This document shows positions 1-64,000 of a stretch of 64,000 nt of DNA, in pieces (within the stretch, counting starts at the first letter, position 1; each line of letters starts with the position of its first letter). The notes under the pieces are model-generated. The model saw only the letters and a list, made by a program, of their open reading frames with translations. It ran no database searches and was not told where the DNA came from. This DNA comes from an uncultured virus (IMG/VR IMGVR_UViG_3300031963_000026) (taxonomy: Duplodnaviria; Heunggongvirae; Uroviricota; Caudoviricetes): IMG/VR virus record IMGVR_UViG_3300031963_000026, positions 1 to 64,000 of that record. One strand, 5' to 3'. A program made the translations under genes and the position numbers.

Positions 1-531
1 CACCGATCTATATGAATTGGTCCTGACGATAGTAAGAAAGGGGTTTATTAAAAAAATCCCCCATAGTGATAGTGTTATAAAGGATTATTTTTACTATATC
101 TATTTCCCAGCGAATAATATAATGTCCAGTTTAGTGAGCGGGGAGACACGTAGTGTCCTAAAAACCCTATGTTATTATCCTTCAACGAGGTCCTTTGTTT
201 ATGTGGGTGTCATAATGTGTCATAGGATGGAGATCTTTATATGATAATCTATGTGGTTATTCTTTACCCCATTCTATCTATGATCTTATATTGGTTCATC
301 CGTATTCATCATCTAATATATGGGGTTATCATACAACATACTGATTGGTCCTTCGTATGGATCCCGAATATAACCCAACCATAATTCCCCGAATTAAAAT
401 AAAGGGTTTTAAGACGATCAAATTATATCGGACATATACTGACATCATCTTCACATAGATCTCTTAACAGACACTCTAAAATGGGGGTAAAATAAGTGAG
501 ATCATAAATGGGAACGAAACCCATAAACGAA

Positions 532-554
532 ATTCCCCACTTTATGTGGGGAAT
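532..554. terminator. Hairpin ATTCCCCAC-TTTAT-GTGGGGAAT downstream of the minus-strand gene array
   Basis: Perfect 9-bp inverted repeat about 50 bp after the stop of 603..974; no clear U-tract. Confidence 0.4.
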
Positions 555-602
555 GTAGTGACCCCGAATAGGGGGTATGGGGTGAAGTGAGTATTTGTGG
601 TC

Positions 603-974
603 TTACTTATTTTTATATTTTTGTTTAAGATAAAATAACTGATATTCTTTTATCTTATTAAAAACGTAATCGTAATATTCCGCTCTAAGGTAATCTAGTA
701 GTTCACCATAATATGTTTGATGAATATCAATTGGTAATACTTTACGTGTTGTCTCCCTAAATATATGATCAACTACATATTTTGAACTATCGGGATCTGT
801 TATATATTTCATTAAAGCTTTGTAACGAATTTGTGATAAAATATGTCTGTGTTTTTCTATTTCTTTGTCCAAAATATTTTTAACTTCGTTAAAGTCCATT
901 CTCCTTAAAATGAATGTCGGTAACTTTTTAGTTTCCTCCCTTAATACTCTTCTTATGGTTTCTTGTAGGTTCAT
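603..974 (-). CDS. Hypothetical protein with MNLQETIRRVLREE leader
   Basis: ORF; leader shared with neighbours; ATGA overlap with upstream gene. Confidence 0.8.
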   Translation of the reverse strand: MNLQETIRRVLREETKKLPTFILRRMDFNEVKNILDKEIEKHRHILSQIRYKALMKYITDPDSSKYVVDHIFRETTRKVLPIDIHQTYYGELLDYLRAEYYDYVFNKIKEYQLFYLKQKYKNK

Positions 975-1294
975 CCTCTTGTGTTTTTTAATACCTTATA
1001 CATAAACGTTAATTCATCATCAAAAATATTAACCAAGGTCTTTATTGTTTCCACAACATAATCCTCACTAGTATCAATATCAATGTTATATCCATAGAAC
1101 ATATAATTCTCCAAAGTCGCCACAACCAACTTCCACTTAAATTCCTCTAATGAATTGGAATCGTAAAACAAATATACCTTACCTCGATCGAGTTCTTTCT
1201 TAAACTGATCCATATCAATTCTCCTTAAAAAAGAAGAATGTATCTTATTGTCGTTCTCCCTTAATATTCTTCTTATGGTTTCTTGTATGTTCAT
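971..1294 (-). CDS. Hypothetical protein with MNIQETIRRILRE leader
   Basis: ORF; shared leader. Confidence 0.8.
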   Translation of the reverse strand: MNIQETIRRILRENDNKIHSSFLRRIDMDQFKKELDRGKVYLFYDSNSLEEFKWKLVVATLENYMFYGYNIDIDTSEDYVVETIKTLVNIFDDELTFMYKVLKNTRG

Positions 1295-1770
1295 ATTAAA
1301 ATAATTTGATTATTATTGAATATCACCGCATCCAATATTTCACCTTGGTGTATGTCAATGACACCATCTTTACCAATATCTAATGCAATTAAAACACCCG
1401 CATTGGCTTCAATAAAAGAAATATAACCATCTTCGATTTTAATAGTAAGATTTCTTTTTTTAGCCGATTTAATCATATCTTGAGTTGGTTTTATATTAAG
1501 GTGTTTTATATGACCTGTATAAAGTGGATTTTTAATTATTAAATATGCTTTGGTTACTCTTCCATCATTTTGTTTAGCATAATATGTAGCATCGACTTTG
1601 GATGTTGTAAACCATCCACCACCTTTGAATTCTCCACCACTATATGAACCACCATGATACATCACTAATGGATTTCCCTCATCATCAATGACTTTTGTAT
1701 CCATAAATGGGAATTCGATGTTCTCAGTTTCCTCCCTCAATACTTTCCTTATATGTTCTTGTAAGTTCAT
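1291..1770 (-). CDS. Leader plus ADP-ribosyltransferase-like domain (ART-PolyVal-like)
   Basis: Motifs GNPLVMYHG, GWFTT, ATYYA and AYLIIKNPL are typical of polyvalent-protein ART domains. Confidence 0.6.
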   Translation of the reverse strand: MNLQEHIRKVLREETENIEFPFMDTKVIDDEGNPLVMYHGGSYSGGEFKGGGWFTTSKVDATYYAKQNDGRVTKAYLIIKNPLYTGHIKHLNIKPTQDMIKSAKKRNLTIKIEDGYISFIEANAGVLIALDIGKDGVIDIHQGEILDAVIFNNNQIILI

Positions 1771-2402
1771 AATTTAATCTCCAATCTTTTATAATCTCCA
1801 ATTGGATATATTGAGTATACCTCATCGGGTTTCTTCTTTACAATGGAAAAATAATATCCCGACCAATTACTTTCATCCTCGGGTCTTGAAAATAATACTT
1901 CACCACTACCAATCTTATTTAATTCATCTTTAACTTTCCACCAATCAATTGGAAACCCAACTCCCTTTTTATATAATAATTCACCCCAAGTATCATAATT
2001 TAAAGAAGACCCTATTGAGTTTCTTGATTCCCAATCTCTCTCGGAATGCTTAACAAAAATATACTTATACCCATCGTCATCAAAAACCCCCGCCGAATAT
2101 ACCTTATCAATATACTCCTTAACTTCATCACCATATCGGTCCATTAAATAATCCCCTAACGCATCTATCCAAGCATCAATACGATCATCCGAATCAAACT
2201 CGGTTGGAATTTTTCCCGAAGCAACATCAGTTGTTGATGACACAAGATTATCGTGAAAATTATCATAGTACTTGTGATTGTGCATAACCTCCGACTTTAA
2301 TAAATCAAGAAAATCTGTTCCTTTAAGTCTCCTTACCACAAATGCCGGTAACTTTTTGGTTTCCTCCCTTAATATTCTTCTAATATTTTCTTGTAAGTTC
2401 AT
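1767..2402 (-). CDS. Hypothetical protein with MNLQENIRRILREE leader
   Basis: ORF; start moved to the leader Met; TATTTAT upstream. Confidence 0.8.
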   Translation of the reverse strand: MNLQENIRRILREETKKLPAFVVRRLKGTDFLDLLKSEVMHNHKYYDNFHDNLVSSTTDVASGKIPTEFDSDDRIDAWIDALGDYLMDRYGDEVKEYIDKVYSAGVFDDDGYKYIFVKHSERDWESRNSIGSSLNYDTWGELLYKKGVGFPIDWWKVKDELNKIGSGEVLFSRPEDESNWSGYYFSIVKKKPDEVYSIYPIGDYKRLEIKL

Positions 2403-2419
2403 AATCAATAAATATAAAC

Positions 2420-3175
2420 TTAATTAATCATTTTTTTACCCAATAGATTTTCTCTAAACATTCTTGTTTTCAAATCACGAGTCCAAGTTTTTTTTTGTTC
2501 AAAATTTAATTCGTTATAAATTCCAATCAAAGGTGGTGACATTCCTATCATATCCATAAAAGACAAATCATCCCAAATATCCATATATTTGTTATATAAT
2601 TGTTTAACGTTGTGAATCTGACCCTGAATTTCAACCTTGGTCATATTGACTGAAACATCTTTCAAATTTCTTGTTCCAAGCTCAGCTTGTTTTCGTAGTC
2701 TTTTTGAAAGATGACGGTGATTAAATGTATCATCAATCCAATGTGCTAATTCATGATGAATACTACCTTTAATTTTTTCAGGTGTAAATTCTTTTAGTAT
2801 ATAGATTCTCTGTTGTTCTTTTGATAATTTTTGAGCAGCAATTTCTATATTTCCGTGACCATAACCCAAAACAAAATTTTTCGCACTGTCATTTATTGAA
2901 ATAAAAATTTTTTGAGTACTGGGTTGATATCCATTGAGCCCATTATTAATAATAATATCACAAGGATTCATTTCATTAGCTTTGATAGCATCTCTTGTTT
3001 GTAATATTGAAGTGTCAATAGTATCCCAACTAAACATATCATCTCTAACAATTCCTGTTTGACGAATCTCTTCGATATCTTTTTTGAAAAACATATCATA
3101 CAATAACTCAACATCATCATCCACCAATGTTAAAACCTCATTTAATACTTTTCTTATGTGTTCTTTTAAATTCAT
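2420..3175 (-). CDS. Leader plus putative zinc metallopeptidase domain
   Basis: HELAH (HExxH) followed by a downstream Glu (VEIQG). Confidence 0.6.
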   Translation of the reverse strand: MNLKEHIRKVLNEVLTLVDDDVELLYDMFFKKDIEEIRQTGIVRDDMFSWDTIDTSILQTRDAIKANEMNPCDIIINNGLNGYQPSTQKIFISINDSAKNFVLGYGHGNIEIAAQKLSKEQQRIYILKEFTPEKIKGSIHHELAHWIDDTFNHRHLSKRLRKQAELGTRNLKDVSVNMTKVEIQGQIHNVKQLYNKYMDIWDDLSFMDMIGMSPPLIGIYNELNFEQKKTWTRDLKTRMFRENLLGKKMIN

Positions 3176-3199
3176 AATATAAATACGATCTTGTTTAAC

Positions 3200-3715
3200 T
3201 TAACCCGCACAATCTGCTTGAATCTGTTTATTCCTCCACTGAATCCAATACTCCTGTAACCCCTCTTTTGTTCGTTTCAAATTACTAATATCAAACTCAT
3301 CACCAGGTAATAACACACCACTCAATTCAGATATTCTCCTATTAAGTTCAGGTGTGTGATTCCAACCTCCGACGTGATCAAAAGATGTATAAGCATCACA
3401 ATTATTTTGAACATCAATAAACGGAATGGATAACTTATATGTAACATTCCCACTACCCATACCATCAGTTGACATTCTTATATTATTCAAATCAACTTTC
3501 TTGTATTCACCCTGTCTGTAAAGTTCTTTAAGTTTATCACCAACCTTACCCGACATTGTATTTGAAAATTTATGTGCAATGTCACCCATCTCATTAAATT
3601 CAGGTCCAATATACGTTCCATTACAACCATATTCAGTACAAGATATGTTGGATGTTTGTTCTGAGATTAAACCCATCATCTCTTTAATTCTTTCTATGTT
3701 TTCTTGTAGTTTCAT
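3200..3715 (-). CDS. Hypothetical protein with MKLQENIERIKEMMGLISE leader
   Basis: ORF; second leader class. Confidence 0.8.
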   Translation of the reverse strand: MKLQENIERIKEMMGLISEQTSNISCTEYGCNGTYIGPEFNEMGDIAHKFSNTMSGKVGDKLKELYRQGEYKKVDLNNIRMSTDGMGSGNVTYKLSIPFIDVQNNCDAYTSFDHVGGWNHTPELNRRISELSGVLLPGDEFDISNLKRTKEGLQEYWIQWRNKQIQADCAG

Positions 3716-3718
3716 AAT

Positions 3719-5578
3719 TTATCTAATTAACATTTTCTTTAATAATCTTCTTATGTGTTCATATATACCGTACACACTACCTTCTGTTCCAAAGACACTA
3801 TTTGGAAATAAATCACCTAACATCTTATACTTATACGCTGCGTAAAACGCTGAAGGACTTTTTCGTCTAAAAGCTACTATGTTATTATTATATTTAGCAG
3901 CCTCATCTTTAAGTGTATCCTTATTCCACTTAGGATCTATCGGTCTTTCGGGGAATAATAACATAGGATCTATACGGTGAAACAATGCAGCTTTATAATG
4001 TAACGGACTACCCGCACTAAATTCAAATGGATAATCATATTTAGCCGCTTCTCTTTCAATTTCACCAGGTGTCATATATGGAATTTTCATTGGAAATAAA
4101 TCATCTATCATTCCTCGAGTACGTGCCGCATCATAAGCACGACGAGAACCTTTTTTAAATTCATTTCTTGAATTATATTTACTAGCTTCTTGTTTAATTT
4201 CATCAGGTGTTACTCTTTTAACAGTACTTGGAAATAAATCGTTTAATATTTTATAATTATATGCCGCTTCATGAGCACGACGATTACCTTTTTGAAATTC
4301 ACTTCTTGAATTATATTTACTAGCTTCTTGTCTAATCAAATCTTCAGTCCATTTTGTAAGTTTTCTTCCTTCAGGAAATAAATCATCTAACATTCCTCGT
4401 TTATATGCAACATTATAAACCGTAGGATTACCTCGTTTAAATTCTGCTTTTGAATTATATTTACTAGCCTCTTGTCTAATCATATCTTCAGTCCAGTTTG
4501 TAAATTTTCTTCCTTCAGGAAATAAATCATCTAACATTCCTCGAGTACGCGCTGTTTGATACGCCGAAGGACTACCTCGTTTAAATTCTACTTTTGAATT
4601 ATATTTACTAGCTTCTTGTTTAATCAAATCTTCAGTCCATTTTATATATTTTACTTCTGGAAATAGATCATTCATCATACCATACCTTAGTCCTGCATGA
4701 TACGCCAAAGGATTACCTTTTTGAAATTCACTTCTTGAATTATATTTACTAGCTTCTTGTTTAATCAAATCTTCAGTCCATTTTGTAAGTTTTCTTCCTT
4801 CAGGAAATAAATCATCTATCATTTCACGTCTAAGCGCCGCATCGTATGCCCCAGTACTACCTCGTTTAAATTCTGCTTTTGAATTATATTTACTAGCTTC
4901 TTGTTTAATCAAATCTTCAGTCCATTTTGTAAGTTTTCTTTCTTCAGGAAATAAATCATCTATCATTCCTCGATTATACGCTGATTTATACGCCAAACGA
5001 TTACCTTTCAGAAATTCACTTCTTAAATTATATTTACTAGCTTCTCGTCTGATCATATCATCAGTCCATTTTGTAAGTTTTTTTCCTTCAGGAAATAAAT
5101 CATCTAACATTCCTCGATTATATGCAATTGTATACGCCGAAGGACTACCTTTTTGAAATTCTTTTTTTAAATTATATTTACTAGCTTCTCGTCTGATCAT
5201 ATCATCAGTCCATTTTGTAAGTTTTCTTCCTTCAGGAAATAAATCATCCAACATTCCACGTCTATATGCCGCACCAAATGCCGCAATATCACCTTTTTCA
5301 AATTCTTTTTTTAAATTATACTTACTCGCCACTTGTCTGATCAAATCTTCAGTCCATTTTGTATGTTTTTTTCCTTCAGGAAATAAATCATCTAACATTC
5401 CACGTTTATATGCGGTTTGATATGCCGAAGAACTACCTTTCTGAAATTCTACTTTTGAATTATATTTACTAGCTTCTTTTTTAATTTCATCCTCAGTCCA
5501 TTTTAATGGTCCGACATCTTCTAACAAAATACCTTCTGTTAAAACCCTTAATTGTAATTCTGTTAATCTTAATCTCAT
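3719..5578 (-). CDS. Tandem-repeat protein with 12 units of about 48 aa (KWTEDxIxxEASKY...RGMLDDLFP); putative nucleic-acid binding
   Basis: Repeats visible in protein and DNA; basic, helical. Confidence 0.85.
   Translation of the reverse strand: MRLRLTELQLRVLTEGILLEDVGPLKWTEDEIKKEASKYNSKVEFQKGSSSAYQTAYKRGMLDDLFPEGKKHTKWTEDLIRQVASKYNLKKEFEKGDIAAFGAAYRRGMLDDLFPEGRKLTKWTDDMIRREASKYNLKKEFQKGSPSAYTIAYNRGMLDDLFPEGKKLTKWTDDMIRREASKYNLRSEFLKGNRLAYKSAYNRGMIDDLFPEERKLTKWTEDLIKQEASKYNSKAEFKRGSTGAYDAALRREMIDDLFPEGRKLTKWTEDLIKQEASKYNSRSEFQKGNPLAYHAGLRYGMMNDLFPEVKYIKWTEDLIKQEASKYNSKVEFKRGSPSAYQTARTRGMLDDLFPEGRKFTNWTEDMIRQEASKYNSKAEFKRGNPTVYNVAYKRGMLDDLFPEGRKLTKWTEDLIRQEASKYNSRSEFQKGNRRAHEAAYNYKILNDLFPSTVKRVTPDEIKQEASKYNSRNEFKKGSRRAYDAARTRGMIDDLFPMKIPYMTPGEIEREAAKYDYPFEFSAGSPLHYKAALFHRIDPMLLFPERPIDPKWNKDTLKDEAAKYNNNIVAFRRKSPSAFYAAYKYKMLGDLFPNSVFGTEGSVYGIYEHIRRLLKKMLIR
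3800..5505 (-). repeat. Intragenic tandem repeat of about 144 bp (12 units, last three degenerate)
   Basis: Recurring ttcaggaaataaatcatcta and ttcagtccatttt on the + strand. Confidence 0.9.
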
Positions 5579-5592
5579 AATTAATAAATATA

Positions 5593-6378
5593 TTAATTAT
5601 TAGGTCTTGATGCTTTATATCCTTTCGAATTCAAATAATCAATCAATTCATCCACCATACTTTTATCTTCTTCTTGAAAGGCGTGTCTAGATGGACTAAC
5701 AATAATACCATTATTATTTATAATCGTGAAATTTGATAAACCAAACTTCTGTACTAATTTGGATAATCTTTTCCCTAATTGCTCACGAGTTAAATTATAT
5801 TTCTTATAAACTTCGGAATCATCTGAAATTATAATATCAGGAACCACTTTACTCAAAGTCTTTCCTTTTTCGATAAACTCTTGAGATGCAACTTCCTTTT
5901 GACCATAATCAGGATTTTCACTCACACTTAACGACTCATCACTTTCAAGAACATTCATAGCCTTATCAACTAAACTATTATCCACTTTAACGAAATATTG
6001 TATCACACCAAATGGAAATGGTACATAATACATACCAACCGAACAATCTATGTTGGCACGTTTTAACATTAAACCAATTTTCTTTAAGATATTATTAGTG
6101 TTATTCAAATTCGATTTTGAATGATAAAGCAATATCTGAGACGCTATCTTGTGTTCAAATGAGTTTGGTTCCACTATGTCAATCTCAGAAGGTCTATTGA
6201 ATTGAAAACTACTATCCTCACCACCTGATTGTATGTGTTTAGTGTATTCCCCCATTTTTTTCCTGTCCTCATATGATAATTCCTCACCCCGATTCATCTT
6301 GTCCAAAATGTCGTCGATGTTTTCGGTAATGAGCCCCATAACCTCTTTAATTCTTTGTATGTTTTCTTGTAGGTTCAT
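5593..6378 (-). CDS. Hypothetical protein with MNLQENIQRIKEVMGLITE leader
   Basis: ORF; IDDILDK motif follows the leader. Confidence 0.8.
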   Translation of the reverse strand: MNLQENIQRIKEVMGLITENIDDILDKMNRGEELSYEDRKKMGEYTKHIQSGGEDSSFQFNRPSEIDIVEPNSFEHKIASQILLYHSKSNLNNTNNILKKIGLMLKRANIDCSVGMYYVPFPFGVIQYFVKVDNSLVDKAMNVLESDESLSVSENPDYGQKEVASQEFIEKGKTLSKVVPDIIISDDSEVYKKYNLTREQLGKRLSKLVQKFGLSNFTIINNNGIIVSPSRHAFQEEDKSMVDELIDYLNSKGYKASRPNN

Positions 6379-6468
6379 AATATTATAATATAATCTTCAC
6401 TCTTTTATAATCTTTAATTTGATATATTGAATTTGTCACCTTGGGAACCATCATATCTGTTCTTGTCA

Positions 6469-7602
6469 CTATAAATTAGTTTCATCAACAACTCTTACTA
6501 TCGCTGGACCATATTGGTCGTTATACATATCAAACGATTTTGAACTTCTGTTTGGATGTCCTACAGGCAGTCCTCTTGTACCAAAGTGGGATTCTTTATG
6601 ACCAAATTCTTTATCCATATCATAGAAATTATCAAAATAATAATCGTTGTAAACTTTGTCATCAAAATAACTATCTTTTACAACTCTACCATAATCATCT
6701 GACCATAAATTTGGTATCCCTTGAAATCCGTAAAAAACTTTATATCTCCCATTTTCATCACCATCATACGAAGATGTTTCTTCCCTTAATATTCTTATTA
6801 TAGATTCTTCAATATTATCCTTATTTTTTTTAGGAAATAAATCATCTAACATCCCTCGATTTTTAGCAGGTTGATACGCCGAAGAACTACCTTTCTGAAA
6901 TTCACCTCTTGAAGCATATTTGCTAGCTTCTTGTCTGATTTTATCTTCAGTCCATTTTAATTTTCTTTCAGGAAATAAATCATCTAACATTCCACGTTTG
7001 CGTGCCGCACTATATGCCAAATAACTACCTTTCTGAAATTCTCCTCTGTATTTGTACTTACTAGCTTCTCGTCTAACTTCATCATCTGTCCATTTTAATT
7101 TTCTTTCACCAAATAAATCATCTAACATTTTATTTCTATATGCGAACCCGTATGCCGATTGACTACCCATTTGAAATTCTCCTCTTGAATTATATTTACT
7201 AGCTTCTTGTCTGACTTCATCTTCGGTCCATCGCTTATGTCCTCTATCACCATAATTCTCAAAATTCAAATCTTGCAAAATCCCAATTTTTGACGCAGCT
7301 TGATAAGCTTCAAAATTACCTTTTTTAAATTCACTTTTTGACTTATATTTACCCGCCTCTTGTTTAATCAAATCTTCAGTCCATTTTGATGCTTTCCTTT
7401 CAGGAAATAAATCTTTCAACATTTTACGGTTATACGCCGCACCATACGCTGAAAGACTCCCTTTTTGAAAATCTCCTCTGTATTTGTACTTACTAGCTTC
7501 TCGTCTGATTTCATCTTCAGTCCATTTTAATGGTCTAGCATCTTCTAACAAAATACCTTCTGTTAAAATCCTTAATTGTATCTCTGTTAATCTTAATCTC
7601 AT
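6469..7602 (-). CDS. Paralogous repeat protein (5 units) fused through an internal leader-like motif to a C-terminal domain
   Basis: N-terminus nearly identical to 3719..5578; internal NIEESIIRILREE. Confidence 0.85.
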   Translation of the reverse strand: MRLRLTEIQLRILTEGILLEDARPLKWTEDEIRREASKYKYRGDFQKGSLSAYGAAYNRKMLKDLFPERKASKWTEDLIKQEAGKYKSKSEFKKGNFEAYQAASKIGILQDLNFENYGDRGHKRWTEDEVRQEASKYNSRGEFQMGSQSAYGFAYRNKMLDDLFGERKLKWTDDEVRREASKYKYRGEFQKGSYLAYSAARKRGMLDDLFPERKLKWTEDKIRQEASKYASRGEFQKGSSSAYQPAKNRGMLDDLFPKKNKDNIEESIIRILREETSSYDGDENGRYKVFYGFQGIPNLWSDDYGRVVKDSYFDDKVYNDYYFDNFYDMDKEFGHKESHFGTRGLPVGHPNRSSKSFDMYNDQYGPAIVRVVDETNL

Positions 7603-8195
7603 AACTCTCTTTTAATTAAATTATAATAGAATTCACTAATCCTATCAGGTGTTGTAATGTTGTTCGCTCTTAATTGTGTTCTTATTTGATTAATAAAACC
7701 AACCAACTGAATAAGTTGTACATTTTTATACATTTGAGGACTCTTGAAGTGTGGTTTAATTAAACCCATCTTCTGAAGTTCCCTAATCTTTCTTGATCCA
7801 AAATCATCCGCAACGTTCTCACTATACTTCATAAACTTGGCAGCATCCATAACCGATACCTCCTCATTATAAAAATCATACATAGTTTTCTCACCATACT
7901 TCTTATATTGATATTGATGTGCTATCTCATGAAAGATAACAAACAACGCCATCTCCAAACTAGTATTTAATACCGACTTATTAATTAACACCCCATTATG
8001 TAATGCCGCCCCAAGTGCTTGATACTTAAAATCCGCAAACTCTATTTTCTGACAACCCGACTTCTCAATGAAATCAACCAAAAAATCTGTAACCTCATCC
8101 GACATATTATATGTGGATCTTAATTTATCAATAAAAGGACCCAAATTGGTGGTTTCCTCTCTTAATATTCTTCTTATGGTTTCTTGTAAGTTCAT
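7599..8195 (-). CDS. Leader plus putative zinc metallopeptidase
   Basis: FHEIAH and downstream ENVADDF (HExxH...ExxAD). Confidence 0.65.
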   Translation of the reverse strand: MNLQETIRRILREETTNLGPFIDKLRSTYNMSDEVTDFLVDFIEKSGCQKIEFADFKYQALGAALHNGVLINKSVLNTSLEMALFVIFHEIAHQYQYKKYGEKTMYDFYNEEVSVMDAAKFMKYSENVADDFGSRKIRELQKMGLIKPHFKSPQMYKNVQLIQLVGFINQIRTQLRANNITTPDRISEFYYNLIKREL

Positions 8196-8204
8196 ATATC
8201 GATA

Positions 8205-9212
8205 TTATTTTTTTAAATCGTTTTTATTTAGGGTTGAAATAAGTCTATGAAAATCTTCCCACATTTCCACTTGTTCTTCCGTATATTCATCCCAAGGTTC
8301 TCCAGTAAATCTTTCATAAAAGTTTTCGGCGTTTTTATTAAAATTATTATCAAAAATAAAATAACCAATATAATTTCCCTCTACAGGTTTTTTATATCTT
8401 ACTTCTTGTATATATTCAAAATCATCTACCCTAACGTGGGATAAATCTTTATTTGGTTTTTCGTTAATGGAATATAAATATATTTTATTATTACCTGTTA
8501 ATGAACCATAATGATTTAACATACTCCAAACACCCAATAAAGCACCACCAATAGTTTTTGAAGCAGATATTTCTGGTGTTGTACTTCTTGCAATAATATC
8601 ATCTGTGTGAAACTCAGGGTTACCATCATCATCAAATGACTCATAATATCCTTCTGGCTCAAAAATTATATTATCACCTTTGAATTCAGTTATAGCCCTA
8701 TAATAGTTTTTAGTGGTTTCCTCTCTTAATATTCTTCTTATTGATTCATAAACATTAGTCTTCTTCGGTGTATTATCATTCCCACATTTGTGACAAACAT
8801 ATGGATCTTCACCACCATCAGATAGATACCAAAACCATCCACAATCCTCACAAACAACTGCCGACTCACCCTCTATCGCATAATACCTATCACGTATCTG
8901 ATCATAGTAATGTTCACTGAAAAAATTATATAAATCATCCCACATTTCGGTAAATAATTCACTGTTATAATATTCCTCATCTGAAAAGAAAGTATCCACC
9001 ATATATGAAACAACCATTTTATTGAATTTATATTCATCCATAAAATTCCACTTGTCCTTATTCTTTGCAAACTTCTTGGACGCATCTGTTAACGCTTCCT
9101 TAAATATTTCATCAATCTTCTTAAAGTCTAACCTTCTCAAAAGATGCTTTGGGATTTCAGATTCTTTTAATAATCTTCTAATCGTTTGTTTAATATTTTC
9201 TTGTAAGTCCAT
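8205..9212 (-). CDS. Multi-domain protein with two leader motifs and a zinc ribbon
   Basis: CEDC..CHKC; internal NVYESIRRILREE. Confidence 0.75.
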   Translation of the reverse strand: MDLQENIKQTIRRLLKESEIPKHLLRRLDFKKIDEIFKEALTDASKKFAKNKDKWNFMDEYKFNKMVVSYMVDTFFSDEEYYNSELFTEMWDDLYNFFSEHYYDQIRDRYYAIEGESAVVCEDCGWFWYLSDGGEDPYVCHKCGNDNTPKKTNVYESIRRILREETTKNYYRAITEFKGDNIIFEPEGYYESFDDDGNPEFHTDDIIARSTTPEISASKTIGGALLGVWSMLNHYGSLTGNNKIYLYSINEKPNKDLSHVRVDDFEYIQEVRYKKPVEGNYIGYFIFDNNFNKNAENFYERFTGEPWDEYTEEQVEMWEDFHRLISTLNKNDLKK

Positions 9213-9227
9213 AAACTATAAATATAC

Positions 9228-9260
9228 AAAAAATGGAGATGTTTTCACATCCCCATCTAA
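9228..9260 (-). terminator. Putative rho-independent terminator
   Basis: ATGGAGATGT/ACATCCCCAT stem with an A-tract on the + side. Confidence 0.55.
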
Positions 9261-9298
9261 TTAAAAATTAAAAATTATTATGAAAAAAAACAAATTTC

Positions 9299-9667
9299 CT
9301 AACTCATAACATATAAAGAAGAACCTTTACTATGGATCAATTCAAACTTATGGTCATCAACATTCCAACCGTTTAAGACCCAATTGGGTTGTACCCTCGG
9401 ATTATACTTAACACGAACATTACTAAGTTCAATATCTGGATCAACAAGAACCTGAACATCCTCACATAAAACCCAAGCACAAACCGACTTGTGTTGCCCA
9501 TTAAAGATCTTCTCCGCTGTTGATTTTTGATTTTTCAACTGACAACCTTTCATAATCAATTGAACAACTTTCGGATCAAAATACTTAACCTCCGTTGGAT
9601 AAGTAATTTTCCATTTCATATAGTTCTTACCTTGACTAAGATTAAACCTAACTTTGATCCGTTTCAT
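9299..9667 (-). CDS. Hypothetical phage protein
   Basis: ORF; start MKRIKV chosen downstream of the promoter. Confidence 0.75.
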   Translation of the reverse strand: MKRIKVRFNLSQGKNYMKWKITYPTEVKYFDPKVVQLIMKGCQLKNQKSTAEKIFNGQHKSVCAWVLCEDVQVLVDPDIELSNVRVKYNPRVQPNWVLNGWNVDDHKFELIHSKGSSLYVMS

Positions 9668-9693
9668 AATCTTGTTATTTTTCTTTAACAATA

Positions 9694-9724
9694 CAAAGAT
9701 ACTAGAAAAATTCTAACCTACAAA
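9694..9724 (-). promoter_or_regulatory. Bacteroidota-type housekeeping promoter TTTG-N19-TATCTTTG
   Basis: Match to the -33/-7 consensus; duplicated at about 10495-10525. Confidence 0.7.
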
Positions 9725-9785
9725 TTTTTTTTGAAATTGTTGTATATGAGATAAAAACCTTCTTTAATAAACTAGTTATAACCAA

Positions 9786-10028
9786 TTAAACAGTCTTACC
9801 CATTTTATTTCGTTCATACCATACCCACAGACTATCTCTCCAAGGTGTGTCATTCATGCCCCATTTTTGAGCATCAATTCTCATATCTTCTGGTAATTCC
9901 CAAAATAATTGTTCCATTTCTTCTTGGTTTAAATTTACTTTACCATTATCCCAAGTTACATCCAATATAACATCGTGGAAATGTGCCCAATCATTTTTGT
10001 CAAAGTTGTAATCTTCTATTTTATTCAT
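9786..10028 (-). CDS. Hypothetical protein (cassette-like)
   Basis: ORF bounded by 14-bp inverted repeats. Confidence 0.75.
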   Translation of the reverse strand: MNKIEDYNFDKNDWAHFHDVILDVTWDNGKVNLNQEEMEQLFWELPEDMRIDAQKWGMNDTPWRDSLWVWYERNKMGKTV

Positions 10029-10041
10029 AATAATTAACTGG

Positions 10042-10133
10042 TTATAACAAAGTATATGTGAAATACCTCATAAGGTTTCTACTAATTATTTAGGTTTGTC
10101 GTCAGGTACTTCACATATACCCAACCGTTAGTG
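10042..10133 (-). mobile_element. attC-like recombination site (CACTAAC, 17-bp inverted repeat, GTTATAA)
   Basis: Core-like ends and GTATATGTGAAGTACCT/AGGTATTTCACATATAC inner arms between two ORFs. Confidence 0.5.
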
Positions 10134-10141
10134 ATAATGAT

Positions 10142-10441
10142 TTATTTTAGTCTCTCAAAATATATTGTTTGTGTTGGACCACCTACATATGTTTCTAAAC
10201 GAAAAACAAAATTATCATCGTCAATTTTTGAAAGTTTCATTTCTTCGTGTCCAGAGCCTAAATTAAACTTTTTAAGTTTTTGTAATAATTTTCTTTCTTC
10301 TCCTTGTTTCAAAAATTTTCCTTTAATTTTGATTTTCTCATCTCTATATTCCGCAGAAAATAAATCACTATCACTAACATCAGATATATTCAAGTTTTCA
10401 TTGAACTCTCCGAAACTTTTTATGTGTTTTTTATCTTTCAT
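10142..10441 (-). CDS. Hypothetical protein (KHIKSFGEFNE N-terminus)
   Basis: ORF. Confidence 0.75.
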   Translation of the reverse strand: MKDKKHIKSFGEFNENLNISDVSDSDLFSAEYRDEKIKIKGKFLKQGEERKLLQKLKKFNLGSGHEEMKLSKIDDDNFVFRLETYVGGPTQTIYFERLK

Positions 10442-10532
10442 ATTCGTTTATTAAGTTTAGTGTTTTCATAATCTTGTTATTTTCTTTAACAATACAAAGA
10501 TACTAGAAAAATTCTAACCTACAAACTTTTTT

Positions 10533-11540
10533 TTAGATAATTTCCATACTCTCAGAAAATAAGATTTGTTCCACCATCGGACAATTATTACGAATAATAA
10601 TGTTAAACCATTCCTTGAACTTCCCCTTATCTTTGAAGTCAAAGGTAATTCCATCATAATTAAGTTTGAAAACTCCAACCTTTTCTAAAACATCAACCTT
10701 ATTCACAACCATATTTGTAACCCCATTTATGTTTGCCGCTTTGATAATCATATCCATATCGGTCCAAGCAATCTGTCTTGGTCTTCCCGTTGTGGAACCA
10801 AACTCATTCCCCACTTCCCGGATTTGATTAAACACATCATCGGGTTGTTCAAAGGTCTTAGCACCAACATAAGTGTTATACGCCTTACATACACCATAAA
10901 CCTTTCTAATCTTTTGTGGCGGAACTCCGTTCAATACCGCAGAACCAATCGTACAATGTGATGATGTTACATATGGATAATCACCCCAATCAATATCCAA
11001 TTCAAAACCTTGTGCCCCCTCAAATAATATCCGAACATCAAAATCATTCTTGTGAAATACATTATAGATATCACATACATAATTCCGAATCTCTTCAACA
11101 TCCTCAGCTCTAATACCCTGACGATAATACTTGTCACGATATGCAGGACCATTACCTGTTTTGGTTGTTCCAATCTTTGAATCCTTGGAATCCTCGGCAA
11201 TGTGATCATCGGTAATAATATGAACCCTCTTGTCAATGAATAAGTATTCCCTAACACGAATACCCTTACTCTCCAAATCCTTAATCTCACTCATAAGTGA
11301 ATTGATATTCACAACACACCCAGGCCCAATGATGGATATCAAACCATTAACAATCCCCGATGGTATGTAATGAGTAACAATCTTCATATCACCAACATAA
11401 ATGGTGTGACCAGCGTTTCCACCACCATTATAACGAACAACGTGTGTATATTCACCACTTTGAGTTAAATAATTACAAACCTTACCTTTTCCAGTATCAC
11501 CCGCTTGTAAATCAACTATTACATCTGCAAATTCTAACAT
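10533..11540 (-). CDS. purA: Adenylosuccinate synthetase (short form)
   Basis: GDTGKGK, GGGNAGHT, FEGAQG, YPYVTSS, EFGSTTGRPR, NKVD motifs. Confidence 0.92.
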   Translation of the reverse strand: MLEFADVIVDLQAGDTGKGKVCNYLTQSGEYTHVVRYNGGGNAGHTIYVGDMKIVTHYIPSGIVNGLISIIGPGCVVNINSLMSEIKDLESKGIRVREYLFIDKRVHIITDDHIAEDSKDSKIGTTKTGNGPAYRDKYYRQGIRAEDVEEIRNYVCDIYNVFHKNDFDVRILFEGAQGFELDIDWGDYPYVTSSHCTIGSAVLNGVPPQKIRKVYGVCKAYNTYVGAKTFEQPDDVFNQIREVGNEFGSTTGRPRQIAWTDMDMIIKAANINGVTNMVVNKVDVLEKVGVFKLNYDGITFDFKDKGKFKEWFNIIIRNNCPMVEQILFSESMEII

Positions 11541-11549
11541 AATCTTAAA

Positions 11550-11804
11550 TTAAATTTTATCCAAACACCAAATCGGTGTCTTTTCACCAACATATGAACC
11601 CTGAACATTGAATGAAAAATACTCAATAGCATCTTCTTCACTCATATCACGACATAAAATTGTAATACATTTACTGATTGAATAGATTAGTCTCATACTT
11701 GACTCATCTAACCCTATGATGGCATCATCAAAACCATCCGCCTTCAAAAATAACTCATCCTCATAATTCATGAATAAGTACTCCAAAAAATTTGTTTGTT
11801 CCAT
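11550..11804 (-). CDS. Conserved phage hypothetical protein
   Basis: ADGFDDAIIG...EYFSFNVQGSYVGEKTP. Confidence 0.75.
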   Translation of the reverse strand: MEQTNFLEYLFMNYEDELFLKADGFDDAIIGLDESSMRLIYSISKCITILCRDMSEEDAIEYFSFNVQGSYVGEKTPIWCLDKI

Positions 11805-11859
11805 AATTCTTAATCAAGAATAAGAAACAAAATTCATAAAAACAACTAAATGATTATTC

Positions 11860-12192
11860 TTATAATGGAAAGGTTTCGCCAACAAATTGGTTAGGAACAG
11901 GAATGGTTTGAATGGTGTTTATACCCTCAATTTGAAAGGTTTCACCAACCCATCTACCCATAAGTGATTCTAACATAGATAGTTCCATAGGAAGGTATCG
12001 AAGAATATTTTCACTAATACCACGATAGATAAATAAGTCTTTATTTTTCAAACCCAAATGACCATCTCCTTCAGGATCTATTAACCAAATAATCCCAAAT
12101 ATATCTTTTCTCCATTCATATTTCTTAAACTGAGTTTCCATGAATTTTTTGAATATTGGATATAACTTTTCTTCTGTTACCTTGACTTTCAT
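11860..12192 (-). CDS. Tandem paralogue 1 (MKVKVTEEKLYP family)
   Basis: Start reassigned by alignment with copies 2 and 3; TATTTAT upstream. Confidence 0.85.
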   Translation of the reverse strand: MKVKVTEEKLYPIFKKFMETQFKKYEWRKDIFGIIWLIDPEGDGHLGLKNKDLFIYRGISENILRYLPMELSMLESLMGRWVGETFQIEGINTIQTIPVPNQFVGETFPL

Positions 12193-12650
12193 AATGATAA
12201 ATATCCTTATAATGGAAAGGTGTCTCCAACACTCAACGGTGATGGTCAAGTCATCACCTGGACGATTAACCCCTCAATTTGAAAGGTCTCTCCAACCCAT
12301 CTACTCATAAGTGATTCTAACATAGATTGTTCCATAGGAATGTAGCGAAGAATTCCTTCACTAATATCCACATAGACATGTAAATATCTACCTTCCACCA
12401 ATTCCATTTGACCATATCCTTCAGGATCCATAAAAAATATCCCACCATTATTTTTATCTCTTCTCCATTCATATCTCTTAAACTGAGTTTCCATAAATTT
12501 TTTGAATATTGGATATAACTTTTCTTCTGTTATTTTAACTTTCATAATGATAAATATTCTTATAATGGAAAGGTTTCACCAACCTAATGGTTTCAAAACG
12601 AATGGATTCATTTGGGGATTTAACACCTCAATTTGAAAGGTCTCTTCAAC
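11868..12650 (-). CRISPR. Three CRISPR-like mini-units (36-nt repeat, 30/30/31-nt spacer, 16-nt partial repeat) at 11868-11949, 12215-12296 and 12568-12650
   Basis: Repeat GTTGGTGAAACCTTTCAAATTGAGGGTATAAACACC; period 66/66/67; unrelated spacers; no cas gene recognised in the window. Confidence 0.45.
12246..12545 (-). CDS. Tandem paralogue 2; premature TGA inside the variable segment
   Basis: Frame continues to VGDTFPL* at 12207. Confidence 0.8.
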   Translation of the reverse strand: MKVKITEEKLYPIFKKFMETQFKRYEWRRDKNNGGIFFMDPEGYGQMELVEGRYLHVYVDISEGILRYIPMEQSMLESLMSRWVGETFQIEGLIVQVMT

Positions 12651-12896
12651 CCATCTACTCATAAGTGTTTGTAACATAGATTGTTGTATAGGAATGTAGC
12701 GAAGAATTTTATCTTTAATACCACGATATATCCATAATTTTTTGTTTTTTTCCAATTCCAAATGACCAAATCCTTCAGGATCTATATACCAAATGGAATC
12801 ATATTCATCTTTTCTCCATTCATATCCCTTAAACTGAGTTTCCATGAATTTTTTGAAAACTGGATATAACTTTTCTTCTGTTACTTTAACTTTCAT
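12576..12896 (-). CDS. Tandem paralogue 3; one extra nucleotide in the variable segment shifts the C-terminus
   Basis: Alignment with copy 1. Confidence 0.8.
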   Translation of the reverse strand: MKVKVTEEKLYPVFKKFMETQFKGYEWRKDEYDSIWYIDPEGFGHLELEKNKKLWIYRGIKDKILRYIPIQQSMLQTLMSRWVEETFQIEVLNPQMNPFVLKPLGW

Positions 12897-13675
12897 AACA
12901 TTTCATTAACTCTGTTTATAAAGTTATCTATCTTTTCGGTATATAAACTTCTAATTATAACCTCAACAATTTCTGATATATTAACATACATAGTATCATA
13001 TACCATAGATTCATCCTCATCTTCATCACCAATTATCGGATAGAATGATGAGTAATACTCATTTGTTATATCATCTGTAAGATCCAAAATAAACCTTTCA
13101 CTATCAAAATAAACAAGATTATCAAAAGGATTAGATCTTAACTCTTGAATCAAATCATTAAAGAAAATATCACTTTCCAAACGTTCATCCACATAATTAG
13201 TAAGTACTGACAATTTACGTAATATTTGTTGTTTAACACCTTCTTTTGTTGTAATGGATTCCATAATAGTTTCTGTTATTTCCGTATTTTTTTTGAATAT
13301 TGAGATCATCTCAACGGTATGAATTTTCTCAATCTTATAACCAACATCAGGTGGAAGTTGTTTGATTAACGATTTCCAAGCCCTTTCCGCCTCATCAGAC
13401 CTAAACGCCGATTGAATGATGATATTCGGCATTTTATCCAATAACTCCAACATCGCTTTCTTATATAAACCTCTACCCTTAAATTCTTCCTTTATTGTTG
13501 CCATAACAACCATATAATGTTTTTCATCAGGTGTTTCCAATGTCATATCACCAACCGCCTCACCATCACTCATAATGAACACCTCAATGAATCCATCCAA
13601 TCGTTCAATTTGAATTTCTTCATTTATTACACCCATAACCTTACGGATTCTACCTATCTCTTCATTTAATCTCAT
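12893..13675 (-). CDS. Leader plus GNAT-like acetyltransferase domain and second domain
   Basis: IKEEFKGRGLYKK acetyl-CoA-binding-like motif; SDEAERAWKSL. Confidence 0.55.
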   Translation of the reverse strand: MRLNEEIGRIRKVMGVINEEIQIERLDGFIEVFIMSDGEAVGDMTLETPDEKHYMVVMATIKEEFKGRGLYKKAMLELLDKMPNIIIQSAFRSDEAERAWKSLIKQLPPDVGYKIEKIHTVEMISIFKKNTEITETIMESITTKEGVKQQILRKLSVLTNYVDERLESDIFFNDLIQELRSNPFDNLVYFDSERFILDLTDDITNEYYSSFYPIIGDEDEDESMVYDTMYVNISEIVEVIIRSLYTEKIDNFINRVNEML

Positions 13676-13687
13676 AATATATAAATA

Positions 13688-13993
13688 TTACTCTTTGTTC
13701 TCATGTTTTTGTGTTCCAAAATAATATGAAAATATCATCAACACAAGTGTTTTTATTAAATCAAAAAGTTCTTTACTTTGACCTTCAGTTAATAAGTTAA
13801 TCTTGAATGCTATTATTTTATCAACAACATAAACACCCGTAAGTGCCGCAAATACCATAAGTATAAACCTAACCAAAACGTCTTTGGTACCGGTGGCAAA
13901 CAATTTGTATGTCCCATACATAAATCCACCAACAAGTAATAACGATAAAATTACCGCAAAAATCGTAATCCAAATATCACCTGAGCTATACAT
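13688..13993 (-). CDS. Small membrane protein (holin-like)
   Basis: Three hydrophobic segments; C-terminal SYYFGT. Confidence 0.6.
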   Translation of the reverse strand: MYSSGDIWITIFAVILSLLLVGGFMYGTYKLFATGTKDVLVRFILMVFAALTGVYVVDKIIAFKINLLTEGQSKELFDLIKTLVLMIFSYYFGTQKHENKE

Positions 13994-14020
13994 CTAAATA
14001 AATATTATTACATTTCAAAA

Positions 14021-14395
14021 ATGAAAGCAATCATAGCAGTTAATAACAAACAATACATCGGATTAAATAATAAATTACTTTGGAAAAGTAAGGAAGATCT
14101 TAAACACTTCAAACAACTAACCGAAGGTCAACGTTTATTGGTCGGTTATAACACCTTCACAGAATTACCTCCATTGAAAAATAGAACTCTTATCATAGAT
14201 CAACGGAACGAGTTTTTATCTGCCGATTGGTGTATCGGTGGAAAAAAAACCTATGAAAAGTATTGTCATCTATTCACAGAACTACACATATCAAAAATAG
14301 ATAATGATGACATCGGTGATACCGAATATCCGAACCTTGAAAATCTAAATCCCGAGTGTAAGGTCTTCACTTATTACTTCTCAACAACAGATTAA
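14021..14395 (+). CDS. folA: Dihydrofolate reductase (compact)
   Basis: IIAV..IGLNNKLLW..EDLKHFKQLT, GYNTF, PLKNR, IGG, GDT motifs. Confidence 0.88.
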   Translation: MKAIIAVNNKQYIGLNNKLLWKSKEDLKHFKQLTEGQRLLVGYNTFTELPPLKNRTLIIDQRNEFLSADWCIGGKKTYEKYCHLFTELHISKIDNDDIGDTEYPNLENLNPECKVFTYYFSTTD

Positions 14396-14887
14396 CGTGA
14401 TCTTGCCGTCAGTTAAGTAAGGTCTAATATCACCTTCCATAAAACCAATGTTAACATATTCTGAAGGTCTTTCAAACTCATCATAACATTCAACTGAACA
14501 ATCACCACTATTCATAATGATCTTGTTAATAATAAACGGATCAATATCCATTTTATGGTTAATCGTCTCAGGTTTGGTATAATACCCAATCTGATCATCA
14601 ATACCAATCACCTTATAATAACGATTGATATCAATTTCCATATCCCCACAATCCTCAGAACAATCATAAGGATATTGTGTAACTTTATACGGATTCAGAT
14701 TTGTTAATTTCTTAGCAACTGATTTACCATCCGTCATAATATCACCAACTTTCAAATTCTTTTCACGAATCCCTAAAAATAACCTCGGCTTACATTGACA
14801 GTTTTCACCCAATTCATCACACCATAAACATTCACCATTGTGATCCATTTTTGGTGATACCGAAAATAATTTTGCGTTTTTCTTCAT
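14381..14887 (-). CDS. Hypothetical protein, Cys-rich N-terminus
   Basis: ORF; CLWC..CQC. Confidence 0.7.
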   Translation of the reverse strand: MKKNAKLFSVSPKMDHNGECLWCDELGENCQCKPRLFLGIREKNLKVGDIMTDGKSVAKKLTNLNPYKVTQYPYDCSEDCGDMEIDINRYYKVIGIDDQIGYYTKPETINHKMDIDPFIINKIIMNSGDCSVECYDEFERPSEYVNIGFMEGDIRPYLTDGKITLICC

Positions 14888-15156
14888 AATTTCTTTTTTA
14901 ATGTCTCTAATAGATCAATATCGATCTTTTCACCCAATAAAAATCTCATACACTTTTCAACTAACTTCTGCTCAGGTGATATATCATTCCTACTAGCCAA
15001 ATATGTTACGTGTTTAACTTCCGTATCATTAAAATAAATATCAATACCATCAAACAACTTTTTTAACTCCTCAAATCTCTCCCCCTCAAATACTTTGTAG
15101 TCGGTTACAAAAACCACATAAGCATAATCCAATTTAATCTTATTAAGCAATAACAT
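14884..15156 (-). CDS. Hypothetical protein
   Basis: ORF with ATGA overlap. Confidence 0.7.
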   Translation of the reverse strand: MLLLNKIKLDYAYVVFVTDYKVFEGERFEELKKLFDGIDIYFNDTEVKHVTYLASRNDISPEQKLVEKCMRFLLGEKIDIDLLETLKKKL

Positions 15157-15173
15157 AACCCATCACTTTAAGA

Positions 15174-15422
15174 TTACACCCAATCATAAACAACAACAAT
15201 ATCTTCTGATAAAATTCCAGCATAAGCACCAAATCCCTTAACATATTGCCTATTTTGCTCCCTTAAATCCCAATCATTCAACATATGTTTGTGACTCAAT
15301 GTTAAATAAATAAAAGCCAATTTACCTATGTTATTAATTTTATAATCATAGATAAAATTTTCAGGTTCTTTGATGTAATACCTATCTAAAACCATATTCA
15401 AAATGTAAATTAATTTTTCCAT
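15174..15422 (-). CDS. Hypothetical protein
   Basis: ORF; start MEKL just downstream of a TACATTTG promoter box. Confidence 0.65.
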   Translation of the reverse strand: MEKLIYILNMVLDRYYIKEPENFIYDYKINNIGKLAFIYLTLSHKHMLNDWDLREQNRQYVKGFGAYAGILSEDIVVVYDWV

Positions 15423-15482
15423 CAGAGCAAATGTAGTGAATTTTTTTTGTAATACCAAATGTTTTCTACTATATTTATTGAC

Positions 15483-15899
15483 ATGACAACAATAGAACTA
15501 GCAAACAAATTTATATCTAAAAAATTAAAAGGTCTAACAATTAAGGATATCACTTATGAAACCGATATTAAAGACAACCCCACGTACGGTGTTGCGTTTA
15601 TTGAAATATCTAAAGACTATTTAATGTCTCACTCAACTCCGATAGATAGAGACACATATAAAGATATGAAAAGTAAGGAATATTTCCCTTGGAGTGATCC
15701 TCCACCAAACCCTAATTATCCTGATATAAGGGTTTTGAAAGATTTTGCCGATTCTATTGATGAGAAAACTTTCGATACAATTTATACTTATATAGTTGAG
15801 TCACATTATATAATAACCGAATTACATTTTAAACATTTATCAATACGTTTTGGTCCTTACGAAGGTTTTTTTGACGAACCTTTTGAATACTTCCGATAA
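15483..15899 (+). CDS. Hypothetical protein
   Basis: ORF; TATTTAT immediately upstream of ATG 15483. Confidence 0.7.
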   Translation: MTTIELANKFISKKLKGLTIKDITYETDIKDNPTYGVAFIEISKDYLMSHSTPIDRDTYKDMKSKEYFPWSDPPPNPNYPDIRVLKDFADSIDEKTFDTIYTYIVESHYIITELHFKHLSIRFGPYEGFFDEPFEYFR

Positions 15900-15901
15900 A
15901 A

Positions 15902-17005
15902 TTAAATCAATTTACTTCTTAAGTAGTTTTTCTCATCTTCATTCAATGTATCCAAAAATCTATTAACTTGTCCCAATCTTCTAATTCTAAGATCATCACC
16001 CGCAAAATCACTATCACCATAGTCAGTGTCCGCGGCTTCAAAATATTCTTCATACAAATATTCACTCACAATAATCCCACCCATATCGTCTATCATATCT
16101 TTACTTGTTGCAAACATCGTTCTATACCAAGAATCTGTAAAATACGTTTGCCCATGTTTTTCATATGTTACATCAAATTTATACAATTCAGGAAAAACAA
16201 CATCATCTACTTTAGTTTCTTTGGTAATTTCATTATTAGAAAATATGTCAAATATATAAACCAATAACTCCATAGCACTAACTTTATCATTACCGAATTT
16301 ACCACCAACAAAGAGATCCATTTCGTGATAATATTTGTCGTATATCGTTTCAACCGCATCAGTATAATCTAAATTATCACCATACTTTACAACAAAATAT
16401 TTACATAATTTAAGTAATTCTTCTTTTGACATATCGGTGATATCTGCAGACTCAGTTAATATACGTTTAGTTTTGGGTTTTGATTCATTAATAGGTCCTT
16501 CAATTGTAAAATCTGTATAATCCCAATCATTAAATTCCTTATCGTCAGTATCGTAGTCGTACATTTCCATCTCATCCCAAATAAAAGTACCACCCTCATC
16601 ATACCATGATACTATGTCACGAGCATCTTCCTCAGTTACCGCATGAACCACTCCTTTGTGGAATTCTGTCTTCCATTCCATTACTTTTGATTTTCCATAA
16701 ACATTGATCTTATTTAACGGAAGGAATATAAAATCTTTCTTTTCAAAATTATCACTTGCAATTATTTCCATATTAACCAAAAGTGTTGATCGGATCCAAG
16801 CTGCTAACTCAAACTCACTAACACCCCTAAGTTGTTCTTTAGTTACCCCCACATAACTCAAATCGTTTTCAAATACTGAATAAAAATCTTCCAAGTCAGA
16901 ATCGTGAACAAATTCATAATCCTTCAAATCAGGAGACATCTTAGTTAAAATCGCAATAATCGTAAACATGTAGTTACGATCTATTTTTTCTAAAATATTA
17001 GCCAT
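15902..17005 (-). CDS. Acidic protein with two similar halves separated by an INE/ILTE linker
   Basis: Parallel motifs ELAAWI/ELLVYI and YDTDDKEF/TDYGDSDF. Confidence 0.75.
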   Translation of the reverse strand: MANILEKIDRNYMFTIIAILTKMSPDLKDYEFVHDSDLEDFYSVFENDLSYVGVTKEQLRGVSEFELAAWIRSTLLVNMEIIASDNFEKKDFIFLPLNKINVYGKSKVMEWKTEFHKGVVHAVTEEDARDIVSWYDEGGTFIWDEMEMYDYDTDDKEFNDWDYTDFTIEGPINESKPKTKRILTESADITDMSKEELLKLCKYFVVKYGDNLDYTDAVETIYDKYYHEMDLFVGGKFGNDKVSAMELLVYIFDIFSNNEITKETKVDDVVFPELYKFDVTYEKHGQTYFTDSWYRTMFATSKDMIDDMGGIIVSEYLYEEYFEAADTDYGDSDFAGDDLRIRRLGQVNRFLDTLNEDEKNYLRSKLI

Positions 17006-17059
17006 ATTTAATAAATACCTATTGAATTATAAATATCAATATGTTACTATTATTTAACT

Positions 17060-17254
17060 ATGGAAAAACAACACATTTTATACGATTGGATCTTTTGGTG
17101 TAACACTTATGAAGACAACACCTGGTACGGAATTAAGAAAAACGATATCTCCAAATTTTTTATGGGTGGTGATATTATAAAAGAAGTAGAACACTTCACA
17201 GGTAAAACAATGAAGGAAGTAGTTTCAAAAGCATTGAACACTTATCTTGTTTGA
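17060..17254 (+). CDS. Hypothetical protein
   Basis: ORF. Confidence 0.65.
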   Translation: MEKQHILYDWIFWCNTYEDNTWYGIKKNDISKFFMGGDIIKEVEHFTGKTMKEVVSKALNTYLV

Positions 17255-17278
17255 TATATTTATAAGATAAAAGAAATC

Positions 17279-17617
17279 ATGATCAACGAAACACATAAGA
17301 GAATATTAAAGATGATGGGTGTTACATTAACTGAACAAGTTAATCAAGAAAATCAACCATTAACACCATTACAAAAAATAGAATCTCTATTGAATGATGA
17401 AGGTTTAACTGAGAAATTATCCTACCTATTGGAATCTTTCAATGTTGAAACAAAAGAAGAGTTCTTGGAATCGTTATCCAAGAGCGTTAATAAAACTTTG
17501 ATTATGAGATTAATGAACACCTCAAGACAGAAATACGATACCGATAAAGATGATCTTTACAAACAAATTATTGAAATCTTATCTGAGGTGCTCAAAACAT
17601 CTGATACCTTAAAATAA
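17279..17617 (+). CDS. Hypothetical protein with RILKMMGVTLTE leader
   Basis: ORF; TATTTAT upstream. Confidence 0.75.
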   Translation: MINETHKRILKMMGVTLTEQVNQENQPLTPLQKIESLLNDEGLTEKLSYLLESFNVETKEEFLESLSKSVNKTLIMRLMNTSRQKYDTDKDDLYKQIIEILSEVLKTSDTLK

Positions 17618-17626
17618 CAACCTATT

Positions 17627-17809
17627 TTATGGTTGATAGATCCTAACAACCTCACAAGATTTATACTTACAGATGTCTTTTTTAGCCCGTCTTTTAGTAT
17701 AATCTTTATTATCAAAAACGGATGCTTCGTTGATCGCAACAAACTCTTCTCTTTCATCCGACCAATACTCATTAGGGTTAACCAATGATCTTACAACATA
17801 ATACTTCAT
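17627..17809 (-). CDS. Hypothetical protein
   Basis: ORF with ATGA overlap. Confidence 0.6.
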   Translation of the reverse strand: MKYYVVRSLVNPNEYWSDEREEFVAINEASVFDNKDYTKRRAKKDICKYKSCEVVRIYQP

Positions 17810-18141
17810 ATCTTATTTTTATTTAAGTAGTTAGCCCAATCCTCAGCGCCATCATCATCACGTCTTGATGCGTATTTTTTAGTTAATAGGTTATTCATAC
17901 GTTTCTCATGATCTACCTTGATCCAATTATTCGGTATATCATTCTTAACGTCAGATAATTCAACCCTATGTTCAACATAATGCGTGATATAAACAACTCC
18001 GTCTTTATCACTAATAACCATATTCGGTTTCATTCCAACATATGGTATATATGTTTTTCCATCATAAACCATATTTTGGATCATTACCTCGGAATCACCA
18101 TTCAAAGATTCCAACTTTTCCCTTAATTCAGATACTTTCAT
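17806..18141 (-). CDS. Hypothetical protein
   Basis: MKVSELREKL phage-type N-terminus. Confidence 0.7.
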   Translation of the reverse strand: MKVSELREKLESLNGDSEVMIQNMVYDGKTYIPYVGMKPNMVISDKDGVVYITHYVEHRVELSDVKNDIPNNWIKVDHEKRMNNLLTKKYASRRDDDGAEDWANYLNKNKI

Positions 18142-18199
18142 CAGTTTTTTATTTAATAATACGAATTACTTATCACAATGTCAATTAACTCATAAAGAA

Positions 18200-19789
18200 T
18201 TAAATATCAATCTCAGAAAGTCTTTCTCTCACAAGTTCATTAACAATATCATCGTCGGGTGATGGATACCACCTATCATCATAATCAAATGTTGGTTTTT
18301 CAATATAGTCTTGTTCCATCAAAGTATCAAGAACACCATCTAAATTGTAACCTCCGGTATTTTCATAAGAACTACTATAAGGGTAAAAGTGTTCATCAAA
18401 AATATCCATAACAGATTCATCATCCACATCCACCAAGTTTGATAAATCAACCTCTATCTCAACACCACCATCATCAAATCTAGAAACATTACCATATTCC
18501 TCTAAGGCTGATTTTAATAGGGATTGCATATGATCAACATAATCGTCACCATCAGCAGAATTTATTGCAGATCTAATAGCATTCATTATCTCATAATCAC
18601 CATCAACCTCTTTAATAGAATCTTTCAAATCTAAATCTTCATCCAATTCAATATTATTTTTTTGTGCCATTTGTCTAACGATATCCCAAAGTTTATTTTC
18701 AGTTTCTTTGTCAATCGTGTAACTAAAAAAGCTTGAAGTATCTACATCATTATCATATCCCCACAAATCCCAAGGAGCTACCATAATTTCTTCAAAAATA
18801 TGTACCGTTCTCACGTCTCCGTTTCTGTTACGGTATCTATTTTCCCAACCTCCATTAACATAATATTTTATATAATCAGGATCTAACTTTAACGTAAAGT
18901 TTGTCGGTAACGGTGGAAGTTCAATAAGACCCATTTTAGCTAACACCCTTTGCATTGATTTGGATTCAAATAAATCAGGTCTTTCTTGATATAATTGTTT
19001 AATTGTTTCATCGGGAAGATCACTTATTTTGAAATCTTGTTGTGCCCCATACTCAGAACCAAACTTTTGAATTAAATAACCATCTTCACCATCCATTACA
19101 GAAAACAATGGCACAATATATTGATGGTATTTATCACTAGGTTTCGAGTTTTTAGGACCTTTTAATTGATACAAAACATTATCATCACCAATCGCCGCAG
19201 TTAATAATGACTTATTTATTTTAAATTTATCATTTAATGGAACATATTGTCTTAATGAATATAAATAACCATATGAACTTCTTCCACAATGTCCCATCCT
19301 TTCACATTCTTCAGGTGAGTTATTTGTGTTCAAATCCACCCAATATAAACCATTACCATTTTTATCTCTAAAATCTAAAATCACATCGTGATCCTCAACA
19401 TAATTAATTTGACCTTCACCAACTTCTAAACTATCGTGCCATTGTTTTGATAACGAATATAACTCATTAAACGTGTTATTTTTGTAAGGTTGTACATTAC
19501 CATTTAGTCCTACCCTAATCCAATCCATTATTGATTGGATTCTTTGTCTAATATAAAGAGGAACTTCGTATTTTTCTTTGAGCATGTTTTCCATTTCCAA
19601 TGGTGTTAACATATTTCGCATGTTAGTATTCAAATAGTCAATAACTTTGTTCCCCATCCAAACGGATAATGGTCCGCACAATTCATCTAATGTCTCAGCC
19701 GCCTTCTCACTAAAATTAAGCTTATCTATTAGAATTTTTTTCTTTGACGCTTCTAATATTATTTGTCTTATGTTTTCTAATAATTTCAT
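18200..19789 (-). CDS. Leader plus PcfJ-like domain and acidic C-terminal domain
   Basis: SKQWH, ECERMGHCG, LYSLR, QLKGPKN pattern. Confidence 0.55.
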   Translation of the reverse strand: MKLLENIRQIILEASKKKILIDKLNFSEKAAETLDELCGPLSVWMGNKVIDYLNTNMRNMLTPLEMENMLKEKYEVPLYIRQRIQSIMDWIRVGLNGNVQPYKNNTFNELYSLSKQWHDSLEVGEGQINYVEDHDVILDFRDKNGNGLYWVDLNTNNSPEECERMGHCGRSSYGYLYSLRQYVPLNDKFKINKSLLTAAIGDDNVLYQLKGPKNSKPSDKYHQYIVPLFSVMDGEDGYLIQKFGSEYGAQQDFKISDLPDETIKQLYQERPDLFESKSMQRVLAKMGLIELPPLPTNFTLKLDPDYIKYYVNGGWENRYRNRNGDVRTVHIFEEIMVAPWDLWGYDNDVDTSSFFSYTIDKETENKLWDIVRQMAQKNNIELDEDLDLKDSIKEVDGDYEIMNAIRSAINSADGDDYVDHMQSLLKSALEEYGNVSRFDDGGVEIEVDLSNLVDVDDESVMDIFDEHFYPYSSSYENTGGYNLDGVLDTLMEQDYIEKPTFDYDDRWYPSPDDDIVNELVRERLSEIDI

Positions 19790-19814
19790 ATACTAATAAA
19801 TATATGAAAAATAC

Positions 19815-19961
19815 TTAATTACGAAATGAAGGACAATCTTGACCTTTTTTCGGATGTCTCTCACGTTGTCTTTCAATCTTTTTTAGTTTCTTTTGTGAAA
19901 CAGTATAAGAAGATGATTGACAAGAAACCATTAATACCACCAAAATAAAAAGATATCTCAT
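19815..19961 (-). CDS. Small predicted lipoprotein
   Basis: MRYLFILVVLMVSC signal/lipobox, basic tail. Confidence 0.55.
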   Translation of the reverse strand: MRYLFILVVLMVSCQSSSYTVSQKKLKKIERQRERHPKKGQDCPSFRN

Positions 19962-19962
19962 A

Positions 19963-20748
19963 TTATTTAACTTTAACTGCGGTTGCATTAACAGGATTGA
20001 AGTTATTACCATTCCAACTCCAAATTACACCAACAACTTTAAGATTTTCTTTTTTCCAAGAATTACTAATCGGAATGACATATGAAAAATCTTGAGTTGA
20101 ATTTGTTGTTATTGTTGTTATGGTTTCACCAAGGATTTTTGATCCACCATATCCACGAACCACATTATTATGTAATGGATTTGATGATCCGGTCTGACCT
20201 TTAATAATACTATCCTCCAATACCAATATTGAAAACGTATGACTACCGAAACCATCTTTGAAGTATTGAACTTTAGATTTTACCTCAATTTGAAAATTAA
20301 CACTTGATCCATTAACAGGTTTTACAACAGCATCAACATAACATCCCGCAATCGGTGATAACGCATTATTCTGAGTTAAATAATTATTTGCCGTTGATTG
20401 GTTTGGATAAAAGTTTTTGAAATCTGTATTAACACCCATAAACAAATGAGGAATACCATTTTGATTGAATCTTTTCATCAATCTATCACCAATGGTATCT
20501 CCCGCAGGTGAATTTAACCCATCACTAGTTTGAGATGACAAACAAATAATCTTATCGTCACCATACACTTCCATCGCACGTAACACAGGTTTTCCCGACG
20601 ATCCACAAGGACCACACCAAGTCGCTCCTTTATACACTAATACCGTTCTTTGAACAGGTTGTACCGTAATCGTTTCCGTGATCTTTACATCTTTTGAACA
20701 ACTAAATAATGTCACACCAAAGATGATTGAATAAATAATTTTTTTCAT
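19963..20748 (-). CDS. Omp28-related outer-membrane lipoprotein with thioredoxin-like CxxC
   Basis: LFSC lipobox; ATWCGPC; GIPH; LVLEDSI..Q..HNNVVR; WKKENLKVV. Confidence 0.75.
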   Translation of the reverse strand: MKKIIYSIIFGVTLFSCSKDVKITETITVQPVQRTVLVYKGATWCGPCGSSGKPVLRAMEVYGDDKIICLSSQTSDGLNSPAGDTIGDRLMKRFNQNGIPHLFMGVNTDFKNFYPNQSTANNYLTQNNALSPIAGCYVDAVVKPVNGSSVNFQIEVKSKVQYFKDGFGSHTFSILVLEDSIIKGQTGSSNPLHNNVVRGYGGSKILGETITTITTNSTQDFSYVIPISNSWKKENLKVVGVIWSWNGNNFNPVNATAVKVK

Positions 20749-20790
20749 AATATTGTTTTTATATAATTATAATGATTTTACAAACTTTTT

Positions 20791-21192
20791 TTAACCTACC
20801 AACTTACAATCTTTAACAGACATCACAACTTTAATCTCAGTTGGTAAGTCACTAGACCAATCCAAAATACCGAAATCAATTTCAAGTATCTTACCTTGAA
20901 TTTCCCATTTTTCAACTTCATAACCTGTCGGGTCTAACATCGTCATCTCTAAACTCAATAACCTACTCAGATCCTCCAAAGAGTTGGATGGATTATAAAA
21001 ATCATACAACACTTTAGTTGTGGATGGCACAATCGGATCCCACATCTCAAATAACATATTACCCCAACCACCATTGACAATTATAGGTCTAGTTGCTTTA
21101 TTCACCACAAAAGATGGTATATCAATATTCTTAAAATTAACAAGAAACCTATTCTGTTTCTTTGGTTCAAAAGGTTCAAATTGTGTATCCAT
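20791..21192 (-). CDS. Tail tube (T4 gp19-like) protein or paralogue
   Basis: FEPKKQNRF, DPIVPS, LDPTG..VEKW, FGILDWSS motifs. Confidence 0.7.
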   Translation of the reverse strand: MDTQFEPFEPKKQNRFLVNFKNIDIPSFVVNKATRPIIVNGGWGNMLFEMWDPIVPSTTKVLYDFYNPSNSLEDLSRLLSLEMTMLDPTGYEVEKWEIQGKILEIDFGILDWSSDLPTEIKVVMSVKDCKLVG

Positions 21193-21208
21193 TAGTTACT
21201 ATTTTTTT

Positions 21209-21418
21209 TTAATACGTTCCATTTATTAAACTGATTCCATGTCTGACTCCACTTACGAAGTCGTTAATTTCTTCCTCAGATATGTCTGATATAATTGTTC
21301 CTATCGCAATCCCAACTTCATTTCCTATATCCGATATATCCCCTTTATCGTATGGTAAGTTGGATAACTCGGAAATTATATGTTTTAAGGTTCTTTGAAA
21401 ATCTATATTTTGTCTCAT
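21209..21418 (-). CDS. Hypothetical protein
   Basis: ORF. Confidence 0.65.
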   Translation of the reverse strand: MRQNIDFQRTLKHIISELSNLPYDKGDISDIGNEVGIAIGTIISDISEEEINDFVSGVRHGISLINGTY

Positions 21419-21421
21419 AAT

Positions 21422-22159
21422 TTAATTAGATAAAGGTGCTTTAATGGTTGGGTGTGATTGATAACCTTCTACTTGAAATTCTCCTATCTCCATACTCTTA
21501 ATCCATCCATCAATTGTTTGGTATTCGTGATTCCAAAACTCGTCATTGATAATTAGTTTAGGTAACGGGTAAGGTTCTCTACCAATCTGTTCCTTAGCTT
21601 GTTCAATGTGGTTACTGTAAAGGTGGACATCACCTAAGTTACCAATCAATTCATCAGGTACCATATTAACTTCTTTAGCAATGATTTCAAGTAGTAAACC
21701 ATAAGAAGCAATGTTGAATGGTAAACCTAAGAATGTATCTACTGAACGTTGATTCCACATTAAAGAGATTGCTCTGGTTGGAATGTTTCTAGTAGCTAAT
21801 TTAGCATCTTCAAAACCAGCTGGTTTACCTATACCTCCCATATATTCATTAACATATATTTGAATTCTCTCATCTCTACTCAACTCTCTTGTATAAACTT
21901 GAAATCCATAATGACAAGGTGGAAGAACCATATTCGGTAAATCGTGTACTGCCCATGCCGATACAATCAACCTACGTGAATTTGGATTATCTTTTAGTTG
22001 CTTAATCAATTCAGATATTTGGTCAATACCCTTATTACCAAACTCATCATTAAATTCTTTGTCGGTTTTTAATTTTTGTAAGAACTCTTCTTTTGTGAAA
22101 GGAGTCCCATCTTCGTGTGTATGTTTACTCTGCATAATTCCAGTTTTTAAATTTTTCAC
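21422..22159 (-). CDS. thyA: Thymidylate synthase, C-terminal (catalytic) part
   Basis: IDQI, NSRR, LPPCH, QRSVD, GLPFNIASY, DVHLYSNH. Confidence 0.93.
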   Translation of the reverse strand: MKNLKTGIMQSKHTHEDGTPFTKEEFLQKLKTDKEFNDEFGNKGIDQISELIKQLKDNPNSRRLIVSAWAVHDLPNMVLPPCHYGFQVYTRELSRDERIQIYVNEYMGGIGKPAGFEDAKLATRNIPTRAISLMWNQRSVDTFLGLPFNIASYGLLLEIIAKEVNMVPDELIGNLGDVHLYSNHIEQAKEQIGREPYPLPKLIINDEFWNHEYQTIDGWIKSMEIGEFQVEGYQSHPTIKAPLSN

Positions 22160-22838
22160 TCTTGCTTTTTATTCTATCACTAACCATATCCCACTTAACA
22201 CCTAATTGATTTGACGCATGGCTAATACTCTCATACCATACACCACCAATAATACAAGGTCTTTTGTGAACTGACACATCACTTAGTTTTTTTCTAGTTT
22301 CATTACTTATTTCACGTCCTTTTAATTTATCTCTAACTTCCTGACGTTTCATACCGTTATTAGACTTTATTTTATCTTTAGTTTCTTCAGAGTGAAACCA
22401 ACCACCATTTTCTTTTCTAGTGTTAACCATTTTATCAATAACTTCTTGTGGCCGTTTTCTACCTTTAAGTGTTTCACTTGTTTTTCTTTTATGTTCTTCA
22501 CTTAATTTAACACCTTTTTTCTTTTCACTTATTAATTTTATTACTTCTATTTTAATAGATTCATAAACTCTAGAACTAGGGATATATCTACTTTGTCTCT
22601 TACTTTTCATATTACACATTGCCCATAACGCAAACTTTAACTTATTATTATTGGGATAGATTCGTACTAGTAATCTGTGACATACAAAATGCTCTCTAGC
22701 AGTTAAACTCACTAAGTTTTCTTTATCGTCCGAACCACCCATACATCTTGGTATTATATGGTGTTTTTCTGTATAACATTCCAATATTCTATTATTCGCC
22801 CTCACCACTATTTGGTTGTATATTTTTTCGTAGTTCAT
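22125..22838 (-). CDS. HNH homing endonuclease with NUMOD3-like repeats
   Basis: EKHHIIPRCMGGSD..NLV.LTAREHF..H; HSEETKDKI repeats. Confidence 0.88.
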   Translation of the reverse strand: MNYEKIYNQIVVRANNRILECYTEKHHIIPRCMGGSDDKENLVSLTAREHFVCHRLLVRIYPNNNKLKFALWAMCNMKSKRQSRYIPSSRVYESIKIEVIKLISEKKKGVKLSEEHKRKTSETLKGRKRPQEVIDKMVNTRKENGGWFHSEETKDKIKSNNGMKRQEVRDKLKGREISNETRKKLSDVSVHKRPCIIGGVWYESISHASNQLGVKWDMVSDRIKSKSEKFKNWNYAE

Positions 22839-22959
22839 AGTATTTCTCCATTGTTTTTTTATTTATTACTTCTTTGTTACGATGGTAATACTCTTTAGCC
22901 CAAGCTCGTTGTGCTTCAATTTTTTCTTGTTCTGTTTTGTATTTTTTTAATCGTCCCAT
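22792..22959 (-). CDS. Small basic protein preceding the HNH gene (not in ORF track)
   Basis: MGRLKKYKTEQEKIEAQRAWAKEYYHRNKE..., 55 aa; TATTTAT upstream. Confidence 0.65.
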   Translation of the reverse strand: MGRLKKYKTEQEKIEAQRAWAKEYYHRNKEVINKKTMEKYYELRKNIQPNSGEGE

Positions 22960-23005
22960 TTATAATAAATATATAACTAAAAGAAAAAAACTAAAAGAAT
23001 TGTAA

Positions 23006-23515
23006 TTATTTTTTAACTTTTTTCAAATAATCTTCGTAAAGTTTGTCATCTGATTTACCACCCCAATTACGCCAACCAGCCCCATACACGGGCCCTAATT
23101 CACCCCACGTCTTTGCAAACTCATCATCTGTTTTAATTTTGTTGATGAAATCCTCCTTGTTTGTAATAGCATAACCCGCAATGGTTGTATCATCCATAAA
23201 CTTTTCTAAAGTTTTTTTCTGATAATTTGCCCATGTATCACCATCCCAAATATGACAATCATTATCTACAAGGTATTTGATATTAGTCGAGCCAGAAAGA
23301 AACCAAAGTAGTTCCGTTACTATTTGTTTCCAAGCCATCTTCTTTGTGGTGAGTAATGGAAACCCATCTGACATCTTATGACGAATCTGTCTTCCGAATA
23401 CTGAGATGGTTCCTGTACCTGTTCGGTCTTTCTTTTCTACTCCATTGTCAAGAATGTCTTGGAGTAGGTTTTGGTAGTCTGTGTCTAGTTTATTCATATT
23501 ATAATTTTTTATCAT
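23006..23515 (-). CDS. thyA: Thymidylate synthase, N-terminal part
   Basis: [31 protein letters not shown]. Confidence 0.93.
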
Positions 23516-23982
23516 CCTACTAATGTTTCTCCCTCTAATACATCTGTAGATTTATATACTTTAATTCCTCTAAACCTAACATCTGAAAAGTTACTAGTTG
23601 GGTCAAAAGTAACATACCTTTTAAATTCATACACTAATTTATAAAAGGTAGCAGGATGTACTAATATCATATTAGGTTCTCTTGATGTGGTACGTATATG
23701 AGTCGTTATTTTTCCCATTATTTGGTCCACTATTCCATGCTCATAAGCACCATCAGAACCAATTTGAAAATCATCACTCACATAAGGTGGTTCATCTTCA
23801 AGTCCATCCATTAAAGTTTGGTCCCATTCCTCTTGTTCTTCCATTTCCATCAACATATCCTGTAGTCGTTTAATCTCAGCGAGGACATCATCACCGAACT
23901 CAATCTTATACATTATTGATAAATCAATTGCTTGTATCTTGTAAATGTTCAGCAGTTCTTTTAGTATTTGTTCTTTAGTCAT
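23512..23982 (-). CDS. Hypothetical protein
   Basis: ORF; MTKEQI start shared with 24462..24806. Confidence 0.75.
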
Positions 23983-23988
23983 AACTTT

Positions 23989-24330
23989 CTATTTTTTATT
24001 GTCTCTGTAAAATTCCTTAATAAGATTACACATCTCAGTTTGTTCTGTGATGTTTACTCTAGTCGGATTTCTATTTATTGATTCCAATCGCAATTGATAA
24101 ACATCTTCCTCATTTGAATCACTCAATAAGAAGTAATCAGCCAAACCAAAGTATAACGATACATCATATTCAGTTATATCAAAATGTATATCATCAACAT
24201 CAAATGTAAAATACTCATTAACTTTTGGTTTATTATTCCAAAATACTTCATTAACCTTGAATATCCAAATCATTTTTTTCTTTTTTAATATAACCTCTAT
24301 TTTCTTTATAGACATAAAGAATCTCATCAT
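23989..24330 (-). CDS. Hypothetical protein
   Basis: ORF; real start probably MIWIFK. Confidence 0.65.
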   Translation of the reverse strand: MMRFFMSIKKIEVILKKKKMIWIFKVNEVFWNNKPKVNEYFTFDVDDIHFDITEYDVSLYFGLADYFLLSDSNEEDVYQLRLESINRNPTRVNITEQTEMCNLIKEFYRDNKK

Positions 24331-24469
24331 CTTTTATTTCAGGAAACCCATGTTGATATGTTTCAACTATAATTGATTTCCAATTACCCTCCATCGGTAC
24401 ATAACTAACTTCTGTCGGATTATCTAAATTGATTAGAAATGTTGGTTGTGTTACTTGTATTTTATTCAT
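24251..24469 (-). CDS. Hypothetical protein
   Basis: ORF. Confidence 0.6.
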   Translation of the reverse strand: MNKIQVTQPTFLINLDNPTEVSYVPMEGNWKSIIVETYQHGFPEIKDDEILYVYKENRGYIKKEKNDLDIQG

Positions 24470-24806
24470 AACTTTCTATTGTTTCGTTGTTGTATGTTAT
24501 TGTGATTAGTTTGGTTGGAATATTTTCCCAATCAATTTTAGTATCACTTCCTTTTAGTGCTTGATGTAAGTTATTCTTAAAGTATTGCATATCTCTAATT
24601 TCATTTCTCTCTTCCAAACTCAACTCTCTTTCCTCAATCTTCAATCCCCACCTTTCAGAGAACTCAGTATCGGTTTTACATTTGTTGATGAATTCTTCTT
24701 TTGTAAATGAACGCTTTACTTCTGCATCTTCATAAAATTCGTGACCATCCTTATATGATATACAATAATACTCATACACCTCATCAATAATCTGTTCTTT
24801 AGTCAT
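24462..24806 (-). CDS. Protein resembling the non-catalytic insertions of the adjacent ThyA
   Basis: FTKEEFINKCKTDTEFSERWG and RELSLEER...IPTKLI. Confidence 0.7.
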   Translation of the reverse strand: MTKEQIIDEVYEYYCISYKDGHEFYEDAEVKRSFTKEEFINKCKTDTEFSERWGLKIEERELSLEERNEIRDMQYFKNNLHQALKGSDTKIDWENIPTKLITITYNNETIESYE

Positions 24807-24812
24807 AACTTT

Positions 24813-25007
24813 CTATTTTTTCGTTCTTGTATTAATTATAATAGGTAATTTACCTTCAGGTGACATTTCTATCAATTGTTGGTATTTCTCATCTCCAACT
24901 ACACCATCAACAGTCCACTCTGTCTTTACCCCATTTTCATAAATGGGTATTGAATATGTTTCTTTAGTCATAACTTTAATTTGATTCATAGTATTGTTGG
25001 TCATCAA
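24813..25007 (-). CDS. Hypothetical protein
   Basis: ORF; likely start MTKETY. Confidence 0.6.
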   Translation of the reverse strand: MMTNNTMNQIKVMTKETYSIPIYENGVKTEWTVDGVVGDEKYQQLIEMSPEGKLPIIINTRTKK

Positions 25008-25305
25008 TTAACTCTTCAATAAAAGGTTGGTCTTCCAATCTTTCAATAACAATGTTTAATGCTTCAGGGTGGTGGATTCTTGAACCCGCTCCAAAAGATA
25101 TCGTGGTAAGTCCTAACACTTCGTTGTTAACGTAATGTCTGAATTTACCTTTTTGGTTATTTACCTCGTGGTCCATTGAAACATCATTCCAATCACTCAA
25201 TACAACTTCGTGTCCTCCTTTGTTTTTGTAAACCAATCTGATCACATTGTTGTGACTGAAGTTCTTAATAAATTCTCCTAATTTCATATTTTTATTTTTG
25301 TTCAT
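24976..25305 (-). CDS. Hypothetical protein
   Basis: ORF. Confidence 0.7.
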   Translation of the reverse strand: MNKNKNMKLGEFIKNFSHNNVIRLVYKNKGGHEVVLSDWNDVSMDHEVNNQKGKFRHYVNNEVLGLTTISFGAGSRIHHPEALNIVIERLEDQPFIEELIDDQQYYESN

Positions 25306-25612
25306 TAACTTCTACATCCCAACTAGCTAATACAAATTGAAGTTCTAAATTCCACAACTCATCCTCATCAACATGAGCCACTGCCTCAAACCCTCCTGTA
25401 CATGAATGGTAAGTCTTTTTCTCTTTCATAGCACCATCATAAGCATCTTGAAGCAACTTCATAGCTGTTACCATTAAGTTTCCAATAGTTGGAACTCCAT
25501 CATCTGTTATTGTATCTGCCCATTGCCATTTGAGAAGTGACATTGCTTTGTGAGTCTTCTCCCAATTAAAGTGATCAACAATCTCACTGATAAGTTGTTC
25601 TCTAGCCTTCAT
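25292..25612 (-). CDS. Hypothetical protein, paralogue of 26965..27315
   Basis: Shared F..EK/HR...M..L.W.W...GVP.I...TGGF.A. Confidence 0.75.
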   Translation of the reverse strand: MKAREQLISEIVDHFNWEKTHKAMSLLKWQWADTITDDGVPTIGNLMVTAMKLLQDAYDGAMKEKKTYHSCTGGFEAVAHVDEDELWNLELQFVLASWDVEVNEQK

Positions 25613-25794
25613 TTTACAAAATATTGAAATGTCCCTACTACAATAGCCGAGATAAATACTCCCATCCCAATACCTGATAGTAGTAGTTTAATACGGAAAA
25701 ATTTCTCACTGGATACATCCGTTGTCCAATGAACGATCCAAGCACTTGCCAAGAAACAAAAACCAATGATGTTTAACAATGTGTGTAATGTCAT
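25609..25794 (-). CDS. Small two-TM membrane protein
   Basis: Two hydrophobic stretches. Confidence 0.6.
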   Translation of the reverse strand: MTLHTLLNIIGFCFLASAWIVHWTTDVSSEKFFRIKLLLSGIGMGVFISAIVVGTFQYFVK

Positions 25795-25833
25795 AACTTT
25801 TTTTTTATAAGAACAAATATAAGAACAAATAAG

Positions 25834-26103
25834 TTAATAGTCCAACTTTTCGTTGTGTAATTTAACAAAATATTCCGCAACATCTTTAGATAGTTCACCA
25901 CTCCTCGCAATAAAATACTCACTCTCAACACCACCATCATCAAACATAATCGGTTGTTCCCCCTGAATCGGACGACACCAACAATCATCACCACTGAAAC
26001 ACGTTCCAAGTTTCCACCTAATGGTAAACGCCAACTCCGATGCTTGTTTATACGTTAATTTAGTTACCATACTCTTCTCTACCTTCTTTAATTTTATTCT
26101 CAA
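25834..26103 (-). CDS. Hypothetical protein
   Basis: ORF; C..G..CWC motif. Confidence 0.65.
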   Translation of the reverse strand: MRIKLKKVEKSMVTKLTYKQASELAFTIRWKLGTCFSGDDCWCRPIQGEQPIMFDDGGVESEYFIARSGELSKDVAEYFVKLHNEKLDY

Positions 26104-26272
26104 CGTAATTCCTAATCTCTTTCATCGATGTTAAAAAATTGTTTCTCAATCGGTGAAACTCTTCATCTTTAATTTCATCAAATCTTGAGTAACTTTCAAA
26201 ACAATAATCAATACCCTCATTATCCATTCGGTATTCAACCATAACAAAATTTTCAAATTCTTCTTCTGTCAT
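26060..26272 (-). CDS. Hypothetical protein
   Basis: ORF. Confidence 0.65.
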   Translation of the reverse strand: MTEEEFENFVMVEYRMDNEGIDYCFESYSRFDEIKDEEFHRLRNNFLTSMKEIRNYVENKIKEGREEYGN

Positions 26273-26280
26273 AACTTTCT

Positions 26281-26556
26281 TTATTTAGATTTATAAGTGT
26301 AATCATAAGCACTATCCCAAACATTATCAAACTCTTCTTGTAATTCCTTTGGTAATTTATCATATAACTCTCGTTCCACCCAATCAAACATCCGATAACC
26401 AAACTTTAAGTGATTTAAGTTTGTTTCCATATAAGAACAATTACCGGAAAATTTACATTTCAAAGGTGAGCAACAACCCTCTTCACCACAACCACTACAC
26501 TCAGGACAATATGGTGAATAATCATCTTTTAATTCCAAATCTATAGGTTCCGTCAT
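26281..26556 (-). CDS. Cys-rich hypothetical protein
   Basis: CPECSGCGEEGCC. Confidence 0.7.
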   Translation of the reverse strand: MTEPIDLELKDDYSPYCPECSGCGEEGCCSPLKCKFSGNCSYMETNLNHLKFGYRMFDWVERELYDKLPKELQEEFDNVWDSAYDYTYKSK

Positions 26557-26564
26557 TGTCTTGA

Positions 26565-26954
26565 TTAGTGATGATGTTTAATAAAACCATTTATATACCC
26601 CTTGATGTTGTACGCACCCGCAGGATTCATACTATGAACAATAAAGTCACACATCTTCAGATCATTATCAATCATATAATCAACCAACCATTTGGCACAA
26701 TCATACCCCGTCTTTTCCTTGAAGGTCTCATACTTCTCATTGTATGTTCCATTATACATTGAAGGATCGTAGTGTTCGTCAGCCAAATCGTGATCAAAGG
26801 ATATTAAATCCGGTAACCCATTTGTTTTAATGTAATCCACAAACTCATCGTAATTACGGACCACAACCCAATCATTATCAGCATAAACACGCTGCGGCAT
26901 ATAAACCATACAATCCAACGGATTTCTTACATCATCCAAAAATAACTTTTTCAT
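26565..26954 (-). CDS. Cyclic-phosphate-processing receiver-like domain protein
   Basis: LFLDDVR, ISFDHDL, KTGYDCAKWL, VHSMNP. Confidence 0.75.
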   Translation of the reverse strand: MKKLFLDDVRNPLDCMVYMPQRVYADNDWVVVRNYDEFVDYIKTNGLPDLISFDHDLADEHYDPSMYNGTYNEKYETFKEKTGYDCAKWLVDYMIDNDLKMCDFIVHSMNPAGAYNIKGYINGFIKHHH

Positions 26955-26964
26955 ATCTTTTTTT

Positions 26965-27315
26965 TTATTTATGTTCTACTTCACAGTTCCATTGACTAGC
27001 AACAAACATCAAATTCATACCAAATACCCTATTTAAGTCCTTATCCCAAAACACCTCAGCATCGAATCCTCCTGTACTCACCGTGTAATTACCTTTAATT
27101 CTAATTGATCCTGATGTTGCATCAACAAGTAACCCATATGCACATTCAACCATTTTATCAATACTCGGAACACCTCGAGTTGATGACCACCACCAATCCA
27201 ATGCTTGCATCGTGATCTTAACTCGGTGAAAATCAAAATAACCTAAAGTCTCACTAATCTTTTGTTTGATATTATCATCAAAAGATTCAAAGGTCTCAAT
27301 AGTTTTACTGTTCAT
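26965..27315 (-). CDS. Hypothetical protein, paralogue of 25292..25612
   Basis: Shared motifs; promoter directly upstream. Confidence 0.75.
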   Translation of the reverse strand: MNSKTIETFESFDDNIKQKISETLGYFDFHRVKITMQALDWWWSSTRGVPSIDKMVECAYGLLVDATSGSIRIKGNYTVSTGGFDAEVFWDKDLNRVFGMNLMFVASQWNCEVEHK

Positions 27316-27319
27316 ACCA

Positions 27320-27350
27320 CAAAGATAAAGATAAAAAAGTAAAATCCAAA
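27320..27350 (-). promoter_or_regulatory. Bacteroidota-type promoter TTTG-N19-TATCTTTG
   Basis: Consensus match. Confidence 0.65.
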
Positions 27351-27414
27351 AAAAAATGGGAAACTAATCCCACTTTTTTGAGCCAACCGAGATTGGGTCC
27401 ACCATTTGGTTTAC

Positions 27415-27693
27415 TCAAACCAACAAAGAAGATTCTAACATGGTATAAACATCAATAACATATTTACCGTTACAATACGGAATTAACGATCCGTGATGTG
27501 GAAAATAATCTTGAACCACAGATTTTGATCCTTCAACAATATGAACTTCAAATGTGTCTTTGAAATTACCGTATAATTTATCAGACCCTCCGACAACTAT
27601 TAAAGACTTCTTACCAAACTCTTTTTTAAAAATCCTACCACCTTCAAAAACCGGATGATCGGTTGATTCTGCAATTATTTGTCCTATAGTCAT
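27415..27693 (-). CDS. Hypothetical protein
   Basis: ORF. Confidence 0.7.
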   Translation of the reverse strand: MTIGQIIAESTDHPVFEGGRIFKKEFGKKSLIVVGGSDKLYGNFKDTFEVHIVEGSKSVVQDYFPHHGSLIPYCNGKYVIDVYTMLESSLLV

Positions 27694-27782
27694 TGTTTGT
27701 TTTTTTTATTCTCCTCTAAAATATGAATTAAACCTATGATCGCCAAAACATAAATAACCAACTTTAATATCGTTCTCATAAA

Positions 27783-28061
27783 TTATCTAGTTTCAAGAGC
27801 CTCAATCTTAGATTTTACAATATCTGTCATTTCAACAATTTCCTCCACTTTTGATGAAATAATACACTCCTTAAGTATGTTGTAAGGAATATTCAAGAAG
27901 AAATCGTACCCATTGAAAAATCTAAGGTCCGAACATTCCACAAAACAACCATTAATCATTTTAAGAAACAGCTTGAATTGTGTTCCATCAACAAATCTTT
28001 CGTCCAAAATAACACCCAACTCAAGGTGTTGGACTTTAACTCTACTAACCATCTTAATCAT
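27783..28061 (-). CDS. Hypothetical protein
   Basis: ORF; TATCTTTG box upstream. Confidence 0.7.
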   Translation of the reverse strand: MIKMVSRVKVQHLELGVILDERFVDGTQFKLFLKMINGCFVECSDLRFFNGYDFFLNIPYNILKECIISSKVEEIVEMTDIVKSKIEALETR

Positions 28062-28088
28062 ACAACAAAGATAAGTATAGAAATTTAA

Positions 28089-29058
28089 TTATCCAACTAT
28101 TTCAAAATTTTTTGATTTTTCTTTTGTCACATCAAAATCTCTTAACGATCCACCCGCATTTAATTTCACATAATGTCTTATGGCATCATCCAAATTTGTA
28201 AATTGGTTTTCCTTACTAATATCTTTAATTAAAAATTTAACAGCAATTTCTGAGGCAATCTTAGGATCATTAACCAAATCAGGATTAGATACCAAATCTT
28301 TACCAATCAAATTACCATATTTGGAATAATTACCTTTACCTGTTAATTGGTTCAACCCTCTACCCCTATACATCCAACCATCATCACCACCTTGATTCCC
28401 CGCAACCTTTGAATAAACCACCTTAAAGAATTCCTTTGGATTGTTTTTTAATTTGGATAATTGATCATCCGATAAATGTTTAACTCGTTTTCCAAAAATA
28501 TTCCTAAGTTTAGAGTTAGATGTTTTACTATATGGATTTTCCGATTGCGGAATAAATCCCGATTCCTTATCAATCGTTGATAGTATCGCCACTTGGGCAT
28601 AAGGATTGGTCAAACCAACTTTAGTCATCTCATCAATCATACTATTAACAACACTACCCTTCGACCCCGAATAATTGTGTTTAATTTTTCCTTTTAATTT
28701 TGGTACATCAGTTTTTACCTCTTCTTTATTTGACGTATCAATTGGTGATCCAGGCTTTTCTTGCAAAATACTATTAAAAAATTCATCAGTGATTTCACCA
28801 TTAACCTTCAACCCTTTTGCTTTTTGGTATTGTTCAATAAAGTTCTTCATTTCCGAATCGTACTTACCATTCAACTTAACACCCGATATACCAAAATCTT
28901 TAAGTAACTTTTGAATTGCGGTCACTTTAAACCCTTTGTCACCTAATTTTGGATATTCTTTTTTATCCTTCATTGCTTTAATACCGCTAAGAATTTTTCC
29001 CTGCACAAAATCATCCAAACCCAAAAGCTCAATAAATTGTTCAACTAATATTTTCATA
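28089..29058 (-). CDS. Peptidoglycan-binding domain plus glycoside hydrolase family 19 (lysin)
   Basis: LGDKG..V.AIQKLL...YQKAKGLKVNG; KESGF; YRGRGLNQLTGKGNY; start approximate (MKILVEQ). Confidence 0.85.
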
Positions 29059-29088
29059 AAAACTTTTAATATAAATACCTTATTAAAC

Positions 29089-29117
29089 AAAAAAACCCAT
29101 CACAATCGTGATAGGTT
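29089..29117 (-). terminator. Rho-independent terminator of the large ncRNA
   Basis: Minus strand AACCUAUCAC-GAUU-GUGAUGGGUU followed by a U-run. Confidence 0.75.
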
Positions 29118-29119
29118 AT

Positions 29120-29945
29120 ATTGGCTAACGCTGAGACTAAACGTTTTGGTTGGTTGCCTTTGGAGGGATTATCCGAGGTTTGGTTCCCCAATCTTGTCCA
29201 CATATGTTGCCATACGTATCAACCAGTGTCGGTAACTATCGGTTACCACTCGTTTCGTTGTGACTTACTCCACACTTACTTATGTCTGTTCAATCTTGCT
29301 AGACTGACTAAAGGATGGCCGTCCTACCAGCACTTTCGTTATGAAACCTAACAGACTTGCGGTCTGATTAAGTTCTTGGTTGACGCAAGGTCCCAAGAAT
29401 TAGACACCTTTCATCACAACGCCCGAAGGCTTTCGCTTCATCTTGTTTTTAGTTCAAATACAAATTGAGTAGCCGTGAGTTTTGAAGGACGTGCTTCGGG
29501 AGAAGTTTCATATCTTTTGGACACAAAATGCTTCACGACCTTCTGTAAGTCTGCAAACCTACGGTTCATAAGGATTACGTTGTTTCACAACTCGGAAACC
29601 CTTCAGAACTGGTGCCAAGCCCTACTTCCAATTGCAGTCGGAGTCGAACCTTCACCTTCAACTTTTCCTATTGGTGTCACCACCTCAACCTCGAGTCTCA
29701 CTTCTCGAGATGAATAGATTCTCTCAGCGGTTGCCCCCGAGATTCCATCCGTAGTTGATTTGCTTAGTTGTCAAATCTTATGATCTGCGAGACTGTCGGT
29801 TGCTAAACCATAAAGTCCCATTTAGTCCCGTCACCGGGGTTATCTAATGACGCTAAGCCGCCAATACCGTCGACCTAATTCCTTGAGAGGGGAAATGGTC
29901 TTTTTCAAAGAACGTTGTCGGTTTTGAGTATTATCCGACGTTTTG
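29120..29945 (-). ncRNA. Large structured ncRNA of about 800 nt (GOLLD-like candidate)
   Basis: No credible ORF; higher GC than flanks; many GNRA/UUCG-capped hairpins; promoter and terminator. Confidence 0.7.
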
Positions 29946-29950
29946 GACTA

Positions 29951-29982
29951 CAAAGTTAGAACAACTTTTTCGTTCTGTCAAG
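29951..29982 (-). promoter_or_regulatory. Promoter CTTG-N20-TAACTTTG driving the ncRNA
   Basis: Bacteroidota -7 box TAnnTTTG. Confidence 0.65.
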
Positions 29983-30076
29983 TCTTTTTTTGAAATTTTT
30001 TTGGGGTAATTTTTATAAATATACCCTAAATCTCAAAAATCTCACTCAACACTACAAAATTACAAACTTTTTTTCA

Positions 30077-30535
30077 TTATGTCAAGATATTTTTGAAAAT
30101 TTCTTCATTTTCTTTGAAACAAGTATAATGATTGTGGTATGCAAGATGTCTAGCCTCAACTTCCAAGGGGTGTTGTTCATACCCATACACCTTTAATAAC
30201 TTCTCATATTTTGTCGCCACAGGTTGCATAGAATGAACATACTCGTGAATGATCGTTTGTATCAAATCACCCAACGTTTTGTGCATAGTATAGTTGATAC
30301 CAATGATATTATCTTCGTGATCATACCAACCAAATGTTGTCTTACCATCAGGTCCTTTACTACCTTTAATACAGAAGTGTGATATTGGTGATTTTCTACG
30401 TCTATTCACACCCATATTAGTTTTACACCACCCAATAACAACATCGGCAATCTTTTCAGTTCTTTTCCTACCGATTCTCTTAACTGAAGTACTAATATTT
30501 GTAACCATATCACAAAGATAATTACAAAATTTCAT
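30077..30535 (-). CDS. Zinc metallopeptidase-like protein
   Basis: IHEYVHSMQ...HPLEVEAR. Confidence 0.7.
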   Translation of the reverse strand: MKFCNYLCDMVTNISTSVKRIGRKRTEKIADVVIGWCKTNMGVNRRRKSPISHFCIKGSKGPDGKTTFGWYDHEDNIIGINYTMHKTLGDLIQTIIHEYVHSMQPVATKYEKLLKVYGYEQHPLEVEARHLAYHNHYTCFKENEEIFKNILT

Positions 30536-30697
30536 ACTTCAAAAGTGTTAATGTCGTTTTTTTCAAAAAACCAACAAAATATCACCTAACAACACCATAA
30601 GAACAAAAAAACACCATATTATACACTAAAACGAAAAGTTAATGATATCTTAATAACACACCGAAAAATTCATTTTATACAAATCCTTTTTTATTTA

Positions 30698-31276
30698 TTG
30701 TTATGGATAAACACTTTTCTACTAAACAATTTAATTATGAAAACACTTTTTACACTACTATTTTCGTTTGTTTTTATTTCAATTTCTGTCGCAAAATCAC
30801 ACAAAAACTATGGAACAATAAAATCTCAAAAACTCTACGAATGTATTGAAAAATACTCAGAAGAGTTGGGTGTTCCCAAACACATCGCTTATAACATAGC
30901 AAGACTTGAAACCGGTTACAAAGGACCAACCCACAAAAACTACAACCCACACAGAAGATCAAGATGTGGGGCTGTCGGTCCAATGCAAATCATACCACGT
31001 TACGCAAAAAAACTCGAGAAGAATTTAAGTAACAAAATCTTAATGTATAATATTGAAACGAATGTTAGAATTTCGTTGAAGATGTTAAAGAAACATTACA
31101 ACAGGTACCATTCTTGGGAAAAGGCAGTCGCTTGTTACCATAAAGGTAATCCAAGACCTAACAAATATTCAAGATATGTTACAACAAATTACAACTACCA
31201 TCGTAAATGGGATCGGTCCTATAGGAATGATTACCCAAAGTGTGATACGACAGATATAATTTACGCAAACAGATGA
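30698..31276 (+). CDS. Lytic transglycosylase (SLT domain) with signal peptide
   Basis: ARLETG, GAVGPMQI, AVACYHKG; hydrophobic N-terminus (likely start 30737). Confidence 0.85.
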   Translation: MLWINTFLLNNLIMKTLFTLLFSFVFISISVAKSHKNYGTIKSQKLYECIEKYSEELGVPKHIAYNIARLETGYKGPTHKNYNPHRRSRCGAVGPMQIIPRYAKKLEKNLSNKILMYNIETNVRISLKMLKKHYNRYHSWEKAVACYHKGNPRPNKYSRYVTTNYNYHRKWDRSYRNDYPKCDTTDIIYANR

Positions 31277-31280
31277 AAAT

Positions 31281-31312
31281 AAAAATGGGGGTCATTGACC
31301 CCCATTTCTTTT
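31281..31312. terminator. Bidirectional terminator
   Basis: AAATGGGGGTCA-T-TGACCCCCATTT between convergent genes. Confidence 0.75.
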
Positions 31313-31901
31313 ATACAATATCCTTTGACTCAATCAAAGTATATGTAAATGAATTACCGTGTTTATCTCGGGACTTCCTAATGATTTCCATAAAGGAATC
31401 AAAATCCGCCGATCTTTTGAATACTTGGCAACCTTCCGACCAATTTTCTACGTATGTTGAATCAACACCCGCTTTATGAATGTTAATACCGAAAACACCT
31501 TCTTGGATTTTGTTCTCGTCGTGTTGCATATCTTTATCAGCATCACGATATACTTTCACATTCTTAGCTTGTCTCAACGCTTCATACTTACCTTGGTGTA
31601 ATCCGATTATGTGAGAACTTCTATACTGTCCTTCAACCAATCTTGCAACACCTGCAGCGTTATGATACTCCAACATCGCTTTCTTACCGGGATCGGTTGT
31701 GATCGTCCATTCATGATACTTCCATTGACCACCAACTTTATAAGATAGTGTAATAGTATCATCAAACGCATTCGTTACTTTATCACCTGTTGCTGAATTT
31801 CTTACTCCTACAATATTAACATCATAGTCGGTATCAGAATCAAACCACTTATAACCTTTTGTCTCAACCGCTTTTTGGATTTTCTCTCTACTGTAAGCCA
31901 T
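31311..31901 (-). CDS. L,D-transpeptidase(YkuD)-like peptidoglycan enzyme, putative endolysin
   Basis: GINIH...WSEGCQV His/Cys motif; adjacent holin-like gene. Confidence 0.55.
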   Translation of the reverse strand: MAYSREKIQKAVETKGYKWFDSDTDYDVNIVGVRNSATGDKVTNAFDDTITLSYKVGGQWKYHEWTITTDPGKKAMLEYHNAAGVARLVEGQYRSSHIIGLHQGKYEALRQAKNVKVYRDADKDMQHDENKIQEGVFGINIHKAGVDSTYVENWSEGCQVFKRSADFDSFMEIIRKSRDKHGNSFTYTLIESKDIV

Positions 31902-32155
31902 TATCCTTCAGTCTCCTCATCTTTTTTAGGTTTTTTAGGTGCTGCGAAGTTATCCAATGATGTTCCGAACAAACATGCAATAGTAACATACTCGACCGCA
32001 CTTACCAACTCAGCCGATGGTTTAATTTCTTCGTGAGTAAATGAATTAGCTATCATTGTTCCAGCAAGTGCAAGGAAACCAATGAAAGCGATTACTCTCT
32101 TTGAGCTCACATCTCCCGATGCGGAACTCAACATTGATTTGAAAAATTTTTTCAT
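31901..32155 (-). CDS. Holin-like two-TM protein
   Basis: SSKR followed by two TM helices and a charged tail. Confidence 0.55.
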   Translation of the reverse strand: MKKFFKSMLSSASGDVSSKRVIAFIGFLALAGTMIANSFTHEEIKPSAELVSAVEYVTIACLFGTSLDNFAAPKKPKKDEETEG

Positions 32156-32189
32156 AATATCCTGTTTTATGAATAAATATCTTCAACAA

Positions 32190-32579
32190 TCAAATTCTAC
32201 TCAAAAAATCAATAAAGGATTGTGTCATCGGTGTCGGTAAATCATCCAAATCAAAGAACCCACATTCAGTATGTTCAAACCCATCTTGAGCCATGTCCAA
32301 ATCAATATCAATCATCTCATCGGACTCATATAAGAACATATGAATTACCTTTGTTACCTTACCTTTTATTATAATTCTACCAATATAATTAAAATCACCT
32401 TGCAGTTCATAACCTGTTTCCTCATAAAACTCTCTCATCGCACCTTCGGGCGGTGATTCGTAATCCTCAACATGCCCTGATGGAATAGACCAATAACCAC
32501 CAAGTGTTTGATCCATCGCCCTTTTACACAAAAGAATTTCATTTCCAACTTTATATACAATTCCTGCAATTTCTTCCAT
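32190..32579 (-). CDS. NUDIX hydrolase
   Basis: PSGHVEDYESPPEGAMREFYEETG Nudix box. Confidence 0.88.
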   Translation of the reverse strand: MEEIAGIVYKVGNEILLCKRAMDQTLGGYWSIPSGHVEDYESPPEGAMREFYEETGYELQGDFNYIGRIIIKGKVTKVIHMFLYESDEMIDIDLDMAQDGFEHTECGFFDLDDLPTPMTQSFIDFLSRI

Positions 32580-32589
32580 ATTTATAAGT

Positions 32590-32949
32590 ATGTTATATCC
32601 AGTTAAAATAAGAATAAATGACCAAGTTTTCAAATGTGAAGTTAGACACACTAAAAGTGACTTGGAAAAAGGTATGATGGGAAGAACATTTCCCGATACT
32701 AATTATAGTATGTTGTTTATTATGCCAACATCAGAAAGACAAAGTTTTTGGATGAAAAACTGTGTTCAACCATTAGATATACTTTTTATATCGGGTGTTA
32801 AAATTACAACAATACATAAGAATTGTCCTCCTTGTGATGAAGAACCTTGTGAAACTTATGAAGGTTACGGTGGTTTTGTGTTAGAATTAAACGGTGGTGC
32901 CTGTGATATGTACGGAATAAACGAAGGTGATAGAATTGAGATTATTTAA
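32590..32949 (+). CDS. DUF192 family protein
   Basis: GMMGR, MLF, FWMKNC..PLDILF, VLELNGG. Confidence 0.82.
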   Translation: MLYPVKIRINDQVFKCEVRHTKSDLEKGMMGRTFPDTNYSMLFIMPTSERQSFWMKNCVQPLDILFISGVKITTIHKNCPPCDEEPCETYEGYGGFVLELNGGACDMYGINEGDRIEII

Positions 32950-33308
32950 TCCCAATGAACACTCATATAAGGCCTACCATCCTTAAGATGTAACTCACCC
33001 ATTCCCCAACCTTCAACATTACGAAACGTAACAGATCCACCGGACTTAACATCTACCATATCCTCAACTCTTACAACCATACCTGGTGTTAATTTTTGGT
33101 TCTTACCTTTTGGATCTAATACAACGGTACCATTAACATTCATCACCGTTAATTTATTTCTATTAACCGGTTTCAAACTCTTTTCAACAATTTTACCGTC
33201 ATTAGTCATAATGGATCCAAATTTAATTCCCGATCCAACTTGTTCACTTATTACTTTTTTTACTAATCTAACTAAATCAGATTCAGTAAGTCTTACAATT
33301 TTACTCAT
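32946..33308 (-). CDS. Hypothetical protein with MSKIVRLTESDL...VISE leader
   Basis: ORF; leader class shared with 57580..57870. Confidence 0.75.
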   Translation of the reverse strand: MSKIVRLTESDLVRLVKKVISEQVGSGIKFGSIMTNDGKIVEKSLKPVNRNKLTVMNVNGTVVLDPKGKNQKLTPGMVVRVEDMVDVKSGGSVTFRNVEGWGMGELHLKDGRPYMSVHWD

Positions 33309-33309
33309 A

Positions 33310-33678
33310 TTATTTTAATGTTAAAAGATATTTTAATTTATTAAATTCCGCCATCATTTCATCTCTAATGTTTAACAGATCACTATCACCCGCATCATAT
33401 ACATCATTCAGTGATAGTAAAAAATCAACACATGAATTTACATAATCATCAATACTAATTTCATCAATATCAATAATCTCAATATTTAAGACACCATTAT
33501 TTAATCTAGGTCTCCCATGTTTACCCATACAAACCTCAACAAACTTATCAATTAAGTCATCTAATGCATCATACACACCACCAAACGCTTGGTGTTGAGC
33601 ATAACTTGTGGTTTGCCAATGCAACATTTTAACCTGTTGTTGCATCTTCATCATGTTTTCAATTATTTCAACTTGCAT
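33310..33678 (-). CDS. Ferritin/Dps-like four-helix protein
   Basis: HWQT.SYAQH.A...YD.L..LID.FVE. Confidence 0.65.
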   Translation of the reverse strand: MQVEIIENMMKMQQQVKMLHWQTTSYAQHQAFGGVYDALDDLIDKFVEVCMGKHGRPRLNNGVLNIEIIDIDEISIDDYVNSCVDFLLSLNDVYDAGDSDLLNIRDEMMAEFNKLKYLLTLK

Positions 33679-33679
33679 A

Positions 33680-34678
33680 TTATATAAAATTAATTAATTT
33701 AGAAAAGTAATCATCAATAGAGTTAGAACTAGCACTTGATGGTTTTTCAACTTCCACCGGTTTAATTACCGCTTCGGGTTTAGTGGTCGTTCCCGAAACT
33801 TCGTCATTGAATAGTTGGCTACCTTCACGAGTGTTTGTAAATTCTTCCATTTTCTCGTTAACGGTTTCCTCACCATATTTATTAACCAATTGCTCGGGGG
33901 TTGTGAATTTAGTAATACCCATGTAATCCAAAAATCTACCCCAAAATTTAGTTTTTAATATTAACTTACTTAATTGAGGATTTCTCCACCAACCTATCTT
34001 ACGGAAAAACTTAGTTAATTTACCCATCTTATCAACATTAAAATCTCTAAACACTCTAACTGATTTTGATGTCTTTCCCGTCAATGCCGCTTCTTTAGCA
34101 CCCGCAGTGAATAATTTAATCCAATCTGAGATTAAATTAATAAACCTACCAATTAAAGGTATTTTCCTACCTTTCTCTAATATATTCATCAATGGTTGTG
34201 ACCATTTTGATGTTGTATTAGCCAAACTAGTAACCGCCTTGTCACCTTTTAAGATCTCCTGTGCGACTTTTGAACTCTTACCCGTAGCCATCGCCACTTC
34301 CAAACCTTTAACACCTTTACTAGCCATCGCAACACCTTTTATTGGTTTTGCAATAAGATCACCAACATAAGGTATTGCTGATATCATTGATAATATTCCA
34401 AAAAACTTTTGACCTCTTGAGAAATAGATAACACCATTCACTAAATCAACAACACCTGTTGGATCAAAAATACCCACGATATCACCCGCAGTTTGAATCC
34501 AATCCATAACACTTTCATTTATATCTATAATGTCATTAGGATATAATATCTTCAAATATTCAATAACCGCAATCTTAGCCTCATCATCAAAATTCTCAAC
34601 GATACCTCTAACTCTTTTTAATTCTTGGTTAGATAACATTAAACGATTAACCTGCGACTCCGCTAGTTGTAATTTCAT
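33680..34678 (-). CDS. Protein with pre-toxin TG-like helical motif
   Basis: DIVGIFDPTGVVDLVNG..Y..G...ILSMISAIPYVGD. Confidence 0.5.
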   Translation of the reverse strand: MKLQLAESQVNRLMLSNQELKRVRGIVENFDDEAKIAVIEYLKILYPNDIIDINESVMDWIQTAGDIVGIFDPTGVVDLVNGVIYFSRGQKFFGILSMISAIPYVGDLIAKPIKGVAMASKGVKGLEVAMATGKSSKVAQEILKGDKAVTSLANTTSKWSQPLMNILEKGRKIPLIGRFINLISDWIKLFTAGAKEAALTGKTSKSVRVFRDFNVDKMGKLTKFFRKIGWWRNPQLSKLILKTKFWGRFLDYMGITKFTTPEQLVNKYGEETVNEKMEEFTNTREGSQLFNDEVSGTTTKPEAVIKPVEVEKPSSASSNSIDDYFSKLINFI

Positions 34679-34867
34679 AAATTATTTTTATTTATAATAA
34701 ATACCTACAAAAACAAAAAAAGGGAATCCCTTCCCATCATTTTTCACGATTCAACATCGTCCTCAGCATAAGCACCCTCATCTTCTTCTTCAGGGTCATA
34801 AAAATCTCTCATAATGTTTATTTATAAATATAAAAAAAGGGACCTAAGTCCCATTTTCCAATATTAA

Positions 34868-35551
34868 TTAAAAGTAAAAATAAACGTCGGGATTACGTGC
34901 ATCAACCATCTGAGTTTCAAACCAAGTGTGTCCAATCTCCCAAGTACCCTCAATTGTGTTAATAATGATAGTTCCTTCTCCTCCATCATTGTTTTCCCAT
35001 CCACCATAATTATCGTATAAAATCTGATAAGCATAGTTTTGATATTCAGACCCATTGTAATCATCATCACCGTCAAATTCTACATCATCGTGTATAGATC
35101 CATCATCACCACCACCACTATATTTCGCAGTATAAACACCACGACCTTCCAACTTTTCCATCCAATCTTCAGATATTGTACCTTCAGAATACGAATCTTC
35201 AGATCCGTAAGATTCATATTCAGCATCAAACCATACTTTCTTTTCATCAACACCTATATAAACATCAACTGTAGAATAGTTAATATCTTCATGAACGTTA
35301 TCAAATAATTTATCCCATAAATCACTTTCAGTAAAAAGGTCATCAATTATTTGATTTACACCGAAATCTTCCTTAATGGATACATTATTAGTCTTAGAAT
35401 ACCAATAATCAATACTATCCGGTTCTGTACTACCATCATAAAAATATAAGGTGGTATATGCCTCACTAACATCCGCTTGCATTTTTAGATATAATGAAAA
35501 TATCTTAAATTTTTTTTTCAATCTTTCGTCTAATTCAATCTCAATTGCCAT
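34868..35551 (-). CDS. Acidic protein, DUF6878-like C-terminus
   Basis: YSGGGDDG and GWENNDGGEGTI. Confidence 0.5.
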   Translation of the reverse strand: MAIEIELDERLKKKFKIFSLYLKMQADVSEAYTTLYFYDGSTEPDSIDYWYSKTNNVSIKEDFGVNQIIDDLFTESDLWDKLFDNVHEDINYSTVDVYIGVDEKKVWFDAEYESYGSEDSYSEGTISEDWMEKLEGRGVYTAKYSGGGDDGSIHDDVEFDGDDDYNGSEYQNYAYQILYDNYGGWENNDGGEGTIIINTIEGTWEIGHTWFETQMVDARNPDVYFYF

Positions 35552-35571
35552 ATCTTTTTTTTATATAAATA

Positions 35572-35925
35572 TTAGTCTTCTATGTTTAAGTCCATAGTTC
35601 TAATCATCCAAATAGGTCTTTCTTTATTTTCTATAGCCTTTAACCATTCTTTCGCCGATGGTATATAATTGGAACAATCTTCCCTTACGTGTTGTTCACC
35701 AACATATCTAGTATAAACTACCGTACCATCTGAGTTAACAAACGATTCTCCGAACACCTTCTGACATTCAAAAATTCCCTCACTATGATGTCTGAATATT
35801 CTGTGGTTTGAATGTCCATACCACGCTTTGGTTTCATCAAACCAATTATGAATATGAATATAATCTTCAACCTTCCCACCAAATTTTTTCACAGATGATT
35901 TAGCATGTAACATCGGATGTGCCAT
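35572..35925 (-). CDS. DUF6915-like His-rich protein
   Basis: HP..HA.SS..KFGG..EDY..IH.WFD; HR..RHH; EQHVRED. Confidence 0.6.
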   Translation of the reverse strand: MAHPMLHAKSSVKKFGGKVEDYIHIHNWFDETKAWYGHSNHRIFRHHSEGIFECQKVFGESFVNSDGTVVYTRYVGEQHVREDCSNYIPSAKEWLKAIENKERPIWMIRTMDLNIED

Positions 35926-35927
35926 AA

Positions 35928-36782
35928 TTAAAATGTAATTTCCTTTTGATTTTTAGTTAAAACAAACTCACCAACTCTCTTCCTTGCAATGTCCGCATAG
36001 TTTTGAGATAATTCAATCCCAACCCATTTACGATCCAACACCTCGGCAGCAACCAATGAAGTTCCCGATCCCGCAAACGGATCCAAAACAATATCATCTT
36101 TATATGTTAAGATTTTTATCGCCTTGGTCGGAATATCCATTGAAAATGTTGCCTTGGTCATTGACCTTGTGTCTGCGAAGTAATTCCATTGTCCATACAC
36201 CAACTCGATAAATTCTTTTTTATCTTCGTCTTGATATACTCTTTTTGTTTTTCCTTCCACGTCTTTCTCTTCATATTTCCATTGAGGTTGTCCTTTGTTT
36301 ATTTTCTTCGGTGATCCTTTATAAGCCAAAATCACACATTCCTTTGGATTATAAATATACGGTGATGACGGACTCATCCAAGAACCCCAAGCAGTTGTCT
36401 TACTTCTATGTGGTGATTGTTCCTCCAAATCAACAATACCATAAAACCCAAAACCGATTTCTTTCATAATTTGCCAAACCTCAGACGCAATAAAAATACG
36501 ACCACCCTTCGTTTGTCGGTTAATCTCATAAGGAATATTCAACGATATACGACCACCTTCTTTCAACACATTAAACGCTTGTGTTAACCAATTTCTGGTG
36601 AAAACTAAATAATCGTCAATATGTAAATCATCTTCACAAACATCATAATCAATCCCCACACCATACGGAGGACTAGTAACGATCAAATCAATAGATCCCT
36701 CGGGTAATGTTTTCATAACTTCAACACAATCACCAGTGATTATTTTACTCAAAACATCACCAATATCTTCAATTTTCTTCAT
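35928..36782 (-). CDS. N4-cytosine/N6-adenine DNA methyltransferase (beta class)
   Basis: TSPPY near the N-terminus, VLDPFAGSGT near the C-terminus. Confidence 0.9.
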   Translation of the reverse strand: MKKIEDIGDVLSKIITGDCVEVMKTLPEGSIDLIVTSPPYGVGIDYDVCEDDLHIDDYLVFTRNWLTQAFNVLKEGGRISLNIPYEINRQTKGGRIFIASEVWQIMKEIGFGFYGIVDLEEQSPHRSKTTAWGSWMSPSSPYIYNPKECVILAYKGSPKKINKGQPQWKYEEKDVEGKTKRVYQDEDKKEFIELVYGQWNYFADTRSMTKATFSMDIPTKAIKILTYKDDIVLDPFAGSGTSLVAAEVLDRKWVGIELSQNYADIARKRVGEFVLTKNQKEITF

Positions 36783-36928
36783 CTAATATTTTTTTACTAA
36801 GTAATGATAATCAATTTTTAACTAACTTTCAATGTTGATAAGTTTTTTGATGAAAATTAAAATCTATGACTAACTTTGTAATGTTAAAAAAAAGAAGTAA
36901 TAATTCAAACTCAAAACTATTTATTATT

Positions 36929-37210
36929 ATGAGACTTAAAGATTTATGTGATTTTTCCCTGAATAATCCTGATGCCGACTTTTGGTTAGTTAGAAAAGGT
37001 TCCGCTAATGTTGTGGGAACACCAACTAAAGAATTCTCACCCGAACACATCGGAGTTACCGTTACAAGGACCGATATCCTTCTTCCCGATTATCTGTTCT
37101 ACGTATTTCAATATTTAGTTTCATCAGGTAAACTACAACAATTATCTCACGGAACAACCAAACTATCAAATATTAAGATATCCGATATTGGTAACATACA
37201 AGTAGGATAA
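36929..37210 (+). CDS. Hypothetical protein, weakly similar to HsdS target-recognition segments
   Basis: LLPDYLFY...GTT..NIKISDI; TATTTAT before ATG 36929. Confidence 0.55.
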   Translation: MRLKDLCDFSLNNPDADFWLVRKGSANVVGTPTKEFSPEHIGVTVTRTDILLPDYLFYVFQYLVSSGKLQQLSHGTTKLSNIKISDIGNIQVG

Positions 37211-37224
37211 AAAAATGGGGGTTA

Positions 37225-37464
37225 TTAAACCCCCGTTTTTGTTTTAATGATATTCTCAATCTTTCTTTCAAGATACCATTTTGCCTTTGTTAAATCTTCC
37301 AATTCCTTCATTGGGTTCTTTTTTCCTGCTCTTGAGATGTATTTCACCGTATTACCTAAGTGAAAATCCAAGTCCCAAGCCTCAATCACCTTAATGGCTT
37401 CATACACATTTGTTTCACCACCGTAATGACCTGGGTGATTAACCATATCTTTTTCTTCTCCCAT
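37225..37464 (-). CDS. DUF3310 (SaV-like) protein
   Basis: VNHPGHY, FHLGNTVKYISRAGKK, EDLTKAKWYL. Confidence 0.85.
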   Translation of the reverse strand: MGEEKDMVNHPGHYGGETNVYEAIKVIEAWDLDFHLGNTVKYISRAGKKNPMKELEDLTKAKWYLERKIENIIKTKTGV

Positions 37465-37476
37465 ATTATAAACTGT

Positions 37477-37662
37477 TTAATTTTTAACAATAACAAAATA
37501 ATCTTTTCCGTATTTACTTTCTTCAATGATCCCTTCTTCAATCAAACCGATCAAATATTCTCTCGTTTCCCAATCACTCTTCTTCAGGATGTATTTAGCA
37601 ATAAATCCGATGTGTAATGGTTGAGCCAATTTTTTTAAGAGTTTCCCATCAATGTCATCCAT
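37477..37662 (-). CDS. Small winged-helix-like protein
   Basis: ORF; LIEEGIIEE. Confidence 0.55.
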   Translation of the reverse strand: MDDIDGKLLKKLAQPLHIGFIAKYILKKSDWETREYLIGLIEEGIIEESKYGKDYFVIVKN

Positions 37663-37798
37663 ACTTTTTTTTCATAAAGTTACAAAATTTATTCCACTTC
37701 GTCAACAACTTTTTCTCTAATTATTATCGCACCATCATAATCCTTATAATCTTCATACTCCTCGGGTGTAATTATAATAAACCTGTGCGCCATATAAA

Positions 37799-38572
37799 TT
37801 ATGCGTTAAGTTGTAATGTTTTTGTAGTTTGTATGGTATGGTTCATTAACTTCCGTTTGAATAGCGGTAATAAAGAATTCTCTATCGGTAAGTTTTGTGA
37901 TGATATACATTCAAAAATCGGAAACTTTGAATTTGATATTTGATCAATTAACCTTGAATAATTATCAGATTGATCTCCCTTATAAATTCTTTCAACATCA
38001 CATTTTGTTTCCTCAGTGTCCTGACGAATTTTTTTAATTGAGTATTTCCAAATGTAGTTTTCCTTGTTGAAGATGTCTTGGTAAATGAAGAACCCCGCAC
38101 CAAAATAAATCCGCTCTTCGTTCTTAATCGGATTCGTTGCCACCGATTGATAACCGATCTCCCAAACAGATTTCGCAACAACAAAATATTCTTTCAATCT
38201 ATCAAGTGCTGACATAACACTTAATCTAATGTCCTTATATTCTCTGTCTGTGAATTTTTTTCTGCTTTTGACGTTCTTTATCTCAAACAACATAATCTCA
38301 TCATCAGGTGTCTTAAATGTCTTATCTAAACCCAATAATAACCCATCTTCAACATATGCTCGACAAACAGCCAAATGTAATGCCAATTCTGAAAAATATG
38401 GATATATCTCACCACGACTTAAAGCGTCTTCAACCTTTTTGATGAAAGACATAACGATATATTCATTATATTCAACATCAACCGGCTTTCTTAAAAACCA
38501 ATCTGTCGGCATTAACAATTTTATTTCTTTTTCCATACTCTTCAAAAATAAACATATCATCCATAATGTCAA
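37799..38572 (-). CDS. Conserved hypothetical protein
   Basis: ORF. Confidence 0.75.
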   Translation of the reverse strand: MTLWMICLFLKSMEKEIKLLMPTDWFLRKPVDVEYNEYIVMSFIKKVEDALSRGEIYPYFSELALHLAVCRAYVEDGLLLGLDKTFKTPDDEIMLFEIKNVKSRKKFTDREYKDIRLSVMSALDRLKEYFVVAKSVWEIGYQSVATNPIKNEERIYFGAGFFIYQDIFNKENYIWKYSIKKIRQDTEETKCDVERIYKGDQSDNYSRLIDQISNSKFPIFECISSQNLPIENSLLPLFKRKLMNHTIQTTKTLQLNA

Positions 38573-40374
38573 TTATGTCTGAAAATACTGTAATCTGTAT
38601 CTAAATAAGTTTCCTCATCAACATTACCATCATAACTTGATATAACCCCAACACCATCAGTATCAACAACACCTTTAGCCAATTCATCTATATCAATAAA
38701 ATCATTGAGGTTGTATCCAAACTCACGAATAAATGATAATGGATCATTAACATAATCACTAACCAAATCATCAATTTTTTCGTTAATTAGATCATCGGGA
38801 ATGTCACCATCGGGATCTTCTTTAATCTCATCAATCTCATACTCAAGATCTGAAATTTCACTTTCTAAATCACTTATCTCACTTTCAATCTCATCAATCC
38901 TGTCTTGATTCCAATTCTCATCATCCATATTTTCTAACTCACTCAACTCTTCTTGTAGATTAGTAATCTCATCTTTCTTATCTGAAATCTCATTAGTCTT
39001 GTTTTCAATCGCTATTTCTTGATTTCTAGATAATTCTCTCACATCAGCATCAAAATAACTGTCAAGATCATCATAAACAATCTGTTCATACATCTCTCTT
39101 GCATATTCTTCTACTTTGTCAGTATCAATATAATCCTCTAAAAAAGACTCTCTAAAACCTTCTAGACCAACATCATCTATTAAATCTTTCTGACTTTTAA
39201 TAGCCGCCTCTTCAACCTCACTTGTTAATCCTACCACCCACTCTTCGCCAGTTTCAAAAAGTTCAAAGATTTTTAATCCGTAAAATCCGTAATCCATCGG
39301 AATTAAGCTATAAACATCAAATCTATCCAAATAATCCGACATCGCTTCATCAATTTCATCAATTCTTTCCTCAATCTCCGTTTCCCTTTCTTCACTAACT
39401 CCCGCAGATAGTTCATCAGACAACTCTTCCCTCTCCTCTTTCATCTTATAATACCCAACAATCTCATCTTCACTATGTCCATTCAATTCACCAGTGCTTG
39501 TTAAATGATTATATAACGCCCAAGCATATTCTGCAGTACCATCCTCTTCACCATACGGCCATTCATTTGATTCTCTACGTTCATTAGCCATTTCCAACTT
39601 TCTTCTATTAATGTTTGCAAGTCTCTCTCGATCAAGTCTAGCCAATTCTTCTTCTCTTCTTTTTTTATCTGCAAAAATTTCAAGTTGTTCAGAATATCTT
39701 GATTTAACATACTCATCAATCTTATCTAAAATACCACTCAAATAATCAGTATCTATTAACCAACCTGTCTTGAATTCATCATCAGGTGCGTCAAAAAATT
39801 GACGCTTACCATCAAAACTATAAACATAAGCTACCTTATAGAACTTATCAGATGTCGGTCTCTTTTTATCTAAAAAATAAAATAATTTACCCTCACTATT
39901 ATATTTATCAAAATAATTGGATGAGTCCTTGGAAGCGGTACACCATTTGGTCCCTTTACCATAATAACAAGATGCTTTATGTGTGTATGGTGTGACCACA
40001 GTTAATGTATCGTCATCATAAACCACATCAGACCCTTCAACCGATTCAACAGATCTTCTAACTCTATTTTGATATTCATCCAAAGCATTTAATAAGTCTT
40101 CAACGCTAGTATATTTTTCAATTTCCTTTCTTTCCAAGTTATTAGATACTTCATAAAACCTATTCAACATCACATCTAACTTCTCTAATACACCATCAAA
40201 ATTTGTAGGATCCAAAACATTGCCTAACCACATTAGGTATTTATTATTTCCCGGAAGACCATCCGATAATTTAATAATTTGTTGTAGTTGGTTAGATGAG
40301 AACTTCTTTGAAAACTTATTTGAAAAGTCCTCAACTCGTCCTTCTTGTAATAATTTTATAAATTTCATAAACAA
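38569..40374 (-). CDS. TKWCTA-motif protein with acidic coiled coil
   Basis: ASCYYGKGTKWCTAS; EIESEISDLE heptads. Confidence 0.8.
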   Translation of the reverse strand: MFMKFIKLLQEGRVEDFSNKFSKKFSSNQLQQIIKLSDGLPGNNKYLMWLGNVLDPTNFDGVLEKLDVMLNRFYEVSNNLERKEIEKYTSVEDLLNALDEYQNRVRRSVESVEGSDVVYDDDTLTVVTPYTHKASCYYGKGTKWCTASKDSSNYFDKYNSEGKLFYFLDKKRPTSDKFYKVAYVYSFDGKRQFFDAPDDEFKTGWLIDTDYLSGILDKIDEYVKSRYSEQLEIFADKKRREEELARLDRERLANINRRKLEMANERRESNEWPYGEEDGTAEYAWALYNHLTSTGELNGHSEDEIVGYYKMKEEREELSDELSAGVSEERETEIEERIDEIDEAMSDYLDRFDVYSLIPMDYGFYGLKIFELFETGEEWVVGLTSEVEEAAIKSQKDLIDDVGLEGFRESFLEDYIDTDKVEEYAREMYEQIVYDDLDSYFDADVRELSRNQEIAIENKTNEISDKKDEITNLQEELSELENMDDENWNQDRIDEIESEISDLESEISDLEYEIDEIKEDPDGDIPDDLINEKIDDLVSDYVNDPLSFIREFGYNLNDFIDIDELAKGVVDTDGVGVISSYDGNVDEETYLDTDYSIFRHN

Positions 40375-40479
40375 TATTTTACAATAAATATTTAATAATT
40401 ATTTTAACTCAATTATCTTTCACAAAGATAGTTAAAAACTATTTATTGTAACAAATAAACTCAATTAAATTTTAGAGAT

Positions 40480-40626
40480 ATGGCAGGATGCGGATGTAAA
40501 GGTAATCAACCACCTCAACCACAAAACCCACAACCGGTTCAAACACCGGTTCAACCGCAACAGAGTAATAATACGGTTCAAAATGCTATCAAAAGAACCA
40601 TTCAAAAATACTACTCAAAAGGTTAA
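40480..40626 (+). CDS. Small protein MAGCGCKG...(Q/P-rich)...IQKYY (not in ORF track)
   Basis: 48-aa ORF with TATTTAT upstream and a hairpin terminator downstream. Confidence 0.65.
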   Translation: MAGCGCKGNQPPQPQNPQPVQTPVQPQQSNNTVQNAIKRTIQKYYSKG

Positions 40627-40693
40627 TTTTTATGTTCTAATTTAGAAAGGGAGGTAATTCTCCCTTTTTTTATTTATTAAGTATTTATAATAT

Positions 40694-41698
40694 ATGGATA
40701 TACTCAATTTTGCAATTGAAAGTTTTAACGACGGTAATACTGAGGAAGTTGAAAATTTTTTTGGTTCTATTGAAACTTTTATGAAATTTATTACTAAAAA
40801 AAATAGACTACACGAGCTAAGACCCAACCCTAATGATTTATATGCATCCGACTATAATCAGTTAATGAAATTAATTTTTGATAGTTCAACAACTGAACAA
40901 GAAAAACCATTGGTTGATCATATTATAGATCAATATATAAGTGATGTTGAAAAAATAGACGACAATACTTACAGATTTAGGTTTGATAGAGAAGATCTTT
41001 CAAAGTTGTTTCGGGATTATAGCCGTGGCACATCACCACGAGATGTTGCACAATCAGTATTAAATGAGGATTATTGGGAACCATTTTATGATGTTATAGA
41101 TAGAAATAATATGTATGATCTAATAGAAGATCTAAATGATGATAATATGAATTATGTCATTGGTTACATAGTTAGTAATTATAAAACATTAGATTTATCA
41201 GACATTGAGACAGAATTATCTGAAGAATTAAAAGAAAGATTAGACTCCTCAACAATAACTTTAACACCTGAAATTACAAAAGAAATTTTAGAAGATGAGG
41301 AATTAACTAAGGAACTGTTTAATACCGAATGGCAAGATTTATATTGGGAATTGAGTGGTGCCTATAATCAAGCATATAATGATGCATATACTAATGAGAT
41401 ATACAATGAAGTTATGTCGGAATTAGATAGTTTATTCGGAAAAAGGATTGAGTGGAAGAACGATAATAAGAGATTTGATAGTTATGTTGATTTATCTTAC
41501 AGCACAATATATCAATTTTTATATGATTATTTAGAAGGTGGTGATGATGAAACTTATTACTACCAAGGTAATTTAGAAAGTATCTTAAAAGAATTACACA
41601 ATAATAGTTACGATTGGTTAGATATTATAATACCTGATTATCCAGATTATACAGATATCAAAAATAATTATCAAGAAACAATTCAAGGAAGGATTTAA
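40694..41698 (+). CDS. Acidic hypothetical protein
   Basis: ORF; TATTTATA upstream. Confidence 0.8.
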   Translation: MDILNFAIESFNDGNTEEVENFFGSIETFMKFITKKNRLHELRPNPNDLYASDYNQLMKLIFDSSTTEQEKPLVDHIIDQYISDVEKIDDNTYRFRFDREDLSKLFRDYSRGTSPRDVAQSVLNEDYWEPFYDVIDRNNMYDLIEDLNDDNMNYVIGYIVSNYKTLDLSDIETELSEELKERLDSSTITLTPEITKEILEDEELTKELFNTEWQDLYWELSGAYNQAYNDAYTNEIYNEVMSELDSLFGKRIEWKNDNKRFDSYVDLSYSTIYQFLYDYLEGGDDETYYYQGNLESILKELHNNSYDWLDIIIPDYPDYTDIKNNYQETIQGRI

Positions 41699-41742
41699 TA
41701 TGTGATTTTTTTCTCATATTGTTACATAAAAAATAATAAAAT

Positions 41743-42534
41743 ATGAGATTATATAATCCAAAATCAAAATCAGGAGCACATAATGTTCTCTTAGATTTTA
41801 TCATGCTGAAGGTATCCAAAAATAATAAATTCACAACTCTTTTAGAATTAATAAATGTAGGAAACTTCTTGGTGGTAAAAGGTGAAACAAATAACCCAAC
41901 AAAAGTTTTACTATCTAAAACCTATGATGAGTTCTTAGATTGGTTTCCCGAATACTCAAACATCTTCCCAACAAACTTTATTGATTGTATCAACTATGAC
42001 GCGGATAAGATAGATATCATTTCCCCCTATCTTTGGAATCGTTTCTATAAGACCGAGAGACCTCTATTTTCGGACTTTCAGGTTGACATATGGAATGAGT
42101 ATGACGGACAATCTAAATTCAACTACGTTGACGAAAATTATGTTCATTTGGAATTTGGTTCGATCAAACCTTCTAAATTCACACCACTAACAGTACAATC
42201 AATAAGTCCTTTTGGTTTATCCTTAGATTTACGAGCACCATATTATTATTCAGAGATGGTCGCCAACAATATGATGGAATTTGCAATGGTTAAAGATATG
42301 GAAGTATGTTTAGTTTTATCTGTATTAGACGATTTACCTGAGATAATGATAAAAACCAATTCACCATATTCAAATGATAAACTTTCATCTTGCGCTATGG
42401 ATATATTTGATATATCATTACCAGAATTTATTGAGTTAATTAAAGACCATAATATTATGGACGATTCTCTATTTCCCCTTCATGAGAAAACATGGAACAA
42501 AATAAACAAAAAAAAGGAGTTAGTAATTTTCTAA
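41743..42534 (+). CDS. Degenerate S-adenosylmethionine-synthetase-like protein
   Basis: VVKGET and DLRAPYYYSEMVANN..EV...P..I.T...FD echo MetK N- and C-terminal domains. Confidence 0.4.
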   Translation: MRLYNPKSKSGAHNVLLDFIMLKVSKNNKFTTLLELINVGNFLVVKGETNNPTKVLLSKTYDEFLDWFPEYSNIFPTNFIDCINYDADKIDIISPYLWNRFYKTERPLFSDFQVDIWNEYDGQSKFNYVDENYVHLEFGSIKPSKFTPLTVQSISPFGLSLDLRAPYYYSEMVANNMMEFAMVKDMEVCLVLSVLDDLPEIMIKTNSPYSNDKLSSCAMDIFDISLPEFIELIKDHNIMDDSLFPLHEKTWNKINKKKELVIF

Positions 42535-42545
42535 CTCCTTTTTCT
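42508..42545. terminator. Bidirectional terminator
   Basis: AAAAGGAGTTAG/CTAACTCCTTTT between convergent genes. Confidence 0.75.
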
Positions 42546-42546
42546 T

Positions 42547-42819
42547 TTACAGATTAAAATGTTTTTTGATGATATCAATTCCTTCATCTATTTCGTTATA
42601 ATCTCGTTCAGGTGCAAATACCTTAGCATCGTCTTCACCCATTATGATCATAAATGCCGGAACATAATCATTACCAACTAATTTTTTGAAAATTTCATAT
42701 TCCATTTCATTTTCCTCAATATCAGCATCTACGAATTCAATACCAAGTTCCTTTATCTTATCTTTCATTTCCACACAGAACGGACAACCCTCCATAGTGA
42801 ATACCACCAAATTATCCAT
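42547..42819 (-). CDS. Glutaredoxin-like protein
   Basis: CPFC, YVP. Confidence 0.8.
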   Translation of the reverse strand: MDNLVVFTMEGCPFCVEMKDKIKELGIEFVDADIEENEMEYEIFKKLVGNDYVPAFMIIMGEDDAKVFAPERDYNEIDEGIDIIKKHFNL

Positions 42820-43124
42820 TACATAACCATTTTACCAACGTTTAATAGTTCTTCCCTCTGTAATACCCCACTTTTTGAGAATACCTCACTACCTGACTTA
42901 TAAGCCTTAATTGTCGGTACCCCACGAATACCTAATGTTTTTACAAACTCAATATCATTGTCAATGTTGAATGTATAATAGTTTGTATTTGTGTCCTCTT
43001 TTGATACAGATTCATAAATAGGTTTCAATACCTTACAAGGTCCACACCAAGATGCAAAATAATCAATAACCATTGATTCACCTTCTTGGATTTTTTGTTT
43101 TAACTGATCAGCTGTTAATTCCAT
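42819..43124 (-). CDS. trxA: Thioredoxin
   Basis: FASWCGPCK, GIRGVPT. Confidence 0.9.
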   Translation of the reverse strand: MELTADQLKQKIQEGESMVIDYFASWCGPCKVLKPIYESVSKEDTNTNYYTFNIDNDIEFVKTLGIRGVPTIKAYKSGSEVFSKSGVLQREELLNVGKMVM

Positions 43125-43443
43125 TTTTACTTTTCTTTTTTAATTGATTATGAAAGAATATCATTTCCTCTTTCTGTTCTGATTTATATAGAATGTAAGT
43201 TGAGAAGTCGTAATAGTAAATATAAAGATTGTTCTTCAACAAATAACAAACTTCGTTTATAGTTTCCAACCCATTTATATCCTCAAATGAGTTTTTGAAA
43301 ATTATCGTTGAGGTCTTTTCGAGTTCTTCTGTAGTTACCAAACCACTTCTAATGTTAAAGGTTGAAAAAAGAACGTTGTGTTCCTTTTCCAACCAATTAA
43401 CTAATTTACTATACGAACAATGTTTATCGTATAATTTTTTCAT
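43108..43443 (-). CDS. Hypothetical protein
   Basis: ORF. Confidence 0.65.
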   Translation of the reverse strand: MKKLYDKHCSYSKLVNWLEKEHNVLFSTFNIRSGLVTTEELEKTSTIIFKNSFEDINGLETINEVCYLLKNNLYIYYYDFSTYILYKSEQKEEMIFFHNQLKKKSKNGINS

Positions 43444-43583
43444 CGTCCCTGCCCTCTATACTTTTTACGATAGTTTTTAGAACGTTTGTTCTTTGAAGTC
43501 TTGGTCTTAGCGTGAACACCAGGACGAGAGGTTTTACCATGCCCAACAAAGGTAAAGGCGGATTGAGTTTTTGCTTTTGCCAT
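43440..43583 (-). CDS. Small basic protein ending KKYRGQGR (not in ORF track)
   Basis: 47 aa; promoter at 43614-43643; ATGA overlap downstream. Confidence 0.7.
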   Translation of the reverse strand: MAKAKTQSAFTFVGHGKTSRPGVHAKTKTSKNKRSKNYRKKYRGQGR

Positions 43584-43652
43584 TTTTTTATTTGATTTAA
43601 TAGTTTAACACCTCAAAGATAAAACAAAATTTTTAATTACAAAACATTTTTT

Positions 43653-43904
43653 TTAATTGAGACATGCTAACCCGAATTTTGTTCTAATAAAAGGTCCAAT
43701 CATTGATGTAACGACATCTAACATCTGTTCTCTTGTCATTTCATAATCTTTCCCGTTATCAGAATTGTTATACACCTTGTCCCTTATCTTAGTAAAAAAA
43801 AGGGACTTGTCTAAGTCCCCTATAAGTGTTTTTAATTGTTCGGGATTATTATTGAAAAAATTAAACATATTTTTCAAGTAAATTTCAATATCTACGTTTT
43901 TCAT
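43653..43904 (-). CDS. Hypothetical protein
   Basis: ORF. Confidence 0.7.
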   Translation of the reverse strand: MKNVDIEIYLKNMFNFFNNNPEQLKTLIGDLDKSLFFTKIRDKVYNNSDNGKDYEMTREQMLDVVTSMIGPFIRTKFGLACLN

Positions 43905-43908
43905 ACTG

Positions 43909-45777
43909 TTAATCCATAGCCCACAAAATATCTCCTTCTTCTAATCTAGCCGCGAGTTTAGGCTCTATTGTCATGTTAGGATTACAGTTTCTAAAGACTA
44001 ACGCCATTATTGGTAAATCAGCTAAAAAGTCAGGTGCCACAGTAATATTAGGACAATTAACAAATGTTAGAATTTGTAAGTTTTTTAACTTAGTAACTAT
44101 TTCCGGAACCTCATTCACACAGTTATTTAAAGACAATGCCTTTAAATCATCTAATTTAGCAAAACTTTCAGGAAATACAAGATTAATTGGTGTATTACTA
44201 GTATTAGTAAAATTAAATCTTGTTGTTGATTCAGGTATTAATTTTAAAACATCATCAAAACCATAAAGATCAATAAACTTAGCCATATTATTTTTAGGGT
44301 ATTCCAATGAAAACCCACCAGTTATTTTATTACTGTTTTCATCAAGTTGGGAATAGAACTCGTTTTTTCTCTCTTCTTTTAATCCTTTTAACGCTTGAGT
44401 ATTCAATAACTGAATATCTGCATCAGATAACTCTTTTAATGATTTAGTCTTAAGAGTATCCTTCTTTTTACTAATATAGTAAGATAATACCGATCCACCT
44501 GTTCTTGATATCATACCCGCGGTTAAATCTTGACCCAAAGCAATATACTTCTTCTGTAATTCATCAGGTAAATTACCAAATTGTTCATCACTTAATGTTG
44601 GTGAATTCACTTCCATCCAAATTTCAGCATCCTCATAACTACCCAACTCTTGAACTATGTCATCACCAGACACACTCTTACGTCTATATTTTCTTAAAAT
44701 TTCTTGTTCCTCAGCCGTTAAAGGTTTTGGTCGGAATAAACCTTCAAGTCCATCTAATTTTGGAATTTTACTAACGATTTGAGACCAAGGTATGTTTTGG
44801 TGACCTGAATAAACACCATCATTTGTTCCATCAGCAAGTGCCATGTTTCCTCGAGGATCAACTAAAATAACAACTGCGTAGTTCGCATCAGAAAATGGTT
44901 TATCACCATCAATTACATAATAAATCGTTCTTTCGTAATCTAAACGATAATTGTAATATAAGTTAGAACCACCTTCTCTTGAGATACACCAAGATCTACC
45001 ATTCTTCAATTTAATACAATCCGGTTTTCCTTTTGGAGCATAAATCTCTAAATTAGGGATGTCTGGTTGACCTTCAGCCGGAAATACCATATCAACATCA
45101 AATTTAGACTTTTGTCCTGTATTTACGGGTGCCTTTTTAGCCTCAATAGCATCCACTATACGTTCAATTTCTTGGAACGTTAGATTTTTGATTGGTTTTG
45201 TATCTGCCGGAATCTCAGCGTTATTATCGGCATAACTTGACGCATAAAATTCGATAATATCATCTGAGATATCAGGGAATTTCTTTTTCATCGCAGCAAT
45301 TAATAATCTCAAATAATTAGCATTCAAAAATTCAACTATTTTCAAAAACGTGATCTTACTCAAATTCATTTTTTCTTTTGGAACTTCACCACTAATATCC
45401 ATTAATTGTCTAATCGCTCTTTTAAGTGCAGCATTCTCAACCGGTGGATCCCCCGCCTTTGCGGAATTATCTTTAATTTGAGTGAATAAATCTTTAGAAG
45501 TTTTTTTAGATTCCTTACTTGATAAAATATCCGATAACTCAGCATAAGTTAGTTTGAATAAATCTCTTTTATCAACAGGTAATTGATTTTTATATTTTTC
45601 AAACTCCTCAATTTTAGCAATAATATCATCATCCTTAAGAGAACTATTTTCACCCTTATACTTATCTATTAATTGTTGGAGGACTTTTTGACTAACCTCC
45701 ATAACTAATTTCTTATTTTTTCTTTTTGCGTCTTCAACGATAACCGATGATAAAAGATTAACTAATTTCATAGACAT
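43909..45777 (-). CDS. RSWCIS-motif protein with C-terminal leucine-rich repeats
   Basis: WC motif; LKALSLNN, LKNLQILTF, LADLPIMALVF. Confidence 0.75.
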   Translation of the reverse strand: MSMKLVNLLSSVIVEDAKRKNKKLVMEVSQKVLQQLIDKYKGENSSLKDDDIIAKIEEFEKYKNQLPVDKRDLFKLTYAELSDILSSKESKKTSKDLFTQIKDNSAKAGDPPVENAALKRAIRQLMDISGEVPKEKMNLSKITFLKIVEFLNANYLRLLIAAMKKKFPDISDDIIEFYASSYADNNAEIPADTKPIKNLTFQEIERIVDAIEAKKAPVNTGQKSKFDVDMVFPAEGQPDIPNLEIYAPKGKPDCIKLKNGRSWCISREGGSNLYYNYRLDYERTIYYVIDGDKPFSDANYAVVILVDPRGNMALADGTNDGVYSGHQNIPWSQIVSKIPKLDGLEGLFRPKPLTAEEQEILRKYRRKSVSGDDIVQELGSYEDAEIWMEVNSPTLSDEQFGNLPDELQKKYIALGQDLTAGMISRTGGSVLSYYISKKKDTLKTKSLKELSDADIQLLNTQALKGLKEERKNEFYSQLDENSNKITGGFSLEYPKNNMAKFIDLYGFDDVLKLIPESTTRFNFTNTSNTPINLVFPESFAKLDDLKALSLNNCVNEVPEIVTKLKNLQILTFVNCPNITVAPDFLADLPIMALVFRNCNPNMTIEPKLAARLEEGDILWAMD

Positions 45778-45812
45778 TAATTTTATACTATAAATATACT
45801 GAAAATTTGATT

Positions 45813-46652
45813 TTAATAGTTCATGATCAATAATTCTTCACCCTTGTTCTGTTCTTTACCCTTTTTAGCCGCCGCAGCCTTAACAAACTCTTTTCTCTCC
45901 CACTTATATTGGTCTTCAGGAAACCACTCTCTCAGTAAGTCAAAGTCATAATAAGATAAAGAAAACTTACCTTGGATGTTCTTCAAAACGTTTGCCAATC
46001 TTTCGTGATCATTACGATCAAAATCGTGATTTGAATAATAGTTCTCAGTTTTCCAATATGGTGGATCAACATAAAAATAAGTTTTTTCACTATCATATTT
46101 TTCAATAACAGATTGAAAATCCATATTCTCAAAATGACTAATCTTTAGGAAGTGTTCAACCCAATCAGGTTTACTCAACTTATCACGAAACGTCAAATAC
46201 TTTGATTTGTATTTACCTTTCAAATCAATAAAAGAACTGGTCTCAGGTTTACTTCCGCTAAACACCTGTGTAAGAATATAAGCATACTTCGCCGCAACAC
46301 TATAATCAGGCGATGTTACTTGAAAATCTTTTGAGAACAACTCACTTTGAAACTCATAAAATGCTAATTTATATCTAGGATCCGTGTTTTCCACACCGAA
46401 CTCCTGACACGGAATGGAATTGATCTCCTCTAACAATCTCTCGGGATTTGATAAACAAGTGAACAAATTATAATTCAAAGGATTAAAGTCATTGTAAACG
46501 ACCCTATTCAAATTAGGGAACTCTTTAAGGTCCATATTAAAGAAACACCAAAACATCCCACCGAATGTTTCAACATATGTTTCAATATCTTTAGGGTAGA
46601 ACGGAACAATCCATTTACCAATCTTACTCTTACCTCCAATATAACTTAACAT
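45813..46652 (-). CDS. D12-class (Dam-like) adenine methyltransferase
   Basis: YIGGKS, YVETFGG, VYND, YVDPPY. Confidence 0.88.
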   Translation of the reverse strand: MLSYIGGKSKIGKWIVPFYPKDIETYVETFGGMFWCFFNMDLKEFPNLNRVVYNDFNPLNYNLFTCLSNPERLLEEINSIPCQEFGVENTDPRYKLAFYEFQSELFSKDFQVTSPDYSVAAKYAYILTQVFSGSKPETSSFIDLKGKYKSKYLTFRDKLSKPDWVEHFLKISHFENMDFQSVIEKYDSEKTYFYVDPPYWKTENYYSNHDFDRNDHERLANVLKNIQGKFSLSYYDFDLLREWFPEDQYKWERKEFVKAAAAKKGKEQNKGEELLIMNY

Positions 46653-46699
46653 AAATTACTTTTTATTCAAATATAAGAATAAAAAACGACAAAAGCAAC

Positions 46700-46828
46700 T
46701 TAATAAACAACTTTTTTTCCTTCCTTACGTGAATAAACTTTCTTGGACTTAACCACCTGTTGGCTAGTCTTACGACGAATGATTTGTTTAATATGTCTCA
46801 ATGACAAATCCGGTAATTTATTTTCCAT
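46700..46828 (-). CDS. Small basic protein (VVKSKKVYSRK) (not in ORF track)
   Basis: 42-aa ORF; promoter TTTG-N19-TATCTTTG at 46849-46879. Confidence 0.55.
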   Translation of the reverse strand: MENKLPDLSLRHIKQIIRRKTSQQVVKSKKVYSRKEGKKVVY

Positions 46829-46872
46829 TGCTTTTTCCCTTTAATACGCAAAGATAAGGATATTCTCAGAAT

Positions 46873-47499
46873 TTACAAAAAATTATATCTTAAAACATAA
46901 TCATAATTAACAAATCTGTTTTCAATATCACTGTGAGATGGTGTTTGAGTAGTTAAGTTCTTAATACTCGAGTATGTATTTAATTCGTTTTGAAGTTTTG
47001 CTAAAATTAAATCAACATGATCTTTTTCATTGGTTATCTTATCATAAATGATACCAAAATTTTTAGTTGAGAATCCTATACAGTGTGTTGTAACGGTGCT
47101 ATATGTTCTAATAACGTGACTATTTATTTTTTCAAATCGGTGTTCTGGTTTAGAAAAATGGTTACCCCCAAAATAAATCAAATCATAATCTGAAGGTATT
47201 TCTCTTAAATAGATTTCAACTTCCTCCTGAAAGTTGTCATTAAACTCACAATCATCTTCAATTAACAAAAAATTATTACATCCACTGTTTTTAATAATAT
47301 TAAATATTTTTATATATGTTTGTCTTAATCCTTCCCAACCTGTTTGACCTATACTATATCCATCAACCGCGGTAAATATTTCATATTTTGATAGATTAAT
47401 TCTATCTAAATTACTAATAACTTTTTCTAATCTATCTGGTCTTCTTTCAAGATTGATTATAAAAATTTTATCAAAAAAACTATCAATCATTTGTAACAA
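46873..47499 (-). CDS. Glycosyltransferase family 25-like
   Basis: INLERRPDR, AVDG, LIEDD, DLIYFG. Confidence 0.82.
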   Translation of the reverse strand: MLQMIDSFFDKIFIINLERRPDRLEKVISNLDRINLSKYEIFTAVDGYSIGQTGWEGLRQTYIKIFNIIKNSGCNNFLLIEDDCEFNDNFQEEVEIYLREIPSDYDLIYFGGNHFSKPEHRFEKINSHVIRTYSTVTTHCIGFSTKNFGIIYDKITNEKDHVDLILAKLQNELNTYSSIKNLTTQTPSHSDIENRFVNYDYVLRYNFL

Positions 47500-47648
47500 T
47501 TTTTATACGGACGACAACTTGCCTTCTGACTAAAACCCATCTTATTACAAGGTGTGCTCTTACAATAAGATTTACTCATCTTACGAGGTTTTTTAAATTC
47601 TTTTTCCTCTATATATTTTTTCAGAACTTCTTTTATAATTTCTTTCAT
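47487..47648 (-). CDS. Small Cys-containing protein with leader-like start
   Basis: MKEIIKEVLKKYIEE; C..TPC..MGFSQKASC. Confidence 0.6.
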   Translation of the reverse strand: MKEIIKEVLKKYIEEKEFKKPRKMSKSYCKSTPCNKMGFSQKASCRPYKNCYK

Positions 47649-47664
47649 ACTAATAAATATTAAT

Positions 47665-47814
47665 ATGGAAACGAAAAAAACTTGTACCACTTGTAAGCAA
47701 AAAGGCGGATACACAAAACAAAACAAAATATTCCTATGGTCAGGATTTTTTATGTTGTTAATCTTAGGTTACGGTCTTTACTCATTGGTAACTGATATCA
47801 TATCTCTCTTTTGA
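47665..47814 (+). CDS. Small membrane protein with CxxC (not in ORF track)
   Basis: METKKTCTTCKQK plus one TM helix. Confidence 0.5.
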   Translation: METKKTCTTCKQKGGYTKQNKIFLWSGFFMLLILGYGLYSLVTDIISLF

Positions 47815-48715
47815 ATTTAACAACACATTCAACATAAAGATCACCTAATCCAGGTGATTTAAAACCTTTATGTTTAACCCTTAAAGGTTTCGTAGTATCA
47901 AACGTATCAGGCATCGTAATTGATAATTCACCATCAGGATGTGGTATTGTAAATTTATCTTGAGTTAATGATTCTAAATCAAATTCTTTTCTAAACACTA
48001 AATCAATATCACTCTTTGAAAATCCATCCTGATCCAAAATTTCAACTTTAAGTAATAAGTTACCATATATTCCATTTGAAAAATCACCCAATCCCGTCAT
48101 TCTAATAAATTGACCCGAATCAATTCCAACTGGAATTTCAAACTTAACTACTTTTATTTCTTGTTTAACAGCTCTACCCGAACAAGATGAACATGGTTTG
48201 ATAATAATTCTTCCTCTACCTCCACAAGAAGGACAAGTTTGTCTTATTGTTTGTTGAAAGAATCCACCACCAATTGTTTGTACGAAAAATCCTTGCCCTT
48301 GACAGGTTCCACACGTTTCAGTGTCACCACCGGTTGAATTACAAGATGAACATTCAATATTACGTTGGTATTTAACTTCAATAGTCTTTCCCTTATAAGA
48401 GTCAATTACCCCAATACCGACATCGATTACTTTGTCAGGTACTTGAGGTTGTTTTGGACCTCTATTAAACATTTGATCAAAGAAATCATCAAATCCTCCA
48501 AACCCATTAAAACCACCATTCTTCTCCATTTCCCATTTCTGTTTTTTCTGAGGATCGGTCAATACATCATATGCTTCAGCAATCTCTTTAAATTGATCGG
48601 CACCGTCAGGATTAATGTCTGGATGATATTTTTTTGATAAATTTCTATACGCTTTCTTTATATCTTCTTCAGATGCGTTATTATTTATTCCAAGTATGTT
48701 ATAATAATCTTTCAT
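47798..48715 (-). CDS. dnaJ: DnaJ chaperone
   Basis: HPD J-domain; CxxCxGxG zinc repeats; C-terminal domain. Confidence 0.93.
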   Translation of the reverse strand: MKDYYNILGINNNASEEDIKKAYRNLSKKYHPDINPDGADQFKEIAEAYDVLTDPQKKQKWEMEKNGGFNGFGGFDDFFDQMFNRGPKQPQVPDKVIDVGIGVIDSYKGKTIEVKYQRNIECSSCNSTGGDTETCGTCQGQGFFVQTIGGGFFQQTIRQTCPSCGGRGRIIIKPCSSCSGRAVKQEIKVVKFEIPVGIDSGQFIRMTGLGDFSNGIYGNLLLKVEILDQDGFSKSDIDLVFRKEFDLESLTQDKFTIPHPDGELSITMPDTFDTTKPLRVKHKGFKSPGLGDLYVECVVKFKREI

Positions 48716-49352
48716 GAACTATCACGTTGTTTTATTCAAAAATAAAAAAAGAAAAAAAATTCTCAAGTCGTTTGTGACAACAAAGCGCGCAAATGAGTTT
48801 TTTAATAGATTGATTGAAGAATCTGATTCTGTCATATTTGATATGCAAACTGAAAATGGTAAGTCTTGTAAATTTGAAATAGGTATTATTCAAAAGGGTA
48901 AATTTTTATTTGATAATTACACAACAGATGAACTAGGTAGAAATATAAAAATAGAATTAGAAAATCAAGATTTTACTTTATTAAAAATTAAACCATATAA
49001 GGTTGAAGAAGGTCTTTTTGATCCTAAAACAAAAAATAGGATCTCGGTTCCTTATTTTCTAAAAACTTATTTATCTAAAGATGGTTTGAAAATGATATCC
49101 AAAGTAAATAATAGAATTGTATATCAAAAAGATGATGAGATTAAACTTTTTTCATTAAAAAGTGAATCTGACGCAGATAGATTTATTGAATCCCTTCAAT
49201 TAAGGTTTTCGGTTCAAAAAAGAAGTGATGTTCTTTTTGTTAAAGACGTATCAACCGCTCAAAGACAATATTTATATAATTTGTTGGAGGAAGCAGGATT
49301 TGACAGACAATATCTATACCGGAAATTTACAACTCATCCAGCAAGTAAATAA
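48714..49352 (+). CDS. Conserved hypothetical protein
   Basis: ORF. Confidence 0.75.
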   Translation: MNYHVVLFKNKKRKKILKSFVTTKRANEFFNRLIEESDSVIFDMQTENGKSCKFEIGIIQKGKFLFDNYTTDELGRNIKIELENQDFTLLKIKPYKVEEGLFDPKTKNRISVPYFLKTYLSKDGLKMISKVNNRIVYQKDDEIKLFSLKSESDADRFIESLQLRFSVQKRSDVLFVKDVSTAQRQYLYNLLEEAGFDRQYLYRKFTTHPASK

Positions 49353-49548
49353 ACTCAGTTCCTGACACATCAATTTTAAAACTCTTAGCATCTTTATTCA
49401 ATTCCTTGAACTTAGTACCCATCGTATGAAATTCCATTTCGGGTAATTCAAATATTACTGTAGTTTTTCCTAAATATAATCCTTGTGCAAGTTCAGCAAT
49501 CTGCGCTAGTGTGGTTAAATATTTATCACTCTCTTCAATCTCTGCCAT
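49327..49548 (-). CDS. Hypothetical protein
   Basis: ORF. Confidence 0.65.
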   Translation of the reverse strand: MAEIEESDKYLTTLAQIAELAQGLYLGKTTVIFELPEMEFHTMGTKFKELNKDAKSFKIDVSGTEFIYLLDEL

Positions 49549-49724
49549 AATGTTAGTTTTTCAGGTTTTGGTATCAATTCATCTTTAGTAATACCCTTTA
49601 AACTTCTTATTAATTTTTGTTTTTCATTGTCTAAATCTCTATGAAAAATTTTAAGGTCACTCTCTAACCCATCTAATTCTTCCTCAATTTCACTTTTCGG
49701 TTTCATCCTCAGTAACTGTTTCAA
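49515..49724 (-). CDS. Hypothetical protein
   Basis: ORF. Confidence 0.6.
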   Translation of the reverse strand: MKQLLRMKPKSEIEEELDGLESDLKIFHRDLDNEKQKLIRSLKGITKDELIPKPEKLTLWQRLKRVINI

Positions 49725-50130
49725 GTTTTAATTCTTTCTCAACATCCATCTTCAATTTCATGAGATCATCCAAAGAACTTTTTTCAAAAATCTTCTTTAA
49801 TTCTTTTACTTTATCATTAAATAGTTTCTCTTTAGCTTCTTTATCCAAATTGTATTTAATGATCCTTTTAATCCCATCAATGGTTTTTGTAAGATTCTCT
49901 TCATTTGGCTCACAAACAAATGATACAATGATCTTATCATCAACCTCATTCTGAGTATATTGCAATTCTTTTAATAAGGTCTCGGTAAATACCCAATTCT
50001 CGGGAAAGGTCAAATCAAAAGATATGTATGTTTTAATCTTACGAACACTATGTAAGTAAGGGAAAATTAATTTTATAATTTCAATGAATTTCATAGCTTT
50101 ATTAAATAAGTTATTATGTATGATAAGCAA
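49690..50130 (-). CDS. Hypothetical protein
   Basis: ORF. Confidence 0.7.
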   Translation of the reverse strand: MLIIHNNLFNKAMKFIEIIKLIFPYLHSVRKIKTYISFDLTFPENWVFTETLLKELQYTQNEVDDKIIVSFVCEPNEENLTKTIDGIKRIIKYNLDKEAKEKLFNDKVKELKKIFEKSSLDDLMKLKMDVEKELKLETVTEDETEK

Positions 50131-50312
50131 ATACCATTAAGTAATAGTTCCCTCTTACTTAACTCCATTTTAATTGGATTAATACTTAAGAGAGAACTAA
50201 TAAACTTAACGACTGTCCTCAAAAAGACAATTGATGAAAAGTTAAATAAAAAAAGAAATATGGTTGATAACTCAATCATTCTCTTGTTTTTTGTGATCCA
50301 AAATTTCACCAC
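50091..50312 (-). CDS. Small membrane protein
   Basis: Two hydrophobic segments. Confidence 0.55.
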   Translation of the reverse strand: MVKFWITKNKRMIELSTIFLFLFNFSSIVFLRTVVKFISSLLSINPIKMELSKRELLLNGICLSYIITYLIKL

Positions 50313-50451
50313 GTAGGGTCTGCAAAAGACTTTTCATGTCTTGACATGTTTTTCTAGCTCTTGTTCCTGCGCTTTTGTTTCCACCGAAAAATTTACCGGT
50401 GTCGGTTGATAGAGTCTCCATCAACGCTTTTAATTGTTCTAATGTTTCCAT
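50272..50451 (-). CDS. Histone H1-like Hc1-family small protein (not in ORF track)
   Basis: 59 aa; KFFGGNKSAGTRARK signature. Confidence 0.75.
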   Translation of the reverse strand: METLEQLKALMETLSTDTGKFFGGNKSAGTRARKTCQDMKSLLQTLRGEILDHKKQEND

Positions 50452-50502
50452 ACATTTAATTTTAATACAAAAAATTTAAGTTTTCAATAGGTATTGTAAA
50501 TA

Positions 50503-50988
50503 CTATTGTTTATTAATTAAAAGATTTTTATCTATGCTCTTATATAATTCGGTCAGCATATCCAAATCAGACTTGGTAAATGGTTTCCTGTCGTCAAATA
50601 ATTGGATAAAAAACTTTCTCAGCCCATCCACAACTTTTTGGTTTTTCTGTTTATAAAAAATCTCCGTAAAGAAATTTTTGAGAAACACTTTATGCTCCCC
50701 ATCTTCACTTATGTGAATATTTTCTTTTTCAAAGTTTTCCAAGATTTTTTTCCAACACCAATCAAAATGATTACTCTGCTCCTCGTTTGTTAATAATACC
50801 TTTGTTTCGTTGTTTTTATCCCTCTCACCCCCTAAATAAGTAGTTTCAATAATATCTGTTAAGCCAACACATAAATCACAAAATAACTCTCTCTTCTCAG
50901 AAATCATATTATTGATCCTGAACCATGTATCCACATCATCATTATTTAATGGTGTTGCCACCCAAGAAAAAAAATTCCCCATATCCAT
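50503..50988 (-). CDS. Hypothetical protein
   Basis: ORF. Confidence 0.75.
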   Translation of the reverse strand: MDMGNFFSWVATPLNNDDVDTWFRINNMISEKRELFCDLCVGLTDIIETTYLGGERDKNNETKVLLTNEEQSNHFDWCWKKILENFEKENIHISEDGEHKVFLKNFFTEIFYKQKNQKVVDGLRKFFIQLFDDRKPFTKSDLDMLTELYKSIDKNLLINKQ

Positions 50989-51027
50989 ATATGGGGAATA
51001 ATAATAATAATATTAAATTTTTGTATA

Positions 51028-51945
51028 TTATTGTGTTTTTTGATTGTATGATATTAATTTAGAGATTTTACTTAACTCTTCATTAATAACCATATTTTTC
51101 TTTTCTTCACTCTCTTTAACATTCAAATCTTTGAACATATTGTTAAGTTTCTTCGCCCCCTTAGATTCACCCGCATTATCTACCGGTTGTGTATATCTAT
51201 TATATGATCTATTTTTCTCAACACCGTAAAGGTTTTTCTTTCTCTTAGCATTAATCTTTTTACCAAATCCTGTATCAACAGCATTAGCATATTTAGCCGA
51301 ATTACCAGTTTTTGATGAACCTTCAAGATTTGCTGCTAACCAATCATCGTTAGGTTGGATTTCATCATACTGTAGGTTTTCCATACCGGGAGAATATGCA
51401 AAGTTCTCAATGTATTCTTCAACCGCACCCGATGGTGTATATGCTTTCTTAGTCATTTTACCTAACTCACCATTTCCCGCAGGAAACATAGTAGGATTCA
51501 TATCAAATTTACCCTTAGAACCATCTTTCAAATAGTCTTTCATTTTTTTCTCTAAATCCTTCATGTACTTCTTTGTTTCACCACCAGATTCTTTGTGAGC
51601 TCTCTTGTAGGTTACCAATCCGGGAGGATCTGATGCTTCATTAACCATCACCTCAATAAAATCAACCAATTCATTCTCACTCATTCTTAGAACGTTCTCT
51701 TCAACTTTCTTACAACCACAAGATTTATAATCAGAGTTATCTACATTTCTTAGTTTTTTTGTTTTACCATCAAACGTAAATTCGGTATCTCCTGCACATA
51801 TCGCCTTACATCTAGCACCTGTGAAAGCGTTACCTTCACCCATTTCTTCATGTTTTGACATGGTTTTTTTTGCCATTTTTACACTCTTATCCGCAATCTT
51901 TTCAGATAATTCACCTTTTAACATTTTATCAAAATAATTTCCCAT
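51028..51945 (-). CDS. Hypothetical (probably virion-associated) protein
   Basis: Internal MSENELVDFIEVMVNE and terminal INEELSKI leader-like motifs. Confidence 0.75.
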   Translation of the reverse strand: MGNYFDKMLKGELSEKIADKSVKMAKKTMSKHEEMGEGNAFTGARCKAICAGDTEFTFDGKTKKLRNVDNSDYKSCGCKKVEENVLRMSENELVDFIEVMVNEASDPPGLVTYKRAHKESGGETKKYMKDLEKKMKDYLKDGSKGKFDMNPTMFPAGNGELGKMTKKAYTPSGAVEEYIENFAYSPGMENLQYDEIQPNDDWLAANLEGSSKTGNSAKYANAVDTGFGKKINAKRKKNLYGVEKNRSYNRYTQPVDNAGESKGAKKLNNMFKDLNVKESEEKKNMVINEELSKISKLISYNQKTQ

Positions 51946-51966
51946 TTTACTTTTTATTTATAAATA

Positions 51967-52935
51967 TCATTTTTTATTGAAATGTTCATCAAATAATCTA
52001 TTAATTACTGATGGTGGTACTCCAATCTTATTACTAACACGATTTACCGTTTCCTTAATGTCACCGTCAATGATTTCCAAAGCATTAATATCACCTTGGT
52101 TACAATATGGGAACTTCTTACATTTCTCTTTTACTTTTACAAATTTACCACCAGGACCTCCGTACCTTGGAAACTTTTTGTCTTTTACCGCTCTTCCTTT
52201 ATATATGGAATCAGGACCTCCAATCTTCAAAGGATCCTTTACAAACCCTGGAAATGGTGCGTCGTATTGACCTGCCGATGAAGCACCTGTTGCCTCCTTA
52301 GTCTCAATTTTTTTTAACTTATCATAATACTTCGGGTCTTCGTATATATGATCCATCGCAATTTCCTTAGCCTTTGATTTATTATCGGTGTGTTCCATCT
52401 CGGTTTTAATACCTTTGGACAATTGTTTCTTAATATCAGTTAAGGGTATTCTATGTTTTTTTGCAAGATCTTCTAAGTTCTTATCATCAGCCTTACCACC
52501 TTTTAATATCTCACCTTCTTTAATGTCCTTTATAAACATATCTTGTTTCTTAAACGCAGCCCTATCCAAATAATCATACGCCTTATCACCATAAGCATCG
52601 TACAACCTTTGGAATATTAGTGCCGGGTTTTTTCTCATATACCTAATAACATCTTCAGGAACTTCTCTGTAATATTTTCCAAATACATTATCCAAATCAA
52701 TCTCTCTTGGTTGAATTGTTCTTTCAGAATCTTTCTTGAACTCCTCACCTTTGGTTTCTTTAGTCTCTTTTTTCATAGGACCGAACAAAGGACCAACATA
52801 TCCTCCTGCGGATCCCGCACCGGTAGCCTCAGTGTTTTCTATTTTTTTCAAAAAATCACTTTGTGCGTCTAATGATTTAGAACCTGATGGTAGTTCTCTA
52901 AAAGATTTCTTCATAGCGTCTGATAAACTTTTCAT
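51967..52935 (-). CDS. Multi-module protein containing DUF5661-like segment
   Basis: KGIKTEMEHT..AKEIAMDH..EDPKYY; duplicated EATGA.SAG.Y. Confidence 0.7.
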   Translation of the reverse strand: MKSLSDAMKKSFRELPSGSKSLDAQSDFLKKIENTEATGAGSAGGYVGPLFGPMKKETKETKGEEFKKDSERTIQPREIDLDNVFGKYYREVPEDVIRYMRKNPALIFQRLYDAYGDKAYDYLDRAAFKKQDMFIKDIKEGEILKGGKADDKNLEDLAKKHRIPLTDIKKQLSKGIKTEMEHTDNKSKAKEIAMDHIYEDPKYYDKLKKIETKEATGASSAGQYDAPFPGFVKDPLKIGGPDSIYKGRAVKDKKFPRYGGPGGKFVKVKEKCKKFPYCNQGDINALEIIDGDIKETVNRVSNKIGVPPSVINRLFDEHFNKK

Positions 52936-52936
52936 A

Positions 52937-53182
52937 TTATGCGTTCTTTAATCTACTTTGCCAAACACTTCTTTGATTATACATTACACCATAAAATTCT
53001 GTGAAAAGTTTGACAATAGTTTCTTTCACTTCATCATTTAACTTACCCTTTTTCAATTCTTTAAGAATCTCTGCCATCAATTTTTCTTCGTATTGACGCA
53101 AAGTATTAGATCCAAGAAAATCTTTAATCTCTTTTCGGATCATAATTTCAATTTCTTTCTGTTCTGATGATGTAAATGCCAT
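52937..53182 (-). CDS. Hypothetical protein
   Basis: ORF. Confidence 0.7.
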   Translation of the reverse strand: MAFTSSEQKEIEIMIRKEIKDFLGSNTLRQYEEKLMAEILKELKKGKLNDEVKETIVKLFTEFYGVMYNQRSVWQSRLKNA

Positions 53183-53190
53183 ATATATAA

Positions 53191-54009
53191 TTACTTCAAT
53201 AATTCTTTTATTGACCTAATAGAATAACCAAAACTTAAACTAGGTCCCCAAGTTATCCCGAAAGAGTTAGCCGATCCCATATACCCAAACATAGGTCCAA
53301 ACCCAACATGTAGAGCCAAACCATTCTGAAATACTTTTTTTGGTGGATCAATTACCACAGAGTTTAACACAGGAATATCCAATAAATCCTTTTCAATTTT
53401 TTTATCTAAAATAACCTTACCGTCTTCGTATTTCAATGTATAAGGTGTTACCACAACTTTTTTAACTCCTTTATCCTCAATTGTTGCCATACTCAAACCA
53501 AATGTGAATTTTTCATCTAACTTTGTAGATTTCCCATTGTATTTTGGATATAACCCTAATGAATATTTTTCGGAATATGTGGTGTCATTAATTTTAATAG
53601 TTTTACTTTCAAAAAGAACATAAGTTTCTGAACCAATACTCCTAACGTCATTAGTATCTGAAAAATAAATTCTATACGTGGAATCATTAACTTTTTCAAT
53701 TTGTGACCCAATATCAAAACTGTGTTCGTATTTTGGTGTTAGATAAGTAACTGTTGTAATTGTCTTACCCGGTAACTCTTTTATTATTGTTCTAAAATTA
53801 ACATCTTGTTTTTCAGCTTCTTCTTTTGTTAATTGGAATGAAACCTTTTCATACTTACCCTTATAATACTTCACAGTATCAGTCATTGCAAGTTCGTTCT
53901 GATGTGCTTTTTGTTCTAAATAATCTTTGTCTTGACAGGATTTCAAGTTAGTAATGACTAAAAAAACTATTACACCTAACAAAATTAAATTTAATATCTT
54001 ATTCTTCAT
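53191..54009 (-). CDS. Membrane-anchored protein (possible spanin-like)
   Basis: N-terminal TM helix; C-terminal beta-strand G-rich tail. Confidence 0.55.
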   Translation of the reverse strand: MKNKILNLILLGVIVFLVITNLKSCQDKDYLEQKAHQNELAMTDTVKYYKGKYEKVSFQLTKEEAEKQDVNFRTIIKELPGKTITTVTYLTPKYEHSFDIGSQIEKVNDSTYRIYFSDTNDVRSIGSETYVLFESKTIKINDTTYSEKYSLGLYPKYNGKSTKLDEKFTFGLSMATIEDKGVKKVVVTPYTLKYEDGKVILDKKIEKDLLDIPVLNSVVIDPPKKVFQNGLALHVGFGPMFGYMGSANSFGITWGPSLSFGYSIRSIKELLK

Positions 54010-54661
54010 CTTCAGGAAATGTTAAAGTTTTCTTTCTAACAGCTAATACTTTAGCCCATTTAGTTTTGAATTTTTGATAATAACTTTGAATTTGCTCAAT
54101 AAATTTAACAAAATCATAATCAACCTTAATCATGGTACCATTAACATAAACACCGTTTGATTCACCAATACTGTAGAAAAATTCCAAATCTTTATCAATG
54201 ATATGTCCTGACCATTCAACCGTGCTCCCATAGATATTCAATGGATAAAAATCAACAAATTCAGAAACTTCAGATGTAAATTCGTCCATAGTTTCTTGAA
54301 ATGCTGATTTGTCCTCAGTTGTTAATTGTAAATCCTTACTGTCTTTTCCATGAACTACGATAACACCACCCGAAACTCTATACGCTTGTTGTTTATCTTT
54401 TTTTACCGGAGCATCATCACTAACCTTATCTTCAATTGATTTTGCAATGTTGGGTCTTTTATCCGAGATAGCATTTGTACCCGCAGTTTCTCCCTCAAAT
54501 GAAGAATCCTGTTCCAAAATTATTTGTGAAAATAATTTATTCTCATTCAATTGACCATACTTACGGTCACTCATCATCTTTGACGACACCTTCAATAGGT
54601 TTTTCATTTCGTCGTATTCGTTTCTTTTCATATAGTAATTCGTTAAATCTATCAAAATCAA
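53999..54661 (-). CDS. Hypothetical protein
   Basis: ORF; likely start MKRNEY. Confidence 0.75.
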   Translation of the reverse strand: MILIDLTNYYMKRNEYDEMKNLLKVSSKMMSDRKYGQLNENKLFSQIILEQDSSFEGETAGTNAISDKRPNIAKSIEDKVSDDAPVKKDKQQAYRVSGGVIVVHGKDSKDLQLTTEDKSAFQETMDEFTSEVSEFVDFYPLNIYGSTVEWSGHIIDKDLEFFYSIGESNGVYVNGTMIKVDYDFVKFIEQIQSYYQKFKTKWAKVLAVRKKTLTFPEDEE

Positions 54662-55217
54662 ATGCCGGATTCACGTCAGTGTATCTCTCCGAAAAATTAC
54701 TCCTTGAAACAATACCTTCGTATTTCTCAACCCCTGTAACCTTTACGTTGTGACCCACACATCGGTTATTTATTTGTTGGGTTTTAAATATCTCTTGACA
54801 CAATTTAGACAATGAAACATATTGTTCATCCGTATAATTTTGCCAAAAAATACAATCCCTCCACTTCCGTTCAAAGACCTTTTCCTTATAAATACTTCCA
54901 ATCCAGTTAATGTGATGTGAAGTAAGTGGTAACCTATCCAACCAACCTAAATTTTCTAATGCAATTACGATACCACAGTAATCCTCGGTTAAGTCAAATG
55001 ATAGATCAGACCCCTCACTATCCTCTAATAATTGAAATACCTCACCATCCTGTTTTACAAGATAATGAGGTATTTTAGAATTCTTTTTGTTCAACCTGAA
55101 TTCAACACTTTTGATATATTCATCAAAATGTCTTTTAGTGTCAATCAATATAATTCTCTTCTTAACATCTTCTGTGGGTATTCCATTTGATGATAAAGTT
55201 TTATTGATTTTGACCAT
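54567..55217 (-). CDS. N-acetylmuramoyl-L-alanine amidase-like protein, apparently lacking Zn ligands
   Basis: PHYLV..DGEVFQL, IALEN, YTDEQY.SL..L, DVNPAFDF. Confidence 0.65.
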   Translation of the reverse strand: MVKINKTLSSNGIPTEDVKKRIILIDTKRHFDEYIKSVEFRLNKKNSKIPHYLVKQDGEVFQLLEDSEGSDLSFDLTEDYCGIVIALENLGWLDRLPLTSHHINWIGSIYKEKVFERKWRDCIFWQNYTDEQYVSLSKLCQEIFKTQQINNRCVGHNVKVTGVEKYEGIVSRSNFSERYTDVNPAFDFDRFNELLYEKKRIRRNEKPIEGVVKDDE

Positions 55218-55881
55218 TTTTACTATATATCAACCTCTTTATTCCTTCTTCAGGTTGTTCAGATTCTTCCGACATTTTCTTTAAATGTTTTTCAAGCTCA
55301 CTCAGTTTTTCCTCGGAAAGAACTACCGGATTATCAATTGTTTCTTGTTTTGCAACTTGTTTTGATAATTCGTAAATCTCATCTTGAGTTAATTCCTTCG
55401 GCGGTTCCTTTTCTGTTTCACGTTCTGAATACACAATCAGCATGTGAGCAAAAGTCAATGATATGAATGGTAACAAACCCCCCGTGAAAAACGCCAATAT
55501 CCTTTTATGTGCCGAAACATCAGTTGCTTCAATACCCATCGGTTCAAATAATCCTGAAACCATCTCAATCCACATCTTAAACTCTTGTGATGATGTTTCA
55601 ATAAATGAAAAGGAATAAAAGAAGTTTCCAATAAACTGAATCAATGTAACAATACCAAATGGTATATAGATAAACCTACCAAATTTTGCAGACACCCCAG
55701 CCAATGCCGCAAGTGCTGCAATCTCCACCGCCACAGATAAGAATATCGCCCAAGACATCGGGTTAGATAAACCATAAAATGTGACAACGTGAGAGATTGA
55801 AACAATCGCAACCAAAAGTATAGGAATGATAAATGAGGTCACAATAATGGACCTCAAATTATCTTGTAACCATTTCTTCAT
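55201..55881 (-). CDS. Multi-pass membrane protein
   Basis: Four hydrophobic helices. Confidence 0.75.
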   Translation of the reverse strand: MKKWLQDNLRSIIVTSFIIPILLVAIVSISHVVTFYGLSNPMSWAIFLSVAVEIAALAALAGVSAKFGRFIYIPFGIVTLIQFIGNFFYSFSFIETSSQEFKMWIEMVSGLFEPMGIEATDVSAHKRILAFFTGGLLPFISLTFAHMLIVYSERETEKEPPKELTQDEIYELSKQVAKQETIDNPVVLSEEKLSELEKHLKKMSEESEQPEEGIKRLIYSKNGQNQ

Positions 55882-55882
55882 A

Positions 55883-56179
55883 TCAATTTGTGGTATCTAC
55901 CAAATTTTGATTTTTATAGAAGTTGATCGGTACGTGATTCTTATCACTCAACTCTTCAATCTCCAAGTTTTTCCAAGCCGGTGTTTCGTTGATAAGTTTA
56001 ATCATTTCTTGTTTTGTAATCGTATTTGATTTCAAATCCTGAACTTCCTTTTTCAAACGATTAACATCTGACCCTGTTCCACAACTTCTGAACAACAATA
56101 ATACCAACACCACAAAAGATGCTATCGGTAAATAACTTTTGATTTTTTCCATAACTTTTATTTTATAAATATAAATCAC
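55883..56179 (-). CDS. Small membrane or lipoprotein with coiled coil
   Basis: VVLVLLLFRSCG. Confidence 0.65.
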   Translation of the reverse strand: MIYIYKIKVMEKIKSYLPIASFVVLVLLLFRSCGTGSDVNRLKKEVQDLKSNTITKQEMIKLINETPAWKNLEIEELSDKNHVPINFYKNQNLVDTTN

Positions 56180-56979
56180 ATGTAATCAAACAACGATCCA
56201 CTCTCATTTCTTAATTTTCTAAGAGCCTTTTCTTTGATTTGACGGACACGTTCTTTTGTAAGATTAAAATCATTTCCAATTTCTTCAAGAGTTTTTGGCG
56301 CATCACCAGCTATTCCAAAGTAATCTTCAACAATAATTCTTTCCCTATCATCCAAAATACCCAAGATCTCCATCATCTTCTCTTTCAAAATGTTTTGAGT
56401 GTTGAATAAAGATTCAGGTAGGAACCCATCAGGACTTTCAATGGTATCTAATAACGTATCACCTTCCTCATTGATTGTTTGATCATAGTTAATAACCGAT
56501 GGTAGTGATTGCATCTTATCCGATAATTCACCACCTTTTTTACTGATCTCACGTTTTTCTTTGTATAGATCTTGGACAATATTAACCGGAAGACGGATGG
56601 TTCTTGAATTCTCATTCAAACTTTGAAGAATAGATTGTTTGACCCACCATACCGCATAAGAGATAAATCTTAAATTCTTATTCCAATCAAAACTTTGAAT
56701 GGCTTTCATAAGACCTAGGTTTCCCTCAGCGATTAGGTCCGCTAACTCCAACCCTTGGTTTTGGTATTGTTTGGCAATAGTAATAACAAACCTTAAATTA
56801 CCTTCCAACAACTCTTTATCCACCCTCTCTTTTTCTTCTTTGGTTAAAGACCCACTCAACATCATTTGAGATAGTTCTCGTTCCCTCTCAGCCGACATAA
56901 CTTTTAATCTACGAACATCTTTCAAATAAGACGAGATCTCGTCTTGGTTCATAATTACAACTGCACTTCTTTCTTTCAT
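56176..56979 (-). CDS. RNA polymerase sigma-70 family factor (RpoD/RpoS-like)
   Basis: NLRFVITIAKQY, DLIAEGNLGL, RFISYAVWW, TLEEIG..FNLTKERVRQI. Confidence 0.93.
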   Translation of the reverse strand: MKERSAVVIMNQDEISSYLKDVRRLKVMSAERERELSQMMLSGSLTKEEKERVDKELLEGNLRFVITIAKQYQNQGLELADLIAEGNLGLMKAIQSFDWNKNLRFISYAVWWVKQSILQSLNENSRTIRLPVNIVQDLYKEKREISKKGGELSDKMQSLPSVINYDQTINEEGDTLLDTIESPDGFLPESLFNTQNILKEKMMEILGILDDRERIIVEDYFGIAGDAPKTLEEIGNDFNLTKERVRQIKEKALRKLRNESGSLFDYM

Positions 56980-56983
56980 TTTA

Positions 56984-57544
56984 TTACTCCTGTGATTTTA
57001 ATATTTGTTCTTCTAATGGTGTTAATGAATCAATACCAGATTCGTTGATCTTGTCTAAGATTTCATCAATTGTAGGTTTTTTGAATCCCGCCTTGTTCAT
57101 AATTTCTTCAAGGACACTTTCATCAATCTCATTCTCAAATTCCATATCCAACTCCTTCGCAGTCATACCAAGTCCTGTCTTTTGAAGACCATAACTACGT
57201 GTGTTCAAATCAACTTCACCATCTGTTTTTTCTAAATCAAACAAATGTTCAAAGAAGTTTCTCGGTAACATCACTGACATATTGTCAGTATATTCCATCA
57301 GAAAGTATTGAGGTGCCGCACTACTAATGGTAAACGAGAGGAATTCTCTGAGTTCATTAAAATTAACTTCGGACCAAAAATGGATGATTACATTATAATC
57401 ACCAAACAAAAATTTAACGGACGGTGAGTCTGCAATAGGTGCTAGACCATCAGCAACGTCCCGGATGACATTTTCTCTACCTGAGAATTCACCCATCATA
57501 AACAAAAGATATTTTTTCATATTCTTTATTGGATTAGAGTACAA
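56984..57544 (-). CDS. Hypothetical protein with C-terminal IDEILDKI..SGIDSLT motif (DUF6576-like)
   Basis: Motif. Confidence 0.65.
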   Translation of the reverse strand: MYSNPIKNMKKYLLFMMGEFSGRENVIRDVADGLAPIADSPSVKFLFGDYNVIIHFWSEVNFNELREFLSFTISSAAPQYFLMEYTDNMSVMLPRNFFEHLFDLEKTDGEVDLNTRSYGLQKTGLGMTAKELDMEFENEIDESVLEEIMNKAGFKKPTIDEILDKINESGIDSLTPLEEQILKSQE

Positions 57545-57579
57545 AGTACGGATATTTATTTGACAAAAACAAGACCAAA

Positions 57580-57870
57580 ATGAAAAAAATTGTCACATTA
57601 TCAGAATCACAATTAGTCGGTTTAATTGAACGTATTGTGAATGAAACATCTAAGGATAAACAGTTCATTCAAAAAGCAGTTGAGAAACAAGAGAAGAAAG
57701 GAACTTCCGGCAAATTCGGTGCTTGGTGTAAGAGAAATGGTCTTGCATCTGCAGATGGTGAAGTAACTATGAAGTGTATCAACAAAGCGATGAAGTCCGA
57801 TGACTCTTCTGTTGTTAAAATGGCTAACTTCGCCAAAAACATTGGTGGTTTTAAGGGTGCTAAACATTAA
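57580..57870 (+). CDS. Small protein with MKKIVTLSESQL...IVNE leader
   Basis: ORF; TATTTAT upstream. Confidence 0.75.
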   Translation: MKKIVTLSESQLVGLIERIVNETSKDKQFIQKAVEKQEKKGTSGKFGAWCKRNGLASADGEVTMKCINKAMKSDDSSVVKMANFAKNIGGFKGAKH

Positions 57871-57884
57871 ATAATAACAATAAT

Positions 57885-57916
57885 AGGGGAAGATGTAACT
57901 CTTCCCCATTTTTTTA
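57885..57916. terminator. Terminator between convergent genes
   Basis: GGGGAAGA/TCTTCCCC stem plus T-run. Confidence 0.7.
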
Positions 57917-57919
57917 ACA

Positions 57920-60301
57920 TCACTGACTTACTTTTGAAATGTTATCAGTTTTTGTGATCTTAACAGTATTGTTAGCCCACTGACTAACCAATGGATTGTG
58001 TGTGATTACAAAGATCTTTTCAAAGTAATCTTTAATCTTACTGAAGAACTCACCAACCATCTCAAGGTTTTCATTAGATATCTTTCCAAATACCTCGTCA
58101 AATACGATTATGTTCGGTTTTGGTAATGAACATACTTTACTTAACACCGCTCTCAACGCCAAAGAAGCAATTGTCTTCTCATAACCTGATCCTGATACCA
58201 TCAGTTTTTCAACACCAGTTCCGTTATCAATCATAACAAACTCAACCTCGTTCTTATCGTTAATTCTAACTTCCAATTTGAAGTAAGAACTATCTTGTAA
58301 CAATCGTTGTAGTTCTGAGTTAATCAACGGCATCATCGTTTTCATAATCATCTTTGATATTCCATTCTTTCCAAAGATATCCAAATAGATCTTGTAGATC
58401 TTTTCTCTTTCAAACTCCAACGCAATCTTACTGATTAGGTCCCGATTTTTTTCAATCTTCTTAACCAATAAATCGTTTTCATTTTGAATTTGAGATAAAT
58501 CCCTTTCAATCTTACCCTTCTCCAACTTCAAGTCATCCAACCTCATAGTTGCTTTCACAATTTGACCATCGAGATTTTTGTTCTCCTCGATCTTATTTTG
58601 AACATCATAAAACTTTCCGAGTTTATCTTTGATTTGTTGGATCTTCATATCATAGTTTTGAATCTCCACCTCATACTTTTCTCGGATAAGTTTGTTCCTT
58701 TCATATTGATCAAACTCGCGTTTTAGTTGTTGGAATTGTAGGTCACCTTGGTTCAACTCATTAAGATTGTTTTCAAAACCTATTTGTTGTTCCTTAAGTC
58801 CGTCCATCTGTTCTAACTTGGATTTTGTCAGTTCAGCATTCAAAAGTTCAATACCACAATGCTCACATTTGATTCCCCCACTCACAGAACGAGCCAATAC
58901 TTCCAAGTCTTTCAATTTAACATTAACCTCAATTTTACTTGATGTTACTTGTTTAATATTTTCTCGGATTTTATCGTGCTCTGTTTCGTTGTAGAACTCA
59001 CTCGGTGGAACAACATTAACACCATCCATTAACTTTTTGGTCTCCTCTTTCTTATTCTGAAAAACAAGGATCTCACCATTTAAGTTTTCCGGGTTGATCA
59101 ATGAGAGTTCTTTATCAATGTCAGTGTGTTTCTTCAACATCAACTCATCACGGAATTTTTCACCACGAGATAAACGATCGTTAGTGTCTTCCAATTTACC
59201 ATCCAACACCATCTTCTGATCGTTGTTTGTGGTAATCTTTTCATTAGACCCAACAATCTCATCTTCCAACTGCTGTGTTGAATAAAGATTTGACATCATC
59301 GTCTTTGAAAAACTTGAATATAGTTCTTTACCTACCTCTTCTTTTTTCTTCAAAAACTCCAACCCCAAGAATTTGCTTAATACTTGTCCTCTTGCCGTTG
59401 GTTTAGATTCCAATAAGTCCTCCAAGTTAGATGCGGTGGTTAAGATCGTCATCAAAAAGTCCTCCATCTCACCGATAGAATTCTTAATGAACTTTTCAGT
59501 TTCACGTCTTTGTTCTCCAGTATAATTCTGAAGTTCCCCATTAGGTAGTTTCTTAAAGAAGTCCAACTCAGTCTTAACATTCCATTCACCTGATTTTGCT
59601 TTCTTCCTCTCCAAGTTACGAACAATTAAGTAATCTTCCCCATCAATAGTAATCTCACCCTTCACACTTACCTTATCCTTATCTGTAAATCTGTTGAAGA
59701 TCTCCTCAGATTTGGTTGTCTTGGTCGTGGTGTTGAAGAATAAGAACATCAATAAATCCACACTTAATACCGTCTTACCTCCGAAGTTGGGTGGGTTTGA
59801 TTCAATCACGGTGATACCATTACACTTTTCAAAATCCAAAACCTGTCCATCACCGTATGATAAAAAGTTTGAAAACTCAATCTTTCTAATATACCACTTC
59901 TTAAACGCCGCATATTCTTCCTCCGACGCAGCAATCTTATTCTCAACCATTTGGTCAATACTCAACACCTCTTCTGAATGTCGTTCCAAATCCTTGGCTT
60001 TCAGATAATTCTTCATCATCTCAACCTGGTAGTTACGATCCATAATGTTAAATGAAACATCAACCGTCTGCATAGTGTCGTCATCTTCGCCAGCAATTAC
60101 CTTGGTAATAACATTCACGTTCGTTGTGTTGTATTTCTTTTGAAAATACAGCTTAACACTCTTGATTCTCTCCTGTGTAAAGTTCTCAGGTGAATCTTGC
60201 CATACCACTTGAACGTACGGATTATTTAGTTTATCAATTTCTATCTTCTTACTCATAAATTCGTAATTAAAATCAGGCTTGGGGTTGAATAGATCCCACA
60301 T
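57920..60301 (-). CDS. SbcC/Rad50-like (T4 gp46-like) recombination ATPase
   Basis: NFLSYG, NFGGKT Walker A, CEHC hook, SGYEK signature, VFDEVFG, ITH. Confidence 0.9.
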   Translation of the reverse strand: MWDLFNPKPDFNYEFMSKKIEIDKLNNPYVQVVWQDSPENFTQERIKSVKLYFQKKYNTTNVNVITKVIAGEDDDTMQTVDVSFNIMDRNYQVEMMKNYLKAKDLERHSEEVLSIDQMVENKIAASEEEYAAFKKWYIRKIEFSNFLSYGDGQVLDFEKCNGITVIESNPPNFGGKTVLSVDLLMFLFFNTTTKTTKSEEIFNRFTDKDKVSVKGEITIDGEDYLIVRNLERKKAKSGEWNVKTELDFFKKLPNGELQNYTGEQRRETEKFIKNSIGEMEDFLMTILTTASNLEDLLESKPTARGQVLSKFLGLEFLKKKEEVGKELYSSFSKTMMSNLYSTQQLEDEIVGSNEKITTNNDQKMVLDGKLEDTNDRLSRGEKFRDELMLKKHTDIDKELSLINPENLNGEILVFQNKKEETKKLMDGVNVVPPSEFYNETEHDKIRENIKQVTSSKIEVNVKLKDLEVLARSVSGGIKCEHCGIELLNAELTKSKLEQMDGLKEQQIGFENNLNELNQGDLQFQQLKREFDQYERNKLIREKYEVEIQNYDMKIQQIKDKLGKFYDVQNKIEENKNLDGQIVKATMRLDDLKLEKGKIERDLSQIQNENDLLVKKIEKNRDLISKIALEFEREKIYKIYLDIFGKNGISKMIMKTMMPLINSELQRLLQDSSYFKLEVRINDKNEVEFVMIDNGTGVEKLMVSGSGYEKTIASLALRAVLSKVCSLPKPNIIVFDEVFGKISNENLEMVGEFFSKIKDYFEKIFVITHNPLVSQWANNTVKITKTDNISKVSQ

Positions 60302-60524
60302 TGTTATCCTCGGTTAGTCCTGACATCGCTTTGTGTTCTTCCACTAATTCTTTCAAACGTTGCATCATAACCTCTTGATACATCTTGTTGTATGCTTTTT
60401 GAGCACCTTTGATTTTCTCGTTTCTTACTTTCACTTTTTGTTTGTGATTTTTTCTGTTTCTTGATACTGGCATAATATAAATTTTTATCCCTATAAAGAT
60501 AAAAAACTTTTCTGACATAATCAA
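60273..60524 (-). CDS. Small basic protein
   Basis: Likely start MPVSRNRK. Confidence 0.65.
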   Translation of the reverse strand: MIMSEKFFIFIGIKIYIMPVSRNRKNHKQKVKVRNEKIKGAQKAYNKMYQEVMMQRLKELVEEHKAMSGLTEDNNVGSIQPQA

Positions 60525-60526
60525 AT

Positions 60527-60556
60527 AAAAAAACCGGTCAATGACCGGCTTTTTTT
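60527..60556. terminator. Terminator hairpin
   Basis: CCGGTCA-A-TGACCGG with A and T tracts. Confidence 0.7.
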
Positions 60557-60574
60557 AATGTTTGTTCAACCCTC

Positions 60575-60913
60575 TCATTTAGGTCTATTTTGTTCGTACC
60601 ATTCAATGATACTGTTGATTGCCCAAACACCACCCGATGCTAACATACCATCGAAAAAACAGGATATTATGGAGTTAGTAGAGTAAAATTCATTTGTTGG
60701 TGAAAACAACACCAACGACATAAGAAATCCAACCCAAGTGCTTGTACACATCATACAGGATATCAAACCACTAATAAATGTAAAAATGGGTTGAAACACT
60801 GATGGTATTGTCGCTGCGTTATGAATTGAGTTTCTTAAATTGTTAAAAATGGAACCATATACCAATATGTTTGACATCCCATAAGCCATAAGTAACCATC
60901 CGAATAACATCAT
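60575..60913 (-). CDS. Membrane protein with CxxC (DUF1360-like)
   Basis: LISCMMCTSTWVG; TM helices. Confidence 0.6.
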   Translation of the reverse strand: MMLFGWLLMAYGMSNILVYGSIFNNLRNSIHNAATIPSVFQPIFTFISGLISCMMCTSTWVGFLMSLVLFSPTNEFYSTNSIISCFFDGMLASGGVWAINSIIEWYEQNRPK

Positions 60914-60920
60914 ATTCTTT

Positions 60921-61325
60921 TTATTTAGAATAAAGGTCGTTCAAGTTTGATCCTCTCAAGATAGCGCCTTTTTGTAGATAGTTTCTTGATAATTCTTTCA
61001 CTTGTTCTTCCAAGTTTTTTATTTTGTCACTCTTTAATGATAACTCATCGTTTAAAGATTGTATAGTGTTCTCAAGTTTTTTTATTGATTCTAAATCAGC
61101 AACATAAACCTCTTTAACAACTTCCACCGGAACTTCTTTCTCAACCTCAACAAACATTGATTCACCTTCACCTAAAAGTCCATACTTCTCAATATTATAT
61201 CCCTTCATTAAACAGGCTAAAACAAATGAATCGGAATTTTCAATATCGTTTAATTCACAGAATTTTACGATATTCTCATAATTCTTCTTCGGAATCTCAA
61301 TAGTTTGTAAGTTGTTCTGTTCCAT
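60921..61325 (-). CDS. Coiled-coil hypothetical protein
   Basis: VEKEVPVEVVKEV. Confidence 0.7.
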   Translation of the reverse strand: MEQNNLQTIEIPKKNYENIVKFCELNDIENSDSFVLACLMKGYNIEKYGLLGEGESMFVEVEKEVPVEVVKEVYVADLESIKKLENTIQSLNDELSLKSDKIKNLEEQVKELSRNYLQKGAILRGSNLNDLYSK

Positions 61326-62076
61326 TTACCAAATCATCAATACTGTTTATTTTGAAAGCCAAAAATGGTTTTGGATTCATTAAGTCTACAAAATCATAGA
61401 CATCAGTTTCAACATTGTAAATACCGAATCCGTGTTTATTCAATGTTTCACCATAGTTTTGTTGTATTGTTGATCCAACCATATACGCTTTCTTCCCACC
61501 AGGAATATTAAACACCTGTCTTTTATGGATATCACCACACAATACTAAGTCACAACCATCAAACTTATCAGATGAAAACCCTTCTTCAAACTTATAACCA
61601 ATATCTGTTGTAAGTCCTTGGACAGGTCCGTGGAACAATCCTATCTTGGTTCTACCATCCTTGTTGATCTCAGGTGGTAGATTATGTTCCATCAAAGAAT
61701 AAACGCACCAATCGATGTTTTCGTCCTCATAAACCCCACGATTTTTAAGATAAACGATATTCTCGTTCTTCAAAGAATCAATGATGGGTGTTAATGTATC
61801 CAATCGCTCAGTATTGTTCTCCAAGAAATCGTGGTTACCTATAATTAAAATTGTCTTTGCAATTTTTGAACACTCGGTTAATACCCAAGCAACCATCTCA
61901 ATCAATTCGGGTGAAACTTGGTTCTTACTATGAACCAAGTCACCTGTAAATACAATACGATCGGGTTTAATCTCTCTAAATTGATTAAACATATCATTGA
62001 TGATATCTCGATACAATTCGTGATCCTTAAACAACCTAATGTGTAAGTCTGAAAAATGTACTAACTTCTTAATCAT
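61297..62076 (-). CDS. SbcD/Mre11-like (T4 gp47-like) nuclease
   Basis: SDLH, TGD, GNHD, FHG, GDIH, QQNYGE. Confidence 0.88.
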   Translation of the reverse strand: MIKKLVHFSDLHIRLFKDHELYRDIINDMFNQFREIKPDRIVFTGDLVHSKNQVSPELIEMVAWVLTECSKIAKTILIIGNHDFLENNTERLDTLTPIIDSLKNENIVYLKNRGVYEDENIDWCVYSLMEHNLPPEINKDGRTKIGLFHGPVQGLTTDIGYKFEEGFSSDKFDGCDLVLCGDIHKRQVFNIPGGKKAYMVGSTIQQNYGETLNKHGFGIYNVETDVYDFVDLMNPKPFLAFKINSIDDLVNGTEQLTNY

Positions 62077-62278
62077 CCCCTAAAATTTTGAAATCCTCAT
62101 TCATAAAACCGCAACCATCACATACATAAGTCGGAAACGGAACTAATGTGTCTTCTGAAGACCCTGTTAATAATTTACTAACCTTTTTAATAAGAGTAAC
62201 TTCTCTGAATATTACTCCTCCACAACTCTCACACTTAACCGTGGGTTGGTCTTTTAACGAAATTTTTACATCACTCAT
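62069..62278 (-). CDS. Zinc-ribbon protein
   Basis: CESC...CDGC. Confidence 0.7.
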   Translation of the reverse strand: MSDVKISLKDQPTVKCESCGGVIFREVTLIKKVSKLLTGSSEDTLVPFPTYVCDGCGFMNEDFKILGDD

Positions 62279-63137
62279 GACTTGAATATTTTTCTTTAAT
62301 CATATTAACAAAATTGGATAAAATCAATGAACTCTCCATCATTTCATCACCATAACGGTCTTTCAATACTTTAATACTTGAATAAAGTTCGTTAAGATTA
62401 ATCTCACTTAATTTTTTAACCTGTGATTCAACTTTTTTACGATATGTTTCATAATACCATAAATCAAACGCCTCAAGTCGGAAAGTATTCAATAGTTCAG
62501 ACAATTCTAAAATATCCCAACCATTATTAACACAATGAACTACCTCAATTTCAGAATCAGCGGCATTAAAAATTTGAAGACCATTTTCCATAGGACAAAA
62601 ATTGTTTGTCATATAGAACGCAATCTTTTGATAATTCTTATGAAGTTTGGGATCATTGTTAATTACATAGACAAGATACCCATCTCTAGTATAACTATTA
62701 AAATGATTATTAGTATCTCTAGATGCCGTACACCACTTGGTGGATGCTCCATATTTCAAGGACGCTTCATACGTTAATGGACGACACATAAAAATAGTAT
62801 CTTCATTTTTAAGAATTTTAACCTTGTTCTCAATGTTTTTTTGGAAGTCAGCGTCTTCTTTTTTAGTTACCGCATTTCGGATTACTTCATTAATATATTC
62901 AAAATCTTTATAATCAGAATGATAAATGTCTTTATTATCAATGTATGCAATAAATTCGTGAAACTTTGTAACGGTACCCATAATATTTTTAGGTGAAATA
63001 TTTGGATGGTTGGTTTTCATTTGACACATATATTCCAAATATTTCTGCGTCTTGGACATATCGTGATTAACGAACGATTCAAAGGTAGAACTTCTAATTA
63101 CAGGATATTTCTCCCTAATTGTTTCAATTTTTGACAT
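62271..63137 (-). CDS. TKWCTA-motif protein
   Basis: EASLKYGASTKWCTAS, paralogous to 38569..40374. Confidence 0.78.
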   Translation of the reverse strand: MSKIETIREKYPVIRSSTFESFVNHDMSKTQKYLEYMCQMKTNHPNISPKNIMGTVTKFHEFIAYIDNKDIYHSDYKDFEYINEVIRNAVTKKEDADFQKNIENKVKILKNEDTIFMCRPLTYEASLKYGASTKWCTASRDTNNHFNSYTRDGYLVYVINNDPKLHKNYQKIAFYMTNNFCPMENGLQIFNAADSEIEVVHCVNNGWDILELSELLNTFRLEAFDLWYYETYRKKVESQVKKLSEINLNELYSSIKVLKDRYGDEMMESSLILSNFVNMIKEKYSSHE

Positions 63138-63165
63138 AATTTTATTTTTTTATTGTTTTTTCAAA

Positions 63166-63852
63166 TCATATATAGATAACATCAACTAACTCATTTATGT
63201 TCAAACCATAGAACTTGAAGTTATCAACCTCGTGTTGGTATGTCTTATGAAAATGACCATAAACCCATTTAATTTGTTTTTCACCCTTGAACTTGTCATA
63301 GACCTTGGTAATCATTTGTCGGTCCAACTGAAGATCCGAGTATAAATTACTATCATTCATCGCATAATGATGAACCAGACTATCAAATCCAAATGGTGGT
63401 GTGGTTATCGGTGCTGTATGGGTAACAATCACATCAACATCCAACCCATCAAACCTAACAGGATCAATAAATGGAACCCCTTCGTTATCCCAATAACTGT
63501 ACCCCAACGTACGATGCTTACGATCAATACTAATCGCACCACCAATAAATAAATGAACCAAACCATCTATCGTTAAGACATCAAAATCTTTAACAAAAAC
63601 GATGTTTGAATATTTTGGTGGATTGTCCCACACATTAGGATTATCGTGATTACCACGAATAATGTATAGGGTATTATCATTCACAACCAATCGTTCATTT
63701 ACTCGGTCAAGTAATTCTGATTGTTTATTTATCATACCTATTCCAAAATCACCAACTTGGACAATACTAAAATTATCCAAGCGGTCACTTGCTTTAACAA
63801 CCACGTTTAGGTCACCGTGAATGTCTCCCAAATATGCTATTTTGTTTCCCAT
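63166..63852 (-). CDS. Calcineurin-like metallophosphoesterase
   Basis: GDIHG, GDFG, GNHD, GGAISID, THTAP, GHFH. Confidence 0.88.
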   Translation of the reverse strand: MGNKIAYLGDIHGDLNVVVKASDRLDNFSIVQVGDFGIGMINKQSELLDRVNERLVVNDNTLYIIRGNHDNPNVWDNPPKYSNIVFVKDFDVLTIDGLVHLFIGGAISIDRKHRTLGYSYWDNEGVPFIDPVRFDGLDVDVIVTHTAPITTPPFGFDSLVHHYAMNDSNLYSDLQLDRQMITKVYDKFKGEKQIKWVYGHFHKTYQHEVDNFKFYGLNINELVDVIYI

Positions 63853-63884
63853 AACAACAAAGGTAATAAGAAAAAATTAAACCA

Positions 63885-64000
63885 TCAAACTTTTTCCAAC
63901 ATAATTTTTACCTCAGCCATTAAGTCCTTGGTTTCAATTACCTTATAATCATCAATCGCTTCGTTAATCCAAACCAAATAACACTTACCAATCTTAATGT
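63885..64000 (-). CDS. 3' end of a gene truncated by the window edge
   Basis: Open frame ...KCYLVWINE...MLEKV*. Confidence 0.55.
   Translation of the reverse strand, partial: IKIGKCYLVWINEAIDDYKVIETKDLMAEVKIMLEKV

Follow-up and report, generated by a model that had tools for sequence, protein, structure and literature searches.

GOLLD is among the largest noncoding RNAs of bacteria and phages and builds RNA-only cages larger than the ribosome. To our knowledge, its function is still unknown. The env-38 GOLLD was resolved by cryo-EM as a 14-mer cage (Kretsch et al. 2025, PMC12286853), with a construct of 833 nt whose sequence and contact tables are provided in the supplement (PMC12286853). 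In the consulted sections of the same paper, the Rfam model of GOLLD is described as representing only the universally conserved 3′ region, with the 5′ region being less conserved. The S. agalactiae GOLLD lacks P9, P11a-c, and P21b entirely and P7 and P10 in part, and it assembles differently from the env-38 14-mer, a change in stoichiometry that the accessible part of PMC12990946 ascribes to such differences. In addition, excerpts of both papers state that GOLLD is often located near a tRNA or holds one (PMC12286853, PMC12990946).

The window, which is the whole 64,000-nt stretch of DNA analyzed here, covers the first half of a 129,362-base IMG/VR virus record with a CheckV completeness of 43%. 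Its minus strand matches the Rfam GOLLD family (RF02032) over model positions 1–416 of 416 at 29128–29543, without truncation, scoring 277.3 bits where the gathering score is 150 (E = 4.5e-78 for the 64-kb window), and a search of the whole virus record returned the same result. RF02032 is the sole Rfam family above threshold in the 64-kb window, and in a permissive scan of 28900–30200 the next best family reached only E = 1.4; RNase P, introns, ROOL, and OLE, with which a comparison had been proposed, have no match below this value in the region. The original prediction, made from the sequence alone, had left the choice between a GOLLD-type and a new large noncoding RNA. Given the full-length RF02032 match and the absence of any close rival family, the element is GOLLD, namely a new member of the known family that belongs to a short-5′-domain, tRNA-free subtype. 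That it instead represents a new class merely resembling GOLLD is scarcely credible: its 5′ half lies outside every Rfam model and has about 100 nt less than the 5′ half of the solved env-38, but the RF02032 match is full-length at nearly twice the gathering score, its 5′ domain begins in register with env-38-like loci and with the cryo-EM construct, and a variable 5′ region belongs to the description of the family in the consulted parts of PMC12286853 and PMC12990946. The phage context of GOLLD is also present, in the form of the IMG/VR virus record and of neighboring lysin, transglycosylase, and NUDIX genes. We therefore read the region as a stand-alone, expressed GOLLD gene of an uncultured freshwater phage, with a probability of roughly 0.9.

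ARAGORN detected no tRNA in the window or in the 129-kb contig, and none of 36 viral loci has a tRNA at a distance of up to 1.5 kb from the GOLLD motif. The missing tRNA is one family trait that the window's GOLLD does not share, the trait being frequent, not obligatory. With blastn, the element matched none of 50,697 phage records. A motif scan of genome contigs for prophage copies yielded four loci (L038–L041), all without GOLLD by Rfam and hence chance matches, and the motif used to collect the clade found no real GOLLD in 185,579 species genomes.

The element lies in the longest coding gap of the window, as had been noticed; the stretch free of ORFs of at least 100 aa on both strands extends over 29091–30076 (986 nt), and at an 80-aa cut-off it is split by spurious plus-strand ORFs of 76–99 aa. 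The GC-richness that had been remarked on is likewise evident, with 45.4% GC for the element (29128–29862) compared with 32.2% for the window and 32–35% for the flanks. The 863-nt transcript folds at −262.3 kcal/mol (z = −3.6), a stability reached by none of 20 shuffled sequences. One of the ORFs of 43–99 aa could in principle be a real gene, since overlapping ORFs of 99, 76, and 80 aa occur on the plus strand and of 43–45 aa on the minus strand. However, substitutions among the relatives described below are paired across helices (double changes in 96 of 193 pairs) and indels of 1–20 nt are scattered throughout their alignment, a pattern that does not fit a conserved reading frame and leaves the coding explanation next to no chance.

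Relatives of the element were collected in two motif-based scans, so that all lineages compared here are related to one another. The first scan, of viral contigs with a 3′-domain motif, gave 36 loci, one of which (L002) lacks GOLLD by Rfam and is a chance match. All 35 remaining viral loci share the 5′ half by a blast filter, 33 of them at 66–71% identity over about 320 nt, while in the other two (L016 and L022) the 5′ half is 100% identical to that of the window. The second, broader scan gave 103 loci, 80 of them with enough upstream sequence, which were reduced to 61 unique sequences and 23 clusters at 85% identity. The 17 cluster representatives with the window's type of 5′ domain make up alignment A1. 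RNAalifold predicts 193 consensus pairs for A1, and 96 of these show compensatory double changes across the 17 lineages, thereby providing the covariation that the original prediction had proposed to look for. For the 5′ domain alone (n = 17), 87 pairs in 17 helices were obtained, with 97.6% of the cells paired; 47 of the 87 pairs carry double changes, compared with 26.0 ± 2.3 in shuffled alignments (0 of 500 reaching 47) and only 9–17 in slid registers, and each of the 17 helices contains at least one covarying pair. Of the 193 consensus pairs, 100 fall in the 3′ half, many of them with double changes. Inside the 3′ region, a variable linker (J13/15, approximately 29440–29482) differs in length among lineages, holds no consensus pairs, and has a conservation of 0.39–0.41, compared with 0.7–0.9 on each side. 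A long-range helix proposed by RNAalifold (A1 columns 29–35 with 777–783) was not adopted; it is near-invariant, and the env-38 sequence is not complementary there by eye. The closing stem of the window's 5′ and 3′ ends in the computed fold (GGUAUUGG with CCAAUAUAACC) was also discarded, being not kept in relatives.

Five of the six tetraloop hairpins that had been named from the sequence belong to the family consensus as helices that show compensatory changes, i.e., CCCG-GUGA-CGGG, GGUG-GUGA-CACC, GUUGU-GAAA-CAAC, GAC-CGCAA-GUC, and a GCAA-capped hairpin near 29207. The sixth, GCC-UUCG-GGC (29430–29421), does not hold in the form given: it can fold locally, but its 3′ part belongs to a long-range helix in both the family consensus and the Rfam model. 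The string GGUUCGACUCC, taken for T-loop-like, is indeed present at 29650–29640 but makes up the 5′ side of a conserved helix and not a T-loop. The T-loop-like GGUUCGAC forms one strand of helix 12 (A1 columns 235–240 with 264–269); at pair 240:264, 13 of the 17 sequences have C-G and 4 have U-A. A tRNA or T-loop reading of GGUUCGACUCC is ruled out by this placement together with the ARAGORN result.

The gene forms a transcription unit with its own promoter and terminator, both of which had been called correctly from the sequence (Table 1). The promoter reads TTGACA-N17-TAACTTTG; we take its TTG to be the −33 element and the TAnnTTTG motif to be the −7 element of Bacteroidota promoters, and transcription is predicted to start near 29944–29947. 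Among the 22 GOLLD lineages that bear the boxA-like word discussed below, TAnnTTTG is located at most 130 nt upstream of this box in 21, and the composite motif TTG-N17–22-TAnnTTTG precedes it in 18. A second site, 104 nt upstream, is possibly a tandem promoter and perhaps lies outside the unit; no RNA contig reaches there, and uncovered parts prove nothing. In the leader, a hairpin with dG of −4 or lower ends at most 6 nt from the box in 14 of the 22 lineages, and those of L189 and L194 overlap promoter DNA. Taken singly, the leader hairpins are weak compared with shuffled sequences, with 7 of 100 shuffles folding as well as that of the window. Further downstream, an "AACCCC" box is kept in most relatives. 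The terminator consists of a 10-bp stem-loop (29117–29094) followed by a U run, and a hairpin with a T run is found at the same place in 10 of the 11 lineages displayed, L037 being without one. Most of the lineage terminators share a CCUCAG...CUGAGG stem, unlike that of the window.

Table 1. Positions in the window of the parts of the GOLLD gene and of the matching contigs from RNA libraries.
Feature	Position	Strand	Basis or remark
Second site TTGACA-N17-TAATTTTG, possible tandem promoter	30055–30085	minus	sequence, composite-motif scan; 104 nt upstream
TTGACA upstream promoter element	29976–29981	minus	sequence; TTG 20 nt before TA of the −7 motif
−7 promoter element TAACTTTG, TAnnTTTG type	29951–29958	minus	sequence
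Leader hairpin GUCGG/CCGAC, 13-nt loop, boxB position	29917–29939	minus	fold
rrn-type boxA-like element ACGUUCUUUGAAAAAG (core GUUCUUUGAA, 29904–29913)	29900–29915	minus	sequence comparison
Remaining leader with second hairpin (GACC...GGUC) and C-rich box (UUUCCCC)	29863–29899	minus	fold
GOLLD 5′ domain, short subtype, 319 nt	29544–29862	minus	conservation and covariation
GOLLD 3′ domain (RF02032), including linker	29128–29543	minus	277.3 bits
Intrinsic terminator: 10-bp stem, 4-nt loop, U run	29087–29117	minus	stem-loop and U run
RNA contig X15	29129–29928		covers the box; longest
RNA contig X16	29137–29857		runs into sequencing adapter
RNA contig X18	29131–29850		
RNA contig X19	29148–29848		

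The recognition of GUUCUUUGAA as boxA-like survives testing. In 22 of the 23 GOLLD lineages, including the four env-38-like ones, the body is preceded by a GTTCTT[TA] word, and the exception, L257, has apparent coding sequence where the word would be. GTTCTTTGAA is the predominant form, and variation is confined to the tail behind the GTTCTT core, with variants ending in TAAA, ACAC, TATA, TGAT, TTAT, TTAC, and AAAA, and the variant CGUUCUUACAC of L203 and L229 resembles what we take to be the nut boxA of phage lambda. In the window, the box is located 37 nt past the −7 motif in sense orientation, falls within RNA contig X15, and is essentially unpaired in computed folds. Across the whole window, the 10-mer has 19 matches with at most one mismatch, compared with 11.6 ± 3.8 in shuffled sequences, 6 of 100 of which reach 19, so that the window overall shows no significant enrichment of the word.

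The same word is found in rRNA leaders. Of 116 metagenome loci whose 16S 5′ end is of the Bacteroidota type, 72 distinct ones have a leader of at least 300 nt, and the exact 10-mer occurs in sense orientation at −60 to −260 from the 16S in 32 of these 72 leaders, compared with 0 of 72 at −260 to −460, 0 of 72 in antisense orientation, and 0 of 72 for the reversed motif. With the relaxed form G[TA]TCTTTGA[AC], the count in sense orientation at −60 to −260 rises to 43 of 72, leaving 29 leaders without even this motif. In addition, the 14-mer ACGTTCTTTGAAAA of the window is also present in the rRNA leaders L073 and L100, and many of the 72 leaders follow the order TAnnTTTG, hairpin, box. In 7 of 8 genomes that evidently belong to another phylum, a similar word, G-N-TC[TC]TTGAAAAC, follows the sigma-70 rRNA promoters; these genomes have a Firmicute-like 16S start and serve only as a second-phylum example. 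By position and word, the box is presumably boxA, the loading site of NusB–S10 in rrn operons and phage lambda. No paper joining GOLLD to boxA or antitermination was found in the literature searched, the original 2009 description being outside this search. In the accessible part of PMC12990946, antitermination appears only in a reference title on the T-box system.

The leaders of this clade appear to carry a word identical to the rRNA boxA of the presumed host phylum, Bacteroidota. The leader of bacterial rrn operons has the same order as the GOLLD leader, i.e., promoter, hairpin, and box, and their product is, like GOLLD, a long, untranslated, and highly structured RNA, whereas a boxC or leader–trailer processing stem was not found in the window's unit. 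The shared 10-mer at the rRNA-leader position argues for GOLLD being transcribed like rRNA, and transcription as an rRNA-like unit with Nus-factor antitermination is predicted here at about even odds. Transcription would start near 29946 and proceed through a leader comprising the hairpin and then the rRNA boxA copied from the host phylum. The box would load NusB–S10 and other Nus factors onto RNA polymerase, which would shield the long untranslated RNA from Rho termination and aid its cotranscriptional folding, and the leader may be trimmed off later. More tentatively, the GOLLD genes of these phages may be mimics of host rRNA operons, in which a host-type promoter and a boxA leader, absent from all constructs examined to date, recruit the rRNA antitermination and RNA-chaperone complex. 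This complex would make the giant RNA and fold it during synthesis, with the leader trimmed afterwards, and the short-5′-domain subtype would form a cage whose subunit number is not the 14 of env-38; we rate this proposal as a whole somewhat below an even chance.

The leader word could also be an initially transcribed promoter region, a processing signal, or a pairing partner and not a Nus site, in which case its likeness to rRNA leaders would reflect a shared promoter or processing grammar; we regard this as a sizable possibility. A start-site or processing signal is the main rival to antitermination. In L189, L192, and L194, the box begins 5–7 nt past the −7 motif, at the predicted start; three of the four RNA contigs begin at 29848–29857, about 50 nt downstream of the box; and the tail of the box is variable (GAA, AAA, ACAC, ATA, GAT, TAT, TAC, AAA). 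Moreover, since the lineages are all relatives, common ancestry alone could preserve the word. However, the same word stands at the rRNA boxA position in one orientation, at the frequency given above and in none of the three controls, and the box sits anywhere between 5 and 66 nt from the promoter, a spread that speaks against a promoter element. A pairing role is at odds with the lack of a conserved complementary partner and with the loss in relatives of the stem that closes the window's 5′ and 3′ ends.

The stretch was found in 14 DNA runs and in 6 metatranscriptome runs (5 studies), and the 6 RNA runs hold 69–79% of the sampled words of the 1051-nt query, approximately the share of the query that belongs to the RNA. 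Four RNA runs from four studies were compared with 27500–31500, and each gave one zero-mismatch contig. The 3′ ends of the contigs (29129–29148) are at most 20 nt from the Rfam boundary at 29128, and three of the 5′ ends (29848–29857) lie near the start of the body and at most 10 nt apart, a weak hint of leader removal. No contig was obtained on 27500–29107 or 30046–31500 in the RNA runs, and these uncovered parts prove nothing. RNA libraries can contain DNA, and contigs reveal neither the strand and true ends of an RNA nor its level, so that they might represent contaminating phage DNA. This explanation is improbable in view of four runs from four studies each giving a single contig confined to the element, of 3′ ends so close to the Rfam boundary and three 5′ ends so close to one another, and of a fraction of words held (0.69–0.79) equal to the RNA's share of the 1051-nt query. 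Read as transcripts, the environmental RNA-library contigs place GOLLD RNA in natural samples.

The phage probably infects a member of Bacteroidota, as suggested by promoter enrichment, the rRNA-type box, and a short match to Flavobacterium phages. The composite promoter motif occurs 27 times on the coding strand of the 129-kb contig, compared with 16.1 ± 3.5 in simulated sequence, whereas the other strand has 10 occurrences against 11.5 expected; the motif also immediately precedes other gene starts. With 20 kb around the element as the query, megablast gave only a 52-nt match, to the thymidylate synthase of Flavobacterium phages. Protein searches with the lysin and NUDIX sequences gave no host signal, the matches being to phages of many hosts and not exceeding 37% identity. 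A gene for a lysin with PG_binding_1 and GH19-type domains lies just downstream of GOLLD and an SLT transglycosylase gene upstream; a conserved GOLLD–lysin linkage was considered and rejected, as other lineages do not show it. Of 10 other lineage representatives, 6 carry a NUDIX hydrolase gene upstream of GOLLD and in the same orientation, and the encoded proteins are 38–44% identical to the window's NUDIX (32190–32651).

Taken alone, the window's GOLLD copy is one more family member. Together with its relatives, it represents a whole clade of freshwater and marine phage GOLLD genes that are independent, tRNA-free units with Bacteroidota-type promoters. The word shared with rRNA boxA offers a concrete and testable account of how an untranslated phage RNA of more than 700 nt may be made and folded, and the leader suggests that in vitro work on GOLLD has omitted a natural part of the transcript. 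In addition, the short-5′-domain subtype could be used to test how 5′-domain architecture sets cage stoichiometry.

Compared with the solved env-38 cage, the window's RNA has the same layout of a 5′ domain, a poorly conserved linker, and a 3′ domain, and both occur in a phage context. The two 5′ domains share the opening motif GGCGG...GNRA-hairpin...UAAAG; that of env-38 comprises 420 nt, whereas that of the window comprises 319 nt, with two blocks missing. Env-38-type 5′ domains occur in four sampled lineages (L193, L241, L242, and L256), and the GAAAGG box lies 533–561 nt from the start of the body in L193, L241, and L256, compared with 446–466 nt in the window's type. The "daisy-chain" hairpin of contact B2 has a larger loop in env-38 and a GNRA tetraloop in the window. 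The env-38 construct starts at the equivalent of 29862 (GGCGGCUUAGCGUC, against GGCCGCCUAUGGUCGUC), so that the 80-odd nt between the promoter and 29862 constitute a leader outside the solved RNA; the window's own promoter and boxA-like leader accordingly have no counterpart in the construct. Env-38 is located downstream of a Met-tRNA, as described in the consulted sections of PMC12286853, whereas the window's GOLLD has no tRNA nearby.

The env-38 sequence and contacts were compared with alignment A1 by eye only, and on this basis the loops of contacts B6–B10 keep the key nucleotides of env-38. For B6, the AAA of the L14 loop is invariant in 17 of 17 sequences. For B7, the window's type has GC in J13/15 and CGCAA (GC) in loop L20, where in env-38 GA pairs with UC; judged from sequence, the J13/15–L20 change is a compensated intermolecular pair. 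For B8, the L21a loop is GGCC in 14 sequences, UGCA in 1, GGCU in 1, and CGCA in 1 (n = 17), i.e., a 4-nt palindrome in 15 of 17 with a self-complementary central GC in all 17. For B9 and B10, L21b keeps GC and the GCAA-capped 3′ hairpin keeps CAA. By homology with the two GOLLD RNAs whose structures were determined by cryo-EM, the body of about 735 nt probably folds into a 5′ "cap" and a 3′ "ring", with copies forming a closed RNA-only cage. The subunit number may differ from 14, given that env-38 has about 100 nt more in its 5′ domain, and this shortening together with the GNRA loop at B2 means that the env-38 cage geometry is not simply transferable. A cage is thus likely here, and the S. 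agalactiae precedent shows that the number of subunits depends on how the 5′ domain is built.

ROOL (8-mer cage; Rfam) is also a large, ornate, phage-associated cage RNA but is unrelated in sequence and fold, and no ROOL match passed the gathering threshold in the window or appeared in the region at E up to 10. The S. agalactiae GOLLD has a reduced 5′ domain, as does the window's RNA, and differs from it in lacking P21b, whereas the window's RNA, which spans the full Rfam model, retains both L21a and L21b.

Upstream of the promoter of GOLLD, the large RNA gene on the minus strand of the window, there is a second promoter-like site at a distance of 104 nt; ORF 30077-30535 has its stop codon within the overlap with this site. 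This site may form a tandem promoter with that of GOLLD, as in rRNA operons; none of the metatranscriptome contigs reach that far. The composite Bacteroidota-type motif (TTG-N17-22-TAnnTTTG) also precedes two ORFs downstream of GOLLD, and because it ends just 5 nt before the start codon in both cases, the phage appears to use leaderless or nearly leaderless mRNAs.

Coordinates of features in the window and at other GOLLD loci
Feature	Position	Strand	Remark
Promoter-like site, TTGACA-N17-TAATTTTG	30055-30085	-	
Composite promoter motif, end	27320	-	ORF 26965-27315
Composite promoter motif, end	28066	-	ORF 27783-28061
NUDIX hydrolase gene, window	32190-32651	-	
NUDIX hydrolase gene, other lineage representatives	L004:1626-2054; L006:2514-2930; L023:48-461; L008:1-378; L005:2648-3025; L037:1530-1904		
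L187 cluster	L187:344-563	+	4 sequences
PG_binding_1 + GH19-type lysin	28089-29054		
SLT transglycosylase	30698-31276	+	
Membrane protein	31901-32155		84 aa
129-aa protein	26565-26954	-	Pfam cREC_REC, 'cyclic-phosphate processing receiver domain', E = 2.2e-23
Thymidylate synthase, N-terminal part	23006-23515	-	by eye
ORF with HNH-like endonuclease look, between both parts	22125-22838	-	by eye
Thymidylate synthase, C-terminal part	21422-22159	-	by eye

Among the other GOLLD loci from viral contigs, the L187 lineage carries a sigma-70-type promoter (TTGACA-N17-TATACT) in place of TAnnTTTG, and only 22 nt separate its boxA-like word from the RNA body. This lineage may represent phages of a different host group that retained the same box. 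Further upstream lies an apparent 3' end of a tRNA. Further GOLLD variants seem to occur in the RNA sample of metatranscriptome run X15: three more short contigs match only 35-45 nt, the best-conserved part of the 5' domain, within window positions 29644-29699, and then diverge.

A NUDIX hydrolase gene is located upstream of GOLLD, on the same strand, in six of the ten other lineage representatives, with 38-44% identity to the NUDIX protein of the window. In those six loci, a conserved ORF of 77-81 aa with the motif GIGEHP lies between the two genes; the window lacks this ORF and instead carries an insertion of other genes spanning approximately 2 kb. This arrangement may reflect a functional link, possibly hydrolysis of the RNA 5' end or cap, or an inherited gene order.

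GOLLD is surrounded by a cluster of cell-wall enzymes (28089-32155), namely the SLT transglycosylase and the lysin, whose best phage matches carry baseplate, tail or tape-measure annotations; the 84-aa membrane protein is encoded in the same stretch. The gene for the 129-aa protein that matches cREC_REC, a domain unusual for a phage, is on the strand of GOLLD and follows it at a distance of approximately 2 kb downstream. The thymidylate synthase gene (21422-23515, minus strand) appears, by eye, to be split. Rfam reported no group I intron in this region at the gathering threshold; judged by eye, the arrangement resembles the td-type intron or homing-endonuclease insertions of phages.
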